Shown here in pieces: positions 1-64,000 of a stretch of 64,000 bases of DNA. A program made the translations under genes and the position numbers. The notes beneath the pieces were generated by a model that worked only from the letters and a program-made list of their open reading frames with translations, was not told the DNA's origin and ran no database searches. The DNA comes from Polyangiaceae bacterium (GTDB taxonomy: Bacteria; Myxococcota_A; Polyangia; Polyangiales; Polyangiaceae). Every line of letters starts with the position of its first letter. Within the stretch, counting starts at the first letter, position 1. The DNA lies in the NCBI GenBank assembly GCA_050287085.1, contig JBNKBE010000013.1:113931-177930 (forward strand). Direction: 5' to 3'.

Positions 1-86
1 TTGAACAAGCGCGCAACCCACGCGCCGCGGCAGCCTGAGCTCGATCGAGCTCAAGTCTCTGAAGCTTCTGCCGATTCAGTGAATCG

Positions 87-1958
87 ATGTCGCGTCAGAC
101 TCCGGCTATTTCGCTCGTTCCAGACGACGCGCCGATCAAGACGTTCGAGGATCGCACAGACAGTGCAGGAGTTCGGCGCGAAGCGGCGATATTTCGCTAC
201 CTTGCGCGCCTCTCCCCCATCCCTGTGGCGCTCACCCATCGCGATACAAGCGAGATACTGTTCAAGAATCCGGAGTTCGATCGAGTATTTGGCGCAACGA
301 TAGCGTCTGGCAAAGAGGCCTTAGCACTCTATGAAGACCCCGAGGCGCGTTCAGCGCTGGTCGCCAAGGTGATTGCGGAGAACGGCGTTCGCAACGAACC
401 CGTCCGATTTCGACGCTCAGACGGGACCATCGGTGACTTCCTGGTCTCCATGTTGCCGGCAAGCATTGACGGCCTGAGTCTGCTCTACACCTATGCCCTC
501 GACGTAAGCGACAGAGTCTCTGCAGAGAACCACCTGAGGACCCGAACGGAGGAGATGTCACTCATCCTCGACAACGTATCCGAAGGGTTGTGCATCATCG
601 ACGGAAACGGGCTGGTCCGGGGTGAGGCCTCTGGCAGCGCTATCCACTGGCTAGGAGCCGTCCCCGCTGGCACGCCTATTGGCGATGCCATAGCAGCCAA
701 GGATCAGCCCGTTGGGCAATGGTTTTCACTCGCGTGGGACGCCGTACGCGACGCCATCCTGCCGCTGGAGGTCACCCTCGCCCAGCTGCCACACATGATG
801 CGAGTGGACGGAAACCACATCGAGCTCATGGTGCGCCCGATCGGCACCTACACCGAACACGACCGGCCGGAAGCGTACCTCGTCATTCTTGCCGACGTCA
901 GCGAGAGCATTGCCAAGAAGTCCGCCGAGAGCCAGCAACGCGCGCTGCTCAACATCTTTGAGCACGTCCTGCGTGACCGCGGCGCGGTAGTGGACTTCAT
1001 CGCGGACTCCGACGCGATCAATGCCCGCATTCGCGCGATACCGATCGAGTCGGGCACGATTTCCCGCAAGGATATCGTGGAATTTCGCCGCGACGTGCAC
1101 ACCCTGAAGGGCAACTATGGTCTATTTGGGCTCGAACACCTAGCACTCGCTTGCCACGAACTGGAAGAGGCGCTCGACGGCACGATGCTAACTCGTCCTG
1201 AGGCCCTTGAGGAACTGCTCTCAGGCTGGGAGGCCTTCCGCGAACGAGCGCGAACCTTCGTCGACAATCACGAGGCCGACATCGACGTGACGCGCGAAGA
1301 TGTCGCGGAGTTGCGCGAGGCGCTGCGGCGTGGAGCTCCGGGTGATCAGTTGTTGCGGTTGATCGACGCGTGGAAGCAACAGTCCGTTAAGCGGCGCCTG
1401 GAACGCATCCGCGGGCAAGCTACGGCGCTGGCCCGAAGACTAAAAAAGGGGCAGCTACGATTCGTCGCCGAGGCCAACGCACTGCGACTGCCGGTAGAGC
1501 GTTGGGGCCCCTTTTGGAGCGTTCTGGCGCACGTAATACGCAACGCCATCGACCATGGCCTCGAGTATCCCGATGACCGCGTAGCGGCGGGCAAGTCGCG
1601 GAACGGCTTGGTTCGCGTGACCACCTACGCGACCGGCGACGACGTGGTGGTCGAAGTGTGTGACGATGGGCGTGGAATCGATTGGGACCGAATTCGCAGC
1701 GTCGCCCGCAGCAGAGACCTGCCTGCCGAAACCCATACGCAGCTGATCGATGCACTCTTCACTGACGGTCTAACGACACGCACCGAGGTGTCAGAGACAT
1801 CGGGACGCGGCGTCGGTATGGCGGCCGTCAAAGCCTGTGTACTGTCGATGGGAGGAACGATTGAAGTCACCTCCGAGCGGGGACGAGGCTCTACCTTTCG
1901 CTTCTCGATTCCGAACGTCGAAGTTCCCCCGAGCAGCGCCGCAAGCTCGGTCCGCTAG
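87..1958 (+). CDS. CheA-like histidine kinase (PAS-PAS-Hpt-HATPase_c, no CheW domain)
   Basis: PAS-like N-terminus (FRRSDG; ILDNVSEGLCIID), Hpt motif DVHTLKG, CheA-type catalytic motifs HVIRNAIDHG, DDGRGID, SGRGVGM. Confidence 0.85.
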   Translation: MSRQTPAISLVPDDAPIKTFEDRTDSAGVRREAAIFRYLARLSPIPVALTHRDTSEILFKNPEFDRVFGATIASGKEALALYEDPEARSALVAKVIAENGVRNEPVRFRRSDGTIGDFLVSMLPASIDGLSLLYTYALDVSDRVSAENHLRTRTEEMSLILDNVSEGLCIIDGNGLVRGEASGSAIHWLGAVPAGTPIGDAIAAKDQPVGQWFSLAWDAVRDAILPLEVTLAQLPHMMRVDGNHIELMVRPIGTYTEHDRPEAYLVILADVSESIAKKSAESQQRALLNIFEHVLRDRGAVVDFIADSDAINARIRAIPIESGTISRKDIVEFRRDVHTLKGNYGLFGLEHLALACHELEEALDGTMLTRPEALEELLSGWEAFRERARTFVDNHEADIDVTREDVAELREALRRGAPGDQLLRLIDAWKQQSVKRRLERIRGQATALARRLKKGQLRFVAEANALRLPVERWGPFWSVLAHVIRNAIDHGLEYPDDRVAAGKSRNGLVRVTTYATGDDVVVEVCDDGRGIDWDRIRSVARSRDLPAETHTQLIDALFTDGLTTRTEVSETSGRGVGMAAVKACVLSMGGTIEVTSERGRGSTFRFSIPNVEVPPSSAASSVR

Positions 1959-2057
1959 CGCTTGCTGCGCGCCGACCTAGCTGCACACGCTAGAAGGTCG
2001 GGCGTCCGAGCCCTCGGACACCATCCGGGGCGCTGGGGCCAGCCCTTCAGAGTAGCT

Positions 2058-3338
2058 TCACGGCGCCGCAACCGCGTACAAGTACTCCCATACGGGGATG
2101 AACGCCTGAACCGTGCCGCTGGTCACCGAGCCATGGGCGTCGCCCACGTTGGCCGAACTATAGAGCCGGTGCGAGTCCCCGTAGGGAGCTGCAGCCCCAT
2201 CGACCGAAGTCGGAGCCCCAGGCAGGCCCAGCGCTTCAAACGCGGCCAAGTGTCCCTGATGCTGACCGTCGCCAGTGTGCGAGAAGCCGAAGAATCGTTC
2301 AGGGGCTGTCGCCGGGTCGCCGTTCAGCCAATTCTGTCCTGGATCGTAGGGTCCGGCCAGCATCACTACGCGGGCCACGGGGCGCGTCATTCCAATAATG
2401 CCCGAAGTACTAGCGCCATGCGAATGCCCGGTAATGATGATGTCCTCCCAACGAGGCTGGTCGCCAGCAACGAAGTAGCTCCAGTCGCCCTCAGGATTCA
2501 GGTTGGCGAGATGCATCAACCCGCGCACGATGCGTTCTTCGATACTGTCCGGACGGGTAATGTTGAGGAAGGGATGGTGATCGACCCCCTCCAGCGCTTC
2601 GAGGCGGCAACCTCCGATGTCGTCCCCGCAATTGTCGACGCCGTAGTCGCTGAGGAAGCACGGTCCAAACCAGTGATAGCCGAGCCCGGAGACGATCTGC
2701 CACAGCGCTTCGCCGCCGCAATCACCGAACTGACCTGCGCCGTGCAAATAGACGACCAGCTTTCCGGCGGATTCGATCCGAGTATCGAGGTAGGCGTGCT
2801 GACGACCCAGGGCACCCGATGCCGCCGGATCCGCCTCGCGCGCCGTAAACTGGAACGAGAAGAGCTGCGGGTTATCTCGCTGGACAGCAGGGCCCACAGC
2901 CTCATCCGGTGAGGAGCCAGCATCTAGCCCCCCCTGTCCTTGCCCCCCGGCGGCGCTGCCCCCCGCGGAACTACCTCCGCCACCGCCGTCCCGTCCCCCA
3001 TTTTGCGCTTGTCCCAGCTCCCCTGCTCCGCCCCCGTCATGACTGGCGCCGCCACCGCTCCCCCCCTCGACCGCTTGCGCCCCGGTGCCACCCTCGGACG
3101 GCCCTGACGCGCCGTTCCCTCCCAACCCAGAGGCGAGTCCCCCAGACGCGTTGTCCTCCGAAGAACCGGCGCTAGCGCCGGCAGTCCCGCCTGGCGCCCC
3201 CCCGCTCCCTCCGAGCGGCGCACTTCCCCCTCCGAGCGGCCCTGTCGCCCTTTCCGCTGGCTCACCGTCGCAGCCAGTCGTCAGTACACAACCGACAAGA
3301 CCGACCACTGCACTCCGCATACGCCCTCTGCACCGCAT
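2058..3338 (-). CDS. Secreted lipoprotein, alpha/beta-hydrolase fold (BPSS1187-like)
   Basis: Lipobox-like VLTTGC, Gly-rich linker, YLHGAG and nucleophile elbow GHSHG. Confidence 0.7.
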   Translation of the reverse strand: MRCRGRMRSAVVGLVGCVLTTGCDGEPAERATGPLGGGSAPLGGSGGAPGGTAGASAGSSEDNASGGLASGLGGNGASGPSEGGTGAQAVEGGSGGGASHDGGGAGELGQAQNGGRDGGGGGSSAGGSAAGGQGQGGLDAGSSPDEAVGPAVQRDNPQLFSFQFTAREADPAASGALGRQHAYLDTRIESAGKLVVYLHGAGQFGDCGGEALWQIVSGLGYHWFGPCFLSDYGVDNCGDDIGGCRLEALEGVDHHPFLNITRPDSIEERIVRGLMHLANLNPEGDWSYFVAGDQPRWEDIIITGHSHGASTSGIIGMTRPVARVVMLAGPYDPGQNWLNGDPATAPERFFGFSHTGDGQHQGHLAAFEALGLPGAPTSVDGAAAPYGDSHRLYSSANVGDAHGSVTSGTVQAFIPVWEYLYAVAAP

Positions 3339-3559
3339 GGTTTCAAAGGTTACAGGTTAATTTCTCAAGGAGAAGCCGTCGCGACACAGCTTGAATGCGA
3401 TTCGATTTCCAGCGCAACACTGGACGCAGCCTGGAATACGCCTCGAGAACGACGTTGCTTCGCTCCCACGCGCGGTTGCGTCTCGACTTTCACGCAGCAG
3501 CAGGCCATTGTAGCGCTGCACCCGTGTTGGGGAAATCAGGTGCTGAGTAAGTCAGGAGT

Positions 3560-5392
3560 ATGTGCCGTCAAATGTTGAGCGCCGAACTCGACCAGACCGA
3601 ACGTGTCAGGCCCGTCCTTGCCTCGAGCCTCGCACAACCCGGGCTCACCCGCAGGTGGTTCAGAAGCGCATGTGCCGCCGCAGCGTCGTGGGTGGCCTTG
3701 GGCTGCGGAACTTCCGGTGCTCAGCCTGGGCTTACGGGCGATGAGCCCGGGTTCGCCGCCAGCGGGGGTATAGCGACCGCCGCGGGCAGTGGTGGGACTG
3801 CCGGCACCGCCAATGGCACTAGCGGCGCAAGCGCAACAGCGGGTGCCGACGCTATCACTGGCGACAGGGACGAGCTTGCCGAGGCCGACGTGGGCACCAA
3901 AGCCATGCATCGCATGAGCAACAGCGAGTACGATAATACCGTCCGCGACCTGCTTCATTCGACGCTGCGGTTCGGCGATAGCTTCGTGGTCGAAGAAGCC
4001 GAAGGCTTTGACAACATCGCCGCAGCGTTATCCATGAGCCCGCGTCATGTAGAAGAGTATTTCACTGCTGCCCGCGCCCTCGCGGAAGACGTCTTCGCTT
4101 CGCCAGAGCTGCGCAGTCGCATCGTCCAATGCGAGCTTTCGGCAAGCGACGGTACCTGCGCAGAATCCACTATCACGAGTTTCGGAAAGCAGGCCTTTCG
4201 TCGGCCTATTGAGCCGTCTGAGCTCGAGTGGCTGATGAACGCCTACCAGGAAGCGCTCGCCCTGGGTGAATCTCCGGACGGGGCGATGCAGCATGTAGTA
4301 CACATCGTGCTCGCGTCCCCGCAGTTCTTGTATCGCATCGAGTTCGATCCGAACCCGACGGACGTCACCCCGCATGCGCTAAGCGCTTGGGAACTCGCGA
4401 GCCGGCTCTCCTACGCCTTGTGGAGCAGTATGCCGGACGAGACGTTGTTCGACCTAGCCGCGCGCAATGAGCTGCACGACCCGGAGGTATTGAGCGCGCA
4501 AGTCGATCGTATGCTCGACGACTCCCGCGCTGAAGCGCTGGCGGCCAACTTCGTCGGTCATTGGCTCGGCGCCAAACGACTGGAGGAGCACACCGCCAGG
4601 CCGGACATCTATCCGGACTGGTCCGTCGAGCTTGGCGAGTCCATGCGGAAAGAGATGGAGCTGTACTTCCTGGAGTTCTTGCGCGGCGAGCGACCCTATA
4701 GCGAGTTTCTGAGCGCTGACATCAACTTCACGGACGCTAGGCTGGCCGAATACTACGGAATGCCCCCCCAAGGTGACGCCTTCCAGCGAGTAGAGAGCAC
4801 TACCGATCGCCGACGCGGGCTTATCGGCCTGGCGGGCTTCCTTACTCATACCTCGCGTGAGACGCGCAGTTCCCCCATCGTCCGGGGGAAGTGGATCCTA
4901 GACGCCATGTGGTGCGTCGAGTTGAAAGTTCCCGCAGGCGTGGTGGTGCAACCGTTGCCAGAGTCCGAGCTAGAGGCACAAAACGCCACAGTGCGAGAAC
5001 TGATGGAAGCCCATCGCGCTGATGCGGCTTGCGCCCCGTGCCACAATCTGATCGATCCAATTGGCCTCTCTCTGGAGCACTTCGATGGCATCGGTCGCTA
5101 CCGCGAGACCTACGAGGGCGGTGGCGCGATCGATTCGACCACGGAGCTTCCCGGCGGCAACGTCGTCGACAGCTTGGAAACCCTGAGCGACGCCCTGGCA
5201 AGCGATGCCAAGTTCGTGCCGTGTATAGCAAAGAAGTTCAACACCTACGCTCTCGGTCGTACGGAAACAGCTCTTCCTTTTCTCGAGGACATCGTGGCCC
5301 GCTGGACCGCCCAGAACGTGTCGCTACGCAACATGATTAAGGCCACAGTGACCAGCGATACCTTCACAATGAGAAGGGCTTCCACTCCATGA
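3560..5392 (+). CDS. DUF1587/1595/1592/1588/1585 (PSD/PSCyt-type) domain lipoprotein
   Basis: HRMSNSEYDNTVRDL, AFRRP, ELASRLSYALWSSMPD, SSPIVRG, CAPCH...DPIGLSLEHFDGIGRYR. Confidence 0.9.
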   Translation: MCRQMLSAELDQTERVRPVLASSLAQPGLTRRWFRSACAAAASWVALGCGTSGAQPGLTGDEPGFAASGGIATAAGSGGTAGTANGTSGASATAGADAITGDRDELAEADVGTKAMHRMSNSEYDNTVRDLLHSTLRFGDSFVVEEAEGFDNIAAALSMSPRHVEEYFTAARALAEDVFASPELRSRIVQCELSASDGTCAESTITSFGKQAFRRPIEPSELEWLMNAYQEALALGESPDGAMQHVVHIVLASPQFLYRIEFDPNPTDVTPHALSAWELASRLSYALWSSMPDETLFDLAARNELHDPEVLSAQVDRMLDDSRAEALAANFVGHWLGAKRLEEHTARPDIYPDWSVELGESMRKEMELYFLEFLRGERPYSEFLSADINFTDARLAEYYGMPPQGDAFQRVESTTDRRRGLIGLAGFLTHTSRETRSSPIVRGKWILDAMWCVELKVPAGVVVQPLPESELEAQNATVRELMEAHRADAACAPCHNLIDPIGLSLEHFDGIGRYRETYEGGGAIDSTTELPGGNVVDSLETLSDALASDAKFVPCIAKKFNTYALGRTETALPFLEDIVARWTAQNVSLRNMIKATVTSDTFTMRRASTP

Positions 5393-6915
5393 AAAGCATG
5401 ACACGTTCATGTGGCATCTCCCGCCGGCATATCCTGCGCGGAGCCGGGGTTGCGCTCGCCTTGCCTTGGCTACCGTCGCTCGAACGTAAGGTAGCGCATG
5501 CCCAAGTCGCGAAGGCCAAGCGCTTCGTTCCCATCTACCTTCCAAACGGTGCCTCCACATTGTGGTGGAAGACAACCGGAAGCGGCGCCGGCGACGCCTG
5601 GCAGTTGTCCCCATTGCTCTCCGCCTTTGAGCCCGTGAAGAGCAAAATGCTGATGCTTCGTCAGCTCGGAAACTTCACTTGGCGGAGCGATCTGCTGACG
5701 ATGTCACCCGGTTGGACCACCACGCGCGAGCGCAATGACTTCTGTGGCGTCTGCGCCATGCCGAACGGCGCCTACATCAGCTACAGTCACGCGCGCGATC
5801 CGTCGGCTCTGCTCAACTGCATCGACGGCGACGCATATCGTATGGCGCGCGGCGTAGACGTGGCCAACAGCTCGGACAATGGCGAGACCGTCGATCAGCT
5901 GATCGCGCGTCTCTCGCCGCGCGAAACCCCACTGCCAAGCATGCAGCTCGGACTATTCGATGGCGCAGGGGGTCTGGATGAGCGGCACAGCGCCATGTCG
6001 CGCAATATGTCCTGGAGCCAAACAGGCACGCCGCTGGGCAAGGACCTCGAGCCCATCGACGTGTTCAATCGACTGGTCGCAGCAGGCGCCGGGCAGAGCG
6101 ACGGCGCGGCGGAAATGCGGCAGGCGGCCGAGCGCCGACGGGCCCTCGACGCAAGCGCTCTCGACGCGCTGAGCGAGGGCGTTATCCAGCTGCAGCCGAA
6201 GCTTGGCCAGGACGACCGTCAGCGACTGGATCGCTTTCTGACTGGGGTCCGCGAGCTCGAGGGCAAAGTGAATACCGTGTTCGAGGGTGATGCCAGCTGC
6301 GAGCTGCCCGAGCTACCCTCCGATCTTACACAGCCTAAGTTGCGAGCGGAGGCGATGAACGATCTGCTGGTGATGGCGCTCGAGTGCGACATCACGCGAG
6401 TCGCCACCTACATGCTCGACAACAGCCGCTCGGATCTCGTGTACCGCTGGGTTCCGCGCTTGGATTGGGAAAACGGCGGCGTAGAGGTCGGAGGCACCGC
6501 GACGTCTTATCACGAGTCGCAACACCACGCGGGCACGAGCCCGGATTTTGCGTCGATCACGCGTTGGCACATCGACGTAGTAGCCGATCTGCTGACCAAG
6601 ATGGATGCCGTAGTCGATGGCGTGGGCGAGGCCCCGTCTGGCACTTTGTTGGACAACAGCTTGGTCCAATTCTCGAGTGGCATGCACCACGGCGACCACG
6701 CGTCCTTCGACCTCCCCTTCCTCCTCTTCGGTGGCGGCGGTGGGGTCTTCCGGCAAAACGAGTTGATTGAGTTTCCCGAACCGGTTGAGGAGATGCGTCA
6801 GTTGCGGGACCTCTACTTCACCATCCTCAATCACTATTTCGAACTCGGCGTAGAAAGCTTCGGCGAAGACCAGCGGGGCGTCCCCAATGAGGTCATGCGC
6901 GAAGTGCTGGCCTAA
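5389..6915 (+). CDS. DUF1552 (HXXSHH) family protein, Tat-exported
   Basis: SRRHILRGAGVALALPWL twin-arginine leader, YLPNG, CDITRVAT, HESQHH, TLLDNS; ATGA overlap with the upstream gene. Confidence 0.9.
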   Translation: MKSMTRSCGISRRHILRGAGVALALPWLPSLERKVAHAQVAKAKRFVPIYLPNGASTLWWKTTGSGAGDAWQLSPLLSAFEPVKSKMLMLRQLGNFTWRSDLLTMSPGWTTTRERNDFCGVCAMPNGAYISYSHARDPSALLNCIDGDAYRMARGVDVANSSDNGETVDQLIARLSPRETPLPSMQLGLFDGAGGLDERHSAMSRNMSWSQTGTPLGKDLEPIDVFNRLVAAGAGQSDGAAEMRQAAERRRALDASALDALSEGVIQLQPKLGQDDRQRLDRFLTGVRELEGKVNTVFEGDASCELPELPSDLTQPKLRAEAMNDLLVMALECDITRVATYMLDNSRSDLVYRWVPRLDWENGGVEVGGTATSYHESQHHAGTSPDFASITRWHIDVVADLLTKMDAVVDGVGEAPSGTLLDNSLVQFSSGMHHGDHASFDLPFLLFGGGGGVFRQNELIEFPEPVEEMRQLRDLYFTILNHYFELGVESFGEDQRGVPNEVMREVLA

Positions 6916-6957
6916 GCCACTCGAGAGGCCTCTGTCCGGGGCCCGCCGCGCTCGACA

Positions 6958-7004
6958 GGACCAGACCAGGCCGTCTGCGAACGACCCGGACCTGGTCTTG
7001 GTCC
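6958..7004. terminator. Hairpin between convergent DUF1552 gene and wrbA
   Basis: GGACCAGACCAGG ... CCTGGTCTTGGTCC inverted repeat with a 1-nt bulge. Confidence 0.5.
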
Positions 7005-7040
7005 AACCTCTCCCAGTCTGTGAGCCAGAGCGGGGTCTGA

Positions 7041-7640
7041 CTAGGCGAAGAGCTTCGCGGCGATCTCTGCCACGTGCCTACCTTGGAAGCGCGCTCCGTT
7101 GAGTTCGTTTTCGCTTGGCTGGCGAGAGCCGTCACCCGCCGCAATGGTCGTGGCGCCATAGGGAGAGCCGCCGCTCAGCTCGTCGACCCCCATTTGCCCG
7201 GCAAACGAATAGGGCAAGCCTACAATCACCATACCGTGGTGCAGAAGCACCGTATGGGTCGACAGAATGGTACTTTCTTGCCCCCCGTGCTGCGTCGCCG
7301 TGGAGCTGAATACGCTACCAACTTTGCCCACTAACTTGCCGCCAAACCACAACCCGCCGGTCTGATCCAGAAAATTTTTCATTTGGGCGGGCATGTTGCC
7401 GAAACGGGTCGGTACGCCGAAGATGATCGCATCATAGTCCGCAAGCTCGTCCGGCGTTGCGATCGGGGCCGCCTGATCCAGCTTGAAGTGGCTTTGCTTC
7501 GCCACCTCCTCCGGTACAAGCTCTGGAACACGCTTGAGCGCAACGTCCGCCCCTGCGTCCTTCGCGCCTGCCGCGACGGCCTCCGCCATCTTCTCCACAT
7601 GTCCGTAGCTGGAATAGTAGACCACGAGAACCTTTGCCAT
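7041..7640 (-). CDS. wrbA: NAD(P)H:quinone oxidoreductase WrbA
   Basis: [41 protein letters not shown] at 7640 preceded by GGAGG (the ORF-track start at 7844 is too long). Confidence 0.97.
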
Positions 7641-7687
7641 TTTTCCTCCAAGCCTTTCTGTAGCGGGGGTCGTCCCCCCAAGGCTTT

Positions 7688-7895
7688 GGATACTAGCAAA
7701 GTTCACGTATCTGCCAGGGGTATTCGAACCTCGCCCGTGAGGCCGCTCGCCGCCCCGTGCGGGCCCCTTCACCTGGTCAGGATGGGTCCTCGGGAGGGCT
7801 TCTCCCCGGAGGAGCGCAGGTATTGCACGAAACCTGGGAGTCATTCGCCACTTACGGGTTCACACAGACGGCGGATCAGTGCACCGTGGGTTCCC
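7688..7895 (+). ncRNA. ssrS: Candidate 6S RNA
   Basis: About 205-nt intergenic rod: GTTCAC/GTGCAC and ATCTGCC/GGCGGAT closing stems, a central bubble, and GAACC(7726)/GGTTC(7857) opening the apical stem; the 3' end GGGTTCA...GGC...GGGTTCCC is 6S-like. Not verified by covariance model. Confidence 0.55.
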
Positions 7896-8120
7896 ACTTC
7901 TTTGCGGCTCAATGCAGAATTCCCAAGCGGACGGATTAGCTCTATCCGTCGAAGTATGCTCAGAAAAACTAGGTTCCGCCGCGCCGCGAAGCGGCTAATG
8001 TATAAGCACAGGCTGTCAGCACGTCAGTTTTTGACAATTTCGCTCGAGCCGGTGCAATAGGAACAGTAGATGACCTTGAAACAAGTTGCGACTGGCCGAG
8101 GAAGAGTCGAGGAGAACGCA

Positions 8121-10052
8121 ATGAAGCGACCGCTCGGGTTTACTGAATGCCACACTCCGTCCCTGGGGGGCTCCCTGGAAGGTGTTTCCCCTAGAGGCAT
8201 GAGCTACAGAAGTGCATCTCGAGTCGCCCCTCGGGTTGCCTCGTTCACCGCCAGTGGGGTCAAGTCCCCAGGTGGTATCCTGGCCTTGTGCGGGCTCATG
8301 GCCGTGGTGGCTGGTTGCTCCGGAAGCGCGGCCCCCCTACCAAGCGGCAGCCCAGGCGGAGGCGATGGAGATCCCATGGGTGCCAATGCCGGCACAGCTG
8401 GAACTGGGTCAACGCCTGGTGGGGGCGCGGGCGGCGCCATCGGCGGTGGTGCTTCGGGCGTTGGCCGCGACGGAGAAAACCTGAGCGAAGACCCCTACGC
8501 GGTGCCCGCTGAAGCACCGGCCCCGGCGCTTGTCGAGACGGCGCGACTGGCCCGACTCAGCCACAAGCAGCTGCTCAACGCGGCCCAAGCGGTGCTCAAG
8601 CTGCCGGACGTCAACGAACTGGCGGATAACCTAACGGGTGACCCGCTGGTGGGTTTCGACGTGGAAGCCGATGCGCTGAACGTTACAGAGCAATTGCGCC
8701 GCGAGTGGGCGGACGGCATCGAAATGCTCGCCGAACAGGTCGTGGCGGATGCAGCAGCGCTGGCGCGACTGGTGCCGGCTGACGCTCCCGCCGACGCCGC
8801 GGGTCGGGCAGATGCGTTCATCAAGTCCTTCGGCCTCAGCGCCTATCGGCGTCCGCTCACGGACGAGGAGGTCGCCACCCATCAAGAGCTCTTCAACAAG
8901 GGTGCCACATTGTACCCGGACCTGGACGCCTTTGCGGCAGGCGCAAGCCTCGTGCTGCAGGCAATGCTCCAGTCCCCGCATTTCATGTACCGCACGGAGC
9001 TGAGCACGCCGGAAGCGGGTTCCGCCGTCGCCACGCTCAACGACTATGAGGTGGCCTCAAAGCTCTCCTTCGCTCTCGTCAATACGATGCCGGACGAAGC
9101 GCTCTTTGCTGCAGCTGCTGCTGGCGAGCTGAAAGACCGGGCCAACGTCCGCGCTCACGCTGAAAGACTTCTATCTGAAAACCAGCGCGTTGCGGGCTTC
9201 AACAATCTGAACGCGCAGATGTACCGCCTGGGTGCCTATCAGGCTATCCGTCGCGACGCGGAGCTCTTTCCACAATTCAGCCCCGACGCCCCTGACTCCA
9301 TGGCAGAAGAGACACTCGCCTTCTTCCAGTGGATCTTCGATGAGGGCTTGGGCATCAAAGATGTCTACACCGCACCGGTGGGGTTCGTGAACGCCAAGCT
9401 CGCGCCCCTCTACGCCGTGGAGGGTGACTTCGGTGACGCGCTGCAGCGCTATGACTTCGACCCAAGCCAGCGCTCAGGACTGCTGACCCAGCCTGGTTTC
9501 CTGTCGTCGTATATCACTGGCCTCGACGAGCCGGACATCATCCACCGCGGGGTGTTCATCGCCGAGCGAGTGCTGTGCGTGGTATTGCCCCCGCCCAAGG
9601 TTGTTCCTCCTCCCTTGCCTGAATTGGAGGAAGGCATGACCAACCGGGGCCGCGTGGAAACCGTTACCGGCAAGGGTACCTGCGGTGAGGGCTGTCACAC
9701 CACTTTGCTCAATCCTCCGGGTTACGCCTTTGAGAACTACGACGCGGTGGGGACGTATCGTACGATGGATCACGGGCAGCCGGTGAACGCAGCGTCCGAA
9801 TACATGTTGGACGGCAAAGTCGTGCCGTTCAAAGATGGCATCGAGTTCTCTCACCTGGTGGCGGAGTCGAAGCAAGCCCACAGCTGCTACGCCTCAAAGC
9901 TCATGAGCTATCTCCACGGCCGTCAGCTGCAGCCAGCCGATAATGCAATGGTCGACTACTACGCGCGACTATCGCGCGCGGGTGAAATATCGCTGCACGA
10001 CCTCGAACTTGACATCGTTACCAACGACGCCTTCCTGACTCGCCTCCCCTGA
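8121..10052 (+). CDS. Second DUF1592/1588-type domain lipoprotein
   Basis: GAGGAG before ATG 8121; lipobox VVAGC; ARLSH, AYRRPL, EVASKLSF, IIHRG, CGEGCH...NPPGYAFENYDAVG. Confidence 0.88.
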   Translation: MKRPLGFTECHTPSLGGSLEGVSPRGMSYRSASRVAPRVASFTASGVKSPGGILALCGLMAVVAGCSGSAAPLPSGSPGGGDGDPMGANAGTAGTGSTPGGGAGGAIGGGASGVGRDGENLSEDPYAVPAEAPAPALVETARLARLSHKQLLNAAQAVLKLPDVNELADNLTGDPLVGFDVEADALNVTEQLRREWADGIEMLAEQVVADAAALARLVPADAPADAAGRADAFIKSFGLSAYRRPLTDEEVATHQELFNKGATLYPDLDAFAAGASLVLQAMLQSPHFMYRTELSTPEAGSAVATLNDYEVASKLSFALVNTMPDEALFAAAAAGELKDRANVRAHAERLLSENQRVAGFNNLNAQMYRLGAYQAIRRDAELFPQFSPDAPDSMAEETLAFFQWIFDEGLGIKDVYTAPVGFVNAKLAPLYAVEGDFGDALQRYDFDPSQRSGLLTQPGFLSSYITGLDEPDIIHRGVFIAERVLCVVLPPPKVVPPPLPELEEGMTNRGRVETVTGKGTCGEGCHTTLLNPPGYAFENYDAVGTYRTMDHGQPVNAASEYMLDGKVVPFKDGIEFSHLVAESKQAHSCYASKLMSYLHGRQLQPADNAMVDYYARLSRAGEISLHDLELDIVTNDAFLTRLP

Positions 10053-10061
10053 AGTAACACC

Positions 10062-11552
10062 ATGAACAAGCAAGACTCGAACGCTTTCAAAATGAATCGA
10101 CGAATGGTGCTCCGAGGCGCCAGCGGCTTGATGCTGGGGCTACCACTTCTGGAGACCTTCATGCCTCGCCGGGCAGAGGCGCAAGAGAACATGCGCTCGC
10201 CATTCATGCTCTTCGTGATCACGGACAATGGCGTGGTCCAGTCGGGTGTGACCTTGGGCGGCGGCGGCGAGCCGGAAATGTTTTGGCCCACGGCCACCGG
10301 TACGCTCACCAAAGCCAGCTTGGAAGCGGACAATGCAACGCGGTCCATCGGTGAGCTCGCCGAACACGCAGACAAGCTCCTGGTCGTTCGTGGGGTCAAC
10401 CTTCCCTACGGCTCTACCGGGTGTTCCCACTCCGCTGCGGACGCGCAGATCCTCACCGCGTCGCGGGTGACCGCGGGTAGCTCAGCCGCGGTGGGTGAAG
10501 GCATTTCGGTCGACACCGTTATCGCTCAGGCAAAAAACCCTCCCGGGCGGGATCCTCTGGCGCTGCACGCTGGAATGTTCACTCCCGGCGGCACGGGCTT
10601 CGACATTCCCGGATATGTGTCATACGTCGCTGGGAGGCAGCCGCGCGTATACATAGATTCTCCCTATAAGGCCTACCAGACGATTATTGGTGCGGTCGGC
10701 GACGGCACTGACGCTACCGAAGCGGAAGCCGCGCAGCAGTTGCTGCGCGCTGAACGTAGCAAGAGCATCAACGACATCTTGCGACCGCAGCTCCAAGACT
10801 TGCTCGCACGGCCTGACTTGAGCCAAAGCGACCGCACGCGACTCGATCAACACCTCACGGCAATCCGTGACATTGAAGTGCTGATGGCGTCCACGGCTTT
10901 CACCATCCCGGAGGAAGACATCGCCGCGATGCAGCAGATCGACCGAAACGCCTACGACCAGGCTACTCGTGAACAAGCCGTGAAGCTGCACATGGACCTG
11001 ATGGCGTTCTCGGCGGCGGCTGACTATAGCCGGGTTGCTGTTCTCAAGATCGGCGACCGCATCGACGATCACGTCTATACGATCAATGGGCAGAGCTTCA
11101 AGTTCCACGACGCGTCACACCGCGCTGTAAACAACGGGCTGCAGCTTCATCACGAAGTGGATCGCATCATGATGCGCCACTACAAGTACTTGATCGACGT
11201 GCTGTCAGGCTACGACACGCCCACCGGACCGTTCATTGATCAAGGCGTCGCGATTTGGGCCAACCAGTGCGCCACGGGAGCACACTCCTTCAGCAACGTA
11301 CCTTGGATCCTGGCCGGCTCTGCGAAGGGCCACTTCAAGCAGGGTCAGTACGTGACCGTTGGTACCGGAGACATGCCGGGTGGGCGTCAGGATGGGGTTG
11401 CGGGTGACGGTTCGGTATCGGGTGTCAACAAGATGCTGAACACCCTGCTCGGCGGAGCTCAGGTCACCAAGGACAATGGCGACGCAATCGATGACTTCGG
11501 TGATCCGTCGCTCCCCAAGGGCATCTTTGAAGAGATGCTTGCCGGGGCCTAG
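10062..11552 (+). CDS. Second DUF1552 family protein, Tat-exported
   Basis: NRRMVLRGASGLMLGLPLLE, DNGV, HDASH motif. Confidence 0.88.
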   Translation: MNKQDSNAFKMNRRMVLRGASGLMLGLPLLETFMPRRAEAQENMRSPFMLFVITDNGVVQSGVTLGGGGEPEMFWPTATGTLTKASLEADNATRSIGELAEHADKLLVVRGVNLPYGSTGCSHSAADAQILTASRVTAGSSAAVGEGISVDTVIAQAKNPPGRDPLALHAGMFTPGGTGFDIPGYVSYVAGRQPRVYIDSPYKAYQTIIGAVGDGTDATEAEAAQQLLRAERSKSINDILRPQLQDLLARPDLSQSDRTRLDQHLTAIRDIEVLMASTAFTIPEEDIAAMQQIDRNAYDQATREQAVKLHMDLMAFSAAADYSRVAVLKIGDRIDDHVYTINGQSFKFHDASHRAVNNGLQLHHEVDRIMMRHYKYLIDVLSGYDTPTGPFIDQGVAIWANQCATGAHSFSNVPWILAGSAKGHFKQGQYVTVGTGDMPGGRQDGVAGDGSVSGVNKMLNTLLGGAQVTKDNGDAIDDFGDPSLPKGIFEEMLAGA

Positions 11553-11572
11553 ACGCGCCGCTATAGCAAAAT

Positions 11573-13051
11573 ATGCACTTAAATATTGGCCTTGGTCGAC
11601 CCTTGGGGTCGACCTGGACCTGGGTTCTGGTAGCAGCTAGCCTGGGATTGGCCCCAGCGGCCTCAGCTCGCCGCGGCGGAATTGTGGTTGAGAGTTGTCA
11701 AGGCTGTCACGACAACGGACTGCCGCAGGCTGAGCTGGAGATGACTGCGGAGTCTGACGTCATCGAGCCGGGGGATACGGTTAACTTCGAGCTCACTATT
11801 CGTGGTGATGGCGCAAGTGCGGGCGGGACGTTCATTACGACCGCCGACGGTATCGGTACCCTTGAGGCCTTGCCGGGTGAAGGTCTTGCGTTCAGAGAGC
11901 GGGGTCTGGCGCATACGACCCCCAAAGCTGCAGTCAACGGCGCCGTGACGTTCCGCTTCGCCTGGCGCGCCCCCACCGAGCCCGGAGGCGTTGATTTTCG
12001 CGTCGTTGGCCTTGCCGCAAACGGCAACGGTCAGGCGAGCGGAGACGCCCCGGGCTCGAATGAGTTTCAATGGGCGTACGGGTGCGAAGGACGGCTGTTC
12101 TACCTCGACCTGGATCGCGACGGGTATGGCCGCCAGAGCTTGGGCACCCGCATCGGCTGCGCTGGAGACCCCCCGCCGAGCGGCTACGCGGCTGAGGACG
12201 GCGACTGCGATGAGAACAACGAGATGGTCAACCCCGGTGCAACCGAGGTTTGCAATCGTCGCGACGACGACTGCAACGGCGAGATCGACGAAAACGCGCC
12301 TGAACTCATGATGTGGCCGGACAACGACGGCGACGGCTACTACGCTTCCGAGAATGGTGAACCCACGATCGGCTGCGGGGATATGCCGGGGTTTGCCAGC
12401 GAGAAGGGCGACTGCAATGACAGCGACCCGGACGTCAATCCTGGAGCCACTGAGGTCTGCAACAACCTAGACGACAATTGCGACGGTGAAGTAGACGAAC
12501 GAGCACGCCCTCAATGTGGCGTCGGTTGGTGTTCGCGGTACAGCCCGACGTGTGATCCGGCAGATTGCGAACCAGGACCGCCAAGCGTGGAGACTTGCAA
12601 CAGTCTCGACGACGACTGCGACGGAATCGCGGACAACAACGTTTGCAGTGACGGGACGATCTGTTCTGGAGCAGACTGCGTCGCGCTGGATGACGCGAAC
12701 ATCGCGGGTAGCGGGGGACTGCCACCTTCGGGGGGAACCGGAGGCCTTCCGTCCACCCCGGGGTCTGCGGGCGGCCCCAGCATCGCCGGGAGCCCCGCTA
12801 TCGCCGGCGCCGCTCCGACCACCGCCGGAGCCGTGGGAGAGCCGTCGGAGCCTGAGACGACCGAGGAAGGCTGCAGCGTGGCGTCGGGTCTTGGACGACC
12901 CGAAATGAACCGAGGTGGCTGGTTTGCCTTCATCGCCACGGCTTTGGGGCTCGGCGTCAGACGACGCCGGCGAGGAGCACAGCGATACTCCGCCCGCTAC
13001 AGCCAGAGGAGCGGCCGGCGTAGTATGATTTTCCCATCCGCGGGCCCATAG
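11573..13051 (+). CDS. Surface protein: Reeler-like/CxxCH N-domain, MopE-like metal-binding repeats, MYXO-CTERM tail
   Basis: Signal peptide, CQGCH, repeated DCDxx..NPGATEVCNxxDDDCxGxxDE, C-terminal GCSV + TM + RRRRR. Confidence 0.85.
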   Translation: MHLNIGLGRPLGSTWTWVLVAASLGLAPAASARRGGIVVESCQGCHDNGLPQAELEMTAESDVIEPGDTVNFELTIRGDGASAGGTFITTADGIGTLEALPGEGLAFRERGLAHTTPKAAVNGAVTFRFAWRAPTEPGGVDFRVVGLAANGNGQASGDAPGSNEFQWAYGCEGRLFYLDLDRDGYGRQSLGTRIGCAGDPPPSGYAAEDGDCDENNEMVNPGATEVCNRRDDDCNGEIDENAPELMMWPDNDGDGYYASENGEPTIGCGDMPGFASEKGDCNDSDPDVNPGATEVCNNLDDNCDGEVDERARPQCGVGWCSRYSPTCDPADCEPGPPSVETCNSLDDDCDGIADNNVCSDGTICSGADCVALDDANIAGSGGLPPSGGTGGLPSTPGSAGGPSIAGSPAIAGAAPTTAGAVGEPSEPETTEEGCSVASGLGRPEMNRGGWFAFIATALGLGVRRRRRGAQRYSARYSQRSGRRSMIFPSAGP

Positions 13052-13209
13052 CGTAAGACCGCTTCCGCGGAGGTGTCTCCCAGGCTCTGGAGGCCGAGCA
13101 CACCGCGGTTGAGAGTTGACCTCCACAGCCCATTGGAAGTGCTCGGAAGCCCAGCTATACGGGGGTGGCACGGGCTTCCGCTCCGTGATCACGCGCCAAG
13201 ACCCGTTTC

Positions 13210-14853
13210 ATGCTGCCTCAGCCTCCCACCGCAACACGCGTCATCGGTCGCTATCTGCTGTGTGACGCGATTGCTTCGGGTGGCATGGCAACCGTACACT
13301 TGGGACGGTTGATAGGCCCGCAAGGATTCTCGCGGACCGTGGCAATCAAGCGCCTGCATCCGCAGTTTGCGCGGGATCCGGAGTTTGTGACCATGTTCCT
13401 GGACGAAGCGCGCCTGGCCTCGCGCATCAGCCATCCCAACGTGGTGTCGCCACTGGATGTGATCTCGTCACCCCCGGAGCTCTTCATAGTCATGGAGTAT
13501 GTTCACGGTGAATCACTCTCGCGCCTGATCGACTACGCTGGCGAACGGCCGGTGCCCGTGCGCATCGCACTCGCGATCATGGGACAGGTCTTGCTGGGGC
13601 TTCATGCCGCCCATGTCGCGACCTCCGAGTTCGGAGAGCCTCTGGAACTTGTGCATCGCGACGTTTCTCCTCAGAACATCCTGGTGACGGAACACGGCGT
13701 GGCGCGCGTCGTAGACTTCGGGATCGCAAAGGCCAGCGAACGTTCGCACCAGACTGAGGAAGGCAAACTCAAGGGGAAGTTTGGCTATATGACGCCGGAA
13801 CAGGTTCAGCTTCTGCACGTTGATCAACGCAGCGACATATTCGCGGCGGGCATCGTGTTGTGGGAGCTGCTGACGGGACGTCGCCTGTTTAGCGCAAGCA
13901 GCGCCATCGCGTCCCTACACGAGCTGCTTTACGCCGAGCTCGAAGCCCCCAGTCGCTTTGCCCCAGACGTTCCGCCAGCAGTGGACCGCGTCGTCATGAA
14001 AGCATTGGCTCGTCCCGTTGATGAACGATTTCAAACAGCGCGGGAAATGGCAGAAGCGCTCGAGCGTGCGGCTTCGTCAAGCAGTACGTTGGAACTGTCG
14101 TCGTGGATGAACAAACAAGCCCAAGCTAGTTTGGAGGCACGTGCCGAGGCGGTCGCGGAAGTGGAGGCGCTGCGCTTTCAGGATTTCACCCAGAAGTTGG
14201 CAACCCCCGAGCTCTTCGGCACCTCGCAGGCGCTCAGCGGCTCGCGCCCCAGCCCTATGTCTGGCCCTGCGCCCACATCTTCGGAGCGCAAGGTTGAGTC
14301 GAGTGCCTGGACCCCATCGGCGCCAAGCGACGCGGCCAGCGCAACTCCGGGTCTGACGTCACCCCCATCCCCCGCTTCCGGAGGTGCGGCTTCGGCGCCT
14401 TCAGCTCCACCTGCTTCTGGGTCCGACAATCCCACGCCGCTGGCTGGCCTTCGTTGGGTTCTCGCACTGGGTGCGCTCGGCGCAGCCGCACTCGTCGCCC
14501 TGACCTGGCTCTCCGCTGGGCGCGAAGCCCCTCCTTCTCCGACTGACTCCCCTTCAGCGGCAAGTCCTCCTGCTGCGCCAGCTCCAGGCGACGAGCGCTC
14601 TTTGGAGGGCGTGCTCCGCGCGCCCCCACCCGCCGCTTTCGGCCGTGATCGAGGAGATAGCGGCCTGATGAACACGGCGCCCGGCGCCCCGCTTCCCCCT
14701 TCATCGCCAGCGACAAGCGCGCCCGCGCTAGTTCCTCCGCCAACGCCCAAGACAGGCTCCCCCGCCCCACGAGTCAAGAACAAGGGCCAATGTGAGGTAC
14801 CCTACACCCTGGATGAAAGCGGCTTGAAGCGCTTCAAGCCGGAGTGCCTGTAG
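13210..14853 (+). CDS. Hanks-type Ser/Thr protein kinase, membrane anchored
   Basis: IASGGMATV, VAIK, HRDVSPQN, DFGIAK, GKFGYMTPEQ; TM segment and myxobacterial C-terminal C..PY..D..G.KRFKPECL. Confidence 0.95.
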   Translation: MLPQPPTATRVIGRYLLCDAIASGGMATVHLGRLIGPQGFSRTVAIKRLHPQFARDPEFVTMFLDEARLASRISHPNVVSPLDVISSPPELFIVMEYVHGESLSRLIDYAGERPVPVRIALAIMGQVLLGLHAAHVATSEFGEPLELVHRDVSPQNILVTEHGVARVVDFGIAKASERSHQTEEGKLKGKFGYMTPEQVQLLHVDQRSDIFAAGIVLWELLTGRRLFSASSAIASLHELLYAELEAPSRFAPDVPPAVDRVVMKALARPVDERFQTAREMAEALERAASSSSTLELSSWMNKQAQASLEARAEAVAEVEALRFQDFTQKLATPELFGTSQALSGSRPSPMSGPAPTSSERKVESSAWTPSAPSDAASATPGLTSPPSPASGGAASAPSAPPASGSDNPTPLAGLRWVLALGALGAAALVALTWLSAGREAPPSPTDSPSAASPPAAPAPGDERSLEGVLRAPPPAAFGRDRGDSGLMNTAPGAPLPPSSPATSAPALVPPPTPKTGSPAPRVKNKGQCEVPYTLDESGLKRFKPECL

Positions 14854-16237
14854 GCTGCCACGGGGAATACCAAGCAAGCGCAGCATCCGCCAGCAAAGGT
14901 ACAACGCCGTCCACACCTTGGTGGTGTCCGCTTCGCGCTGTCCAATGCTCGACGGCAAAGCACTGCACTCCGTCGGCGGCAAGTGGCTTCGGAGTATGTG
15001 GCGAACTTGCGATGGAGATCGTTTTGCCTGCGGGGGTCCAGAACTCGACACATGAGTTCGGCGCCCTTGAGCAACACCGCCGCATGTCCATCGCGGCCTC
15101 TCCTCTGGGCAGAGTCACCGGCCAGGGCTAGCACAGCTCCGCTGAGCCCAGCACACCTGTCCCAATGCACGCCGCCAAGGGACACTTCCACGGTCCGAAG
15201 TTTCTTGGGGCAGTCGCGCTCGTTCGGTCGCCGCTCCACGCCACACTGAGCAGGTATTCCCAGCGAAGCTCGTTGAACATCTCTCTGTGCCCTCCGCGCC
15301 AGCAACCGTCCCGGAGGCGGTCGTAGCATATCGCTGTCTTGCCGGTTGCGGAACGCCGTCGACCTGCGGCCGACAATCGCCAAGCGCGCGCAAGACGACA
15401 GCGTTGCCGACTCAGCGTCGCGCGGTGAACCGGTGATCCATCGACTACGGAAAGAGGCGCGCACGAGTACGCCAGGGCCTCAGCATCAGGGCGGTCTCAC
15501 CCCAACCTCGATTGAAAGTCGGTCCGGAACTACCCCACCGGGCCTTACCAAATCCTCGGCGACAAGGTCGCTTTCGGGCTGATGGGCTTCGAGGTCAAGG
15601 GCCACCTCCTTCGGTACTCCAAACCATGCCCGGTCCGCTTCGGCGGACCGGCTCTCGTCGCTCAGCCGGCGCTCGACAACTACGGGGAAGGTGGACGACA
15701 CAGTGTTCACGAAAGATTTGTGAATGACTCGGCGTCTTGCGGGCATGCTCGGCAAGGCGCTCAAACGGGTCGAGTTGGCGCGTGTGCCCGGACTCCCGGG
15801 ACCGGAGAGGGCGCCGGTGGAAGCTCCGCACCTGGCCCACGACGACGGTCGTTGGGCTCACAGCTGCAAGCATCTCGGCGCGGTTGAACGATTGACGCGC
15901 GAGGCGAGCAGTTTGCTGTTCTGTCTCTTGAATGGGGTGCCACGAACGAGCGTTGAAGAGTGCAGAGCCAAGTTTCGCTTCAGGAGGAAAGCGTGCTGAC
16001 CTTTGCATCGCGCTGGGCCGAGTCCGCCGACGCGCAGAGGATCGTGGTTCGGCTCCACTGGGGCGTGGAGCTCACCCATCAGACCCTCGACGTAGCCTTC
16101 GAGGAAGACGCTCGCCCGTGGATTCGAGACAACCCGCGCGGCCTGTGTGCGGTGCTCAACTCCAACACCCCGGTCCCGACTAAGCCGTTGCCCTCGCTGC
16201 CCGCACCAATCACAGCAGGGCGGTGCTGCAACCGACG

Positions 16238-16365
16238 CCCCAAAACCGAACCCGCTCCCACCGGCCGAAGCCCAAGGCGTGCTTCGCGCGCCCCTACCCG
16301 CCGCTTTCGGCCGCGACCGCGGGGAGCGAGCAAGCTCGCTCCCCACTCCTCCGATCAAAGCTTGG
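16238..16365 (-). repeat. REP/BIME-like dispersed element, copy 1
   Basis: Perfect hairpin GGGGAGCGAG-CAAG-CTCGCTCCCC; homologous to 35743-35830 and to 14608-14658. Confidence 0.75.
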
Positions 16366-16666
16366 CCTCACCCCTTGGGGGTCGACACGATGCTGCTACG
16401 TCTTCTCGGATTGGCTCAAGGACGCGAGCGATGCGTGCGAGCCGCGCCACCCGACGAGACCCCTAGCATGCGCTTCGGGCAACTGACCCGAGCTTCCGCC
16501 GTCACTGATATCGCTCGGCGGAGGGGGCTTATCCTGGTACGCAAACGCGGAATCAGCTGTGCCGTCATGACGTCTGTGGCAAAGCGGGTCACGGTCTTTG
16601 ACGCGCTGGATCGCGCCTGAAAACCGTTTGACGGTATTGAGCGCGCTAGAGTAGCTTGCCGGGCCG

Positions 16667-17707
16667 TTGTCACGGCCGACTCATCATACCGGAACCCGCC
16701 ATACCGGAACCCGCATTGTGCCGGGCCATTTAGTGCCGGGCCATTTAGTGCCGGGCCATTCAGTGCCGGGCCATTCAGTGCCGGGCTATTCAGTGCCGGG
16801 CTATGCAGTTCAGTGCTCGTTGCGTCGGCGCTGGTCGCTTCTGGGCTGTTCACTTCTGGCCGTCTCCTGCCTCTTGCTTTCGCCTCTGGCTTGGGCCGAC
16901 ACCACGTCGTGTTCTTCAGCTCACGAGTCCGCTCAATTGGCTCAGCAAGAAGGGAGACTTCAGGACGCCTCCATACTGCTGACGACCTGCGCGTCGGACG
17001 CCGCCTGCCCCGACCTGATTCGCAACGACTGCTCCGCGATCTACAAGTCGATTGTCGACGCACTGCCGACCGTGATCTTTGTAGTTCTCGACGGCAAGCG
17101 TGAGCTTTCCGGCGCTCGCGTATTCGCCGATGGGCTCTTGATTGCAGACAGCTTGGACGGCCGCGCGCTTGCGCTCGATCCAGGCCGCCATCGCTTGAAG
17201 GTAGAGCTCCCGGACGGACGGACCCAAGGCAGCGAGGTGGTGTTGCACGAGGGGGTCAAGAATCGCCTGATCAGAGTGCAAATCGCCCCAAAGGTGTCAT
17301 CCGGAACAGCCCAGCCCGCACAGAACTTGGGGCCTTCCAGAACCGCCTTCTGGCTTGCGTCAGCAGCCGCGGCTGGCGCCCTCACGACGGGCGCGGTGTT
17401 CTCGGTGCTCGGCTACAGCAAAGAGAGGGCCGTCGCAAACGAGATCCGCGATTGCAGTCCGTCGCTCCCTTGCTCGCGACAGCTCTACGCTGACGGCAAG
17501 CAGCAGCTGGAGGACGCCCGCGGCGCCTATACGGCTGGAAACATTGCCTTTGCCCTGGGCGGCGTGGCGGCGGCGACAGCGGCTGTTCTATATTGGACAA
17601 CCTCCGAAAGGGATGATGAGCCTTCGCCGAACGCAGTCCGGCGTGAGCGGATAGCCGTTACTCCAGCGTCGAAAGGTCTTGGCGCGGCGGTGCATCTTCA
17701 GTTCTAG
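16667..17707 (+). CDS. Exported PEGA-like protein typical of myxobacterial eSTK cassettes (start uncertain)
   Basis: Signal peptide ending AWA, Cys-containing helical N-domain, LDPGRHRLKV, two C-terminal hydrophobic segments, terminal Phe. Confidence 0.75.
   Translation: MSRPTHHTGTRHTGTRIVPGHLVPGHLVPGHSVPGHSVPGYSVPGYAVQCSLRRRWSLLGCSLLAVSCLLLSPLAWADTTSCSSAHESAQLAQQEGRLQDASILLTTCASDAACPDLIRNDCSAIYKSIVDALPTVIFVVLDGKRELSGARVFADGLLIADSLDGRALALDPGRHRLKVELPDGRTQGSEVVLHEGVKNRLIRVQIAPKVSSGTAQPAQNLGPSRTAFWLASAAAAGALTTGAVFSVLGYSKERAVANEIRDCSPSLPCSRQLYADGKQQLEDARGAYTAGNIAFALGGVAAATAAVLYWTTSERDDEPSPNAVRRERIAVTPASKGLGAAVHLQF
16685..16807 (+). repeat. 15-bp tandem repeats (2x CATACCGGAACCCGC, then 6x GTGCCGGGCYATKYA)
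   Basis: Read directly from the sequence. Confidence 0.95.
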
Positions 17708-17771
17708 ATCTCCGCGAACGGCTCAGCTGCTACTGTGCCGTGGACGGTGGCTCAACCCGAGAATTCTCCCC

Positions 17772-18869
17772 ATGACGAGCGTGACGACGACAGTGTATTC
17801 TTGTGGACTGGGAGTCCTCCTCGGCAACCTGCTGCTCGGGGCCTGCTCGGTATCAACTCGGCTGGAGGAGCGTGCCTTCGAACCCATCGACGCCGCCCCG
17901 ACGGCACTCGGAGGCGCCAGCGACAGCTTCGACAACGCCCATGCCGGCGCTGCTCTCGACGGCAAGTCGGGTATGTCTTCCACGGGTGGGCTTGGTGGTT
18001 CCGACTCCGAACCAGACACCTGCGACGACGCCGAGTGCTGTATGACACCTCCTTGTGGGCCGCGGGCGGGCCAAGGGGGCTCGGCGGAAAGCAGCGACGC
18101 GGGAGGGACTGAGGCCGCTCCCGACGGGACGCGAGACGCCGCAGAGCCACCGAAGCACGACTCCGGGCTGCTGCTGCACTACTCTTTCGATGAAGGAGGT
18201 GGCACCCTCGCTCGCGACGAGGTGCGAGACGACCAATCGGGAACGCTCCGCGGTGGAGCGGGGTGGACCACCGGGAAACTGGGGGGTGCGCTATTGCTAG
18301 AAGGAAGCCCCGCCGATGCACTCGACCCCCAATACGTTGAGCTGCCAGCCAATCTGCTATCGGGCCTGGCTGAAACGAGTATCATCGCCTGGGTGCGCTG
18401 GGACGGAGGTGAACACTGGCAACGCGTGTTTGACTTCGGTGCTGACCCCGCCCACGGCTTCTACGTGACGCCTCAAGCTCCCGACGCCCCGGGTGCACCG
18501 GACGCGGGTGCAGCACAGGACATCGGACTCGTAGTCGTGCGCCCCCTTGAACCGATGGCACCGCAAGTCCATCTGCAGGTGCGTCCCTTGCTTCATGTTG
18601 CCGAGTGGACCCACGTGGCGGTCACGTGGACCCGTGACGCGTTGATCGTCTACGTTGACGGACAGAAGGCGGCGTCGACACCGGCGGGACCCTATGCGCC
18701 AAACCCCGAAATGGGTCCGAGCAGCCTAGGAGAACTGCCCGAAGCATACATCGGTCGTTCACTTTCCCCGGCTGATCCCTATTTTGGCGGCGCTATCGAC
18801 GATTTTCGAGTTTACGATCGAGCCCTGACGCAGGCCGAAGTCATCGAACTCCGAGACCTATCTCCGTAA
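17772..18869 (+). CDS. LamG/concanavalin-A-like domain lipoprotein
   Basis: Lipobox LLGAC, HYSFDE, WQRVFDFG, WTHVAVTW, YVDG, IDDFRVYDRALT. Confidence 0.88.
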   Translation: MTSVTTTVYSCGLGVLLGNLLLGACSVSTRLEERAFEPIDAAPTALGGASDSFDNAHAGAALDGKSGMSSTGGLGGSDSEPDTCDDAECCMTPPCGPRAGQGGSAESSDAGGTEAAPDGTRDAAEPPKHDSGLLLHYSFDEGGGTLARDEVRDDQSGTLRGGAGWTTGKLGGALLLEGSPADALDPQYVELPANLLSGLAETSIIAWVRWDGGEHWQRVFDFGADPAHGFYVTPQAPDAPGAPDAGAAQDIGLVVVRPLEPMAPQVHLQVRPLLHVAEWTHVAVTWTRDALIVYVDGQKAASTPAGPYAPNPEMGPSSLGELPEAYIGRSLSPADPYFGGAIDDFRVYDRALTQAEVIELRDLSP

Positions 18870-19028
18870 GGAGCGGCGGGTCGAGCGTCACCATCACGAC
18901 CGGTAGCGGGAGCGCCACACAGACCCACCGTTGTCGGCCATTCGCGTATCGTCGCCGTGGTCCCGCATTGTCGCCGTGGGCCGGCATTGCCGCCGTGGGC
19001 CAGAACCGAGCTGTCTCCCAGTGTCGCC

Positions 19029-19802
19029 TCACTCACTGGGCTCTCGAAGCGCTGCAGCTACTTGTATTCCAATTCCGGCCGCGGTGCCCGCCGAACCGTG
19101 CCCTATCATGCTACCTCCGGCCGCTCCGGCCAACGGTGAAGCGCTGCTCGCCGCGGCCGCAAGCGTTCCGTGCAGGGCGTCAGACGCGACCGCTGCGACG
19201 GGCAGAGCTCCCCCTAGTCCGACGCGAATCAGGCCAGCGTTGGCCGAGGTGAGCGCCCCCCAAGCCCCACTCTTGGCCGCGGCCCACCAGTCCACGACCC
19301 TGTCTTTGGCCAAGTCTCCAACCCCCGAGGTCGCGACCCCGGTAGCAAAGCCTTCCACGGCACTCCCAACCACGGCTGCAACGGCCGATCCTTGCGCAGC
19401 AGCAACCCCTGGAGCCGCAATGGCCACCGCCGTTGCCGACACCATCAACGCCGCATCCTGCACTTGCTCGGCGCGCCGGAAATCGTAGTCGAGCTCGTAG
19501 GCAAGACGTTCGAGTGCGTTCATTCCCGCGCGCGGGTCAAAGGGCTGAGAACGAGCGGATGGCGATTCTGAAACGCTCTGCCTCCCCCGCTCGCCGTCCG
19601 AAGAAGGCTGGCCCCTACCCCCGCGAGCCGCATTGTCCACCAGTGCCTGCACCCCCCGGGAACGGGTTGTGGGCGCCTGCCCTCCCGCGGCCTTGCCCGC
19701 GTCGGGCTTGGCCAGGCGCGGCGCATTGGGAGCCTCGGTGCGCTGACAGGCGGCTCCCTCGGAGCGCGAACGCCCCGCGCCAGATATCGCATTTGAACTC
19801 AT
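19029..19802 (-). CDS. Hypothetical protein with Gly/Ala-rich hydrophobic C-terminus
   Basis: AAGGAG before ATG 19802; disordered N-half, several small-residue hydrophobic helices. Confidence 0.65.
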   Translation of the reverse strand: MSSNAISGAGRSRSEGAACQRTEAPNAPRLAKPDAGKAAGGQAPTTRSRGVQALVDNAARGGRGQPSSDGERGRQSVSESPSARSQPFDPRAGMNALERLAYELDYDFRRAEQVQDAALMVSATAVAIAAPGVAAAQGSAVAAVVGSAVEGFATGVATSGVGDLAKDRVVDWWAAAKSGAWGALTSANAGLIRVGLGGALPVAAVASDALHGTLAAAASSASPLAGAAGGSMIGHGSAGTAAGIGIQVAAALREPSE

Positions 19803-20171
19803 GAACCAACTCCTTGTCGGGCGCAGAAAGCGCCCGCACTCCAGCCGCTCGGCGCGAGCTCTGGTCGGTTGCGCACAATCAGGCACCCGGCTCCGAAATC
19901 CGGCGGGCGCGAGCCGCGCCTCACCCTCGGCTCAACGCTCGGTCCTCGTGCGGCACCAGGAACAGCCAAGAGCCCGCTGGGAACACCACTTCGGTGCAGG
20001 GTCATCTTCTGGCCCGTGCCGAACTACAACTCATGACCCATCCGACAGACGTTGCACCCAGGCTTCATCCCAGAAGGGTCAGGCGGCCGACGCTCCCACA
20101 CGGTAGTTGCCTCGAGACGACAAGGAGAGCAAGAAAGGCGCTCGGAAGGGTTTGCAGAAAGGTACCTATCA

Positions 20172-20672
20172 ATGATCCAACGCACTTTGCTCACATCTAC
20201 TCTATGCATGGGCGTCGCTCTTGCTTGTGCAAGCGGCCAGGAAACGCCCGCAACGCCTGAGGCCCCGATGGCTGAGGAGGCATCGCCTTCCGCCGAAGCG
20301 GCTCCGGCTGAAGTCACCTCGCCCGAGACGTGGTCGGAAGCGACCACGCTTGAACTGCAGGTGGCGTTCATGAAGGCGAAGATCATGCCGCCCATGGGCC
20401 CCGTCTTTCAGGCCTCCGACGCGGAAGCATACGCAGATTTCAGCTGCGCAACTTGCCACGGACCGGACAAGAAGCCGCCCACTGAGTACTTGCCGGAGCT
20501 CACCTTGAAGGACGGCAAGATCACCTCGTTTGAAGAAGCTCCCGAGGTTTCCAAGTTCATGGCGGAAGAGGTTGTTCCCAAGATGGCCGCAGCCATGGGC
20601 CTAGCGCCTTACAACCCGGAGACCCACGAGGGCTTCGGTTGTGGTGGCTGCCACGCCATCAAGCAGGAGTAG
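20172..20672 (+). CDS. Small diheme c-type cytochrome lipoprotein
   Basis: Lipobox VALAC; CATCH and CGGCH; several Met residues as candidate axial ligands. Confidence 0.85.
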   Translation: MIQRTLLTSTLCMGVALACASGQETPATPEAPMAEEASPSAEAAPAEVTSPETWSEATTLELQVAFMKAKIMPPMGPVFQASDAEAYADFSCATCHGPDKKPPTEYLPELTLKDGKITSFEEAPEVSKFMAEEVVPKMAAAMGLAPYNPETHEGFGCGGCHAIKQE

Positions 20673-20689
20673 TCATAGAGCCGACGGCC

Positions 20690-20721
20690 CGGGTGCAGCT
20701 CAATCCCTTGGGCTGCACCCG
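20690..20721. terminator. Hairpin downstream of the diheme cytochrome gene
   Basis: CGGGTGCAGCTCAA-TCCC-TTGGGCTGCACCCG. Confidence 0.55.
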
Positions 20722-20894
20722 ACCATTTAGCCGTAACCAGCAAACACCATCCGACTAAGCCCACGTCGCCCCCTGTCTGGCGCCCATTCGGCCATTCACC
20801 CCCTGCAGGCAACCCGATGCACTGCAGGAACATGCGCTCGACGTTGGCTTAACGTCGAGGATATCGTCGCCTGCTGGAATGCGTCCGCTGCGGA

Positions 20895-21440
20895 CTACGG
20901 CGCTACGCGAAAGTACACGTAGTCACCCAGCCCTGGATGGTCCGCGTCGCTTCCAGCTGCGCCGTGGCAGCCCACGCAATCCATGGCGCCGCGCTCCGCG
21001 ACAGTACCGCCCGGCGAGTACCAGAACCAGCCCTGACCGTCTGCCGAATCGGCCTGCACTTTGACCTCGACGTATATGCCGTCGCCAACAAACTTCAGTC
21101 CCGCAGCGCCAAGCGGAACAGGACTACCAGGGGCCGCAGTCGCGAGCAGTTGATTGCTGCACACGCGGTTCGACTTTCCGTGAACGTGAATGGCCGCTGC
21201 ACCGTCGAGCTTGTCTGTGGCGGTCGGCTCACAAACCCAAGCACTCTCCCAACCCTCGGCTTTGAACGCGTCGAGCCAAGCGGCCATCTCGGCCTTAGAG
21301 GCCGGCGGCACCTGAGGATCCATCTCGCCCAGGGCGTCCGCGCCACCCGTCGCGTTGTCATCGGCTTCGTCACTGCAGGCAGACCCGCTCGTAACAGCGA
21401 CCAGCATCAGCACAGAGGTGAGTATCGGGCTTTTTCGCAT
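20895..21440 (-). CDS. Monoheme cytochrome lipoprotein, cytochrome P460/c'-beta-like
   Basis: Lipobox GSAC; K...DGQGWFWY followed by C-terminal CVGCH. Confidence 0.65.
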   Translation of the reverse strand: MRKSPILTSVLMLVAVTSGSACSDEADDNATGGADALGEMDPQVPPASKAEMAAWLDAFKAEGWESAWVCEPTATDKLDGAAAIHVHGKSNRVCSNQLLATAAPGSPVPLGAAGLKFVGDGIYVEVKVQADSADGQGWFWYSPGGTVAERGAMDCVGCHGAAGSDADHPGLGDYVYFRVAP

Positions 21441-21686
21441 CAGACTTTCTCCTGACTGTGCGAATGGCGCACAGGCACCGTCTAGTACGCACCGAGCCCA
21501 TTCCGGTTACCGACGGCGTGCGCTTTGCGAACTCGACCGGGTCCCAGGCCGATGCCGGAGCCGGTGAGCAATCTCGCGATTCGCAAGCTTCGCGGAGCAC
21601 ACGACGGAAACTCAGACGCGCGCAGCCAGCGCTGGCGCTGGAAGCCTGCAAGACGTTGCGGCCTGGAAGCCAACTCTTGAGCGCGT

Positions 21687-24600
21687 CTAGACCAGACCTT
21701 GCAGACTCGATTCTGTGGAACGCACCGTAAGCAGCAAGCGGAGCGCGGACAGCAACGCCGTCGACGTTTCGACGGGCCCCGCACGCACAAATGCTTCCCA
21801 TGCCTGGGGTTTAGCCGCGTTGTAGTCCGCCTCGGCCTCGGGATGCTCGCGCAGGAAGTACAGCTTGACGGCATGCCCGATGAGCACATCGACTGATACT
21901 GGCCCGGTTACATGCAGTTCCGGATTTTGTCGGAACAAGGTGATAAGAACCTGCAGAGCCTCAACCGAGAGCTGTCGGTACTCAGGCGATGGCGCCTTAT
22001 TCAGAAGATGCTGCACCCAAAATGCGAACGACTGTTCACCGGAAGTCATATCGCCCAACACAACGCTGCTTTCCATGCGATTGCGTCGGTCCATGCGGTC
22101 ACCAATAATGACGCACGGAGCCTGCTCAAAGCAGTGCCACAACCCCTCGTAGAAATCTGCCCCCAGCCGGTCGATAATGCCGCGGTACTGTCTCCAGGCA
22201 AGCCAACCCTCGGTGGGCTCGCCGATTCCTTCCAGTAGCCTATCGGGCTGCCAGTTGAGAGTGCCAACCGGCGCTTCCGCTTCCAGGTGCTCCTGCTGCT
22301 GAGGCAGTTCCTCCAGCGAGTCCCACGCCTTTAGGACACGATAGAGTCGCGCTTGAATCTCGCTCGGGGGCAAGTGGGTTAGGGCTTCGTAGGCTTCGTC
22401 CGCGGACAGTTCCCGCTCCCGCGCGAGATCGCTCGTCAACAAGGTGATGAGCTGGCCGACGCGCACGGTGATCATCTCGCGAAGGAGCTCCGGCCTCGCC
22501 TTGACCAACGAACCTAGGTAGAGCAAGAGCTCCTGAGTTAACACACGATCACGCACGTCGTCTCTACAGTAAGCGGCCAGCTTCTGCATCAACTCGTGCT
22601 CCGGAATGGGATGCGTTATCAAGCTATCTTCGCTGTACGCACGCCCGACTTGAATATGCTTCTGTCGCACGAGGATGGCGGACACAGCGAGGCTCAAATC
22701 GCCGTCCACCATGCCCAGCAGGCCCGCGACGCTTCGCACAACCGCCCACAATCGAAGGCGGCCCGCTTGCTTATACACTTCGAGCAAGAGCTCACGCACC
22801 GTCCGAGCTCGATCGCGAATGCTGACCGCCGCGTCCAGGCCGCGTAGACGCGCAAGCGCCTCCATCACAGAGCACTGTTCGTACAGATTGGTGCTGGTCG
22901 CCAAGCGCCCAACGAGCTCTTCCCAATCCGACGCGAACTCGAGCTCCAGTTCTTGCGCAGCCTCAAGAGGCCTCTGAACCCCTGGCGGCGACAACACCCG
23001 CACCCCATCGAGCAGACTGGAGAGCGCGGTCTTGGGCAGCTTCAATCCGTGAAGTTCCGAAATACGCTCGAAGGAGGCGGTTGGAAGCAATTCAGTGAGT
23101 GGACCTCGCCGCACCGGAACCCCTGCTATACGCCCGTCCGCAACCTGCTGCATGAACTCGTAGAATGTCTCCCGACTTGCCTCGAGCAAGTTGTGGGTGA
23201 GCATCACGGTCACAGTAGGTCGCCCGAGGCCTGTCCAGTTTCGGTTGAGGTAGACCAGTTCGTCTTTGAAGCGACGAAGAACGAACTCGAGATCCCAAGC
23301 CAAGAAGAAGTCACTCTGAATGAAGAACGAAGCCAAGCAAAGAACCGTGTCACCCGCCAAGCGATAGACACGGCTCGTGGTCAACGACTTCAACAGGCGG
23401 GCGGAGCGCCCACTGAGGCCGAGCCCGTCGGAACGCCCAACCTCGCCGTGAGCCAAAGCGATGTCCTGCGGTAGGTAGACAAGCACCGGCGCAATGTCGG
23501 CCACCGTCTCGGTCATGACGCCATGAGCCGCAAGTTCACTCTGAAGCTGTTCATCCTCCGCGAGAAATACCAACTGTACCGTTGGGTTCTTACTCCGACG
23601 GATGCGACGTCTAGCCAACGGATCGATATCAGCCCACCTGAGAGCCCCATCCGCAAGCATGCGCCCCAATAGGTACAAGCTCTGAGCCCAGACGAGCGGC
23701 ACGTTCTCATTCGGCACGCGCTCAGTTGAGCCCGGGACAGCCCGCTCCGCCTCGATTTGATCGGCCGGAACATAATAGAGCTCCGGCAACATGCGGTGCC
23801 CGTTCTGCTCAACCGTCAGCGCTTCGAGACGAGCAGCGTAGTGCTCCTGTCGATCTCGATCCCCGCGCTGGTGCGCGTCTAGAAACAGGTACGTAAAGAA
23901 CAGCGGCCACTCAGACTCGATGTTCTCGAATTGCTTCAGCTCGGCCTCTTCGTAGTGGAGACGACCCTCGTCTTCGACGGCCGTTTGGTGACCATCCCGA
24001 AGGAAGCGCTTGAGCCCGTAGCGTCCCTCTAGCTTCTTGACCAGCTCATCGCGAACGCTGCGGATCAGTGCTGCATCATCCAGCGCGAAAGCCGGGTAGC
24101 CGATGACGCTGAGTAGCGCCGCGTCCACTTCCTTGGTGTAGGATTCGCGCGGGAGCATGGACCGCAGGGTGAGCTCCGCCTGAGCAATGTTGTCTGGTGA
24201 TACGTGTATCACCGAGCGTTGGGAACCGCGTGCGCCAAATAGATCGAATCCGGCGAGGGCTTCAAGCGCAGCTTTGGCCATCCCGACCGAACTAGTGTTT
24301 AGCTCCACCCGTCCGCGATTGGACTTTTCGCCACGCTCCCAAATCCCGTAGTCCGGCGTGCGGTAGGCACGCTCCACGTAGTAGACCAAGTTCTGAATGA
24401 AGGCGACTTCATCGAGGTCCCAGATGATATCCAGGCCCGAGCGGATCATCTGGGCCAGCATGAGCAGATAGAGCGAGGTTGCGTCAATCTGGAGATGCCC
24501 CCACTCCAGATCGCCAACGGCAGTCCCGCCCGTCTCGGTGTCGTACTTGGCGTGCAGCGCATCAGCAGGATGACGCGACTTCTTGAACGCTTCAACCTTG

Positions 24601-24890
24601 GCTGATTGCGCCATCATCGAGCGCAGCAGACCGCGCATCAACTTTACCGTGCGCCGCTCCAGCAGAAACGATCGTCCCTCGGGTGAATCAACGCGCCGGT
24701 ATGCCAGTCCCAGCCCCCATACGCACAAGATGCTGTAGACGTTGTCCCGTACCCAGGCATCGCGATAGTCTCCGTGGGTGGTCACCGCAGTGCTTGCCGG
24801 AAGCAAGCCAGTCACCGGGTGCTGACGACTGAGGATAATCGCGTCGACCTGGGCGTAGTACTCGGCCAAGCGGGCTTCGAGAACGGGCAT
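21687..24890 (-). CDS. Glycoside hydrolase family 15-like protein, phosphorylase kinase alpha/beta subunit homolog
   Basis: AWVRDNVYSI, WGHLQIDATS, DYGIWERG, RFLRDG, EWPLF and WAQSLY blocks shared with PHKA/PHKB; about 1070 aa. Start ATG 24890 or TTG 24926. Confidence 0.9.
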   Translation of the reverse strand: MPVLEARLAEYYAQVDAIILSRQHPVTGLLPASTAVTTHGDYRDAWVRDNVYSILCVWGLGLAYRRVDSPEGRSFLLERRTVKLMRGLLRSMMAQSAKVEAFKKSRHPADALHAKYDTETGGTAVGDLEWGHLQIDATSLYLLMLAQMIRSGLDIIWDLDEVAFIQNLVYYVERAYRTPDYGIWERGEKSNRGRVELNTSSVGMAKAALEALAGFDLFGARGSQRSVIHVSPDNIAQAELTLRSMLPRESYTKEVDAALLSVIGYPAFALDDAALIRSVRDELVKKLEGRYGLKRFLRDGHQTAVEDEGRLHYEEAELKQFENIESEWPLFFTYLFLDAHQRGDRDRQEHYAARLEALTVEQNGHRMLPELYYVPADQIEAERAVPGSTERVPNENVPLVWAQSLYLLGRMLADGALRWADIDPLARRRIRRSKNPTVQLVFLAEDEQLQSELAAHGVMTETVADIAPVLVYLPQDIALAHGEVGRSDGLGLSGRSARLLKSLTTSRVYRLAGDTVLCLASFFIQSDFFLAWDLEFVLRRFKDELVYLNRNWTGLGRPTVTVMLTHNLLEASRETFYEFMQQVADGRIAGVPVRRGPLTELLPTASFERISELHGLKLPKTALSSLLDGVRVLSPPGVQRPLEAAQELELEFASDWEELVGRLATSTNLYEQCSVMEALARLRGLDAAVSIRDRARTVRELLLEVYKQAGRLRLWAVVRSVAGLLGMVDGDLSLAVSAILVRQKHIQVGRAYSEDSLITHPIPEHELMQKLAAYCRDDVRDRVLTQELLLYLGSLVKARPELLREMITVRVGQLITLLTSDLARERELSADEAYEALTHLPPSEIQARLYRVLKAWDSLEELPQQQEHLEAEAPVGTLNWQPDRLLEGIGEPTEGWLAWRQYRGIIDRLGADFYEGLWHCFEQAPCVIIGDRMDRRNRMESSVVLGDMTSGEQSFAFWVQHLLNKAPSPEYRQLSVEALQVLITLFRQNPELHVTGPVSVDVLIGHAVKLYFLREHPEAEADYNAAKPQAWEAFVRAGPVETSTALLSALRLLLTVRSTESSLQGLV

Positions 24891-25141
24891 GGGGCTCAAG
24901 CTAGAACGAAGGCCTGCTAGGTTCAATTAGACGCGCACGGCACCCACGCTCCACCCGCGCGCCACGGCCACCCACACACGAATCGGTCACCCGTTCTTCG
25001 CACCCGTTGGGCCCGCGCCCGGGCGAAATGGTCCTGACACCCGCGTGAGCCTATCCTACCCGCAATTTGTCTCGCCGCGCGACTTGAGCGGTCGCGAGCG
25101 AGCGGACACAATGGGGCCGATACGAGGGACATACGGAGGAC

Positions 25142-25215
25142 CGCAGCGTGACAACCAATCGCAGCGTGACAATCAAACGCAGCGCGACGATCAATCGCAG
25201 CGCGACAATCAAACG
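25142..25215 (+). repeat. 18-bp tandem repeat x4 spanning the pfkA start
   Basis: CGCAGCGYGACRAYCAAW units, encoding TIKRSA-like repeats. Confidence 0.9.
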
Positions 25216-26323
25216 AATTGCCATCAACACGGGCGGTGGTGATGCCCCCGGCCTCAACGCCGTAATCCGGGCGGTCGCTCTGAGCGCACACGCACTTGGC
25301 TGGGAGGTCGTCGGGATCCGGGAAGGATACCGTGGCTTGTTGGACCCCGATCCAAGCTACCTGGTGACGCTGGACCCCGACCGGGTACGGGGCATCGCAC
25401 ACCTCGGAGGAACGATACTGGGTACCACCAACAAAGGGGACCCATTCCGATATCCCGTTATGCGCGACGGCAAGTGGGTGCCAGAAGACGTTTCCGAACG
25501 GGTGGTGCGGCGCTTCAAAGAACTCGGTTTTGACGCGTTGGTGGCCCTGGGTGGCGACGGGTCGATGAGCCTTGCCACACGACTACTCGGCTGCGGGCTG
25601 CCGCGTGTAGTCGGCGTCCCCAAGACGATCGACAATGACCTCAAAGGCACAGACGTGACCTTCGGCTTCCAAACGGCCGTTGATACGGCCACCGAGGCCA
25701 TTGATCGCCTGCACACAACGGCGCAGTCCCACCGGCGCGTCATGGTGGTCGAAGTGATGGGCCGCAATGCGGGCTGGATCGCGCTGCATGCCGGAATCGG
25801 TGGTGGCGCTGATGTTATCCTGCTGCCGGAAATCCCTTTCACCCTAGACGCCGTATGCGACAAGCTCAATAGTCGCTACCAACGCGGCCGAGAGTTCGCC
25901 ATCGTCGTCGTTGCCGAAGGAGCCAAGTTGGGCCCGACCGGCCCCCTATATAAAGGCGGCAAGGGGGACTTCCGGGAACACGCCCAACTTGGAGGCATCG
26001 CGGAAGCCCTCAGCCGACTGATCGGCAGTGCAACGGGCTACGAAACGCGCAGCGTCGTACTTGGTCACCTGCAACGAGGAGGCTCACCCGTAACCTTCGA
26101 CCGCGTCCTGGCGCAGCGCTTTGGCTGTGCCGCCGTCCGCTACCTCAAGGAAAGCAACGACAGTGGTCTCGTGGCGATGCGAGGCGGTCACACCCAACTC
26201 GTATCTTTTGCCGACGTAACCGGCGGTACGCGAAGCGTCGATCCCAACGATGAACTGGTGCTAACTGCTCGTTCTCTTGGGATCTGCCTCGGGGACGAGG
26301 CTCCGGGCACATTCAGAAGCTGA
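25148..26323 (+). CDS. pfkA: 6-phosphofructokinase (group III/mixed-substrate type, probably ATP-dependent)
   Basis: TGGGDAPG, GGDGS, PKTIDND, EVMGR, VAEG, LGHLQRGG; GGAGG before GTG. Confidence 0.95.
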   Translation: MTTNRSVTIKRSATINRSATIKRIAINTGGGDAPGLNAVIRAVALSAHALGWEVVGIREGYRGLLDPDPSYLVTLDPDRVRGIAHLGGTILGTTNKGDPFRYPVMRDGKWVPEDVSERVVRRFKELGFDALVALGGDGSMSLATRLLGCGLPRVVGVPKTIDNDLKGTDVTFGFQTAVDTATEAIDRLHTTAQSHRRVMVVEVMGRNAGWIALHAGIGGGADVILLPEIPFTLDAVCDKLNSRYQRGREFAIVVVAEGAKLGPTGPLYKGGKGDFREHAQLGGIAEALSRLIGSATGYETRSVVLGHLQRGGSPVTFDRVLAQRFGCAAVRYLKESNDSGLVAMRGGHTQLVSFADVTGGTRSVDPNDELVLTARSLGICLGDEAPGTFRS

Positions 26324-26344
26324 GCGTCCATCCACACCGCCCGC

Positions 26345-28027
26345 CTACGAGCGGTATTCGGGCAACAGCGTCTCCTGTCGAGAACGGCGCGTCTCTTCGT
26401 CTGGCAACGCAAATGGCTTGGGGCGGGTCGCCACGATGCGCTCGGAGTCAAACGCGTCGAGCTGCTGAGGCTCCAAGAACCGCCTCGCGAATTCTTCAAA
26501 TACCCCCGCGCGCGCACAGTGGTCGAGCAGGTCCGGGTCGAGGTGGTTGTCTTCTTTCATGCGAGCCAGGATGTGCGCACATTCCGACAGTGGCTTACCC
26601 GGCTTGTACGGACGATCCGAAGCGGTCAAAGCTTCGAATACGTCCGCGATGGCCATGACACGCGCTGGAATGGACAAGTCCCCCGCAAAGATCCCTCTCG
26701 GATATCCAGCACCGTCCATCCGCTCGTGATGGTTGCACGCGTACTCCACCACCCGTCCCAGGGTTTCTGGAAAGGGCAAGGACTGCAGCATTCGAAGCGT
26801 TTGCACCATATGCCCATTGATGATCCGCCGCTCAGCAGCCGTGAGCGTTCCGCGCCGCACAGAAAGGTGCTCAACCCACTGCGGCTCCAATAGTGAACCA
26901 CCGTGGTCTCCCGAGCGGTACGGGCGACGAGCGATGGCAGCCACGCGGTCGACCTCCTCATCGCTCATCCACTCGCTCCCGGCATTGACCCGCTGAAGAA
27001 ACGCGAAATCGTCGTCCAGCGCCCGCAGCTCGGCTTCAAGCCCAGCCTCGACGGCGACCGCGGCCTCGCCGCGAACGCGAGCGCGGAGTGCATTGAGCTC
27101 GGCCTCACGGCGAAGCACTTCAAAACGCTCCCGAACGATGTCGAGACGGTCGAAGATCCCCTCCAACTTGGTGGCCTTGTCCATGACGTGCACGGGCGTC
27201 GTAACCTTGCCACAGTCGTGCAACCAGGCCGCCACTCGGAGCTCCCGCCACTCGTCTGCCCCCAGCTGGAAGTGCGCATAGGGACCCGTCTCGACCTCAC
27301 AGAGCGAGCGCATCATCAGCTCCATCAAGACGGGTACTCGTTCGCAGTGTCGCCCGGTGTACGGGCTCTTTTCGTCAATCGCCTCCGCGAGGATTCGAAT
27401 GAAGGCGTCGAGCAACTCGCGCTGCTCTGCCAACAACGCCTGGTTTTCGAGGGCGATACCCGCTTGAGCCGCCAGTGCCTCGACCGTTCGTTGCAACTCG
27501 GGCTCGAAGGCGTAGGGTCCACCCGGTTCTTGGAACCCAGCGTTGACCAACTGCAGAACAGCCACTACTCGCTCCCCGCTGTCGAGCAAGGGTACGGCAA
27601 GAAGCGAGATGGAACGATAGCGATGAGAGCGATCAAAAACCCGAAAGCCGGCGTCGTTGAAGGCCTCCTCGGCATAGGCGTCCGCCACGTGGATCGGCCG
27701 CCGCTCGTGGTACGAACGAGTGGCCACACTCGCCGCACTGGGCTGACCCGCAAGATCGAATAAGGGCAGCGGGGGTAGCTCCGGATCCACCCCCGTGGTC
27801 CCGCCCTGGGCAATGCCCAAGGAATCGGTGTGCAGCATGGCGAAGTGCAGCGCCCGATCTCTTACGAGGTACAAGGTACCCCCGTCCGCGCCACACAAGC
27901 GCTTGGCCTCGAGCAAGATCGACTCGACCAAGCGCGCACGATCGCGCTCACGACTGAGGGCGATCCCGATCCGGTGCAGCGTTTCGAAGCGATGCTCTAG
28001 AGAATCAGTACCAGCTAGGATCTCCAC
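26345..28027 (-). CDS. GAF + HD-GYP cyclic-dinucleotide phosphodiesterase
   Basis: N-terminal GAF (ADGGTLY), YTGRHCERV, HDCGK, HHERMDGAGYP, ADVFEALTASDRPYK. Confidence 0.93.
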   Translation of the reverse strand: MEILAGTDSLEHRFETLHRIGIALSRERDRARLVESILLEAKRLCGADGGTLYLVRDRALHFAMLHTDSLGIAQGGTTGVDPELPPLPLFDLAGQPSAASVATRSYHERRPIHVADAYAEEAFNDAGFRVFDRSHRYRSISLLAVPLLDSGERVVAVLQLVNAGFQEPGGPYAFEPELQRTVEALAAQAGIALENQALLAEQRELLDAFIRILAEAIDEKSPYTGRHCERVPVLMELMMRSLCEVETGPYAHFQLGADEWRELRVAAWLHDCGKVTTPVHVMDKATKLEGIFDRLDIVRERFEVLRREAELNALRARVRGEAAVAVEAGLEAELRALDDDFAFLQRVNAGSEWMSDEEVDRVAAIARRPYRSGDHGGSLLEPQWVEHLSVRRGTLTAAERRIINGHMVQTLRMLQSLPFPETLGRVVEYACNHHERMDGAGYPRGIFAGDLSIPARVMAIADVFEALTASDRPYKPGKPLSECAHILARMKEDNHLDPDLLDHCARAGVFEEFARRFLEPQQLDAFDSERIVATRPKPFALPDEETRRSRQETLLPEYRS

Positions 28028-28165
28028 ACCCTAGAGATAGCAGACAACCCACGTCCTCGACGGGAATTTGCCTATTCCGCGCCAAGTGCGCCAGCGTCCG
28101 ACGGATAGCGCGTCGGACGCTGGCAGTGGGGTGCCCACCTACTGCCGCGGCGAGTCCCCGCTTCT

Positions 28166-29572
28166 CTACTGGAGAATCTTGAACTCGATGCGTCGGTTCT
28201 GCTGGCGCCCGAGGCGGGTAGCATTGTCGGCAATCGGCTCGTCTGGACCGGCGCCGCGCGTCTCGACCTGAGCGGGCTCAACGCCCTTCTCGAGCAGGTA
28301 GGCCCTTACCGAATTGGCTCGCTCTTGCGAGAGCGCCACGTTCTTGTCGTGATCGCCGGTCGAGTCGGTGTGTCCAACGATTTCAAGACGCAAGCTCCGG
28401 AACTCGATCAGCACAGCTGCGGCGCGATCGAGCACTTTGTGGGACGTGGCACGAATCGTCGCCTTGCCCACGTCGAACTGGATCCCCTCGATGACGCCGC
28501 TGAACTCCTTGACCTTTTCTGGGACCTCGTCAGGACAACCGTCAGCGTCCTCGAAACCATTACGAGTCTCCGGCTCGTTGGGGCACTTATCAGCCTCACC
28601 AGCAACGCCATCTCTATCGGGATCGAGATCGGGACACCCATTCGGCAAAGTGCCAGCGACGTCCGGACAGGCGTCGGTCGGCAGGGGTACGCCATCGTGA
28701 TCAGAGTCCAGATCCGGACAGCCGTTGGGCAGTGTGCCCGCCTCGGTCGGGCATGCATCCTCCGGGTCCAACTTGCCGTCGCCATCCGTGTCGCGCACTG
28801 GGCAGCCCGTCGGTGCTTCGCCTGGCTCTGCTGGACACTGATCGTGCGCGTCCAATACCCCGTCCCCATCGCTGTCCGGCGGGGGCGGCGGGGGTGGTGC
28901 CGGGGGTTCCGAACCACCGAAACCCAGGCTCAAGCCAAGAAGAGCTTCACCTTGATGGGGTGAATCCGTTTCCCGATGGGATTTGGATATCGTGTCGCGC
29001 AAGTCCAGACGCGCAAGCAACATGTCGGTGATACGAAACTTGGCGCCAACGCCAAAGTGCACACCCCAGTCGAAGTCGTCGCCATTCGTGTCCGATTGTG
29101 CCCCTAGGCCGCCCGCGCCAAGAACGACAAAAGGCGTGATCATTCCCGCCGGCAACTGAAAGAGCGCATGGCCACGAGCCGACATGATCAGGGCGCTCGC
29201 ACCGTCAACCTTGGTTGAAGTGGGCACAAGCGCGCCCTCCGCTTCCAAACCAAAGTACTTCACGGGTAACACGGCCAGGCGCAAACCCACATCCGGCGCG
29301 AACTTTTCGAAGTCCTCACGAGGCTTGTCGTTTTCGTGCAGGTCATGCCGTTTGGAGGTGAGAAATACGCCGCCAAACAAGCCTAGCTCCACGGGGTGGT
29401 GGATCGCCTGCGACTCGGAGGTTTCCGTCATCCCTTCCTGCGTCGATGCCTCCAGTCCCGAAGAGTCTAGGGACACGCTCGCCGCCGCCCCATCGTCGGC
29501 CCGGGCGGGAAGCGCACTGGAAGCAGCCGCTAGACCACAAGCAAGAACAAATAACTGATTTGGTTTCATCAT
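28166..29572 (-). CDS. OmpA-family outer membrane protein with thrombospondin type-3 repeats
   Basis: Signal peptide, beta-barrel, DxDGDG..D.CP repeats, GHTD...LSQERA...NRRIEF; GGGAG before ATG 29572. Confidence 0.93.
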   Translation of the reverse strand: MMKPNQLFVLACGLAAASSALPARADDGAAASVSLDSSGLEASTQEGMTETSESQAIHHPVELGLFGGVFLTSKRHDLHENDKPREDFEKFAPDVGLRLAVLPVKYFGLEAEGALVPTSTKVDGASALIMSARGHALFQLPAGMITPFVVLGAGGLGAQSDTNGDDFDWGVHFGVGAKFRITDMLLARLDLRDTISKSHRETDSPHQGEALLGLSLGFGGSEPPAPPPPPPPDSDGDGVLDAHDQCPAEPGEAPTGCPVRDTDGDGKLDPEDACPTEAGTLPNGCPDLDSDHDGVPLPTDACPDVAGTLPNGCPDLDPDRDGVAGEADKCPNEPETRNGFEDADGCPDEVPEKVKEFSGVIEGIQFDVGKATIRATSHKVLDRAAAVLIEFRSLRLEIVGHTDSTGDHDKNVALSQERANSVRAYLLEKGVEPAQVETRGAGPDEPIADNATRLGRQQNRRIEFKILQ

Positions 29573-30243
29573 AGTTCGGTCTCCCGCGCGGACTAGCAGC
29601 GCACTCGGTCGCGGGCAAACGAGCAGTTGCTTTCGCACCACCACCACGGTCGAAAATGCATGTTCTCCGTGGGCATGGGAGAAGCTGAAGACGTTGCGCT
29701 CTGCTGCCGCAGGTTCCAAGCCGCGCCGGGCCTCCCCGCAGCGGCAAAGTTAGGCCAGAGCATTCCAGTCGCCGGCCTACACGGCAACACAAAAGGAAGG
29801 CTTAGTCGGGGGAGCGACTACACCTGCCCCTGGCCTGGCTGTCCCGGACTTGGCCAGACGCTCGAATAGGGGTGCGTCCAAGCAATCTGCCCTGAGCGTT
29901 CTGGTACGCCGGCCGTTCTAGAGCGCCAGCTATCACCCCGCGGGCGCGCGCGACTTGCGCGCTGCCCGCCTACCGCGCGCCGACGTCCTCGCTTCTGATG
30001 ACTCCCAATCCTCGTCCTGCGACGCGCGATCGCCCACACGCATGCGGACTGGGCCCGCGTTTCAGAGATTTCTCGGATCGCTCAGAAAGCGCGTTTTGGG
30101 GCTACTAATTGCACGAGATCGTGTCATAAGCGACCGCGCCTGGGCGCCCGCTGGGGCAAGAGCGCTCCCTGCAAAGCCAGCGCCCGCCTGGTCTCGTTTT
30201 GAGGCCCGAAGTTGACTTCGTATCCCCTCGACCACCAAGCGAC

Positions 30244-32343
30244 ATGTCAGAAGAACTCGTACAGAAACTGCTCTATGGGCCCATTGGGGCCGCTGCCGTC
30301 GGCCTGGCCATCGCCCTCTTCTTCTACTCTCGCGTGAAGAGCCAGCCCACAGGTACGGATCTCATGAACAAGATCGCCGCGTACATCGCCGAAGGTGCGA
30401 TGGCGTTCTTGAAAACCCAGTACCGCGTACTTGCGGTGTACATGACCGTAGTCTTCGGACTGCTCAGTTGGCAATTTGGCGTGCTATCCGGGGCCTGTTT
30501 CCTGCTGGGTGCCACACTCAGTCTGCTGGCTGGCTTCGTAGGCATGAAGGCCGCCACCTACGCAAACGTGCGCACCGCGCAAGCAGCCCGAGGCGGTAGC
30601 CGCGCAGCCGCCCTGCTGATAGCGCTGGATGGCGGCGCCGTGATGGGGCTATTCGTGGCAAGCCTGGCCCTCCTAGGACTGGGTGGCTTGTACCTGGTCT
30701 TCAAGGGCGAAAGCGAATTCTCCCACGAGCTGGGCACGGTGCTGCATTCGTTCGCCGTCGGCGCGAGCTCGATAGCCCTCTTCGCCCGCATCGGAGGTGG
30801 CATCTACACCAAAGCGGCCGACGTCGGGGCTGACATCGCGGGCAAAGTCGTGGAGGGTATCCCGGAGGATGACCCCCGAAATCCAGGTGTGATCGCTGAC
30901 AACGTCGGCGACAACGTGGGTGACGTGGCTGGGATGGGCGCCGACATCTACGAGTCGTTGGTAGCTGCCATCGTCGCCGCCATGGCTATCGCCCTCACCG
31001 CCTCGGACGAGGCGCTTCAGGTCTTGATGCCGGGCTCGAAAGACGCACGGCTGATTCGTTTGGTGGGTGTGTCACTGCCCTTGGTCCTGTCCGGACTGGG
31101 ACTTGCCGTATCGATCGTGTCGATCTTTGTCGCCCGCGCAATGCGCAACATGGCGCCAGCCACGGTGTTGCGCGGCTCGCTGATCGTGCCGCCCATCGTT
31201 TTGGTTCTGCTGTGCGCCGTTGTGCTGCCCATGGTGGGAGTGACACAAGGTGTCACGATGGCCCTCGCAGCGGGCGCCTTTGGGGGTGGCATCATTGGCA
31301 TCATCACCGAGCACTACACAGCTTGGAAGCCGGTGGCTCGCGTCGCCGAATCCTCCAAGACCGGACCCGCTACCAACGTGATCAACGGCCTGGCCGTGGG
31401 CATGGAGTCCACCGTGACCGCGCTACTCGTAGTCGCTGGGGTAGGACTCGTATCCAATGCTGCGCTCGCCGACACCCACTTCGGGTTGTACGGCATCGCG
31501 CTTTCCGCAGTGGGCATGTTGGCGGGCACGGCCATCGTCATGACCGTGGACGCCTACGGGCCGATCGCCGACAACGCCGGCGGCATCAGCGAGATGAGTG
31601 GTCTAGGCCCGGAGGTGCGGGCGATCACGGACGAGTTGGACTCAGTCGGCAACACCACTGCGGCCATCGGCAAGGGATTCGCAATCGGGTCGGCAACCCT
31701 GACAGTGATCGCCTTGTTCTCGGCATACAATCTTGAGGTCAATCAGGTCCGTATCGCCAACAACTTGAGCAAGATGGATCTGACCCTCACCGATCCTCGT
31801 ATCTTGATTGGGATCATCATCGGCTCCACCCTACCCTTCGTGGTGGGTGCCTCCACGATGACGGCGGTGGGCAAGGCAGCCGGTAGCATCGTGACAGAGA
31901 TCGGGCGACAGTTCCGCGAGATCAAGGGTCTGCTTGAAGGAGAAGCTGAGCCGGATACCAAGGCCATCGTCGACATCGCCACGACGGCAGCCCTTCGGGA
32001 AATGATTCTACCGGGCCTGGTGGCGGTTGTATCCCCAGTTGTTGTCGGCTTTGTGCTCGGCCCCGACGCACTCGCTGGAACCCTGGCGGGCGCGCTGGCT
32101 TGCGGCGCAACCATGAGTCTCTTCATGGCCAACGCAGGCGGCGCCTGGGACAACGCTAAGAAGCACATCGAGGCTGGAGGAGTCGAAGGTCACCCCAAGG
32201 GCTCCGACACGCACAAAGCCGCAGTCGTCGGCGACACGGTTGGCGATCCTTTCAAAGATACGTCTGGACCGGGCGTCGCGATCTTGATCAAGGTGATGAG
32301 CGTGGTGGCGCTACTGATCGCCCCTCTGGTGGCACTCGGCTAG
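30244..32343 (+). CDS. hppA: Membrane-bound cation-translocating pyrophosphatase, K+-dependent (probably Na+-PPase)
   Basis: [58 protein letters not shown]. Confidence 0.96.
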
Positions 32344-32364
32344 CGCTGAAAAGAGGAGCGCGGC

Positions 32365-33408
32365 GTGGCGCCTGGTGAAGAATCAACGCCCAGCATTCAG
32401 GAAGAGCTGAATGCTGGGCTGAACTTTGACCAGATTGCCAGCGAGTTCCTACGTGCCTTGCGCGGCAAGCGCTCACAGGCCGCATTCTGTCGCCGGCTCG
32501 GTTACAAGAGCAATGTCGCCTACACCTGGGAGTCGGGACGCGGGTTTCCGACGGCGGCTCGTACTTTCGAGATCGCAAGCCTGCTGGGCCTGGATATACG
32601 CGCAGGCCTGACGCGCTTCTACCAACTCCCTCCGCCGTGGGTGGATGAACTCCCCCTGACTAGTCGAGACGGCGTCGCTACTTTGCTGAGCGACTTGCGC
32701 GGCAAAACAAGCATAGTTGAGCTAGCCGGCTACAGCGGCAAGACCCGCTTTGCCGTAGCTCGCTGGTTGAAGGGTGAAGCGGAGCCGCGACTGAACGAGT
32801 TTTTTCAACTCGTCGAGTGCGCTTCGCTTCGCCTCGTCGACTTCATCGAAAGCTTTGTCGATCCCCGTAGTGTGCCTTCAATTCGGGCGCGGTGGGAAAG
32901 CATGACCATCGCAAGGCGACTCGCCTACGACGCCCCGTGGACCCAAGCGGTGCTGCGCGCCCTCGAACTGAAGAGCTATCGCGACCAGGGCGCTCCGCCC
33001 AGCGGCTGGTTGGCGAGACAAGTCGGTCTCCCGGCGGAGGAAGAACCACGATGCCTTGAGCTACTTCACCAAGCAGGTCAGATCGTTCCCGACGGCAATC
33101 ACTGGCGCCCAGTCGAGGTCATGGCGCTCGACGTCCGCCGCAATCCGGAAGCAGCGGTACTGCTACGTGGCTTCTGGGGACGAGTCGCCGCTGAACGTTG
33201 CGAGCGGGGTACGCGCGGCACCATGTACACGCTCTGCGGCGTGTCGTCAGAAGATCTGGAGCGCCTTCGGGCCCTCGAAAAGGCCTACTTCAACGAAGTC
33301 CGCGCCATCATCGCCCAATCCGCTCCGGTTCAGCACGTGGTGCTATCGTTGGTGTCGGTGGTCGATCTCGGTGAAAGCCAAGCGGAGGTCGCCAAGCTTC
33401 AACCCTAG
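32365..33408 (+). CDS. XRE-HTH plus DUF4423-like putative transcriptional regulator
   Basis: Two HTH-like repeats (LRGKRSQAAFCRRLG..WESG; LRGKTSIVELAG..RWLKG) and a winged-helix-like C-terminus. Confidence 0.75.
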   Translation: MAPGEESTPSIQEELNAGLNFDQIASEFLRALRGKRSQAAFCRRLGYKSNVAYTWESGRGFPTAARTFEIASLLGLDIRAGLTRFYQLPPPWVDELPLTSRDGVATLLSDLRGKTSIVELAGYSGKTRFAVARWLKGEAEPRLNEFFQLVECASLRLVDFIESFVDPRSVPSIRARWESMTIARRLAYDAPWTQAVLRALELKSYRDQGAPPSGWLARQVGLPAEEEPRCLELLHQAGQIVPDGNHWRPVEVMALDVRRNPEAAVLLRGFWGRVAAERCERGTRGTMYTLCGVSSEDLERLRALEKAYFNEVRAIIAQSAPVQHVVLSLVSVVDLGESQAEVAKLQP

Positions 33409-33468
33409 CTGGGGCGCAAGAGCCAGTTCGGGTGGGAGAAACATCGGACTGAGACGCAACTTGGCAAG

Positions 33469-35604
33469 CTAGGCAGCCGTTGCCCCGTCCGGCTCGACGC
33501 CGTCCTTGGGTGCAGATGCCAGCTGCGCCGACTCAGCGTCGAGCGGATAGTTGATCCACTTGGCGCGCGCGTCGTTGAGAATACGAAACGCTTCTTCCGA
33601 CGACGATGACGCCACCCATCGGTCCTTGAGCTCGCGTGTCAGCATAAACAGACGTGCGAACGCAGCCAATGCCGCGAGGTGCCGCGTGGCCTCCTGCTCA
33701 GGCGTACACAATAACACCACGCACTGAATTCGTCCGCCGTCGGGCGCCCCGAAGTCCCACCCTCGCCGCGACAGCGCAATGACCCCGCGGATAAACGGGG
33801 AGCTCTCGACCCGTGCATGAGGCACCATCAGGCCGTGCCCCATACAGGTACTGGCCTCGTGCTCCCGCCGAGTTGCCGATGCAATGACGTAGTGGGCGTC
33901 CAACTCCGGATGGATGCGCGCCAGGTGCTGCCCCAACATTTCGATGGCTTGGAAACGCCCCGTGAGCGCTGGTTCGATCAGAATGCAACTTGGGGTAATG
34001 AAGTCGAGTAGCTTGACCTCCTGCTGCAAGGGCTGGCTGTGTTCTTCCGGCGTCGGATCAAGAACGTTGCCCGCATGGTAACGGTGGCGCAACTTATTCC
34101 ATTCGACTCTCACCGGACTACGTGCGCGAGTCCGTTCAGCTTCCCACTTCTCCAATAGGTCCAGGCAGGCGTGGTCAATGAACTGAAGCTTCTCAACGTG
34201 AAGATGCACTTCGTGTGTAGCTGGAAGCGACTCCAATAGCGAAGCTAGCCGCGGCAGGCGCACGAAGGACGCCGTCCCTTCCAGATAGACGTGAACCCGC
34301 TGGAGGGCGTCATCGTAAACAACGCGAGTCGTAAGGTGGTGAAAGTGAAGCCCCTGAGAGAACACTACCTTGCCAATCGCTAGCCCGAGACCGACTACAA
34401 TCCCCGTCAGCAGATCGACCACGACGATTGTCACCAGCGTGGAAGCGAAAATGGCCAGCTCGCTGCGACCGTACCAACGCAAGGCGCGCAAAGGACGCGT
34501 TCTCACCAAGCGATAGCCAACGAATACTAGCAGTCCGGCCAGACACGACTGAGGAATGATCCCCAGCATTTCGGGAGCCAGAAGGCACAGTAGGCCAAGC
34601 CACACTCCAACCAGCATGGCCGACGCGGGCGAGGTAGCACCAGCGGCGACGTTCGCTGAGCTGCGGGTGATGACTCCGGTCGTGGGGAGAGCTCCCAATG
34701 CACCACATAGCGCATTGCCGACCCCCTGTGCCAATAGCTCGCGGTCGTAGTTCGCTCGCGGTCCCTCGTGCATCGCGTCAATCGCCGTTGTGCACAAGAG
34801 CGTTTCCGCGCTCGCGACGAAAGCCAACGCCAACGCGGAAAGCAAGACGGCGGGAGATGCCAACAACGCCAAGTCCTCCCACGACGGGGGCGCCATCGCA
34901 GCAAGTAGGTTGTCGCCGACCTGGACCCGCTTGATCGGAACATCGATCCACCACGCCAAGGCCGTCCCCGACACCACCGCAGCGAGCGGCGCAGGCACGA
35001 GCCTCAAGAGACGGAATCGAGCGCGACTGACCCCGACAAACACCGCCAGGGTGAAGGTGCCGACCAGCGCCGCCCACTGATGCGACGAGCCATCCATCGC
35101 CAGGACGCCTTTCACAACAGCCTGCGGCAACGTGACCAGATTCGCCCAGCCGCTGCCCTTGGAGGTATCGTCCACCATCACGTGGAATTGACCCGAGAAG
35201 AGTAAGACTCCAATCCCCGCCAACATGCCGTCCACCACCGCTGGCACTACCGCGCGAAAGACCTGGCCCAAACGTGCGATGCCGAGCACGAGTTGCAGCG
35301 CGCCCATGAGCAGAACCACCACCGGCAGGACGCTCAGCCCGTGTCCCTGGACCACCTCCAGCACCATGATGGCCGAACCAGCCGATGGTCCGCTAATCTG
35401 CAACCGGCTGCCGGTCAGACTGCCGACCACCAAGCCGCCCACGATGGCTGTAAGCAATCCGCGCTCCGGCGCAACCCCACTGACGCTCGCAATCCCCATC
35501 GACAGTGGCAAGGAGATCAGAAACACCACAAGCGACGGAGCCAGGTTGGCACGCCACTGCAGCCCCTCCCGCAGGCGTCGTATCGGCGGCTGTCCAAAAA
35601 CCAC
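33469..35604 (-). CDS. SulP-family anion permease fused to a C-terminal PTS EIIA domain
   Basis: VVFLISLPLSMGIA, QISGP, RELLAQGVGN, TGVITRSSAN; STAS-like FIDHAC; REHEAST..GHGLMVPHAR. Confidence 0.9.
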   Translation of the reverse strand: MVFGQPPIRRLREGLQWRANLAPSLVVFLISLPLSMGIASVSGVAPERGLLTAIVGGLVVGSLTGSRLQISGPSAGSAIMVLEVVQGHGLSVLPVVVLLMGALQLVLGIARLGQVFRAVVPAVVDGMLAGIGVLLFSGQFHVMVDDTSKGSGWANLVTLPQAVVKGVLAMDGSSHQWAALVGTFTLAVFVGVSRARFRLLRLVPAPLAAVVSGTALAWWIDVPIKRVQVGDNLLAAMAPPSWEDLALLASPAVLLSALALAFVASAETLLCTTAIDAMHEGPRANYDRELLAQGVGNALCGALGALPTTGVITRSSANVAAGATSPASAMLVGVWLGLLCLLAPEMLGIIPQSCLAGLLVFVGYRLVRTRPLRALRWYGRSELAIFASTLVTIVVVDLLTGIVVGLGLAIGKVVFSQGLHFHHLTTRVVYDDALQRVHVYLEGTASFVRLPRLASLLESLPATHEVHLHVEKLQFIDHACLDLLEKWEAERTRARSPVRVEWNKLRHRYHAGNVLDPTPEEHSQPLQQEVKLLDFITPSCILIEPALTGRFQAIEMLGQHLARIHPELDAHYVIASATRREHEASTCMGHGLMVPHARVESSPFIRGVIALSRRGWDFGAPDGGRIQCVVLLCTPEQEATRHLAALAAFARLFMLTRELKDRWVASSSSEEAFRILNDARAKWINYPLDAESAQLASAPKDGVEPDGATAA

Positions 35605-35742
35605 GGAACCCGTAGCCTAGCCCGCACGGCGCTCCGGAGCCAGTACTGCCGCAGCGCGTCAACGCTGTGGAAGGACAATTTCTCGCACGGCAATCCCGAA
35701 CGTAGGGCATCGCGGTCCGATGCTTGCATGCGGCCACCGGCC

Positions 35743-35830
35743 CCCCGAAACCGAATCCCCTCCCACCGGCCGAACCCCAAAGCGTGGGGAGCGAGCAAGC
35801 TCCCTCCCCCCTCCTCCGCTCAAAGCTTGG
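35743..35830 (-). repeat. REP/BIME-like dispersed element, copy 2 (40-bp internal deletion)
   Basis: Colinear with 16238-16280 plus 16321-16365. Confidence 0.75.
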
Positions 35831-35880
35831 GCCGCGCCCGCAGCGGTGCCTTTCTCCGGGTGATTTGATATAGAAGGGCG

Positions 35881-36837
35881 ATGAAGAACCTTTCTGGAGT
35901 GCGCTTGGGCGTCGACCTAGGCGGGAGCAAGATCCTGGCGGCGTTGCTCCGCGACGGAAAAGTCATCGCGAGCGCCAAGAAGGCCACCAAAGCCGAAAAG
36001 GGGTACGACGGTGTCCTGACGCGGATCGTAGACGTTATCAAGGAGGCTTGTGACGCGGCAGGCATCAAGCCGAAACACCTGGGAGCCCTTGGTATTGGTG
36101 TCCCGGGCCCGGTTTCGGGAAACCGCCTGCTCCAAGCTCCGAATCTCGGCTTTGGGGGGGAAAACCTGGCCAAGGACCTCGCCAAGGCATCCGGTATCGC
36201 ACGCGTCTACTTGGGCAACGACGTCAACTGCGGCGCCCTGGGTGAGGCGACCCTGGGCGCTGGAAAGGGAGGCCACTCAGTATTTGCACTGTTCGCCGGA
36301 ACCGGACTCGGCGGTGGGTGGGTCCTCGGTGGCCGCGTGCACGAAGGAGCCAGCGGCTTTGCCGGTGAAGTGGGTCATATGGTTGTGCCGGGCCTGGCTG
36401 CACCTTGCTCCTGTGGACAATTCGGATGCCTTGAGACGGTCGCGTCCAAGAAGGGATTCTCGAGGCAGTTCGAAGAAGCGCTCAATGCGGGCCAGCCGTG
36501 CATGGTGACCCCCGCCCGCGGCTTCAAATCGCGACAGTTGGAAGAAGCTTTCCTAGCCGGATGTCCCACGACGCTTGCCGCCGTGGAGCAAATGGCCAAG
36601 TACCTCGCCTGGGCCATGGACACTCTGGCCTGCGCCATCAACCCCGACATATTCGTACTCGGCGGCGGCATCGGCGAACGGCTCGGCGAGTCGCTGCTGG
36701 AACGGATGGAGCCCTATCGCCGTGGTTCGGTCTTCATACAAGCCCATGGCGACTACGCCGTGCGCGTGGGCACCCTCGGCGGCACAGCGGTGGCAATCGG
36801 CGCCGCTCAACTTCAGGGCTCTCAGCTTGGCGACTAA
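35881..36837 (+). CDS. ROK-family sugar kinase (glucokinase-like)
   Basis: GVDLGGSK, GIGVPG, NDVN..ALGE, GTGLGGG, GEVGH, CSCGQFGCLE. Confidence 0.92.
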   Translation: MKNLSGVRLGVDLGGSKILAALLRDGKVIASAKKATKAEKGYDGVLTRIVDVIKEACDAAGIKPKHLGALGIGVPGPVSGNRLLQAPNLGFGGENLAKDLAKASGIARVYLGNDVNCGALGEATLGAGKGGHSVFALFAGTGLGGGWVLGGRVHEGASGFAGEVGHMVVPGLAAPCSCGQFGCLETVASKKGFSRQFEEALNAGQPCMVTPARGFKSRQLEEAFLAGCPTTLAAVEQMAKYLAWAMDTLACAINPDIFVLGGGIGERLGESLLERMEPYRRGSVFIQAHGDYAVRVGTLGGTAVAIGAAQLQGSQLGD

Positions 36838-36966
36838 GAGCCTGCGGAAGACCGCAAACGCGCCACTCAGCGGCCGCCCGTGGACCCTGGACCCTCCCGG
36901 CGTAGGGGGAGCGTTCACCTTCCAGCCCCCCCAACCCGGCCGTCGCGAGTGTCGGAGGTACGGCTC

Positions 36967-38517
36967 ATGACGGCCGCGTCCCGAGTGGTCGCCGCAGTGG
37001 ACCTCGGTTCCACCTCGGTGCGATGTTCCATCGCCCAGCTCTCTGCAAAAAACGACTGGGACCTGCTGGAGCACGCCGAATACCCCCTGAACTTGCTGCC
37101 TGCGATTGCGCGTCGCCGACTCACCCGCTCGGAGTTCGACGCCCTGCACGTCGCCTGCCGTGAGCTTCTGCTGCTCGTGAAGAGCTATGGGGTCTCCGCC
37201 GTCCGCTACGTTGCAAGTCCATCTTTACGAGAAATCGTAAATATCGACGTCGCGCTCGAACGCGTCGATCTACTCCACAACATCAACGTTGAGATCTTGG
37301 ATGGTGCAGAGGAGGGCCGACTCTACCATCAAGCCCTCAGCGTGTTGATGGAGCGTCGTGGGACGTGTCCAGCCGGCAACATACTGCTCATGGACATCGG
37401 TAGCTCAACGAGTTCCGTTTCATGGATGAGCGAAGGCAGCATCATGGAAACGCTGGAGGAACACGTCGGGACGGAACGCGTCAGCTTCAAGTTCGATCAA
37501 CACGAGGACAGCACCGTGCTGCCCACCAGTCTCGATCGCCTGGCCCTCGGCGCAAGCCGGGTGATGATGAACCGGCTCCGCCGTCCACGCCAGGGTAACC
37601 CGAGTATAGACCAGCTCCTGATCACTGGACGCGGTCCGCGAGCACTCGCGCGCCTGCTGGGTGCCACAACCACAACCGGGGTCTTCCCTTCCCTGACCCG
37701 CGCCAGCCTGGACGACACCTTTGAACACCTTCTGTGCCTCGACCCGCTGGAGAGAAGAGCCTGGGCAAAACCCACCGGCATGACGAGCACTGGACTGCTG
37801 AGCGCGCTGACGCTCATGCGACAGTTGGCAGCCGCAACGGAAGCAAGCCATGTCCAGATCCCCGAGCTGGAGTTGTGTGATGGCTTGATCGCCGACTTTT
37901 TGCCTGAAGCCTACGGTCCACATAGACTGCCGGGAGATCAGCTGCGCGCGGCGGCCACGGAAATCGCCCTCCGCTACGGGATGAGCGAGCAATACGCGCT
38001 CAACACGGCGTCACTGGCGGCCCAGCTCTTTGACGCATCTCAGCCACTGCACCACCTCGGGGAACGCGAGCGGCTGCTGCTGGAGCTGGCCGCGCTCATG
38101 CACGACGTCGGCGCACACATCAACGTCCGCTCACGCCACAAGCACTCGTATTACATGCTCAAGAATCTGGAGCTCAGCGGCCTGACGTCTCGCGAACGGG
38201 ACATCATCGCCCACGTCGCCCGCTATCATCGAGGCAAGGCCCCCCAGGGTTCTCACGTCGAGTTTGCCCGCCTGGACCGCGCAGCGCGCATGCTCGTCAG
38301 CGTTCTGGCCGCGATCCTGCGGGTCGCCTACGCGCTCGACGTCGAGCGCTCACAACGCATCACGCGTCTCAGCTGCAAGATCGTCAAGAACGACCTCCGC
38401 ATCGCCGTCGATTCGAGCGACGTGGCGCTAGAGCGATGGTCGATGGAGCGACGCGGAGGGCTGTTCAAAAGCGTCTTCGGTCTCAACGTCTCCATCGTCA
38501 CTGAAAACGCCGTCTAG
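36967..38517 (+). CDS. ppx: Ppx/GppA-family protein with C-terminal HD domain (catalytic motifs degenerate)
   Basis: DLGSTSVR, ILDGAEEG, DIG, MHDVG..HKHSYY, RYHR; adjacent to ppk1; GGAGG before ATG 36967. Confidence 0.85.
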   Translation: MTAASRVVAAVDLGSTSVRCSIAQLSAKNDWDLLEHAEYPLNLLPAIARRRLTRSEFDALHVACRELLLLVKSYGVSAVRYVASPSLREIVNIDVALERVDLLHNINVEILDGAEEGRLYHQALSVLMERRGTCPAGNILLMDIGSSTSSVSWMSEGSIMETLEEHVGTERVSFKFDQHEDSTVLPTSLDRLALGASRVMMNRLRRPRQGNPSIDQLLITGRGPRALARLLGATTTTGVFPSLTRASLDDTFEHLLCLDPLERRAWAKPTGMTSTGLLSALTLMRQLAAATEASHVQIPELELCDGLIADFLPEAYGPHRLPGDQLRAAATEIALRYGMSEQYALNTASLAAQLFDASQPLHHLGERERLLLELAALMHDVGAHINVRSRHKHSYYMLKNLELSGLTSRERDIIAHVARYHRGKAPQGSHVEFARLDRAARMLVSVLAAILRVAYALDVERSQRITRLSCKIVKNDLRIAVDSSDVALERWSMERRGGLFKSVFGLNVSIVTENAV

Positions 38518-38690
38518 GAACCCGCAGTCAAGCAACGACGGCACGATTCGCGAACTCTTGTCGCTTGTAGTAGTACAGAAAGACGACTGCAGGAGCGCGG
38601 GCGTTCAGCCTCAATGAGGCCCAGCTCGTGCCCTCCAGAGCGTGCCCGCCCACAGCCCATACTCGTGACCGCAGGACAGGAAACGACACC

Positions 38691-40904
38691 GTGTCTCAAC
38701 CCGCTCCGCCAAAAGAACCCGCCGCCAGCAGTAGACCACCGGCTAGCCAGCAAAGCCGAAGCGCTGCGCCTTCGTCGGATAGCTCCGACAGGACCACAAA
38801 GGGACCATCGGAACGGGCCCGGTCTGTGCCACCACATGCCCGCACCTTTCATCGTGAGCTGTCGTGGCTGCGGTTCAATGAAAGGGTCCTCGAAGAAGCA
38901 CAAGACACGCGTCTTCCTGCCGCCGAACGGGCTCGCTTCTTGTCCATTGCCTCGTCCAATCTGGACGAGTTCGTCATGGTTCGCTTTCCTACACTCTTCG
39001 ATGGCAGTGACGCTGCGGTGGTGGGCAGCTCGGGCCTGACACGAAGCGGAGCATTGGCGGCGGTTCGACGCAATCTGCGCCGGCACGTAGCCGACATATA
39101 CAACACCTACGATCGGCTGCTGCCAACCCTCGAAGCACTGGGCGTCCAGCTGGTCCCCCGCGACGCATGGTCTACCGCGGAAAGCCGACGCGTCGAATTC
39201 TACTTCCAGAGAAGCCTCGAATTGATCCTGACGCCCCTGGCCGTGGATCCAGCTCACCCATTTCCCCTGCTGGCCAATCTGCGTCTCTATCTGGCGCTGG
39301 AGCTGCAGACCGAAGGGAGTCAAGAGACATCATTTGCCTTGGTCGGCGTTCCGTCGACGGAGCCCAGATTGTTCGCCCTCTCCGAAGGTCGTTATGCGCT
39401 GCTTGAAGACGCGGTGGGACACGCGGTCGCCGACCTATTCCCTGGGTCCGCGGTGTTGTCTTCCGCACCGCTGCGCGTCACCCGTGACGGGTCTATCGAC
39501 ATCGATGAAGACCAGACGACCGATCTCCTCGTTGAGATCGAGGAAGGTCTACGCCATCGCGGTCGTGGCGCCGTGGTTCGTCTTGAGGTCGCCGCTTGCA
39601 TGTCCGCGCGAATGCGTGCCTGGCTGATCTCCAACATCGGTCTGGACGAGCAGGATGTTCTGGAGATCTCGGGACCGATCGATCCCGGTTTCCTCGGCGC
39701 CGCTTCCAGTTTGACCCCTGCCCTCTCGGAAGCTCAGTTCTCCCCCCATCGCCCAGCATCCTGTCCCGCGCCCTGGGACGATCCTTTCAGCTCCCTGCGT
39801 GAGCGCTCCCTGCTTCTGCACCACCCTTACGATTCGTTTGAACCGGTTGTGCACTTTGTCGAGAAGGCGGCACGAGATCCCCAGGTCGTCGCCATCAAGC
39901 AGACGCTCTACCGCGTATCCGGCGATTCTCCCATCGTTCAAGCGCTGATCGAAGCCGCGCGTAGCGGCAAGCAAGTGACGGTCTTGTGCGAGTTGAAAGC
40001 TCGCTTCGATGAAAGCCGCAATATCGGCTGGGCGCGACGCCTGGAGCGAGCCGGCGCCCACGTGCTCTACGGCGTCATTGGGTACAAGGTGCATGCAAAG
40101 CTACTGCTGATCGTTCGCCACGATGAGGACGGCGTGCGACGCTATGTTCACCTGGGTACGGGCAACTACAACGACACTACGGCACGCTTCTACGAAGATC
40201 TCTCGTACTTCACGGCCAACGAGGCCGTGTGCCGCGACGTTGGGCGGCTCTTCAACATGCTCACTGGATTCTCCCGCCCGCCGGCATGGGAACGCTTGGT
40301 GGTAGCCCCGCTGACGTTCCGTTCCACCATTGAAGCCTGGATCGAACGAGAAGTAGAACACGCTCGCAAAGGACGCGTCGCCCGCATCTTCTGCAAGTGC
40401 AATAGTCTTGTGGACACCGAAGTCTGCGAACGGCTGTATGCGGCGAGTCAGGCTGGCGTGCAGATCGATCTCGTCATCCGCGGCGTGTGCATACTGCGTC
40501 CGGGGGTGCCCGGACTATCCGACAACATCCGCGTACGCTCCGTCGTGGGGCGGTTCCTGGAACACAGCCGGATCTACCGCTTCGAGAACCGGGGTTCGCC
40601 GACGTATCTCTTCGGCTCCGGTGATTGGATGACGCGCAATTTCGACTGGCGCGTAGAGAGCCTAGCGCAGCTCTTGGAACCGGAGTTCCAAGGCTACCTC
40701 GACCACGTGATCGAAGGCTACTTGAGCGACTGCCGCAACACTCGAGTGTTGCAAGCAGATGGGACGTATCGCCACCTGGGCATGGCCTGCGACGAGGTCG
40801 GCATTCAGAACCTTCTCATCGCCGAACGTCATGAAGAGCGGCGCCCCACAAGCGGCGGTGAAACGCTCACCGCGTTCCGTCCCGCGCGCGCGCCAAGCGC
40901 TTGA
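38691..40904 (+). CDS. ppk1: Polyphosphate kinase 1
   Basis: RELSWLRFNERVL, SSNLDEFVMVR, AHPFP, HHPYDSF, KQTLYR, ELKARFDE, KVHAK, GTGNYN, RFLEHSR. Confidence 0.97.
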   Translation: MSQPAPPKEPAASSRPPASQQSRSAAPSSDSSDRTTKGPSERARSVPPHARTFHRELSWLRFNERVLEEAQDTRLPAAERARFLSIASSNLDEFVMVRFPTLFDGSDAAVVGSSGLTRSGALAAVRRNLRRHVADIYNTYDRLLPTLEALGVQLVPRDAWSTAESRRVEFYFQRSLELILTPLAVDPAHPFPLLANLRLYLALELQTEGSQETSFALVGVPSTEPRLFALSEGRYALLEDAVGHAVADLFPGSAVLSSAPLRVTRDGSIDIDEDQTTDLLVEIEEGLRHRGRGAVVRLEVAACMSARMRAWLISNIGLDEQDVLEISGPIDPGFLGAASSLTPALSEAQFSPHRPASCPAPWDDPFSSLRERSLLLHHPYDSFEPVVHFVEKAARDPQVVAIKQTLYRVSGDSPIVQALIEAARSGKQVTVLCELKARFDESRNIGWARRLERAGAHVLYGVIGYKVHAKLLLIVRHDEDGVRRYVHLGTGNYNDTTARFYEDLSYFTANEAVCRDVGRLFNMLTGFSRPPAWERLVVAPLTFRSTIEAWIEREVEHARKGRVARIFCKCNSLVDTEVCERLYAASQAGVQIDLVIRGVCILRPGVPGLSDNIRVRSVVGRFLEHSRIYRFENRGSPTYLFGSGDWMTRNFDWRVESLAQLLEPEFQGYLDHVIEGYLSDCRNTRVLQADGTYRHLGMACDEVGIQNLLIAERHEERRPTSGGETLTAFRPARAPSA

Positions 40905-41099
40905 ACCCGCTGCGCGACCGTATCTCCAGGTACTGCAACGGCTCACTTTGCAGCCTGACGGCAAGCTTCCGTGCAACGGCGTACGAGCGTAAGGGTGTCG
41001 GTAGCGAAGGCAAGGTAACGCCCCATAAAAGTACGGCACAAACACAACGCCCAGCGAGGCAAGAGAGCTTCGCGCCAAAAGATCCCACATGATAGTGGG

Positions 41100-44090
41100 A
41101 TGCAGCCCGAGTCCTCCGTCGTGGGGGTCCTGTCCCCGTACACAGGCGGCTTCTACTACGGCGCCATCATCGCGGGGATCCAACGTGCGGCGCGACGGCG
41201 CGGTGCACGCGTCGTGGTGCTGCACACCACTGGACTGCAGCTCTGGTGGCCCGATAGCGACGCGCTGCCGCTAGCGCTATCGGACGTCGATGGTTGGATC
41301 GCCGTCAACGACGTGAGCGCGCCGCGTTTCTTGAACCACGTGGCTGCGCTGGGCCGTCCCCTTGTGTATCTGAGTCGCCGACCACAAGGTGTCAGCTGTT
41401 GCACCGTGCTGCCCGACAACCACGGAGGCACGCTCAGCGCAGTCCGACATCTGCTTGATCATGGTCATACTCGCATTGCTTTCGTCGGCTTGTTGAGCCA
41501 ACTCGACCTACGCGAACGCTATGAAGGCTATGTCGCGGCCCATCACGAGCGGGGTCTAGAGCCCGATCCGGCATTGCTATACTGGACTTCAAACAACCTA
41601 GAGCCGGATGGTTCTGACGTTGGACGTCAGATGGTGGCAGATGGTCTTCCGTGCACCGCTATTGCCGCTGGCACGGACAAGCTGGCCATCGGTTTGGTCT
41701 TGGCACTCCGCGAGGAGGGCGTCGAAGTCCCAGAGCAGGTAGCAGTTGTCGGCTTCGATGACATCGAGAAGGCGCAGTACGTCGATCCGCCGCTCTCGAC
41801 CGTGCGACAACGCTTCGACGTGTTGGCCGGTAAAGCGACAGACACACTTCTCGATCATCTGCATCATGCAACCAAGTTACCCAACACAGTGCGAGTGGCC
41901 ACCGCGCTAGTGACACGTGCTTCGTGCGGGTGCACGGGCTCGGCAGCAGAACGAGTCGCCGTCGAGGCGGAAAGCGATACGGGGCGTCCCGAAGCCCTCA
42001 CGCGAGCACTGCTCGAGCTGGCGGGGGCAACGAGTCAATACGCCATCGGGCGAAGCGCCTGGCCCGAAGCGGAACGCGTCGCCCACTATGTCCACGAGTT
42101 GAGTCAAGGTCGTCCGGCACCTGCAAAGCACTTGCGAGGCGCGTGGAAGGGCTTCGTCGACCACAACCACGACATCGATAGCATCGACCGCGCGATCGGC
42201 ATGACGGCCGACGCTGCACTCGCCTGGGCCGAGCTCGACGAGAGACGACAATACGTTCGCCAGGGCTTGCGCCCGCTTCGCGTGGAACTGATGCGTCAAT
42301 GGCGAGCTGCCCAACACGAACGCAATCGCTACTACGACTTCGTGGCTGAAGCCAACGGTAGGATCAATCAAGCGCTCACCGGCAACGAGTTCCGAGAAGC
42401 CAAGGCGTTGTCCTGGCTGAAGTGGACTCGTTTGCGTTATGGTGCACTCGGCCTGTGGGACATAGCCGCCAGCGGAGAACGACGACTCCGCATCGTCAGC
42501 GAGTACGGCGCGGGAGAAGAGTCGCTCCTGGGGCGTGACTTTGCAGCCGATGAGTTTCCTCCGCGCGCAGCTTCCGATCTCAGTGCAGAGCTGGGTCCCG
42601 ACAACGTGCTGATGGTCGTGCCCGTACCGGGGCAATCCGACAATCTAGGACTGCTCGCGGTTGCGGGCCCCATTGAAGTCGAGTTTCTCGACCACGTCGG
42701 CAGCCTGGGTGATTGGGCATCGCTACTGGGCGCGAGTTTGCAAAGAGAAAGAGTAGAGCAGAAGCTGCGCGAGTCCGCCTCGCACGACGCGCTCACGGGT
42801 TTGCCCAATCGAGCCCAGCTCATGGAGCGTTTAGCTGCCCTCCAGGAAGCCACGACCTTCGGAAGCCGCTTTGCCGTATTGTTCTTGGATCTGGATGACT
42901 TCAAGAACGTCAACGACAGCTTGGGGCACGTTGCAGGAGACCAGCTGCTGGTCGACATCGCAGCGCGACTCAGCGCGTCGCTGGAGGCAGGCGAGATGGT
43001 CGCTCGACTCGGCGGTGACGAGTTCGCAATCCTAGTGCCAGACATCCAGCACGAGGCCGACGCATTGGACGTCGTGACGCGTATTCAAGAAGCACTGCGG
43101 CCCCCTTTTGAGCTCGATGGGAATGTCGTATTCACGTCTTGCAGCGTGGGGGTCACCTTCAGCACCGAAAGCGACGCTCCGGCGACGGAGCTTCTGCGCA
43201 ACGCGGACACCGCGATGTATCGAGCCAAACTCGAGGGTCGCGCCCGGCACGAAATATTCCACCACGGCATGCACACGCAAGCCATGGAGCGCCTGCGCCT
43301 CGATACGCGGCTGAGGCGTGCGTTGGAAAGAGGCGAATTCGCGCTGCACTATCAACCCCTTCAATGCCAACGAAGCGGCCGCGCGATCGGCGCCGAGGCG
43401 CTCATTCGCTGGAATCATCCTCAGCAAGGGCTGCTCTCTCCCAGTCGCTTCTTAGCCGTCGCCGAAGAGGTCGGCCTGGCAATCCCGATCAGTCGCTGGG
43501 TCCTAGAGACGGCCTGCGCAGAAGCAAAGCACTGGCAACACGTGCAGGGTGCTCCCTACGTAAACGTCAACCTCCCAGCTCAGCATCTCAAGGATCCCAA
43601 CTTCGTAGCGCTGATCCAGGAGCTACTAGAACGCTTTGATCTTCCGCGAGGCGCGCTCGGGCTCGAATTGGTGGAGAGCAGCCTGGTTGAAGACCTCGAC
43701 GCCACCACGACCCTGCTCCTGCAGCTGGCTGATTTGGGGGTCCGCACCGCAATCGATGACTTCGGAATGGGCTATTCATCACTCAGCTACCTGAAGCGAC
43801 TCCCGGTACAGACTCTGAAAATCGATCGCGCTTTCATCGCGGGCGTGCCCCATGACGGGCGTGACGCAGCGATCGTCCGGGCCGTGATCGAGATGGGGCA
43901 CGGGCTGGATCTGCAAATCGTAGCGGAGGGCGTCGAACGGCCGGAACAGCTCGACTTCTTGCGCGCCCAAGGTTGCGACGCGGTACAGGGATTTTTGCTC
44001 AGCCGTCCCCTATCGGCCGGACAATGCCGCAACTTCCTCCACGCCCAACGGCCCAGGCCCGCCCTGGAGGAATCACTCCGAGTCAGCTGA
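41100..44090 (+). CDS. Diguanylate cyclase/phosphodiesterase with N-terminal LacI-type sugar-binding domain
   Basis: HLLDHGHTRIAFVG, VAVVGFDD, PPLSTVRQ; HDALTGLPNR, RLGGDEF; EALIRW, DDFGMGYSSL, AEGVE. Confidence 0.93.
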   Translation: MQPESSVVGVLSPYTGGFYYGAIIAGIQRAARRRGARVVVLHTTGLQLWWPDSDALPLALSDVDGWIAVNDVSAPRFLNHVAALGRPLVYLSRRPQGVSCCTVLPDNHGGTLSAVRHLLDHGHTRIAFVGLLSQLDLRERYEGYVAAHHERGLEPDPALLYWTSNNLEPDGSDVGRQMVADGLPCTAIAAGTDKLAIGLVLALREEGVEVPEQVAVVGFDDIEKAQYVDPPLSTVRQRFDVLAGKATDTLLDHLHHATKLPNTVRVATALVTRASCGCTGSAAERVAVEAESDTGRPEALTRALLELAGATSQYAIGRSAWPEAERVAHYVHELSQGRPAPAKHLRGAWKGFVDHNHDIDSIDRAIGMTADAALAWAELDERRQYVRQGLRPLRVELMRQWRAAQHERNRYYDFVAEANGRINQALTGNEFREAKALSWLKWTRLRYGALGLWDIAASGERRLRIVSEYGAGEESLLGRDFAADEFPPRAASDLSAELGPDNVLMVVPVPGQSDNLGLLAVAGPIEVEFLDHVGSLGDWASLLGASLQRERVEQKLRESASHDALTGLPNRAQLMERLAALQEATTFGSRFAVLFLDLDDFKNVNDSLGHVAGDQLLVDIAARLSASLEAGEMVARLGGDEFAILVPDIQHEADALDVVTRIQEALRPPFELDGNVVFTSCSVGVTFSTESDAPATELLRNADTAMYRAKLEGRARHEIFHHGMHTQAMERLRLDTRLRRALERGEFALHYQPLQCQRSGRAIGAEALIRWNHPQQGLLSPSRFLAVAEEVGLAIPISRWVLETACAEAKHWQHVQGAPYVNVNLPAQHLKDPNFVALIQELLERFDLPRGALGLELVESSLVEDLDATTTLLLQLADLGVRTAIDDFGMGYSSLSYLKRLPVQTLKIDRAFIAGVPHDGRDAAIVRAVIEMGHGLDLQIVAEGVERPEQLDFLRAQGCDAVQGFLLSRPLSAGQCRNFLHAQRPRPALEESLRVS

Positions 44091-44209
44091 GTCCACGTCG
44101 CTCTAATGCAATCACGCTTTCGTCCGTACTCTTAGCGACGGCCGGCTGCGGCCGGCAACGCCTATGCTCCACCGGAGCATGGGAGTGGGAGAAATGCGCC
44201 CGAGGCCCT

Positions 44210-45508
44210 ATGAACACGAGCGTCCGCGAGAAGCTGGAGTCGTCCTTTCAATCCTACCTAGCCCAAGTCACTGAGCACGTTCGCAATACCCCTGCGCACG
44301 ACGAGCTGGACGACGAGCTCGCTGAGGAGATTGCCGCTGAGGTCATCGTACGAGCGATCAAGGGGTGTCCTTCCGCTGAGACGCTCGACCAATACCTCGC
44401 GACCACTGCTGAACAAGTGGTGGGAGATCGTCTACGGCAATACGAGCAGAGCCACACCCCCGAGTCGACCCAAACCTTCAGCGCCCACGCTGAGGCTGCC
44501 GCAGCGCCCGCCATCCAAGAAGACGAGTGGGACGAAAACGACGAGGAAGAAAGCGCTGTAGCTGACGCCGAGCCTAGTTCCGAACCTGGCGGGCAAGACC
44601 CGACACTGGACGCCAGGGCTGACGCCTTCGACGTTGATCGCTCGGAGAAAGCCGGTAGCGCCGACGAAGTCGACCAGGACGAAGAAGCCCTATTGGACGA
44701 CGAGACCCCACCGGAAGCACTGACCGCCGGCGAGGACGAGCCAGACGCCCCTGACGACGTGCCCTCCCTGGAGGACGGCCACAGCGGCGACCCCTTCGCA
44801 GACGACTGGGGTGACGAGGACGACGGCGCCTTGTTTGCTGACGCCGACGGGCAAGCCGAGGCCGACGCGCCCGACAGCACGGGCACGCCGGCCATTTTGG
44901 ATGAGTTCGACGAAGATTCGGCGCCCCCGCCCGAACACGATTTTGCCGCGGACGTGACAGACCCGCCTGCACTGGTTTCGGAGGAGGACGACGACGCGGA
45001 GTTGCCCGAACCCCCGCGTTCGAGCGCAAGACGACCGAGCCAAGACGCAGCCTTTGTGGAAGGGCTAGCGACCTTGGAAGAGGAAGCGAAAGCGCTTGCT
45101 CCCCCCCCTGTGGCCACTTCTCGCGACAAAGAAACGCTGCCTCCACCTTCCTCCCGCAGACGCACCCCGACTCCGGCGGCGCTGCCTCCAGCCCCCGCCA
45201 CCGAGACGCTGCGTATTCCACGGGGTACGGAGCCTTTGGGAGACGCTCTCAGCGGCTTGGCTTGTTGCGGCTTTCCGGACAATCCGCTGCGGGCCGCCCG
45301 GTTGTGTCTGGTGTCACTGGCGGATGAATTGGGTGCCGACCCCGTCGACGCCCTCTCCCATACTGTAGAAGTGGCCGATGCCTTGGAAGCGGTGGTACGG
45401 CGCCACGCGGAGCCAGGAACGCGCCCTTGGCCGCGGGTGGACCTGCTCACGGACTGGCAACGGGTGGCGCGTCGTGCCACCCTGCGCGCCCTCTATCGGG
45501 AACGCTGA
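44210..45508 (+). CDS. Hypothetical acidic, largely disordered protein
   Basis: Long ORF with GC3-rich codons; D/E-rich core flanked by short helical domains. Confidence 0.7.
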   Translation: MNTSVREKLESSFQSYLAQVTEHVRNTPAHDELDDELAEEIAAEVIVRAIKGCPSAETLDQYLATTAEQVVGDRLRQYEQSHTPESTQTFSAHAEAAAAPAIQEDEWDENDEEESAVADAEPSSEPGGQDPTLDARADAFDVDRSEKAGSADEVDQDEEALLDDETPPEALTAGEDEPDAPDDVPSLEDGHSGDPFADDWGDEDDGALFADADGQAEADAPDSTGTPAILDEFDEDSAPPPEHDFAADVTDPPALVSEEDDDAELPEPPRSSARRPSQDAAFVEGLATLEEEAKALAPPPVATSRDKETLPPPSSRRRTPTPAALPPAPATETLRIPRGTEPLGDALSGLACCGFPDNPLRAARLCLVSLADELGADPVDALSHTVEVADALEAVVRRHAEPGTRPWPRVDLLTDWQRVARRATLRALYRER

Positions 45509-45512
45509 CCGC

Positions 45513-45542
45513 GGTGTGGGGTAGATAGATCCGCCCCACACC
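45513..45542 (+). terminator. Hairpin after the acidic-protein gene
   Basis: GGTGTGGGG-N12-CCCCACACC. Confidence 0.45.
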
Positions 45543-45606
45543 CGGCCGCCACTGGTCGCACGCCGTGCGCCAGACGCCCATGCGCCGCATGCCGCCTGAA
45601 ATCCGT

Positions 45607-45622
45607 CGGCACGCCTTTCGCT
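45607..45622 (+). promoter_or_regulatory. Candidate sigma-54 (-24/-12) promoter upstream of recA
   Basis: CGGCACGCCTTTCGCT, GG-N10-GC spacing, about 50 bp before the ATG. Confidence 0.45.
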
Positions 45623-45672
45623 CCTACGCGATGAGTCGCCCCCACGTTGGGCGACTCAAACAGGAGTGAACG

Positions 45673-46929
45673 ATGACCAGCCCAAGAGATCCGAAGCCAA
45701 CCCCCACCGCACCCCGAAACAAAGCACAGAAGCCGCCCGCCATGGGCGCTTGCAAGTCCTCCGGAGAAACGAGCTCAAAGCGCCCTGCTAGCGAGAGCGA
45801 GAGCGAGAGCGAGAGCGAGAGCGAGGTTGCGGCCAGCAGTAGCTCAGCTCCGACCCCGAGCTCCGCTCCGACCAGCTCAGCTCCGACCAGCTCAGCTCCG
45901 ACCAGCTCAGCTCCGACCCCGAGCTCAGCTCCGACCCCTAACGAGGCGGAAGCACTGCCGGAGCTCACGACGCGAGCGATCACCGACATTGAAAAGAGCT
46001 TCGGCAAAGGCGCCATCATGGTGCTGGGGCAGAAACCGGATCGCCGGTTTGCCGTCATCCCCTCAGGTTCCCCCACCCTGGACCGTGCGCTGGGCATCGG
46101 CGGCTATCCGCGGGGAAGGATCACCGAGATATTTGGCCCCGAAAGCAGCGGCAAGACAACGCTGACCCTGCACGCGATTGCGGAACTCCAGCGCTTAGGC
46201 GGAGTGGCCGCCTTCATCGACGCAGAACATGCCTTCGACGTCCGCTACGCGCGGGCCATCGGGGTAGACGTCAACCGCTTGCTGATCGCCCAGCCCGACT
46301 ACGGTGAGCAAGCCCTCGAGATATGCCAGCGCTTGACCAACGACGGCGCGGTTGACCTCATTGTCGTTGATTCGGTGGCAGCCCTGGTGCCCAAGGCCGA
46401 AATCGACGGCGAGATGGGGGACTCGCATATGGGTCTGCAGGCGCGCCTCATGAGCCAAGCGCTGCGCAAACTCACGGCCGTCGGCAATAAGAGCAACACG
46501 ACTTTGATGTTCATCAACCAGCTGCGCCAGAAGCTGGGAATCGTGTTTGGGAACCCGGAGACAACCACCGGCGGCAATGCACTCAAGTTCTACTCGAGCG
46601 TTCGCCTGGATGTTCGCAGAATTGGCAAGGTCACCGCTGGCGAGACGTTGATCGGCAACCGTACGCGCGTGAAGGTCGTGAAGAATAAGTGCGCGCGGCC
46701 GTTCGCTGAAGCGGAGTTCGACATCCGTTTCGGCAGCGGGATCGACGCGCTCAGCGACCTACTGGACGTAGCGGTCGGACAGGGCGTTGTGCAGAAGAAC
46801 GGCGCTCACTACGTCCTGGACGGCAAGGCACTCGCCCACGGCCGAGAACGGGCACGGGAAGCCCTCTGCACCGATCCGGAGCTCGCAACTCGACTCCGCA
46901 GCAAGCTGTCCGAACCGTGGGCCGCGTAG
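45673..46929 (+). CDS. recA: Recombinase RecA with a low-complexity N-terminal extension
   Basis: [68 protein letters not shown] before the ATG. Confidence 0.97.
45790..45936 (+). repeat. In-frame tandem repeats in the recA N-terminus: (AGCGAG)x6 and (AGCTCAGCTCCGACC)x6
   Basis: Encode (SE)n and SSAPT(P) repeats. Confidence 0.95.
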
Positions 46930-47087
46930 CGGCTCGGACGTCCACCGCGCTCCAAGGAACCCCCCGCGAAGCGCGTCGCGTGGGGGCCACGGGGACCACA
47001 GCCGGAGCCCCTCGGGTGTGGTTTGGGGTTCGGGGTCGTGAAGCGCCAAGACCTTCCCTTTTCGCGGCAGTTGGGTAGGGTCGGGTC

Positions 47088-47822
47088 GTGCTCGACCGTC
47101 GTCTGTTGCCCCTAGCCACCTGGCTATCCTTGGGGCTGCTTGTCCTTTGCAACCCCACCCCCGTCCAAGCCTGGAACCGCTACCTGGAGATCCCGCCCGG
47201 AGGGGAGGCTCAAGACAGCCCGGCCTACCGCTACGCAAACCTCTCCAACGAGGATGCCTTGGCGGAACTCGACCGCCGTCATATCGGTTATCAGCGAGAG
47301 TCGCCAACGCGCGGCGTTCGCCTGCCGATTCGCTTGCGGGGGCTTCTCAACGGCGTCCTCATCCGTTCGTCACTTCCCGAAGCAGAATGGGCCACAACCC
47401 CCTACAACATTCTCGACGCCCGCCTGGCACTGGCGCTCGACGACTTGACCCGCGTTCTGCGTCTGCACGACGTCGTCGAAGTGGTGCATTTCACGATGTA
47501 CCGCAGTCCCAGGAGTTCGGGGGACGCGCCGCAGTACCGTCATCCGGGTGGACTCGCCATCGACCTGGGTGCCATCAAGAAAACGAGTGGTGAATGGCTC
47601 AGCGTCGGGCCGCATTGGCCGGGAGAAATCGGGGCCAAAACCTGCGGCAGCGGAGCGCGCAAGTTGGTTGGACGCCGCGGCCGTGAACTGCTGAGCATCG
47701 CATGCGAAGTCGCAGACTTGCGGATCTTCCATTATATGCTCTCCCCGCACTTCGATCACGCCCACGACGACCATTGGCATCTGGAGCTGAAGCCGGAAGT
47801 AAAATGGTTTCTCGTCAATTGA
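47088..47822 (+). CDS. Extensin-like C-terminal domain protein (peptidase M15-like fold), exported
   Basis: Signal peptide, RHPGGLAID, HDDHWHLE. Confidence 0.8.
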   Translation: MLDRRLLPLATWLSLGLLVLCNPTPVQAWNRYLEIPPGGEAQDSPAYRYANLSNEDALAELDRRHIGYQRESPTRGVRLPIRLRGLLNGVLIRSSLPEAEWATTPYNILDARLALALDDLTRVLRLHDVVEVVHFTMYRSPRSSGDAPQYRHPGGLAIDLGAIKKTSGEWLSVGPHWPGEIGAKTCGSGARKLVGRRGRELLSIACEVADLRIFHYMLSPHFDHAHDDHWHLELKPEVKWFLVN

Positions 47823-47942
47823 AGTCGCTCCGACTTCGTGAGCGGTGACAATCGTGTGACACGGTCACGCGGCGCGGCAGACACGCGTCCGGTACCGCCG
47901 TGGCCGGTTTCTTTGCCACACGACTTCTGCTAAGCGCTGGCC

Positions 47943-49331
47943 ATGAGCCTGGGACAACTTCTCGGTCCGGAACTCAAAGCGCTGCTGCTTGACAATCCAA
48001 AGGAATTCCAGGAGTTGGTGGATGAGATCCACCCCCAGGATCTCGCGGATGTGCTCGATGACCTGACCGTGGTCGAGGCTTCTCAGGCCCTCACCTCGCT
48101 ACCGGCAGACTACGCAGCCCAGGTCTTCGAAAGGCTGGAAGAAGAGCAGCAAGGGGTGCTCGCGTCGGAGCTGGGGCGCGAGTCCACAGCGCGTCTCGCC
48201 GCGCATATGGATCCGGACGACGCGACCGACTTTCTCGCGGCGCTTCCCGACGAAGATCAAAAGGCCGTGCTGCAACAGATGCTGCACGATGCGCCCGAAG
48301 CAGCGGCGCAGTTGCAGAGCCTCGGCAGCTGGGACGAATCGACCGCCGGCGGCTTGATGACCCCCCACTACCTGTCGGTACGCCCCGACATGACCGTCAA
48401 GAAGGCCACCAAGCACATTCGCATGCAAGCGGAGGTCGCCGAGTCCGTCGATTGCATCTACGTGACGGACGCAAACGAGAAACTGCTCGGCTTGGTCACC
48501 ATGAGGCGCCTGCTCCTGGCGCCGGCAAACGCCAACGTGAATGACCTCATGAGCCAGTCCGTGAAGTCAGTGCCACCCGAGCTGGATCAGGAGGAGGTCG
48601 CGCGAATGCTCGCGAAGTACGACCTGGGCGCGGTGCCCGTCGTCGACCACGACGAGCGCCTACTCGGAGTGATCACTGCAGACGACGTCCTGGACGTGAT
48701 CCGCGAAGAGCAGAGTGAGGACGTGCACAAGATGGCGGCGATCGAACCGCTGCGCGATGGCTACCTCGAGACGCATTTCGCGACCTTCTTGCGCAAGCGA
48801 GCGCCCTGGCTGCTCATCCTCTTCGCTGGCGGATTTCTGTCCACCCAGGCCATGCAGTCCTTCGAAGGCGAGCTCTCCCGGGTCACCGAGCTGGCGTTCT
48901 ATCTGCCCCTTCTCATCTCTGCGGGTGGTAACAGCGGCTCCCAATCATCCACACTGGTGATCCGAGCTCTGGCGGTCGGTGACGTGCAGACCTCCGATTG
49001 GTGGCGAGTGCTCACGCGCGAGGGCTCCCAGGGCTTTGTCCTAGGCATTCTGCTGGCGGGACTGGGAATGCTGCGCGCCATGCTCAGCGGCGATGGACCG
49101 CAGTTCGCCGTGCTCGTGGGCATCACCATTGTGGCCATTGTCGTACTCGGCTGTGTCGTCGGCGCGCTCGCCCCCATCGCCCTGCACCGGGTTGGCATCG
49201 ACCCCGCCACCAGCTCCACCCCTTTCATCGCCACATTGGTCGATGTCTTGGGCATCGTGGTATATCTTTCTCTGGCCCGCGCTTTGCTGGGGGCGCTCAA
49301 CGTCGCGGCGCCAGTGCTCGGCTCTTCCTAG
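47943..49331 (+). CDS. mgtE: Magnesium transporter MgtE
   Basis: HPQDLAD, TAGGLMT, CBS pair, SAGGNSGSQ, IDPATSSTPFIATLVD. Confidence 0.96.
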   Translation: MSLGQLLGPELKALLLDNPKEFQELVDEIHPQDLADVLDDLTVVEASQALTSLPADYAAQVFERLEEEQQGVLASELGRESTARLAAHMDPDDATDFLAALPDEDQKAVLQQMLHDAPEAAAQLQSLGSWDESTAGGLMTPHYLSVRPDMTVKKATKHIRMQAEVAESVDCIYVTDANEKLLGLVTMRRLLLAPANANVNDLMSQSVKSVPPELDQEEVARMLAKYDLGAVPVVDHDERLLGVITADDVLDVIREEQSEDVHKMAAIEPLRDGYLETHFATFLRKRAPWLLILFAGGFLSTQAMQSFEGELSRVTELAFYLPLLISAGGNSGSQSSTLVIRALAVGDVQTSDWWRVLTREGSQGFVLGILLAGLGMLRAMLSGDGPQFAVLVGITIVAIVVLGCVVGALAPIALHRVGIDPATSSTPFIATLVDVLGIVVYLSLARALLGALNVAAPVLGSS

Positions 49332-49418
49332 TCGGTCTTCCAGGGGCCGCTCCCGAAAGTCCAATCCCCCCGCAATAATTGACGGGTGGAGCCACGTTGC
49401 ATATGCGAGGTTAGTGGT

Positions 49419-50753
49419 ATGAGTCTGCCCAATGCGATCATCGAAGCCCAGCTGGCAAGCCCAGACGCCGTCGAAGAAGCGCTCGCGCGGCAGGAGCTCT
49501 ACGGCGGCGACCTGGTAACGCAGCTGTTGGCTGTGGTTTCGGTGGAGGAACAGGCACTGCTGGACGTGGTGGCACGCACCCTGGCCGGCTCAGCGGCCGC
49601 CTCGGGCGAGTTACCTCCCGCTGCCCCTGCGGCCCTACAGCTCGTCTCGCGCGACACCGCCCGAGAGCTCGACGTTTACCCGCTGGACCTGACGGAAGGT
49701 ACACTCACCGTAGCGGTGGCGGACCCCAGCCACGCAAGCGCGCTGCTCGCTGAGCTTCCGTATTCACGCGTGCGAGTCCGAGCGCTCCTCGCACTGACTC
49801 CCCGCATTCGGCAGGCCATCGCACGCGACTACGCGCTCACGCTCGATCCCGCCTCCCAGAGCGCGCTCGCCCACCTCACCCGCGACGCAGGCCCAACCGC
49901 ACTACCGCCCCCCGTTGGTCACGGCGCGTCAGCGACCTTCTCCGCACTACCGCGCCCCCGTTCAGCCCCGCCTTTTGGCTTCCCCGATGATTGGTCGGAC
50001 GCGCTGACGCCCACAGGCGGCTCGCTATTGGCTGAGACAGCGAGACAGCCGACGGTGGTGGCGCCTTCGTTCGCCTACGATCGCATGCGCCCGCAGCCGT
50101 CCCAAGCTCTGCTCGATGCGGAGGTTTCGCTCGCCCCGAGCGAGGCACCCCAGATCACCACGAGGGGGCCCTACAGCTTGGCTCGGCTGTGTGAAGATCT
50201 ACAGAATGAACGGCGCCCTGATGAAGTGCTCGCTTCCTACGCCCATTTTGCGGCCCAGTTCTTCGACTACACAGCCCTCATCACATTGCGCGGCGACTAC
50301 GCGCGCGTCCGTGCGGCACGAGGGCGCGGCGCGCCCCTCGTGGAGGCTGGAGCCAACCGACTTCTGATTCAGGACTACCCTCTGCTGCGCGAGCTGCGCA
50401 ACGAAGGCCGCTACCGGATCTGTCCGCTCGTCAGTATCGAACCCAAGCTTGCAGAACTCTTTGCGCGCGAGGAGGAGCGCAGCTCCCTCTTCATTCCGCT
50501 CAAAGTGCGTGGTCGCGTTCTGCTGCTGCTATTCGGAGCCAACGACGACACACCCGCGTCTATCGAGTCCGTCGGCGAGTTGCTTGCCGCTGAGCCCTTT
50601 GTCAGTCAGGCCTTCGAGCGGGCTATCCATTTCCGCAAGATGCCTTCGCTTCCACCGCTGCAACCCTTGCCCCGCGTTCCCAAGAAGCCCTTCGCCCCGC
50701 CACCGCGCAGCCAGCGCGCAAGAATCCTTGCCGATGCGCTGAACGACGAATGA
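49419..50753 (+). CDS. Hypothetical protein with MshEN/T2SSE_N-like N-domain and FrgA-like/GAF-like C-domain
   Basis: EEALARQ..GGDL, LTVAVADP, IRQAIARDY; C-terminal IPLKVRGRVLLLLFG. Confidence 0.7.
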   Translation: MSLPNAIIEAQLASPDAVEEALARQELYGGDLVTQLLAVVSVEEQALLDVVARTLAGSAAASGELPPAAPAALQLVSRDTARELDVYPLDLTEGTLTVAVADPSHASALLAELPYSRVRVRALLALTPRIRQAIARDYALTLDPASQSALAHLTRDAGPTALPPPVGHGASATFSALPRPRSAPPFGFPDDWSDALTPTGGSLLAETARQPTVVAPSFAYDRMRPQPSQALLDAEVSLAPSEAPQITTRGPYSLARLCEDLQNERRPDEVLASYAHFAAQFFDYTALITLRGDYARVRAARGRGAPLVEAGANRLLIQDYPLLRELRNEGRYRICPLVSIEPKLAELFAREEERSSLFIPLKVRGRVLLLLFGANDDTPASIESVGELLAAEPFVSQAFERAIHFRKMPSLPPLQPLPRVPKKPFAPPPRSQRARILADALNDE

Positions 50754-51394
50754 GCCCAGCGGTCCGCGACGAGACGGAGCTGCTCACCCGACTCCGCGCC
50801 CGTGACGAAGCGGCCTTTGCGGAGCTGGTCGATTCCTGCCACGGACGGCTGGTTCAGCTCGCCATGAGCTTTGTTCGGAGTCGGGCCGTGGCGGAAGAAG
50901 TGGCTCAAGAGACTTGGCTCGCCGTCATGAACGGACTCGATCGCTTTGAGGGTCGCTCAGGGCTCCGCACCTGGATCTTCCGGATTCTCGCCAATCGCGC
51001 CAAAAGTCGCGGGTCGCGCGAGAGCCGATGCGTGCCGTTTTCCGCCTTGGGCAACGGTGATGAAACCACACTCGAAGAACACGACCCAAGCGCACCCGCC
51101 GTCGACCCGGCACGCTTTCAGAGCAATGGGATGTGGTCCGCGCCACCGCGCAGATGGAACGACGCCGCCGATCGTCTGCTCATGAACCGCCAAGGTCTCG
51201 AGCAGCTCAAGCGAGCTCTTGATTCGTTGCCACAAGCCCAGCGAGCGGTGGTCGTGCTGCGCGATATTGAGGGACTGGCTTCGGATGAAGTGTGTAACGT
51301 TCTGGAGCTCAGCGAGACCAATCAGCGGGTCCTCCTACACCGAGCCCGGACCAAGCTTCGGACCCTCCTCGAAGACTATATTGAACGGAGCTGA
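50750..51394 (+). CDS. ECF sigma-70 factor
   Basis: AEEVAQETW, FEGRS.LRTWIFRI, LP..QR.VVVLRDIEG, RVLLHRAR. Confidence 0.95.
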   Translation: MSPAVRDETELLTRLRARDEAAFAELVDSCHGRLVQLAMSFVRSRAVAEEVAQETWLAVMNGLDRFEGRSGLRTWIFRILANRAKSRGSRESRCVPFSALGNGDETTLEEHDPSAPAVDPARFQSNGMWSAPPRRWNDAADRLLMNRQGLEQLKRALDSLPQAQRAVVVLRDIEGLASDEVCNVLELSETNQRVLLHRARTKLRTLLEDYIERS

Positions 51395-51399
51395 GCGCC

Positions 51400-51636
51400 T
51401 TGATGACCTGCAAAGAGCTGAGTGAGCTCGTGACGGACTACACAGAGGGCAGAATGCCTCGCTGGCAGCGTGCTCAAGTACTGATGCACCTGGCGATGTG
51501 CCGTCACTGCCGCACGTACGTGCACCAGATGAAGACCACCGTACGCATTCTGCGTGAGCTCCCTGAAGCTCCGGTCCCCAAGACCCTACGCGACGAATTG
51601 GTGCGTCAGTTCAAGGACACGCCGTCAAAGTCCTGA
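51400..51636 (+). CDS. zf-HC2 (ZAS) anti-sigma factor
   Basis: TCKE...HLAMCRHC; directly downstream of the ECF sigma gene. Confidence 0.9.
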   Translation: MMTCKELSELVTDYTEGRMPRWQRAQVLMHLAMCRHCRTYVHQMKTTVRILRELPEAPVPKTLRDELVRQFKDTPSKS

Positions 51637-51643
51637 GGGCCCT

Positions 51644-52582
51644 CTACCGCGCCCCGTGCAGCCCGAAGGCAACACCCCAGGTTGCCGCGATCGCGGCGCG
51701 GGGCACAACGATGCCCAGCTCGAGGGCATTGCCAAAATCTGCATCGCAAACCGTCTCGCCACAGACAACCTCCGGCCCAAGTTGGAGATAAGACTGCAAC
51801 ATCGTGGGAATAGGGCTCCCGAGTGCCGTCACCGCGGCCTTGACACGCCTCAGCTTCTCCTTCCCGGACAGCCCAACGAGCTCCGGGTCGCGCGTCTCCG
51901 CGGAGCTCCCAGTCGCATCCCCCATGGCCCCGCATACCCGACTTGCGGCCCCCAGGAAGCGCAAACCCGGCCGGGCACGAAGAGGCGACGTTGCCCCTTG
52001 ATAAAGCCCTTCAACCTCGGCCACCAGCGCCTGCTTGGCTGCGGTCGGATAGTTCGCGTAGAGGGTTACATTCCCGAACAAGGTCGTGATGCGACGCTCG
52101 AGAACCACGCGTGCAAGGCCCTGCCAAAGAGCATAAAGGCCCAGGCGGGCTCTGCGGGCAGCGGGATGGATGAGCGAACGCCCGAGTTCCATCGCGACGG
52201 GCAACACGGAAGTGGTGAAGCTCTGTTCGTATTCGAATAAGCGATGGGTCCGCAGCAGGCGGAGCCCTCCTTGCACCGCACGCTGCCCCATTTGGAATCG
52301 CAGCAGCGCCGCAATCTCTTCACGTTCTGGATCCCACGCCACAAGCTGCTCGTAGCCAAGGGGATCGGTGTCGAGCTCATCCAGGTCCCTATTTAATCCA
52401 CGACCGGCGCCCGCCGCGCGAAACCCAAGCTCCCGAATACGCCCGATTTCGTCCAATAGCGGCGCGCATTCGAGTCCGTGAAACGCGTGTACCTGAAGAC
52501 CGCGAAAGTTGGCCTCCGGCTGCCGCGAGGCCAGAAAGTGCCGGAAATGCGACGGCGAAACTGGATCGATCACGGCGATCAT
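51644..52582 (-). CDS. GNAT-type amino-acid N-acyltransferase (GlsB/OlsB-like)
   Basis: EIGRIRE..FRAAGAG, DLDELD, QLVAWD, ELGRS, LWQGL, FGNVTLY, IP..L.SY, DADFG. Confidence 0.85.
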   Translation of the reverse strand: MIAVIDPVSPSHFRHFLASRQPEANFRGLQVHAFHGLECAPLLDEIGRIRELGFRAAGAGRGLNRDLDELDTDPLGYEQLVAWDPEREEIAALLRFQMGQRAVQGGLRLLRTHRLFEYEQSFTTSVLPVAMELGRSLIHPAARRARLGLYALWQGLARVVLERRITTLFGNVTLYANYPTAAKQALVAEVEGLYQGATSPLRARPGLRFLGAASRVCGAMGDATGSSAETRDPELVGLSGKEKLRRVKAAVTALGSPIPTMLQSYLQLGPEVVCGETVCDADFGNALELGIVVPRAAIAATWGVAFGLHGAR

Positions 52583-54144
52583 GCGGGCTCCCCCTGTTGG
52601 CTCAGGGGTGCGTAGCAGTCGGCGCGCAGTGCCTCACAGCGCGCACGCGCCGTATGGCCAAGCTGCACCAAGGCCGAGGCTGGCACCGCGTCCCGGACGC
52701 TCAGCGTGAGCGTCGTTGTCGTGGGCTTCAGCATCTCACGCGGAAGCAGCAACATCTCGAGATTCCAAGGTATGCCGAGCGCCCTTCGCAGGGTGGAAAG
52801 CCCATAGAACCAGCCTGAATTGCGACCGGAAATGTGGACGACGACCACGGGGCGCCGGTGACGCTCCGCAAGGCGAGTAAACGCAGCATCCCACGGCGGA
52901 TCGAGCACCTCACCCCGGGTGCGCCGAGACGTCGCTCCCGCAGGAAAGACGACCAGGGGAGCACCGTCCTGCAAAGCGCTTTCGAGAGCCGCGGGCAGTG
53001 CACGTTGCAGCTTACCGCGACGCACAGCCAGGGTATAGGGCTGCAGGTGTGGTATGGCTGTCAGTACCGCGTTGACCGGCGCCATCAAGGCTCCGTGCCG
53101 ACTGAGCACCCAAGCAAAGAGCGCGAGCCCGTCCAGTCCCCCCAGCGGGTGATTGGCCACGTAAATGGGCGCCTCATCAGGGGATGGCACGGGCCCCGTG
53201 ATCCGTACTGAAATGCCCAGGGCGGCCAAAGCACGCGCTGGGAACTCACGCGGCGTCATAGCGCCAAGAGCCGCGAAACGCGCGTTCAGCGTCCGCTCGC
53301 ACAGCACCCAGCGCAGCATTCTGAGCCAAGACTGCTGCCAGCGCGTGCCCGCTGCCCACTGGGGCACCATGCGCCCCAAGTCGAAGGTCCGTCGGGGCGG
53401 AACGCAGGCCGGAGGAGTGGACGCGGATTGGCCGAGCGGCAATGTGAAATGGGTCGGTGACTCGAATCCCCCGAGAGCATCGCGCCTGCGATACACAAGG
53501 CGCACCCGGTCCAGCGCAAGCAACACTTGGGTCACGCTCACCGTCGCCGCGTCAACACGACTCATCAACACATCGGCTTCCGCGCGGGAGCCCGCCGTCA
53601 GGTGAAAAGGAAGAAGGTCCGCGGGCTCGCTCCGGGACGCGACACGCTCTTGGCGCGCCAGGTAGCGCTCAAACTCCAGTGCACGATGGCGCTCGACCCG
53701 CGCGGGTTCGAGACTGGACGACGTCACCAAAGGCGGCACCACCACCAGCTGCTCCAAGGTGCGGCCGTCCCAGTGGAATGAAACCGGCGGAGCCCCCAAC
53801 TGAAACGCCACGATCTGAAAAGGCGGGTAGTCGGCCAAGGGGAGCCCCGGAACGGCGCGAACCAGGGCGCATAGGTCGCGCTCAAGGGCCAATCGAAGCG
53901 GTAGCTCACCGCGACTCCTCTTTCCGTCGGAGGCCGAGCCGCGATTCAGCACCGCCACCACCAAGCCGTGTTCCCCGACCACCAGCCAACTGCCGCCCCG
54001 CTGCGAGTCCTGTGGCCCCACCACCTGGAGTGGCTCGGGGGACAGGACTCGAGGAGGCAAGCCCGGGCTGCGATCGAGACGCTCGTCGCGGCTGAATATC
54101 AACGCCAGAGCTGCCTCGTCCTGCGTCCAGGTCAGGGTGCACAT
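52579..54144 (-). CDS. Fusion: TANGO2/NRDE domain + GlsA/OlsA-like (LPLAT) acyltransferase
   Basis: MCT start, SRDE, PQD..GGSW, VLN, SRG, TVS; then NHPLGGLDG, FPAG..SR, GRNS..FY, LLPREM. Confidence 0.85.
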   Translation of the reverse strand: MCTLTWTQDEAALALIFSRDERLDRSPGLPPRVLSPEPLQVVGPQDSQRGGSWLVVGEHGLVVAVLNRGSASDGKRSRGELPLRLALERDLCALVRAVPGLPLADYPPFQIVAFQLGAPPVSFHWDGRTLEQLVVVPPLVTSSSLEPARVERHRALEFERYLARQERVASRSEPADLLPFHLTAGSRAEADVLMSRVDAATVSVTQVLLALDRVRLVYRRRDALGGFESPTHFTLPLGQSASTPPACVPPRRTFDLGRMVPQWAAGTRWQQSWLRMLRWVLCERTLNARFAALGAMTPREFPARALAALGISVRITGPVPSPDEAPIYVANHPLGGLDGLALFAWVLSRHGALMAPVNAVLTAIPHLQPYTLAVRRGKLQRALPAALESALQDGAPLVVFPAGATSRRTRGEVLDPPWDAAFTRLAERHRRPVVVVHISGRNSGWFYGLSTLRRALGIPWNLEMLLLPREMLKPTTTTLTLSVRDAVPASALVQLGHTARARCEALRADCYAPLSQQGEPA

Positions 54145-54683
54145 GACGCCCCCCGGCGCGACTGCGAAGGCGTAGCCGCAAGCCCCTGCTCGTAGTGGCG
54201 CGTCGAGGGCGCAAGGTCGACTTCAGCGCCCAATGTGGCCTCAGCACGAGCTTCGCGCAGCAAGAACCTGAGGGTTGCAAGGTGGTGCACCGTGTGACTT
54301 GCGACCCAAAGCAGTTCGCGCCGCAGACTCGAAGCGCACGTCACTTCGGCTTCGCCGCGACGCGGACCGGTCATGTCCCTGACCTGCAGCTCCCTATCCG
54401 GGCTACCGGCCCACTGCTCAACCCAATCGCGAGCCACCAACAATGCGGCGCAGGCGGCCTCGGGCGCCGTTTCGACGGCCGTTCCGCGCGTGCGCCTCCA
54501 ATACACCACCCGCCCTTCTCGAGCCGAAGCCAATGCCTCCAAGTGGTCGAGTATGTGGCGCACGTGGCGACCAACAGAGCTCATGCCGGCGGCGTCGGCC
54601 CGGTATACCTCCGCCTCGAGACCGGCAACGAGCGCGTGGAGATCCTCCAGGAGCTCCGTTAGGTGATCACAGACGTCTTTCAT
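54132..54683 (-). CDS. DinB/YfiT-family metal-binding four-helix protein
   Basis: SVGRHVRHILDH, RxRGT.VE, SSLRREL, SHTVHH. Confidence 0.88.
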   Translation of the reverse strand: MKDVCDHLTELLEDLHALVAGLEAEVYRADAAGMSSVGRHVRHILDHLEALASAREGRVVYWRRTRGTAVETAPEAACAALLVARDWVEQWAGSPDRELQVRDMTGPRRGEAEVTCASSLRRELLWVASHTVHHLATLRFLLREARAEATLGAEVDLAPSTRHYEQGLAATPSQSRRGASCAP

Positions 54684-54962
54684 GTCGTTGTTTGGACGGT
54701 CTCCCCAGCAGCCAATCCGTTACACTGTTAAGTTAAACCCTCAGTCACCCACCCCGAGACTCCCATCGCACAGCCGCAAAACGGAGCCTGCCTCATTTCG
54801 ACACGGCTCGTTCGGCCGGGCGGCTACGAGCATCCCCCGGCGGAGCGACGGCATCGGCGCTTTCAAGCCTCGCTGTAGCTCCGCCCATCCTCCCTGGCGC
54901 GAGGCCGTCTGGGGATGGTTTGGGCTCGACGACACCTCGTGCATTCGCTACTTCCCTCGTCC

Positions 54963-55178
54963 GTGGATGAGTATTCGGATCCGGGTCTCAAAGCGGCCAA
55001 CGCTGCTCTTGCCGGTCGGCGTATCATCAAGACCGCAAGTCGCTTCGCGTCGATAGAACTGCGAGAATTGAGCAGTCCACAGACGCCTTCGCGCTCGCAA
55101 ATCGCGTGGGAAGTCGGAGCGGTATGCTCCGTCTGCTTTGCCGCGTTGATCGCTGTGGTCGGCTTGTGGTGCTGGTGA
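54963..55178 (+). CDS. Possible small membrane protein
   Basis: Short ORF with one C-terminal hydrophobic helix; start uncertain. Confidence 0.35.
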   Translation: MDEYSDPGLKAANAALAGRRIIKTASRFASIELRELSSPQTPSRSQIAWEVGAVCSVCFAALIAVVGLWCW

Positions 55179-55355
55179 GGGGAAGTCGACACTCACAGCG
55201 CGCCGCCGAACGCAAGCCAACAGACGCGACGCCTGTTCGCCAGCACCACCCTCCGCCCAACCTGGGGCGCGTCAGGCAGCTTGGCGAGCCAAGCTGCCCA
55301 GCGGGATCGCCCCTCAGAAGATAGATTCCGGGAGGACCGACCTGAGGGGATCGAT

Positions 55356-55422
55356 CCTGAGAAGAGCAACCCTGAGAAGAGCAACCCTGAGAAGAGCAAC
55401 CCTGAGAAGAGCAACCCTGAGA
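55356..55422. repeat. 15-bp tandem repeat CCTGAGAAGAGCAAC x4.5
   Basis: Read directly; degenerate units upstream; lies just past the stop of the next minus-strand gene. Confidence 0.95.
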
Positions 55423-55430
55423 GCGGTGGG

Positions 55431-56024
55431 CTACTTCTTCTTGGTGTTCTTGGCGGACTTCTCGTCCTCGTCCTCGTTGTCGTCCCCGCCCCCGAAGATC
55501 TTGCGCTCCAAGTCGTCAGCTTCGTGCCCCTTGGCCTTGCCGCTGAGATCGAGTTCCCATGGCATCGCAAACTCAGCCTCTTTGAACGGCGGCACGATCA
55601 CCGCCTTGTAAGCGTTGAGGATACACGCCCCAAGATCGCCATCGCCGTAGGGCTTTTCCACGGTCGCCTCCCGAACAGAGCCGTCTGAGGCGAACACGAT
55701 GTTGACGTGGGCAATGCCCTTCTTGCTCTTATCCCCGACCACATCGCCGCAGGTCGCAGCCGATAGGGACGCGCGCCGAAGCTCCATCTCGGCCTGCTTC
55801 TTGTCGAAGACTTCTGGCTCGTCCTCTGCGACGAAGTTCTCATCGCCACCGCGCTTCTTGCCCTCTTGCTCTTGCTGATAGGCCTTCATTTCTTCCGCAC
55901 GGAGACGTTCTTCAGGCGTCATCACGGGCGCGGGCTCCAAGTTGGGACCACAGGCGGAAACGGCGACGAGCGTGCCAAAGACCACAGCTGCCCCGCCAAG
56001 AACACTTGCACACGCTGACTTCAT
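55431..56024 (-). CDS. Lipoprotein with TonB-C/AgmX-PglI-like domain
   Basis: Lipobox VSAC; C...GIAHVNIVFASDGSV...GACI...VPPF. Confidence 0.75.
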   Translation of the reverse strand: MKSACASVLGGAAVVFGTLVAVSACGPNLEPAPVMTPEERLRAEEMKAYQQEQEGKKRGGDENFVAEDEPEVFDKKQAEMELRRASLSAATCGDVVGDKSKKGIAHVNIVFASDGSVREATVEKPYGDGDLGACILNAYKAVIVPPFKEAEFAMPWELDLSGKAKGHEADDLERKIFGGGDDNEDEDEKSAKNTKKK

Positions 56025-56183
56025 GGCGCGGCAGTCTAGTCAAGCGGCGAACGAACGTACAGTACCAACCCGCGCCTCAGGGCAATTCTCGGGACTAGCG
56101 AAAATTCCCGGCGGCGACGCGGTGCCACGACGGCGCCGGGCACCGAAACGGGCACTTCTGGGAGCCCGGCACAAAGCCTACGC

Positions 56184-57548
56184 TCAGAGATCGGTGATCG
56201 CGTAGTCCTTGATCTTGTAGAGCAGCGCGCGGTGACTGATCTCGAGCAGTTCCGAGGCCCGCGTGCGATTGCCGCGGGTCTTCTGCAGCGCCCGACGGAT
56301 CAACAATTCCTCGATCACACGCATCGTCTTCTTCACGCTGAGCTCCCCGCTGGCCAGCTGCATTTGGACGGGATCCTGCGCCTCGCGGATCCGCTCGGGC
56401 AGGTCGGTTGCGACGATCGATGGACCATCCGCAAGCACGATTGCCCGCTCGATGGTGTTTTCGAGCTCCCGAACGTTTCCGGGCCAAGCATATTCGTACA
56501 AGAGACGCCGAGCTTCAGGCTCGACGCCCCGGATGTCCACCCCGATCCGTGTGCTGCTCTTCTCGACGAAGTGGTCGACGAGCAGCGGAATATCGTCGCG
56601 GCGCTCGCGCAGCGGAGGCACGACGATCGGCAAGACGTGCAAGCGATAGAAGAGGTCCTCGCGGAAACGCCCTGCCTGGATCTCCTTCTGGAGATCGCGA
56701 TGGGTAGCCGCAATAATACGGATGTCCACGGCGATATCGTGCGTATCGCCGATTTTGCGAATGGTCTCCTCCTGCAACACGCGCAGGAGCTTGACTTGGA
56801 GTCCAACCGGTAGCTCCCCCACTTCGTCCAGAAAGAGCGTCCCGCCATTGGCCTCTTCAAACAGCCCTCGGCGATCGCTTATGGCGTCCGTAAAAGCCCC
56901 CCGCTTGTGCCCGAATAGTTCGCTTTCGAGCAGGTTTTCGGGAATCGCCCCGCAATTGACCGGCACGAAGGGGCCTGCCGCACGCGCTCCCTGGGAGTGC
57001 AGCGCACGGGCAACCAACTCCTTGCCCACGCCGCTCTCGCCGGAGATCAACACGGTCGTCTTGTAGTCGGCAATCTTCTGAATGACTCGGAAGATGGACT
57101 GCATCGCCGGACTCTTCGCCAACATGTCCTGGAGGCGGTGCTCAGAGCGCATCTCCTTGCGCAGAGCTGAGTTCTCCCGCCGCAGCGTCTCCCGCTCTTC
57201 CGCCTTGCGCAAACACAACAACACCTCCTCCGGCTTGAAGGGCTTCGACAGGTAGTCGTAGGCGCCCGCCTTGAGCGCATCGATCGCCATGTCGACGTTG
57301 CCAAAGGCGCTCATCACGATCACGGTCGCCTGACTGCCTTTGGCGCGCAACGTACTCAGGAGGTCGAGTCCCCCCATCTTGGGCATGCGCACATCGGTGA
57401 GCACGAAATCGGGACCGAATGCTTCGAGCATCGCTAGCGCCGTCTCGCCCTCGCCGGCGGTCTCCACTTGATAGCCGTTGCGACTGAGGAGAGTCCTCAA
57501 GACCAGCCGGATATTCTCTTCGTCGTCAACTACTAGGACTCGCTTCAC
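56184..57548 (-). CDS. Sigma-54-dependent response regulator (NtrC family)
   Basis: REC (VVDDE, DVRMP), GESGVGKE, GAFTDA, FLDE, WPGNVRELEN, C-terminal HTH. Confidence 0.96.
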   Translation of the reverse strand: MKRVLVVDDEENIRLVLRTLLSRNGYQVETAGEGETALAMLEAFGPDFVLTDVRMPKMGGLDLLSTLRAKGSQATVIVMSAFGNVDMAIDALKAGAYDYLSKPFKPEEVLLCLRKAEERETLRRENSALRKEMRSEHRLQDMLAKSPAMQSIFRVIQKIADYKTTVLISGESGVGKELVARALHSQGARAAGPFVPVNCGAIPENLLESELFGHKRGAFTDAISDRRGLFEEANGGTLFLDEVGELPVGLQVKLLRVLQEETIRKIGDTHDIAVDIRIIAATHRDLQKEIQAGRFREDLFYRLHVLPIVVPPLRERRDDIPLLVDHFVEKSSTRIGVDIRGVEPEARRLLYEYAWPGNVRELENTIERAIVLADGPSIVATDLPERIREAQDPVQMQLASGELSVKKTMRVIEELLIRRALQKTRGNRTRASELLEISHRALLYKIKDYAITDL

Positions 57549-57688
57549 TATGAAAAAAGTTCTAACCCGTCTGTCCTTACTCCGCAATGTAATCGGTACT
57601 TCGTCACGGCTCTGCGGTACGAACTGGGAAAAGATTGCGGCCCTTGCACAAGTTGGCCTTCAGCGGTCGCGGGCGCTACGTCCTGAGC

Positions 57689-58906
57689 ATGTTCTGCGGA
57701 TTGGATCGCCTAGGAAAGCGCAGCGGAGCCGGGCTCCGCGAGCGGCTCGGCCGCGCCCCGTTTGGGGTTCTCTCGCACTCGGCCGCCCTGGACCGACACG
57801 GCCGCGGCATACTCCCAGCGCTCGCTGAGCTCAACCTGATACCCGCCCGGGTACTCACCCCCGAACACGGCTTTGACGGAGTCGCCCAGGCGGAAGAAGC
57901 CGTCACAGAACACGCTCACGTCGCCGGCGTCGAGGCAGTCGGCTTGTACGGCGCGACCCGCGAATCCCTGACCCCCACGGCCGAGCAACTGGCGGGGCTC
58001 GAAACGCTGCTCATCGACGTGGTCGACGTAGGAAGCCGCTACTACACCTACGTGTGGACCGCCTTGCTGGCGGCCCGCGCCGCCAGGGCGCGGGGAATTC
58101 ACTGCGTGGTACTGGACCGGCCTAACCCGCTCACGGGTGATGCGCTGCGCTGCGAGGGCGCTCCGCAGCGGCTCGACTACCGTTCGTTCGTCGGCCTGGA
58201 GCCGGTCCCCATTCGTCACGGCCTGACGGTGGGTGAACTCCTCGCCCGCGAACTCGAGCGAGACGGAGCTCCCCTTGGCGTCGATGGCGCCCTCAGCATA
58301 GTCGGCGTGGCCGGTTGGGAGCGGCACAAGCTGGCCGATGCGTGGGACCGCCCTTTCATCCCCCCATCTCCCAACATGCCCACCCTGGAGACGGCCTTGC
58401 TCTATCCCGGAGGCTGCTTGCTCGAGGGGACCAACCTCTCCGAAGGACGCGGCACCGCAATGCCCTTCCGAGTTGTAGGCGCGCCCTTTCTGGACGGGGA
58501 GGCCCTGGCCGCCAGCCTGATGTCCTGCGAGCTGCCCGGCCTCCTGGCGCGGCCGACCGCCTTCCGCCCGAGCTTCGACAAACACGCAGGGGCGCTGTGC
58601 CGGGGCGTAATGCTCCACGTGGGCGATCCAGCCCGCTTCCGCCCGGTAGCGACGTACCTCGCGCTGATACACGCCGCGCATCGGCAAGCACCCGAGGCTT
58701 TCGAATTCCTGACTCGATGCTACGAATTCGAATCTGACCGACTTGCCTTCGACCTGCTCACCGGCACGCCTTCGGTCCGAGAGCAACTGCTGGCCGACGC
58801 GCCGCTGGCAGCTGTTCTCGCTGAAGTCTGCCCCGTGCCCGAGGGCTGGGCGGACGAGGTCCGCGAGGCGGAGCTACGCGCCAGACGAGCCGAATACTGC
58901 TCTTAG
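57689..58906 (+). CDS. namZ: DUF1343-family exo-beta-N-acetylmuramidase
   Basis: PEHG, DVGSRYYTY, LDRPNP, RHGLTVGE, PPSPNMPT, EGTNLSEGRGT. Confidence 0.88.
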   Translation: MFCGLDRLGKRSGAGLRERLGRAPFGVLSHSAALDRHGRGILPALAELNLIPARVLTPEHGFDGVAQAEEAVTEHAHVAGVEAVGLYGATRESLTPTAEQLAGLETLLIDVVDVGSRYYTYVWTALLAARAARARGIHCVVLDRPNPLTGDALRCEGAPQRLDYRSFVGLEPVPIRHGLTVGELLARELERDGAPLGVDGALSIVGVAGWERHKLADAWDRPFIPPSPNMPTLETALLYPGGCLLEGTNLSEGRGTAMPFRVVGAPFLDGEALAASLMSCELPGLLARPTAFRPSFDKHAGALCRGVMLHVGDPARFRPVATYLALIHAAHRQAPEAFEFLTRCYEFESDRLAFDLLTGTPSVREQLLADAPLAAVLAEVCPVPEGWADEVREAELRARRAEYCS

Positions 58907-60282
58907 GCCCGCGCGGCGTCGAACGCGGCCTCGATGTCGTCCGGCGAGGCGATGAGCTGCGAAGAGAGCACCCGGGCGCCGCCGGCTTCGACCAATACGT
59001 CATCTTCAATACGGATCCCGAGAACCTCAGCGCGCACCTGCTCCAAGCGAGCCGCGTCGACGGCTGCCGCCAGCGAAGAGCCGGCGAGCCGCTGCAGGGC
59101 GTCGTCGATACAGTAGAATCCGGGTTCTATCGTTACGATCATCCCGGCTTCCAGTGGTCGATCCAAGCGCAAAAAACGCAGCACCTCACTGTCACTTCGC
59201 CGTCCTTCGCGGCCGTATCCGGCGAGATCACCGAGGTCCTCCATGTCGTGGACATCGAGACCCAGCAAATGCCCAATGCCGTGAGGAAAGAACACCGCGC
59301 TGATCCCCTGCTCCAAAAGCCCCTCCACCTCTCCCCGTAGCAGCCCGATGTCCACCAACTCGGCCGTGAGGGTCGCTGCCGCTCGCAGATGCACCTCGCG
59401 AAATCGAACCCCGGGACGTACGGTATCGATAGCAACGCGCTGCGCCGTCCTGACCGCCTGATAGAGGTCGCGCTGCAGTGGCGAGAAGCGTCCGGAGGTG
59501 GGCCAGGTTCGCGTCAAGTCGGCAGCCCACCCTTCTGGGCTCTCCGCCCCCACGTCGGCGAGGAGCAATGCCCCCGGACGGAGTTCCCCGCGAGACGTCT
59601 CGCAATGCAATACATTGCCGCGCGTTGTGACGATCGACTGGTAGGCGGGGACCAGCGCGCGAGCCGTGATCTGCGCCTCCATGGCGGCTCGGACCTCAGC
59701 CTCGCTGCGCGCCCGCACAAGGGCCGCCAAACCTGCGTCGTGCGCCGCCACTGTCGCCGCGATGGCCAGCTCGGTCTGCGCCAGAGAGTGTGGATCGTGA
59801 GTCAAACGAACGCGAATCACCGCCTCCGCAAGCGCCGTATCCGCCGCGTCCCGGCCCCCTGCGGGTTCGATCTCGCGGTCCAACAGCTCCCCGAGCCAGA
59901 GCGCGGTCTCACAGTCGTCCGAACCGACGGTAGTGACCGCCGCATCCGGAATGAACTCATCGAGCGGACGCACGGCGAGTCCTAGCTCCTCGGCGAGTTC
60001 GTCAAGACTTGGAGACGGCCCATACCAAAGGCTCGCCTCAGCCGAAGGGGGCGGCATGAACAACGACCACCGCTCTCCGTCGCAGTAGAGCAGCGCCTCC
60101 TCGATGGAACGGCCTATCAGGAAGAGAAAGTGACTTTCGCTGCGAAAGGGATAGCGATTGGCCTCGAAGTTGCGAACCCGAGGCAGACCCGACGCAAAGG
60201 CAAACGGCCCCTGGCCATACTCCCGCAGCAAACGGGCGCGGCGGGTCTGGAACACGGTGGAAGGGTGCGACATGGGGCTCAT
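58903..60282 (-). CDS. pepP: Xaa-Pro aminopeptidase (M24B)
   Basis: ADLTRTWP, HGIGHLLGLDVHD, TIEPG, GIRIEDD. Confidence 0.92.
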   Translation of the reverse strand: MSPMSHPSTVFQTRRARLLREYGQGPFAFASGLPRVRNFEANRYPFRSESHFLFLIGRSIEEALLYCDGERWSLFMPPPSAEASLWYGPSPSLDELAEELGLAVRPLDEFIPDAAVTTVGSDDCETALWLGELLDREIEPAGGRDAADTALAEAVIRVRLTHDPHSLAQTELAIAATVAAHDAGLAALVRARSEAEVRAAMEAQITARALVPAYQSIVTTRGNVLHCETSRGELRPGALLLADVGAESPEGWAADLTRTWPTSGRFSPLQRDLYQAVRTAQRVAIDTVRPGVRFREVHLRAAATLTAELVDIGLLRGEVEGLLEQGISAVFFPHGIGHLLGLDVHDMEDLGDLAGYGREGRRSDSEVLRFLRLDRPLEAGMIVTIEPGFYCIDDALQRLAGSSLAAAVDAARLEQVRAEVLGIRIEDDVLVEAGGARVLSSQLIASPDDIEAAFDAARA

Positions 60283-60377
60283 GACCTGGGACCGTCCCCG
60301 AGTGCGTGGCCCACGTCAACGAGTTTGAACGCGTAGCGACTCCCCGGGCTGAGCGCCCTGCGCTAGGGTCGCCAGGT

Positions 60378-62105
60378 ATGAATCTTCCCGCCCCCCTGAC
60401 CCCCGAGATCGGCGTGGGCTTGAGAGCCCCTCACTTTGGCGAGGTGCTGCGCGGCTCTGCGGAGGTGGACTTCTTCGAGGTGGTGTCGGAGAACTTCATG
60501 GTCGCTGGCGGCAATCCCCTATACGTGCTCGACCGGGTTCGCGAGCGCTATCCCATCGTATTGCACGGCGTATCCCTCGGCATCGGTTCGCCTGAAGAGC
60601 CTGACCGTGAGTATCTGCGGCGGCTCAAGCAACTGATTGGACGCGTGCAGCCTCGCTACGTGACGGACCATTTCTGCTGGTCGCGCCTCGGAGCCTCCCA
60701 CCTGCACGACTTGCTCCCCTTGCCTCTCACCGCCGCGATGGCCGAACGCATCGCCCGAAGGGCCAATGCTCTGCAGGATTACCTCGAGGTGCCTTTTGGG
60801 CTCGAGAATACCTCGACCTACGCGCGCTTCGCCTGCGACGAGATGAGCGAAAGCGAGTTCATCAACGCCGTGTTGGCTCAGAGCGAGGTGGGCGTGCTGC
60901 TGGATGTCAACAACGTCTTTGTTTCCGCCTGCAACCACGGCTTCGACGCCCACGCTTTCGTCGAGCAGATCCCCGCAGAGCGCGTGCTCCAGCTTCACAT
61001 GGCGGGCCACACCGACCGGGGCCGATACTTGCTCGACACCCATCACGAGCGCATCTGCGCAGAGGTCTGGCAGCTCTACCAGCATACGCTGCGTTGCCTG
61101 GGTCCGATCCCCACGTTGATCGAGTGGGACGAAGGGCTACGGGGTTTCGATGAGCTCTGTGAGCTGCGCCGGACTGCCCTCACCCACGCTCGCGAGGCCA
61201 CGCCACAGTGCTCGCCACAGTGCTCGCCACAGTGCGAAGCGCCGGGGAGGCGCCGCACCCCGAGCACCCGCTCTCGACCCCAACCCCCCGCTGAAACCCG
61301 CATCACCCTGACCCAAGTCGATACTCAGCTGGGGTGGTTTGGCGAACAGGTCCGGGCCCTTCGCGCTCGCCCAAGCGATGCCGCCGCGGCCCGCGTTGCA
61401 GAGCAGCGTCTCGCGCCCCATCCGCGGATGTCCGGCGCTGACCAACTCGAGGTCTATCGCGAACAGTTTTGGCTCCGCCACACCGGCGCGCTGCTCGAAG
61501 ACTTTCCGGCGCTGGCAGCCTGGCTCGGTCAAACGGCGTGGGAGGCGCTCGTGGAAGGTTATCTGCTGGAGTCCCCCCTTCGCAGCTTCAGCCTGCGAGA
61601 TCTGGGCGCTGGACTCGCGGCGTACGTGGCGGCGCTCCTGCCAGACGACCCGACCGGCCAAGCATTGGCTACGCTGGAATGGGCCCAGGTCGAGGTATTC
61701 GACGCCAGCGACGCGCTGCGTCCGCTCGGCTCTGGCGCGTTCATTTCTCAAGCGCTTCGGGTCCTCGAATTGCCGCCCGAGGTGGACGTTCTGCGTCGGA
61801 CGCTGCTCCGTTCAGAAGCGCCCCAAGCGAGGGCGGAAGCGAAGCTGCAAACGCCCTTCACCAGCCCCACCGCGCCCGACGCCCTCGCGGAGCGGCTCTG
61901 CGTCTACCGCACCCAGCAACGCACCGTCGCCAGCACGTCTTTGGCCCCTCGCTGCGCCCAACTTTTACAACTGCTGACGGCTGCGACTTCGCTCGAGCTG
62001 GCCTTCGATCAATACCAAGAGAGGGGGCATAGTGTCCAACCTGCCGAGGTCCGCGCTTGGTTTGCCCAGTGGGCGAAGCGGGGCTGGTTGACCCTTGCGC
62101 CCTAG
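60378..62105 (+). CDS. DUF692 (MNIO) enzyme fused to a DUF2063-like partner domain
   Basis: GVGLR, ENFM, HGVSL, DHFCW, DLLPLP, LEN, LLDVNN, HMAGH, DTH, IEWD; then LEVYREQF..R....LLEDFP, LATLEWA. Confidence 0.9.
   Translation: MNLPAPLTPEIGVGLRAPHFGEVLRGSAEVDFFEVVSENFMVAGGNPLYVLDRVRERYPIVLHGVSLGIGSPEEPDREYLRRLKQLIGRVQPRYVTDHFCWSRLGASHLHDLLPLPLTAAMAERIARRANALQDYLEVPFGLENTSTYARFACDEMSESEFINAVLAQSEVGVLLDVNNVFVSACNHGFDAHAFVEQIPAERVLQLHMAGHTDRGRYLLDTHHERICAEVWQLYQHTLRCLGPIPTLIEWDEGLRGFDELCELRRTALTHAREATPQCSPQCSPQCEAPGRRRTPSTRSRPQPPAETRITLTQVDTQLGWFGEQVRALRARPSDAAAARVAEQRLAPHPRMSGADQLEVYREQFWLRHTGALLEDFPALAAWLGQTAWEALVEGYLLESPLRSFSLRDLGAGLAAYVAALLPDDPTGQALATLEWAQVEVFDASDALRPLGSGAFISQALRVLELPPEVDVLRRTLLRSEAPQARAEAKLQTPFTSPTAPDALAERLCVYRTQQRTVASTSLAPRCAQLLQLLTAATSLELAFDQYQERGHSVQPAEVRAWFAQWAKRGWLTLAP
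61201..61235 (+). repeat. 12-bp tandem repeat CGCCACAGTGCT x3 in the DUF692 linker
   Basis: Encodes PQCS PQCS PQC. Confidence 0.9.
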
Positions 62106-62143
62106 ACCCAATCTGCTGCGCCCTAGACCCACCCTGCTGCGCC
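62096..62143. repeat. 21-bp tandem duplication covering the DUF692 stop codon
   Basis: TGCGCCCTAGACCCAMYCTGC x2.3. Confidence 0.85.
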
Positions 62144-62145
62144 TC

Positions 62146-63903
62146 TCAGTGGCGCGCTAGCCGCTTGTCCTGATTGGGCTCTTCGGCGAGCGCCGTACGC
62201 CCCGGCTCCGCGGGAGCAACCGCTATGCTGGGTATCGGCGCCGGCCCCGGGTCCCCATCGCGTGGACTCAACGGCATAGGGGTAGGCAAATCGGAGACAG
62301 CCCGAGCCGGAACGCCAAACTGTTCAGCCTGCTTGGCTTGCCACGGATACTTGACCCGATGATGATTCATATTCACCAAGGTATCGACCATACGGGTCAC
62401 GACGATCTTGAGGTCGCGCATGCGTAGGCCACTGTCATCGAGCTGACCGGAAGCCAACTTGGTGAAGACGATCCGCTGCACCATCGTTTCGAAGCCCGAA
62501 CGCTTGGGAGGATCGATGGTGCGCGATGCGGCCTCGATCGAGTCGACCAGCATCAGGATCGCTGTTTCTTTGGTCTGGGGCTTCATCCCCGGGTAGCGAA
62601 AGAACTCTTTGTCCAAACCGCCCGGGTTGCCGCGCTCTTTGCACTTATTCCAAAAGTACTCGACCACGCTGGTGCCATGGTGAGTGTAGGCAAACTCGAC
62701 CACCGGCTCTGGGATCCCCCCTTCGCGAAGAATACGCGTCCCCTCCTCCACGTGAGCCAGGATCACCTCCGCGCTCACCTCGGGAGCGATTTCATCGTGG
62801 GGAGAGCGCTCTCCATGACCGAGGTTTTCGACGAAGAACTTGGGCTGCAGGGACTTGCCCAGATCGTGGTAGTAGGCTCCGACCCGGACAAGCAGCGCAT
62901 CGGCCCCAATCGCCGCGGCCGCTTGTTCCGCTAGATTGGCCATCGCCCGGGAGTGCTCCCAGGAGCCCGGTGCTTCCTGAGCCATGCGCTTGAGCAAGGG
63001 ACGTTCTAGATCGGTCAAAGCATGCAGTCGCTCGCGAGGGACATGACCCAGAAGCCTCTCGGCAGGCGAGCGCAAGACGCTCCCCAAGATTCCTGCCAGC
63101 AACCCACCGCCGACACATCCCAGCACCGGGGACGCTGTCACCTCCCCAGCCAGTGCCAGCGCAGTCGACCCGAAAACCAGCTGCAGCAGCGCCAGGTACA
63201 TGACGGCAGCCCCAAGCCCCGACCACAACCCGGCGAAGATGAAGTTGCGATTGACCTTCTTATCGCGGAGCATGAGCACGGAGCCCAAGCCGTGGCAGAG
63301 GCTGACCGCCAGGAGCGAGACGTCAAAGCGCAGCAAGGCCGCCACCATGAACGACGAGACGATGGCCACGACGATCGCGGCGCGGCGTTCGAAACTGCCC
63401 GCCACCCAGAGCGGTACGGCCGCGGTCGGCAGCCAAACGTGGAGCCAGGGTGAGAAGAGCAGGGCGAGTTTCGCGCTCAGCAGAAACAACGCCATCATGA
63501 TTAGCAGGCCGATTTGCGTGCGGAGAAGGCGCAGTCGGTTCTGACCAAACTCCCTCAGGTAGGCGGTGAGAGCCAGCGCCGCCGACAGGAAGAAGACGAA
63601 GGAGCCAGCAAAGGCCAGCCACGGCCCGGGACGCCGCGCCTGATCCGCGAGCACGGCCAACACATGGGCCCGGTCCTCCGGATTCGGACGAACACCGCGC
63701 GGCACGATCATGTGCACCTGCGCCGGAAGGTGGAGATCCCGAGCGGCAACCGGCACCATGGGGACCCGCAAAGTGACCGGCGCAGGTCGGCCGAAGTGGG
63801 GCGTCAGCTGCGGCACCATGAGGTCACCCACGTCCACAAAAGCGAACAACACCGCGGCCATTGCGCTGATGACCAGGCTGGCGCGCCATCCGGCTCGAAA
63901 CAC
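62146..63903 (-). CDS. 7TM-HD (HDIG, PgpH-like) membrane phosphohydrolase
   Basis: Multiple TM helices; APGSWEHS, YYHDLGK, FVEN, HHGT, FRYPG, DSIEAASR. Confidence 0.9.
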   Translation of the reverse strand: MFRAGWRASLVISAMAAVLFAFVDVGDLMVPQLTPHFGRPAPVTLRVPMVPVAARDLHLPAQVHMIVPRGVRPNPEDRAHVLAVLADQARRPGPWLAFAGSFVFFLSAALALTAYLREFGQNRLRLLRTQIGLLIMMALFLLSAKLALLFSPWLHVWLPTAAVPLWVAGSFERRAAIVVAIVSSFMVAALLRFDVSLLAVSLCHGLGSVLMLRDKKVNRNFIFAGLWSGLGAAVMYLALLQLVFGSTALALAGEVTASPVLGCVGGGLLAGILGSVLRSPAERLLGHVPRERLHALTDLERPLLKRMAQEAPGSWEHSRAMANLAEQAAAAIGADALLVRVGAYYHDLGKSLQPKFFVENLGHGERSPHDEIAPEVSAEVILAHVEEGTRILREGGIPEPVVEFAYTHHGTSVVEYFWNKCKERGNPGGLDKEFFRYPGMKPQTKETAILMLVDSIEAASRTIDPPKRSGFETMVQRIVFTKLASGQLDDSGLRMRDLKIVVTRMVDTLVNMNHHRVKYPWQAKQAEQFGVPARAVSDLPTPMPLSPRDGDPGPAPIPSIAVAPAEPGRTALAEEPNQDKRLARH

Positions 63904-64000
63904 GCCATATGCCGGAACCGGCGCGCTACGAGGCTCTGCGCCATGTGGTGGTGCAGGACTGGACCGACGCCACCATGGCCGAGCTGCGCAGCAAGGAAGT

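What the first reader, a model, noticed from the sequence alone, without database searches (positions are those of the whole stretch)
51644..54683. DinB - TANGO2/NRDE::acyltransferase fusion - N-acyltransferase operon: candidate aminolipid system with a built-in Ntn-hydrolase domain
Seen: three overlapping minus-strand genes (13-bp and ATGA overlaps). The middle ORF joins a complete NRDE/TANGO2 domain (aa 1 to about 240, Cys2, SRDE) through a short Pro-rich linker to an HX4D-type acyltransferase (NHPLGGLDG, FPAG, GRNS). Known: this acyltransferase + GNAT pair resembles Bacteroidetes GlsA/GlsB (glycine lipids) and OlsA/OlsB/OlsF (ornithine lipids). TANGO2 has an Ntn-hydrolase-like fold and a debated function (heme trafficking versus acyl-CoA/lipid metabolism), and DinB-superfamily members include thiol transferases. 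Inference: this is a Rosetta-stone fusion tying TANGO2 to lipid acylation. Cys2 could act as acyl carrier, thioesterase or amide-editing nucleophile, and the operon may make or remodel an unusual aminolipid. I do not know of a described fusion like this.
Basis: partly seen in the sequence, partly recalled or inferred. Interest (0 to 1): 0.82.

Follow-up and report, generated by a model that had tools for sequence, protein, structure and literature searches.

The report
Ligase-free aminolipid operon with TANGO2 fusion
This three-gene bacterial operon fuses a distant relative of the human disease protein TANGO2 to an enzyme that likely finishes amino-acid membrane lipids; the fusion recurs in at least three phyla and would allow a direct test of whether TANGO2-type proteins cut fatty-acyl amides, but the TANGO2 part is likely an accessory, since about a quarter of related fusions have lost its predicted catalytic cysteine.

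Summary
Observation confirmed, with one correction: the acyltransferase motif is HX5D (PF19576, GlsA/OlsF-N type), not HX4D. The fusion is real and recurrent: 38 such proteins among the best 150 hits of a 50%-identity library, and the same DinB / fusion / GNAT operon in a congener and in Gammaproteobacteria. Its acyltransferase and GNAT branch beside Bacteroidota GlsA/GlsB but fail their cut-offs, so the product is likely an aminolipid of unknown head group. The operon is a reduced form of a wider DinB-NRDE module. Unfused versions usually carry an ATP-grasp ligase and YHS, and V. cholerae vca0646-0649 appears to be one. The module's ligase was not found in any of 16 fusion genomes. The window's NRDE domain keeps Cys2, Arg19, Asp20, Asn67 and Arg154, but the subfamily replaces the Ntn oxyanion Asn with Ser/Thr. 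It is likely accessory: 8 of 34 fusions lack Cys2, and an unfused OlsF makes lipid alone. Best guess: an amide-editing or recycling enzyme for the lyso-aminolipid. Not found in print by my searches; this scan noted the same fusion and module before on other DNA.

The parts
54132..54683 (-). DinB/YfiT-fold protein, 183 aa, with a likely metal-binding His43/His130/His134 triad
   Evidence: PF12867 29.6 bits, over cut-off; His43 and His134 invariant and His130 in at least 90% of 43 aligned relatives; model pLDDT 90.9; the top-ranked Foldseek rows are DinB/YfiT structures but none reaches E 0.001
54132..54144 (-). 13-bp overlap: the DinB stop codon lies inside the first codons of the NRDE domain
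   Evidence: sequence; the same -13 overlap occurs in 17 of 56 related loci that hold both genes
52579..54144 (-). 521-aa fusion gene: NRDE/TANGO2-subfamily domain + linker + GlsA-type O-acyltransferase
   Evidence: full-length relatives
53434..54144 (-). NRDE/TANGO2 domain (aa 1-237), Ntn alpha-beta-beta-alpha fold; Cys2 (54139-54141), S18-R19-D20-E21, Asn67, Arg78-Gly79, Ser143, Arg154, His181, Arg196, Ser203 all present; canonical oxyanion Asn replaced by Ser142
   Evidence: fold; conservation; mapping to classical NRDE and to TANGO2
53380..53433 (-). Pro-rich linker (aa 238-255), open frame, variable in length among relatives
   Evidence: bridged without difference by a contig of the probable source run
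52600..53379 (-). O-acyltransferase domain (aa 256-515), PF19576; His332 (53149-53151) ... Asp338 as HX5D; FPAG 400-403; GRNS 440-443
   Evidence: PF19576 E 1.6e-32; GlsA model 151.6 bits, below cut-off 260; His332 invariant in 27 fusions, Asp in 24 and Glu in 3; groups with GlsA, not OlsF
51644..52582 (-). GNAT N-acyltransferase of the OlsB/GlsB family, 312 aa, in a fusion-specific clade next to GlsB
   Evidence: PF13444 over cut-off; GlsB model 131 bits, below cut-off 300; tree (clade 99 SH-aLRT, quick tree, long branches)

Best explanation
The operon likely makes a phosphorus-free amino-acid membrane lipid in two steps, and the fused TANGO2-like domain likely acts as an accessory cysteine amidase or transacylase that edits or recycles the one-tailed intermediate. 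Steps: (1) the GNAT would join a 3-hydroxy fatty acid to an amino acid (inferred from family, about 0.85; the amino acid is unknown); (2) the C-terminal domain would add the second fatty acid by ester bond (inferred, about 0.85); (3) after removal of Met1, Cys2 would be a free N-terminal nucleophile, which fits the domain's place at the N-terminus (established Ntn chemistry, inferred here; catalytic activity about 0.6); (4) it would attack the amide of the lyso-aminolipid and release the acyl group to water or to another amine (inferred, about 0.4); (5) the DinB protein would be a metal-dependent partner in the same turnover (role unknown). Shown here: gene structure, folds, conserved residues, recurrence, neighbourhoods, no module ligase found.
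For: Acyltransferase and GNAT score best on the GlsA and GlsB models and branch beside proteins that pass those cut-offs. After TANGO2 and the structural-genomics protein CV2077, the structural neighbours are Cys-Ntn amidases, mostly enzymes that cut or form N-acyl amides: isopenicillin N acyltransferase, bile-salt hydrolases, penicillin V acylase, NAAA (Z 17.5-19.5). Cys2, Arg19, Asp20 and Asn67 match the TANGO2 residues proposed as catalytic in PMC13044924, and the window keeps every residue conserved in the subfamily. Most contexts of the subfamily contain an amide-forming enzyme: of 65 unfused loci, 31 have a GNAT, 39 an ATP-grasp ligase of one type and 11 of a second type. None of 80 acyltransferase-selected control loci has NRDE or DinB, so the link is specific to a subset. 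Trees suggest two separate fusion events. pTM 0.90 suggests a fixed packing of the two domains.
Against: No activity was measured, and my searches found none reported for a TANGO2-family protein. The oxyanion-hole Asn (TANGO2 Asn157) aligns to Ser/Thr in this subfamily, which may weaken amide hydrolysis; the Lys166/Arg equivalent could not be mapped. 8 of 34 fusions lack Cys2 and 4 more are partly decayed or deleted. In V. cholerae the likely NRDE and DinB genes were dispensable for, and did not prevent, the death caused by overexpressing the OlsF and YHS genes (bioRxiv 2024.09.23.614608; gene identities inferred), which argues against simple detoxification. Human TANGO2 binds acyl-CoA through its NRDE motif (PMC11867700), which favours the thioester rival. 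11 of 34 genomes with an unfused copy and no nearby acyltransferase have no PF13444 match.
Confidence: 0.42

Rival explanations
1. The NRDE domain handles acyl thioesters, not amides: it binds or hydrolyses acyl-CoA or acyl-ACP, or passes the acyl group through Cys2, and so selects the second fatty acid for the fused O-acyltransferase.
For: Human TANGO2 binds C16 and C18:1 acyl-CoA and the NRDE mutant does not (PMC11867700 passages). The closest enzyme of known function by fold is acyl-CoA:isopenicillin N acyltransferase. The fusion partner is always the O-acyltransferase, not the GNAT. Loss of the oxyanion Asn would matter less for a reactive thioester (inference).
Against: The subfamily persists beside ATP-grasp ligases with no acyltransferase in the locus (34 of 65 unfused loci lack one) and in 11 of 34 such genomes without PF13444. 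GlsBA and OlsF work in E. coli without it (PMC12971839 section 10; PMC12186959).
Confidence: 0.25
2. The fusion is a by-product of operon compaction: two neighbours of one module merged, the acyltransferase is an ordinary GlsA-like enzyme, and the NRDE domain has no role on its product and decays when not needed.
For: Repeated independent decay across the fusion clade; DinB replaces the domain in 2 proteins nested in that clade; one Balneolota genome has an intact and a decayed copy; five short acyltransferases nest inside the main fusion clade, though at least one is a partial call of a fusion; only one or two origins.
Against: 21 of 34 fusions, 25-40% identical to the window protein, keep all key residues; the window copy is fully intact; a confident two-domain model; probably two separate fusion events to related acyltransferases; the domain is kept in genomes where the ligase, DedA and YHS partners were not found.
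Confidence: 0.25
3. The NRDE domain is a heme or metal trafficking module like Shewanella HtpA, and DinB-NRDE(-YHS) serve a redox or metal stress role unrelated to the lipid.
For: HtpA is reported to bind and traffic heme (PMC10470608 abstract). Some related loci carry ferric-reductase/Rieske, thioredoxin, CcdA or YHS genes.
Against: Crystallography found only nonspecific heme contacts in TANGO2 (PMC13044924). This subfamily is separate from classical NRDE proteins (100 SH-aLRT). A heme role does not explain a fusion to an acyltransferase, and no cytochrome gene is in the operon.
Confidence: 0.06

Closest known systems
GlsB/GlsA glycine-lipid synthesis of Bacteroidota (NCBIfam NF053696, NF053697)
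   Same: Separate GNAT N-acyltransferase plus PF19576 O-acyltransferase, acyltransferase gene upstream of the GNAT gene; nearest branch in both trees.
   Different: Scores are below both cut-offs (131 of 300; 151.6 of 260) and the GNAT clade has a long stem, so glycine specificity is not shown. GlsA has no NRDE domain, and 0 of 80 GlsA-like control loci have NRDE or DinB.
OlsF bifunctional ornithine-lipid synthase, in particular V. cholerae VCA0646 in the vca0646-0649 operon
   Same: Same two acyltransferase families. The V. cholerae table lists GNAT, YHS, NRDE and two hypothetical genes in a row, all changed 1.3-1.6 log2-fold together (PMC11573629 supplement), the order seen in 19 Vibrionaceae loci here.
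   Different: In OlsF the O-acyltransferase is fused to the GNAT and NRDE is separate; here it is fused to NRDE and the GNAT is separate. YHS, DedA and ATP-grasp were not found in this genome. I had no V. cholerae sequence, so the equivalence rests on annotation and gene order.
Human TANGO2 (PDB 8sv7, 9bwa) and Pfam PF05742
   Same: Fold (Z 21.9), Cys2, Arg-Asp-Glu of NRDE, Asn67 = Asn75, Arg78-Gly79 = Arg88-Gly89.
   Different: 18-20% identity; Asn25 is Ser here (also in 7 of 36 unfused relatives); Asn157 aligns to Ser/Thr through classical NRDE proteins; fused to a membrane-lipid acyltransferase.
Cys-Ntn hydrolases: isopenicillin N acyltransferase, bile-salt hydrolase, penicillin V acylase, NAAA
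   Same: Fold and N-terminal cysteine; BSH and IAT both hydrolyse and form N-acyl amides (PMC13044924).
   Different: 8-16% identity; no oxyanion Asn; substrate unknown.
DinB/YfiT superfamily (bacillithiol and mycothiol S-transferases, putative metal hydrolases)
   Same: Four-helix fold and His triad.
   Different: Own subfamily with a YxxRxR motif, nearly always directly upstream of NRDE (53 of 56 loci within -22 to +20 bp); no thiol substrate shown.

Membership tests
TANGO2/NRDE (PF05742) | Profile score over the curated cut-off | tested here: met
   30.6 bits against 22.6, aa 1-86
TANGO2/NRDE (PF05742) | TANGO2 alpha-beta-beta-alpha fold over the whole domain | tested here: met
   Foldseek best hits 8sv7 and 9bwa, E about 1e-9; VIA Z 21.9, 229 residues aligned
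Cys-Ntn hydrolase | Cysteine at the mature N-terminus with conserved Arg/Asp and first Asn | tested here: met
   Met1-Cys2, Arg19, Asp20, Asn67 present and conserved; Met removal itself not tested
Cys-Ntn hydrolase | Oxyanion-hole Asn (TANGO2 Asn157, BSH Asn172) | tested here: not met
   The Asn of the LSN motif of classical NRDE proteins aligns to Ser142; consensus TTSS in the subfamily
Cys-Ntn hydrolase | Second basic residue (TANGO2 Lys166, Arg in other Ntn enzymes) | tested here: inconclusive
Cys-Ntn hydrolase | Cys-dependent hydrolysis or acyl transfer | not testable with these tools
   needs an assay
GlsA (NF053697) | Equivalog score of at least 260 | tested here: not met
   151.6; two other fusions 146 and 200, four control GlsA-like proteins 336-406
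PF19576 aminolipid O-acyltransferase (GlsA / OlsF N-domain) | Profile over cut-off and catalytic His...Asp | tested here: met
   112.9 bits against 27; His332 and Asp338 as HX5D
PlsC/OlsA (PF01553) | Profile over cut-off and HX4D motif | tested here: not met
   17.7 bits against 23; spacing is HX5D
GlsB (NF053696) | Equivalog score of at least 300 | tested here: not met
   131; 8 other fusion-type GNATs 168-190, 11 control proteins 327-521
OlsB-family GNAT (PF13444) | Profile over cut-off | tested here: met
   31.6 bits against 22.4
OlsF (NF052615) | O-acyltransferase and GNAT in one chain, score of at least 620 | tested here: not met
   two genes; 119.3 and 112.9 bits
Aminolipid synthase | Formation of an acyloxyacyl aminolipid and identity of its amino acid | not testable with these tools
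   needs expression and LC-MS
DinB/YfiT | Profile over cut-off and three-His metal site | tested here: met
   PF12867 29.6 against 24.8; His43, His130, His134
DinB/YfiT thiol S-transferase | Thiol transfer activity | not testable with these tools
   needs an assay
Full DedA / ATP-grasp / DinB / NRDE / YHS module | Module-type ATP-grasp ligase, DedA and YHS in the genome | tested here: not met
   no match in G000, 96.8% complete; ligase in 0 of 16 fusion genomes, positive control found

The most novel reading that the evidence does not exclude
DinB plus the NRDE domain form the first known enzyme set that breaks down or swaps the head group of acyloxyacyl aminolipids; evolution has twice bolted the NRDE domain onto the O-acyltransferase, and this ligase-free three-gene operon is the minimal system in which a catalytic Cys2 reaction of the TANGO2 family can be shown.
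Probability: 0.3. Interest if true: 0.85.

Novelty: new variant of a known kind. Interest (0 to 1): 0.6.

Why it matters
TANGO2 deficiency is a human disease and the biochemical job of the protein is disputed: heme carrier, acyl-CoA binder or cysteine Ntn hydrolase. A bacterial relative that is covalently joined to a lipid acyltransferase, in a three-gene operon with a product that LC-MS can see, makes the Cys2 question testable with one point mutant. Two recent aminolipid reviews contain neither the word 'amidase' nor 'degradation', so a turnover or editing enzyme would fill a gap. It would also give a biochemical handle on genes of the quorum-sensing-controlled V. cholerae operon whose functions the authors call unknown. 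Limits: the subfamily is distant from human TANGO2, lacks one canonical catalytic residue, and is likely accessory.

Tried and rejected
Assembly artefact: rejected, since the fusion recurs at 25-40% identity. HX4D/PlsC assignment: rejected. DinB::acyltransferase proteins as an independent Rosetta stone: rejected, they nest inside the NRDE-fusion clade next to a decayed fusion. Membership in GlsA, GlsB, OlsF: below cut-offs. A role of NRDE that depends on the ATP-grasp ligase: not supported, ligase not found in 16 fusion genomes, most of them metagenome bins. Strict DinB-NRDE co-dependence: not supported; DinB was found in 11 of 16 fusion genomes, 5 of 17 unfused genomes lacking it locally and 0 of 8 same-phylum genomes with a lone NRDE. 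Recent horizontal transfer by composition: GC3 0.69-0.74 lies within the range of neighbours, 0.69-0.79. The word-index protein search found only the query and one other protein. phmmer against PDB found nothing; the profile found TANGO2. No sigma-70 promoter-like site and no excess of terminators. No RNA holder was listed, which says nothing on expression. No complex prediction of DinB with the fusion was obtained because the queue was full, so binding is untested. Source names for the unnamed fusion proteins could not be looked up. The careful GNAT tree and the test of one origin for the fused NRDE domains did not finish. Paper searches: TANGO2+bacterial+acyl-CoA+NRDE, 1 paper; 'NRDE family protein'+DinB, 0; aminolipid/ATP-grasp/N-acyltransferase/OlsF, 9 papers, 8 listed; 'glycine lipid'+Alkalimonas, 0; TANGO2/acyltransferase/fusion/bacteria/ornithine lipid, 40 papers, 15 listed, none on this fusion by title or abstract start. 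The library lacks most subscription papers.
Full report
OBSERVATION. The three minus-strand ORFs, both overlaps and the named motifs are in the sequence. Pfam puts DinB_2, TANGO2, Acyltransf_2 (PF19576) and Acetyltransf_5 above their cut-offs. The TANGO2 profile covers only aa 1-86, but a model built from 27 fusions (pLDDT 88.1, pTM 0.90) matches human TANGO2 over aa 2-239 (Foldseek E 7e-10; VIA Z 21.9, rmsd 3.6, 229 aligned). The C-terminal half was barely tested by fold; its best Foldseek row is squash glycerol-3-phosphate acyltransferase (E 1.8e-5). One correction: the catalytic motif is HX5D, as in all 127 locus acyltransferases with a matched motif, of 135 examined. The host is probably a myxobacterium: a neighbouring gene's nearest Atlas clusters are mostly Myxococcota; this is a lead, not a classification. 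G000 is 96.8% complete.

IS THE FUSION REAL? A contig of the probable source run bridges the linker with no difference; that is not independent. Independent support: congener G008 has the same DinB / fusion / GNAT operon at 28, 34-39 and 45% identity in another chromosomal place. Only 2 of 18 genomes of the genus have the DinB gene, the same two, and no further full-length match appeared among 300 other genomes of the phylum. Among the best 150 hits of the 50%-identity library, 38 proteins (the query included) join an NRDE-like domain to this acyltransferase and 2 join DinB to it; the list was cut at 150. The Atlas holds a 56-member cluster with this architecture. In 80 GTDB loci found with an NRDE motif, 15 are fused: G008, 7 Balneolota and 7 Gammaproteobacteria (Alkalimonas, Idiomarina, Arsukibacterium, Bacterioplanes, Ectothiorhodospiraceae).

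THE WIDER MODULE. In those 80 loci DinB is present in 56 (8 of 15 fused, 48 of 65 unfused), an OlsB-family GNAT in 40 (9, 31), one type of ATP-grasp ligase, often with DedA, in 39 (0, 39), a second ATP-grasp pair in 11 (0, 11) and YHS in 31 (1, 30). DinB lies directly upstream in 53 of 56, and 17 share the window's exact 13-bp overlap. The sample is uneven: 19 of the 31 unfused loci with an acyltransferase are Vibrionaceae; the rest are 7 Gemmatimonadota, 2 Planctomycetota and one each of Nitrospirota, Acidobacteriota and Calditrichota. Many contigs are short. As a control, 0 of 80 metagenome loci selected by the acyltransferase motif hold NRDE or DinB; one of them (L052) is probably a fusion cut by the contig end. 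The module's ligase was not found in any of 16 fusion genomes, while the positive control and 2 of 11 other unfused genomes had it. My own profiles found no ligase, DedA, YHS or DoxX-like partner in G000. So the window holds a ligase-free, reduced form. The reverse also occurs: 34 of 65 unfused loci have no acyltransferase nearby, and 11 of those 34 genomes gave no PF13444 match, including a complete Amphritea genome. The subfamily is therefore not confined to aminolipid makers.

ANCESTRY. Fusion-linked GNATs form one clade with a long stem beside proteins that pass the GlsB cut-off, apart from OlsF and OlsB-like proteins (quick tree, long-branch warnings). Fused acyltransferases group with GlsA rather than OlsF. 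With more standalone relatives they fall into two groups, each at 99 SH-aLRT: a main clade and a small one (P0026, P0032) nested among standalone enzymes. The NRDE domains of that small group also sit among unfused NRDE proteins. Two fusion events are thus likely but not shown; the AU test did not finish, and I left 11 proteins (10 decayed or deleted, 1 duplicate) and 25 near-copy loci out of that tree.

CATALYTIC ANATOMY. PMC13044924 (parts 1, 3, 4 of 7 read) proposes Cys2, Asn25, Arg26, Asp27, Asn75, Asn157 and Lys166 for TANGO2, from structure only. The window has Cys2, Ser18, Arg19, Asp20 and Asn67. The Asn157 position aligns to Ser142 through classical NRDE proteins, and the subfamily consensus is TTSS. 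Arg154 is invariant but its match to Lys166 is unresolved. Of 38 fusions I dropped 4 with incomplete N-termini; of the other 34, 21 keep all key residues, 1 has one change, 1 has a large internal deletion, 3 are partly decayed and 8 lack Cys2. These decays are scattered over the tree. All 79 locus copies examined keep the core residues, but they were selected by an NRDE motif, so decayed standalone copies could not appear. One Balneolota bin has both an intact and a decayed fusion. DinB keeps a His43/His130/His134 triad.

WHAT IS KNOWN. GlsBA make glycine lipid in E. coli, and the enzyme pair is sufficient (PMC12971839, section 10 and passages). PF19576 marks GlsA and the OlsF N-domain (PMC11631085 passages). 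An earlier scan note pointed to V. cholerae. There VCA0646 is an OlsF that makes ornithine lipid alone in E. coli and is induced by low salt (PMC12186959, part 2 and passages). The operon vca0646-0649 is activated by HapR; overexpressing vca0646-0647 or the whole operon increases cell death, vca0648-0649 are dispensable and deletion has no effect (bioRxiv 2024.09.23.614608, parts 1-3 of 5). The supplement of the journal version lists GNAT, YHS, NRDE and two hypothetical genes in a row (PMC11573629, rows seen), and PMC7600106 names VCA0650 a D-Ala-D-Ala ligase (one table passage). This matches the Vibrionaceae order in my loci, but I compared no V. cholerae sequence. Human TANGO2 binds acyl-CoA through NRDE (PMC11867700 passages); the bacterial homologue HtpA is reported as a heme carrier (PMC10470608 abstract). 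My searches found no paper on this fusion. The homologue lists in the supplements of PMC12971839 and PMC10470608 were not read and may include these proteins.

MECHANISM. Aminolipid synthesis by GNAT and acyltransferase follows from family membership (about 0.85), with the amino acid open. For the NRDE domain I favour amide editing or recycling of the lyso-aminolipid (0.42 for the whole scheme): its structural neighbours act mostly on N-acyl amides, and most genomic settings contain an amide-forming enzyme, GNAT or ATP-grasp. Acyl-thioester handling (0.25) fits the human binding data, the choice of fusion partner and the missing Asn. A passenger fusion (0.25) fits the frequent decay. A heme role is unlikely (0.06). 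That Met1 is removed before a small residue, and that Ntn enzymes need a free N-terminus, is established knowledge recalled, not tested here.

VERDICT. A real, recurrent and apparently undescribed architecture: a new variant of the two-step aminolipid synthases, not a member of GlsA/GlsB or OlsF by their cut-offs. It makes an open question testable, but the link to human TANGO2 is indirect and the domain is likely accessory. The scan has recorded the same fusion and the wider module in other genomes. Interest 0.6.

Noticed in passing
window 60306-62105 (+): One 599-aa ORF joins an MbnB/TglH/ChrH (DUF692) RiPP-modifying domain to DUF2063 and NGO1945_C, which are usually a separate partner gene (recalled); a 12-bp tandem repeat lies in the linker.
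   Followed up: partly
window 50750-51636 (+): ECF sigma factor and zf-HC2 anti-sigma pair converging on the operon; the two stop codons are 7 bp apart and no terminator-like site was found there. Related ECF genes lie near 7 other NRDE loci.
   Followed up: partly
window 45673-46929 (+): RecA with an N-terminal extension of about 100 aa made of SE and SSAPT repeats.
   Followed up: no
window 41100-44090 (+): LacI-type periplasmic-binding-protein domain fused to GGDEF and EAL domains.
   Followed up: no
window 55356-55422: Perfect 15-bp tandem repeat, 4.5 copies, upstream of the operon; the Logan contigs break here.
   Followed up: no
G000:C1:438643-439707 (-): A second OlsB/OlsF-type GNAT with no matching O-acyltransferase nearby, next to a ferredoxin-reductase-like ORF; it may make another N-acyl amino acid.
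   Followed up: partly
L243:3385-6766: A Cyclonatronaceae bin has DinB, YHS, a fusion-type GNAT and a fatty-acid-hydroxylase (OlsE-like, recalled) gene in a row, while its NRDE::acyltransferase fusion lies on another contig.
   Followed up: partly
L161, L164, L165, L171, L175, L176, L185, L202, L207, L216 and the short locus L153: Oceanospirillales-type operon YHS / DoxX-like / two ATP-grasp-like genes / membrane transporter-like gene / DinB / NRDE with no acyltransferase: a second kind of amide pathway using the same DinB-NRDE pair.
   Followed up: partly
P0038, P0051: DinB::acyltransferase fusions nested inside the NRDE-fusion clade.
   Followed up: yes
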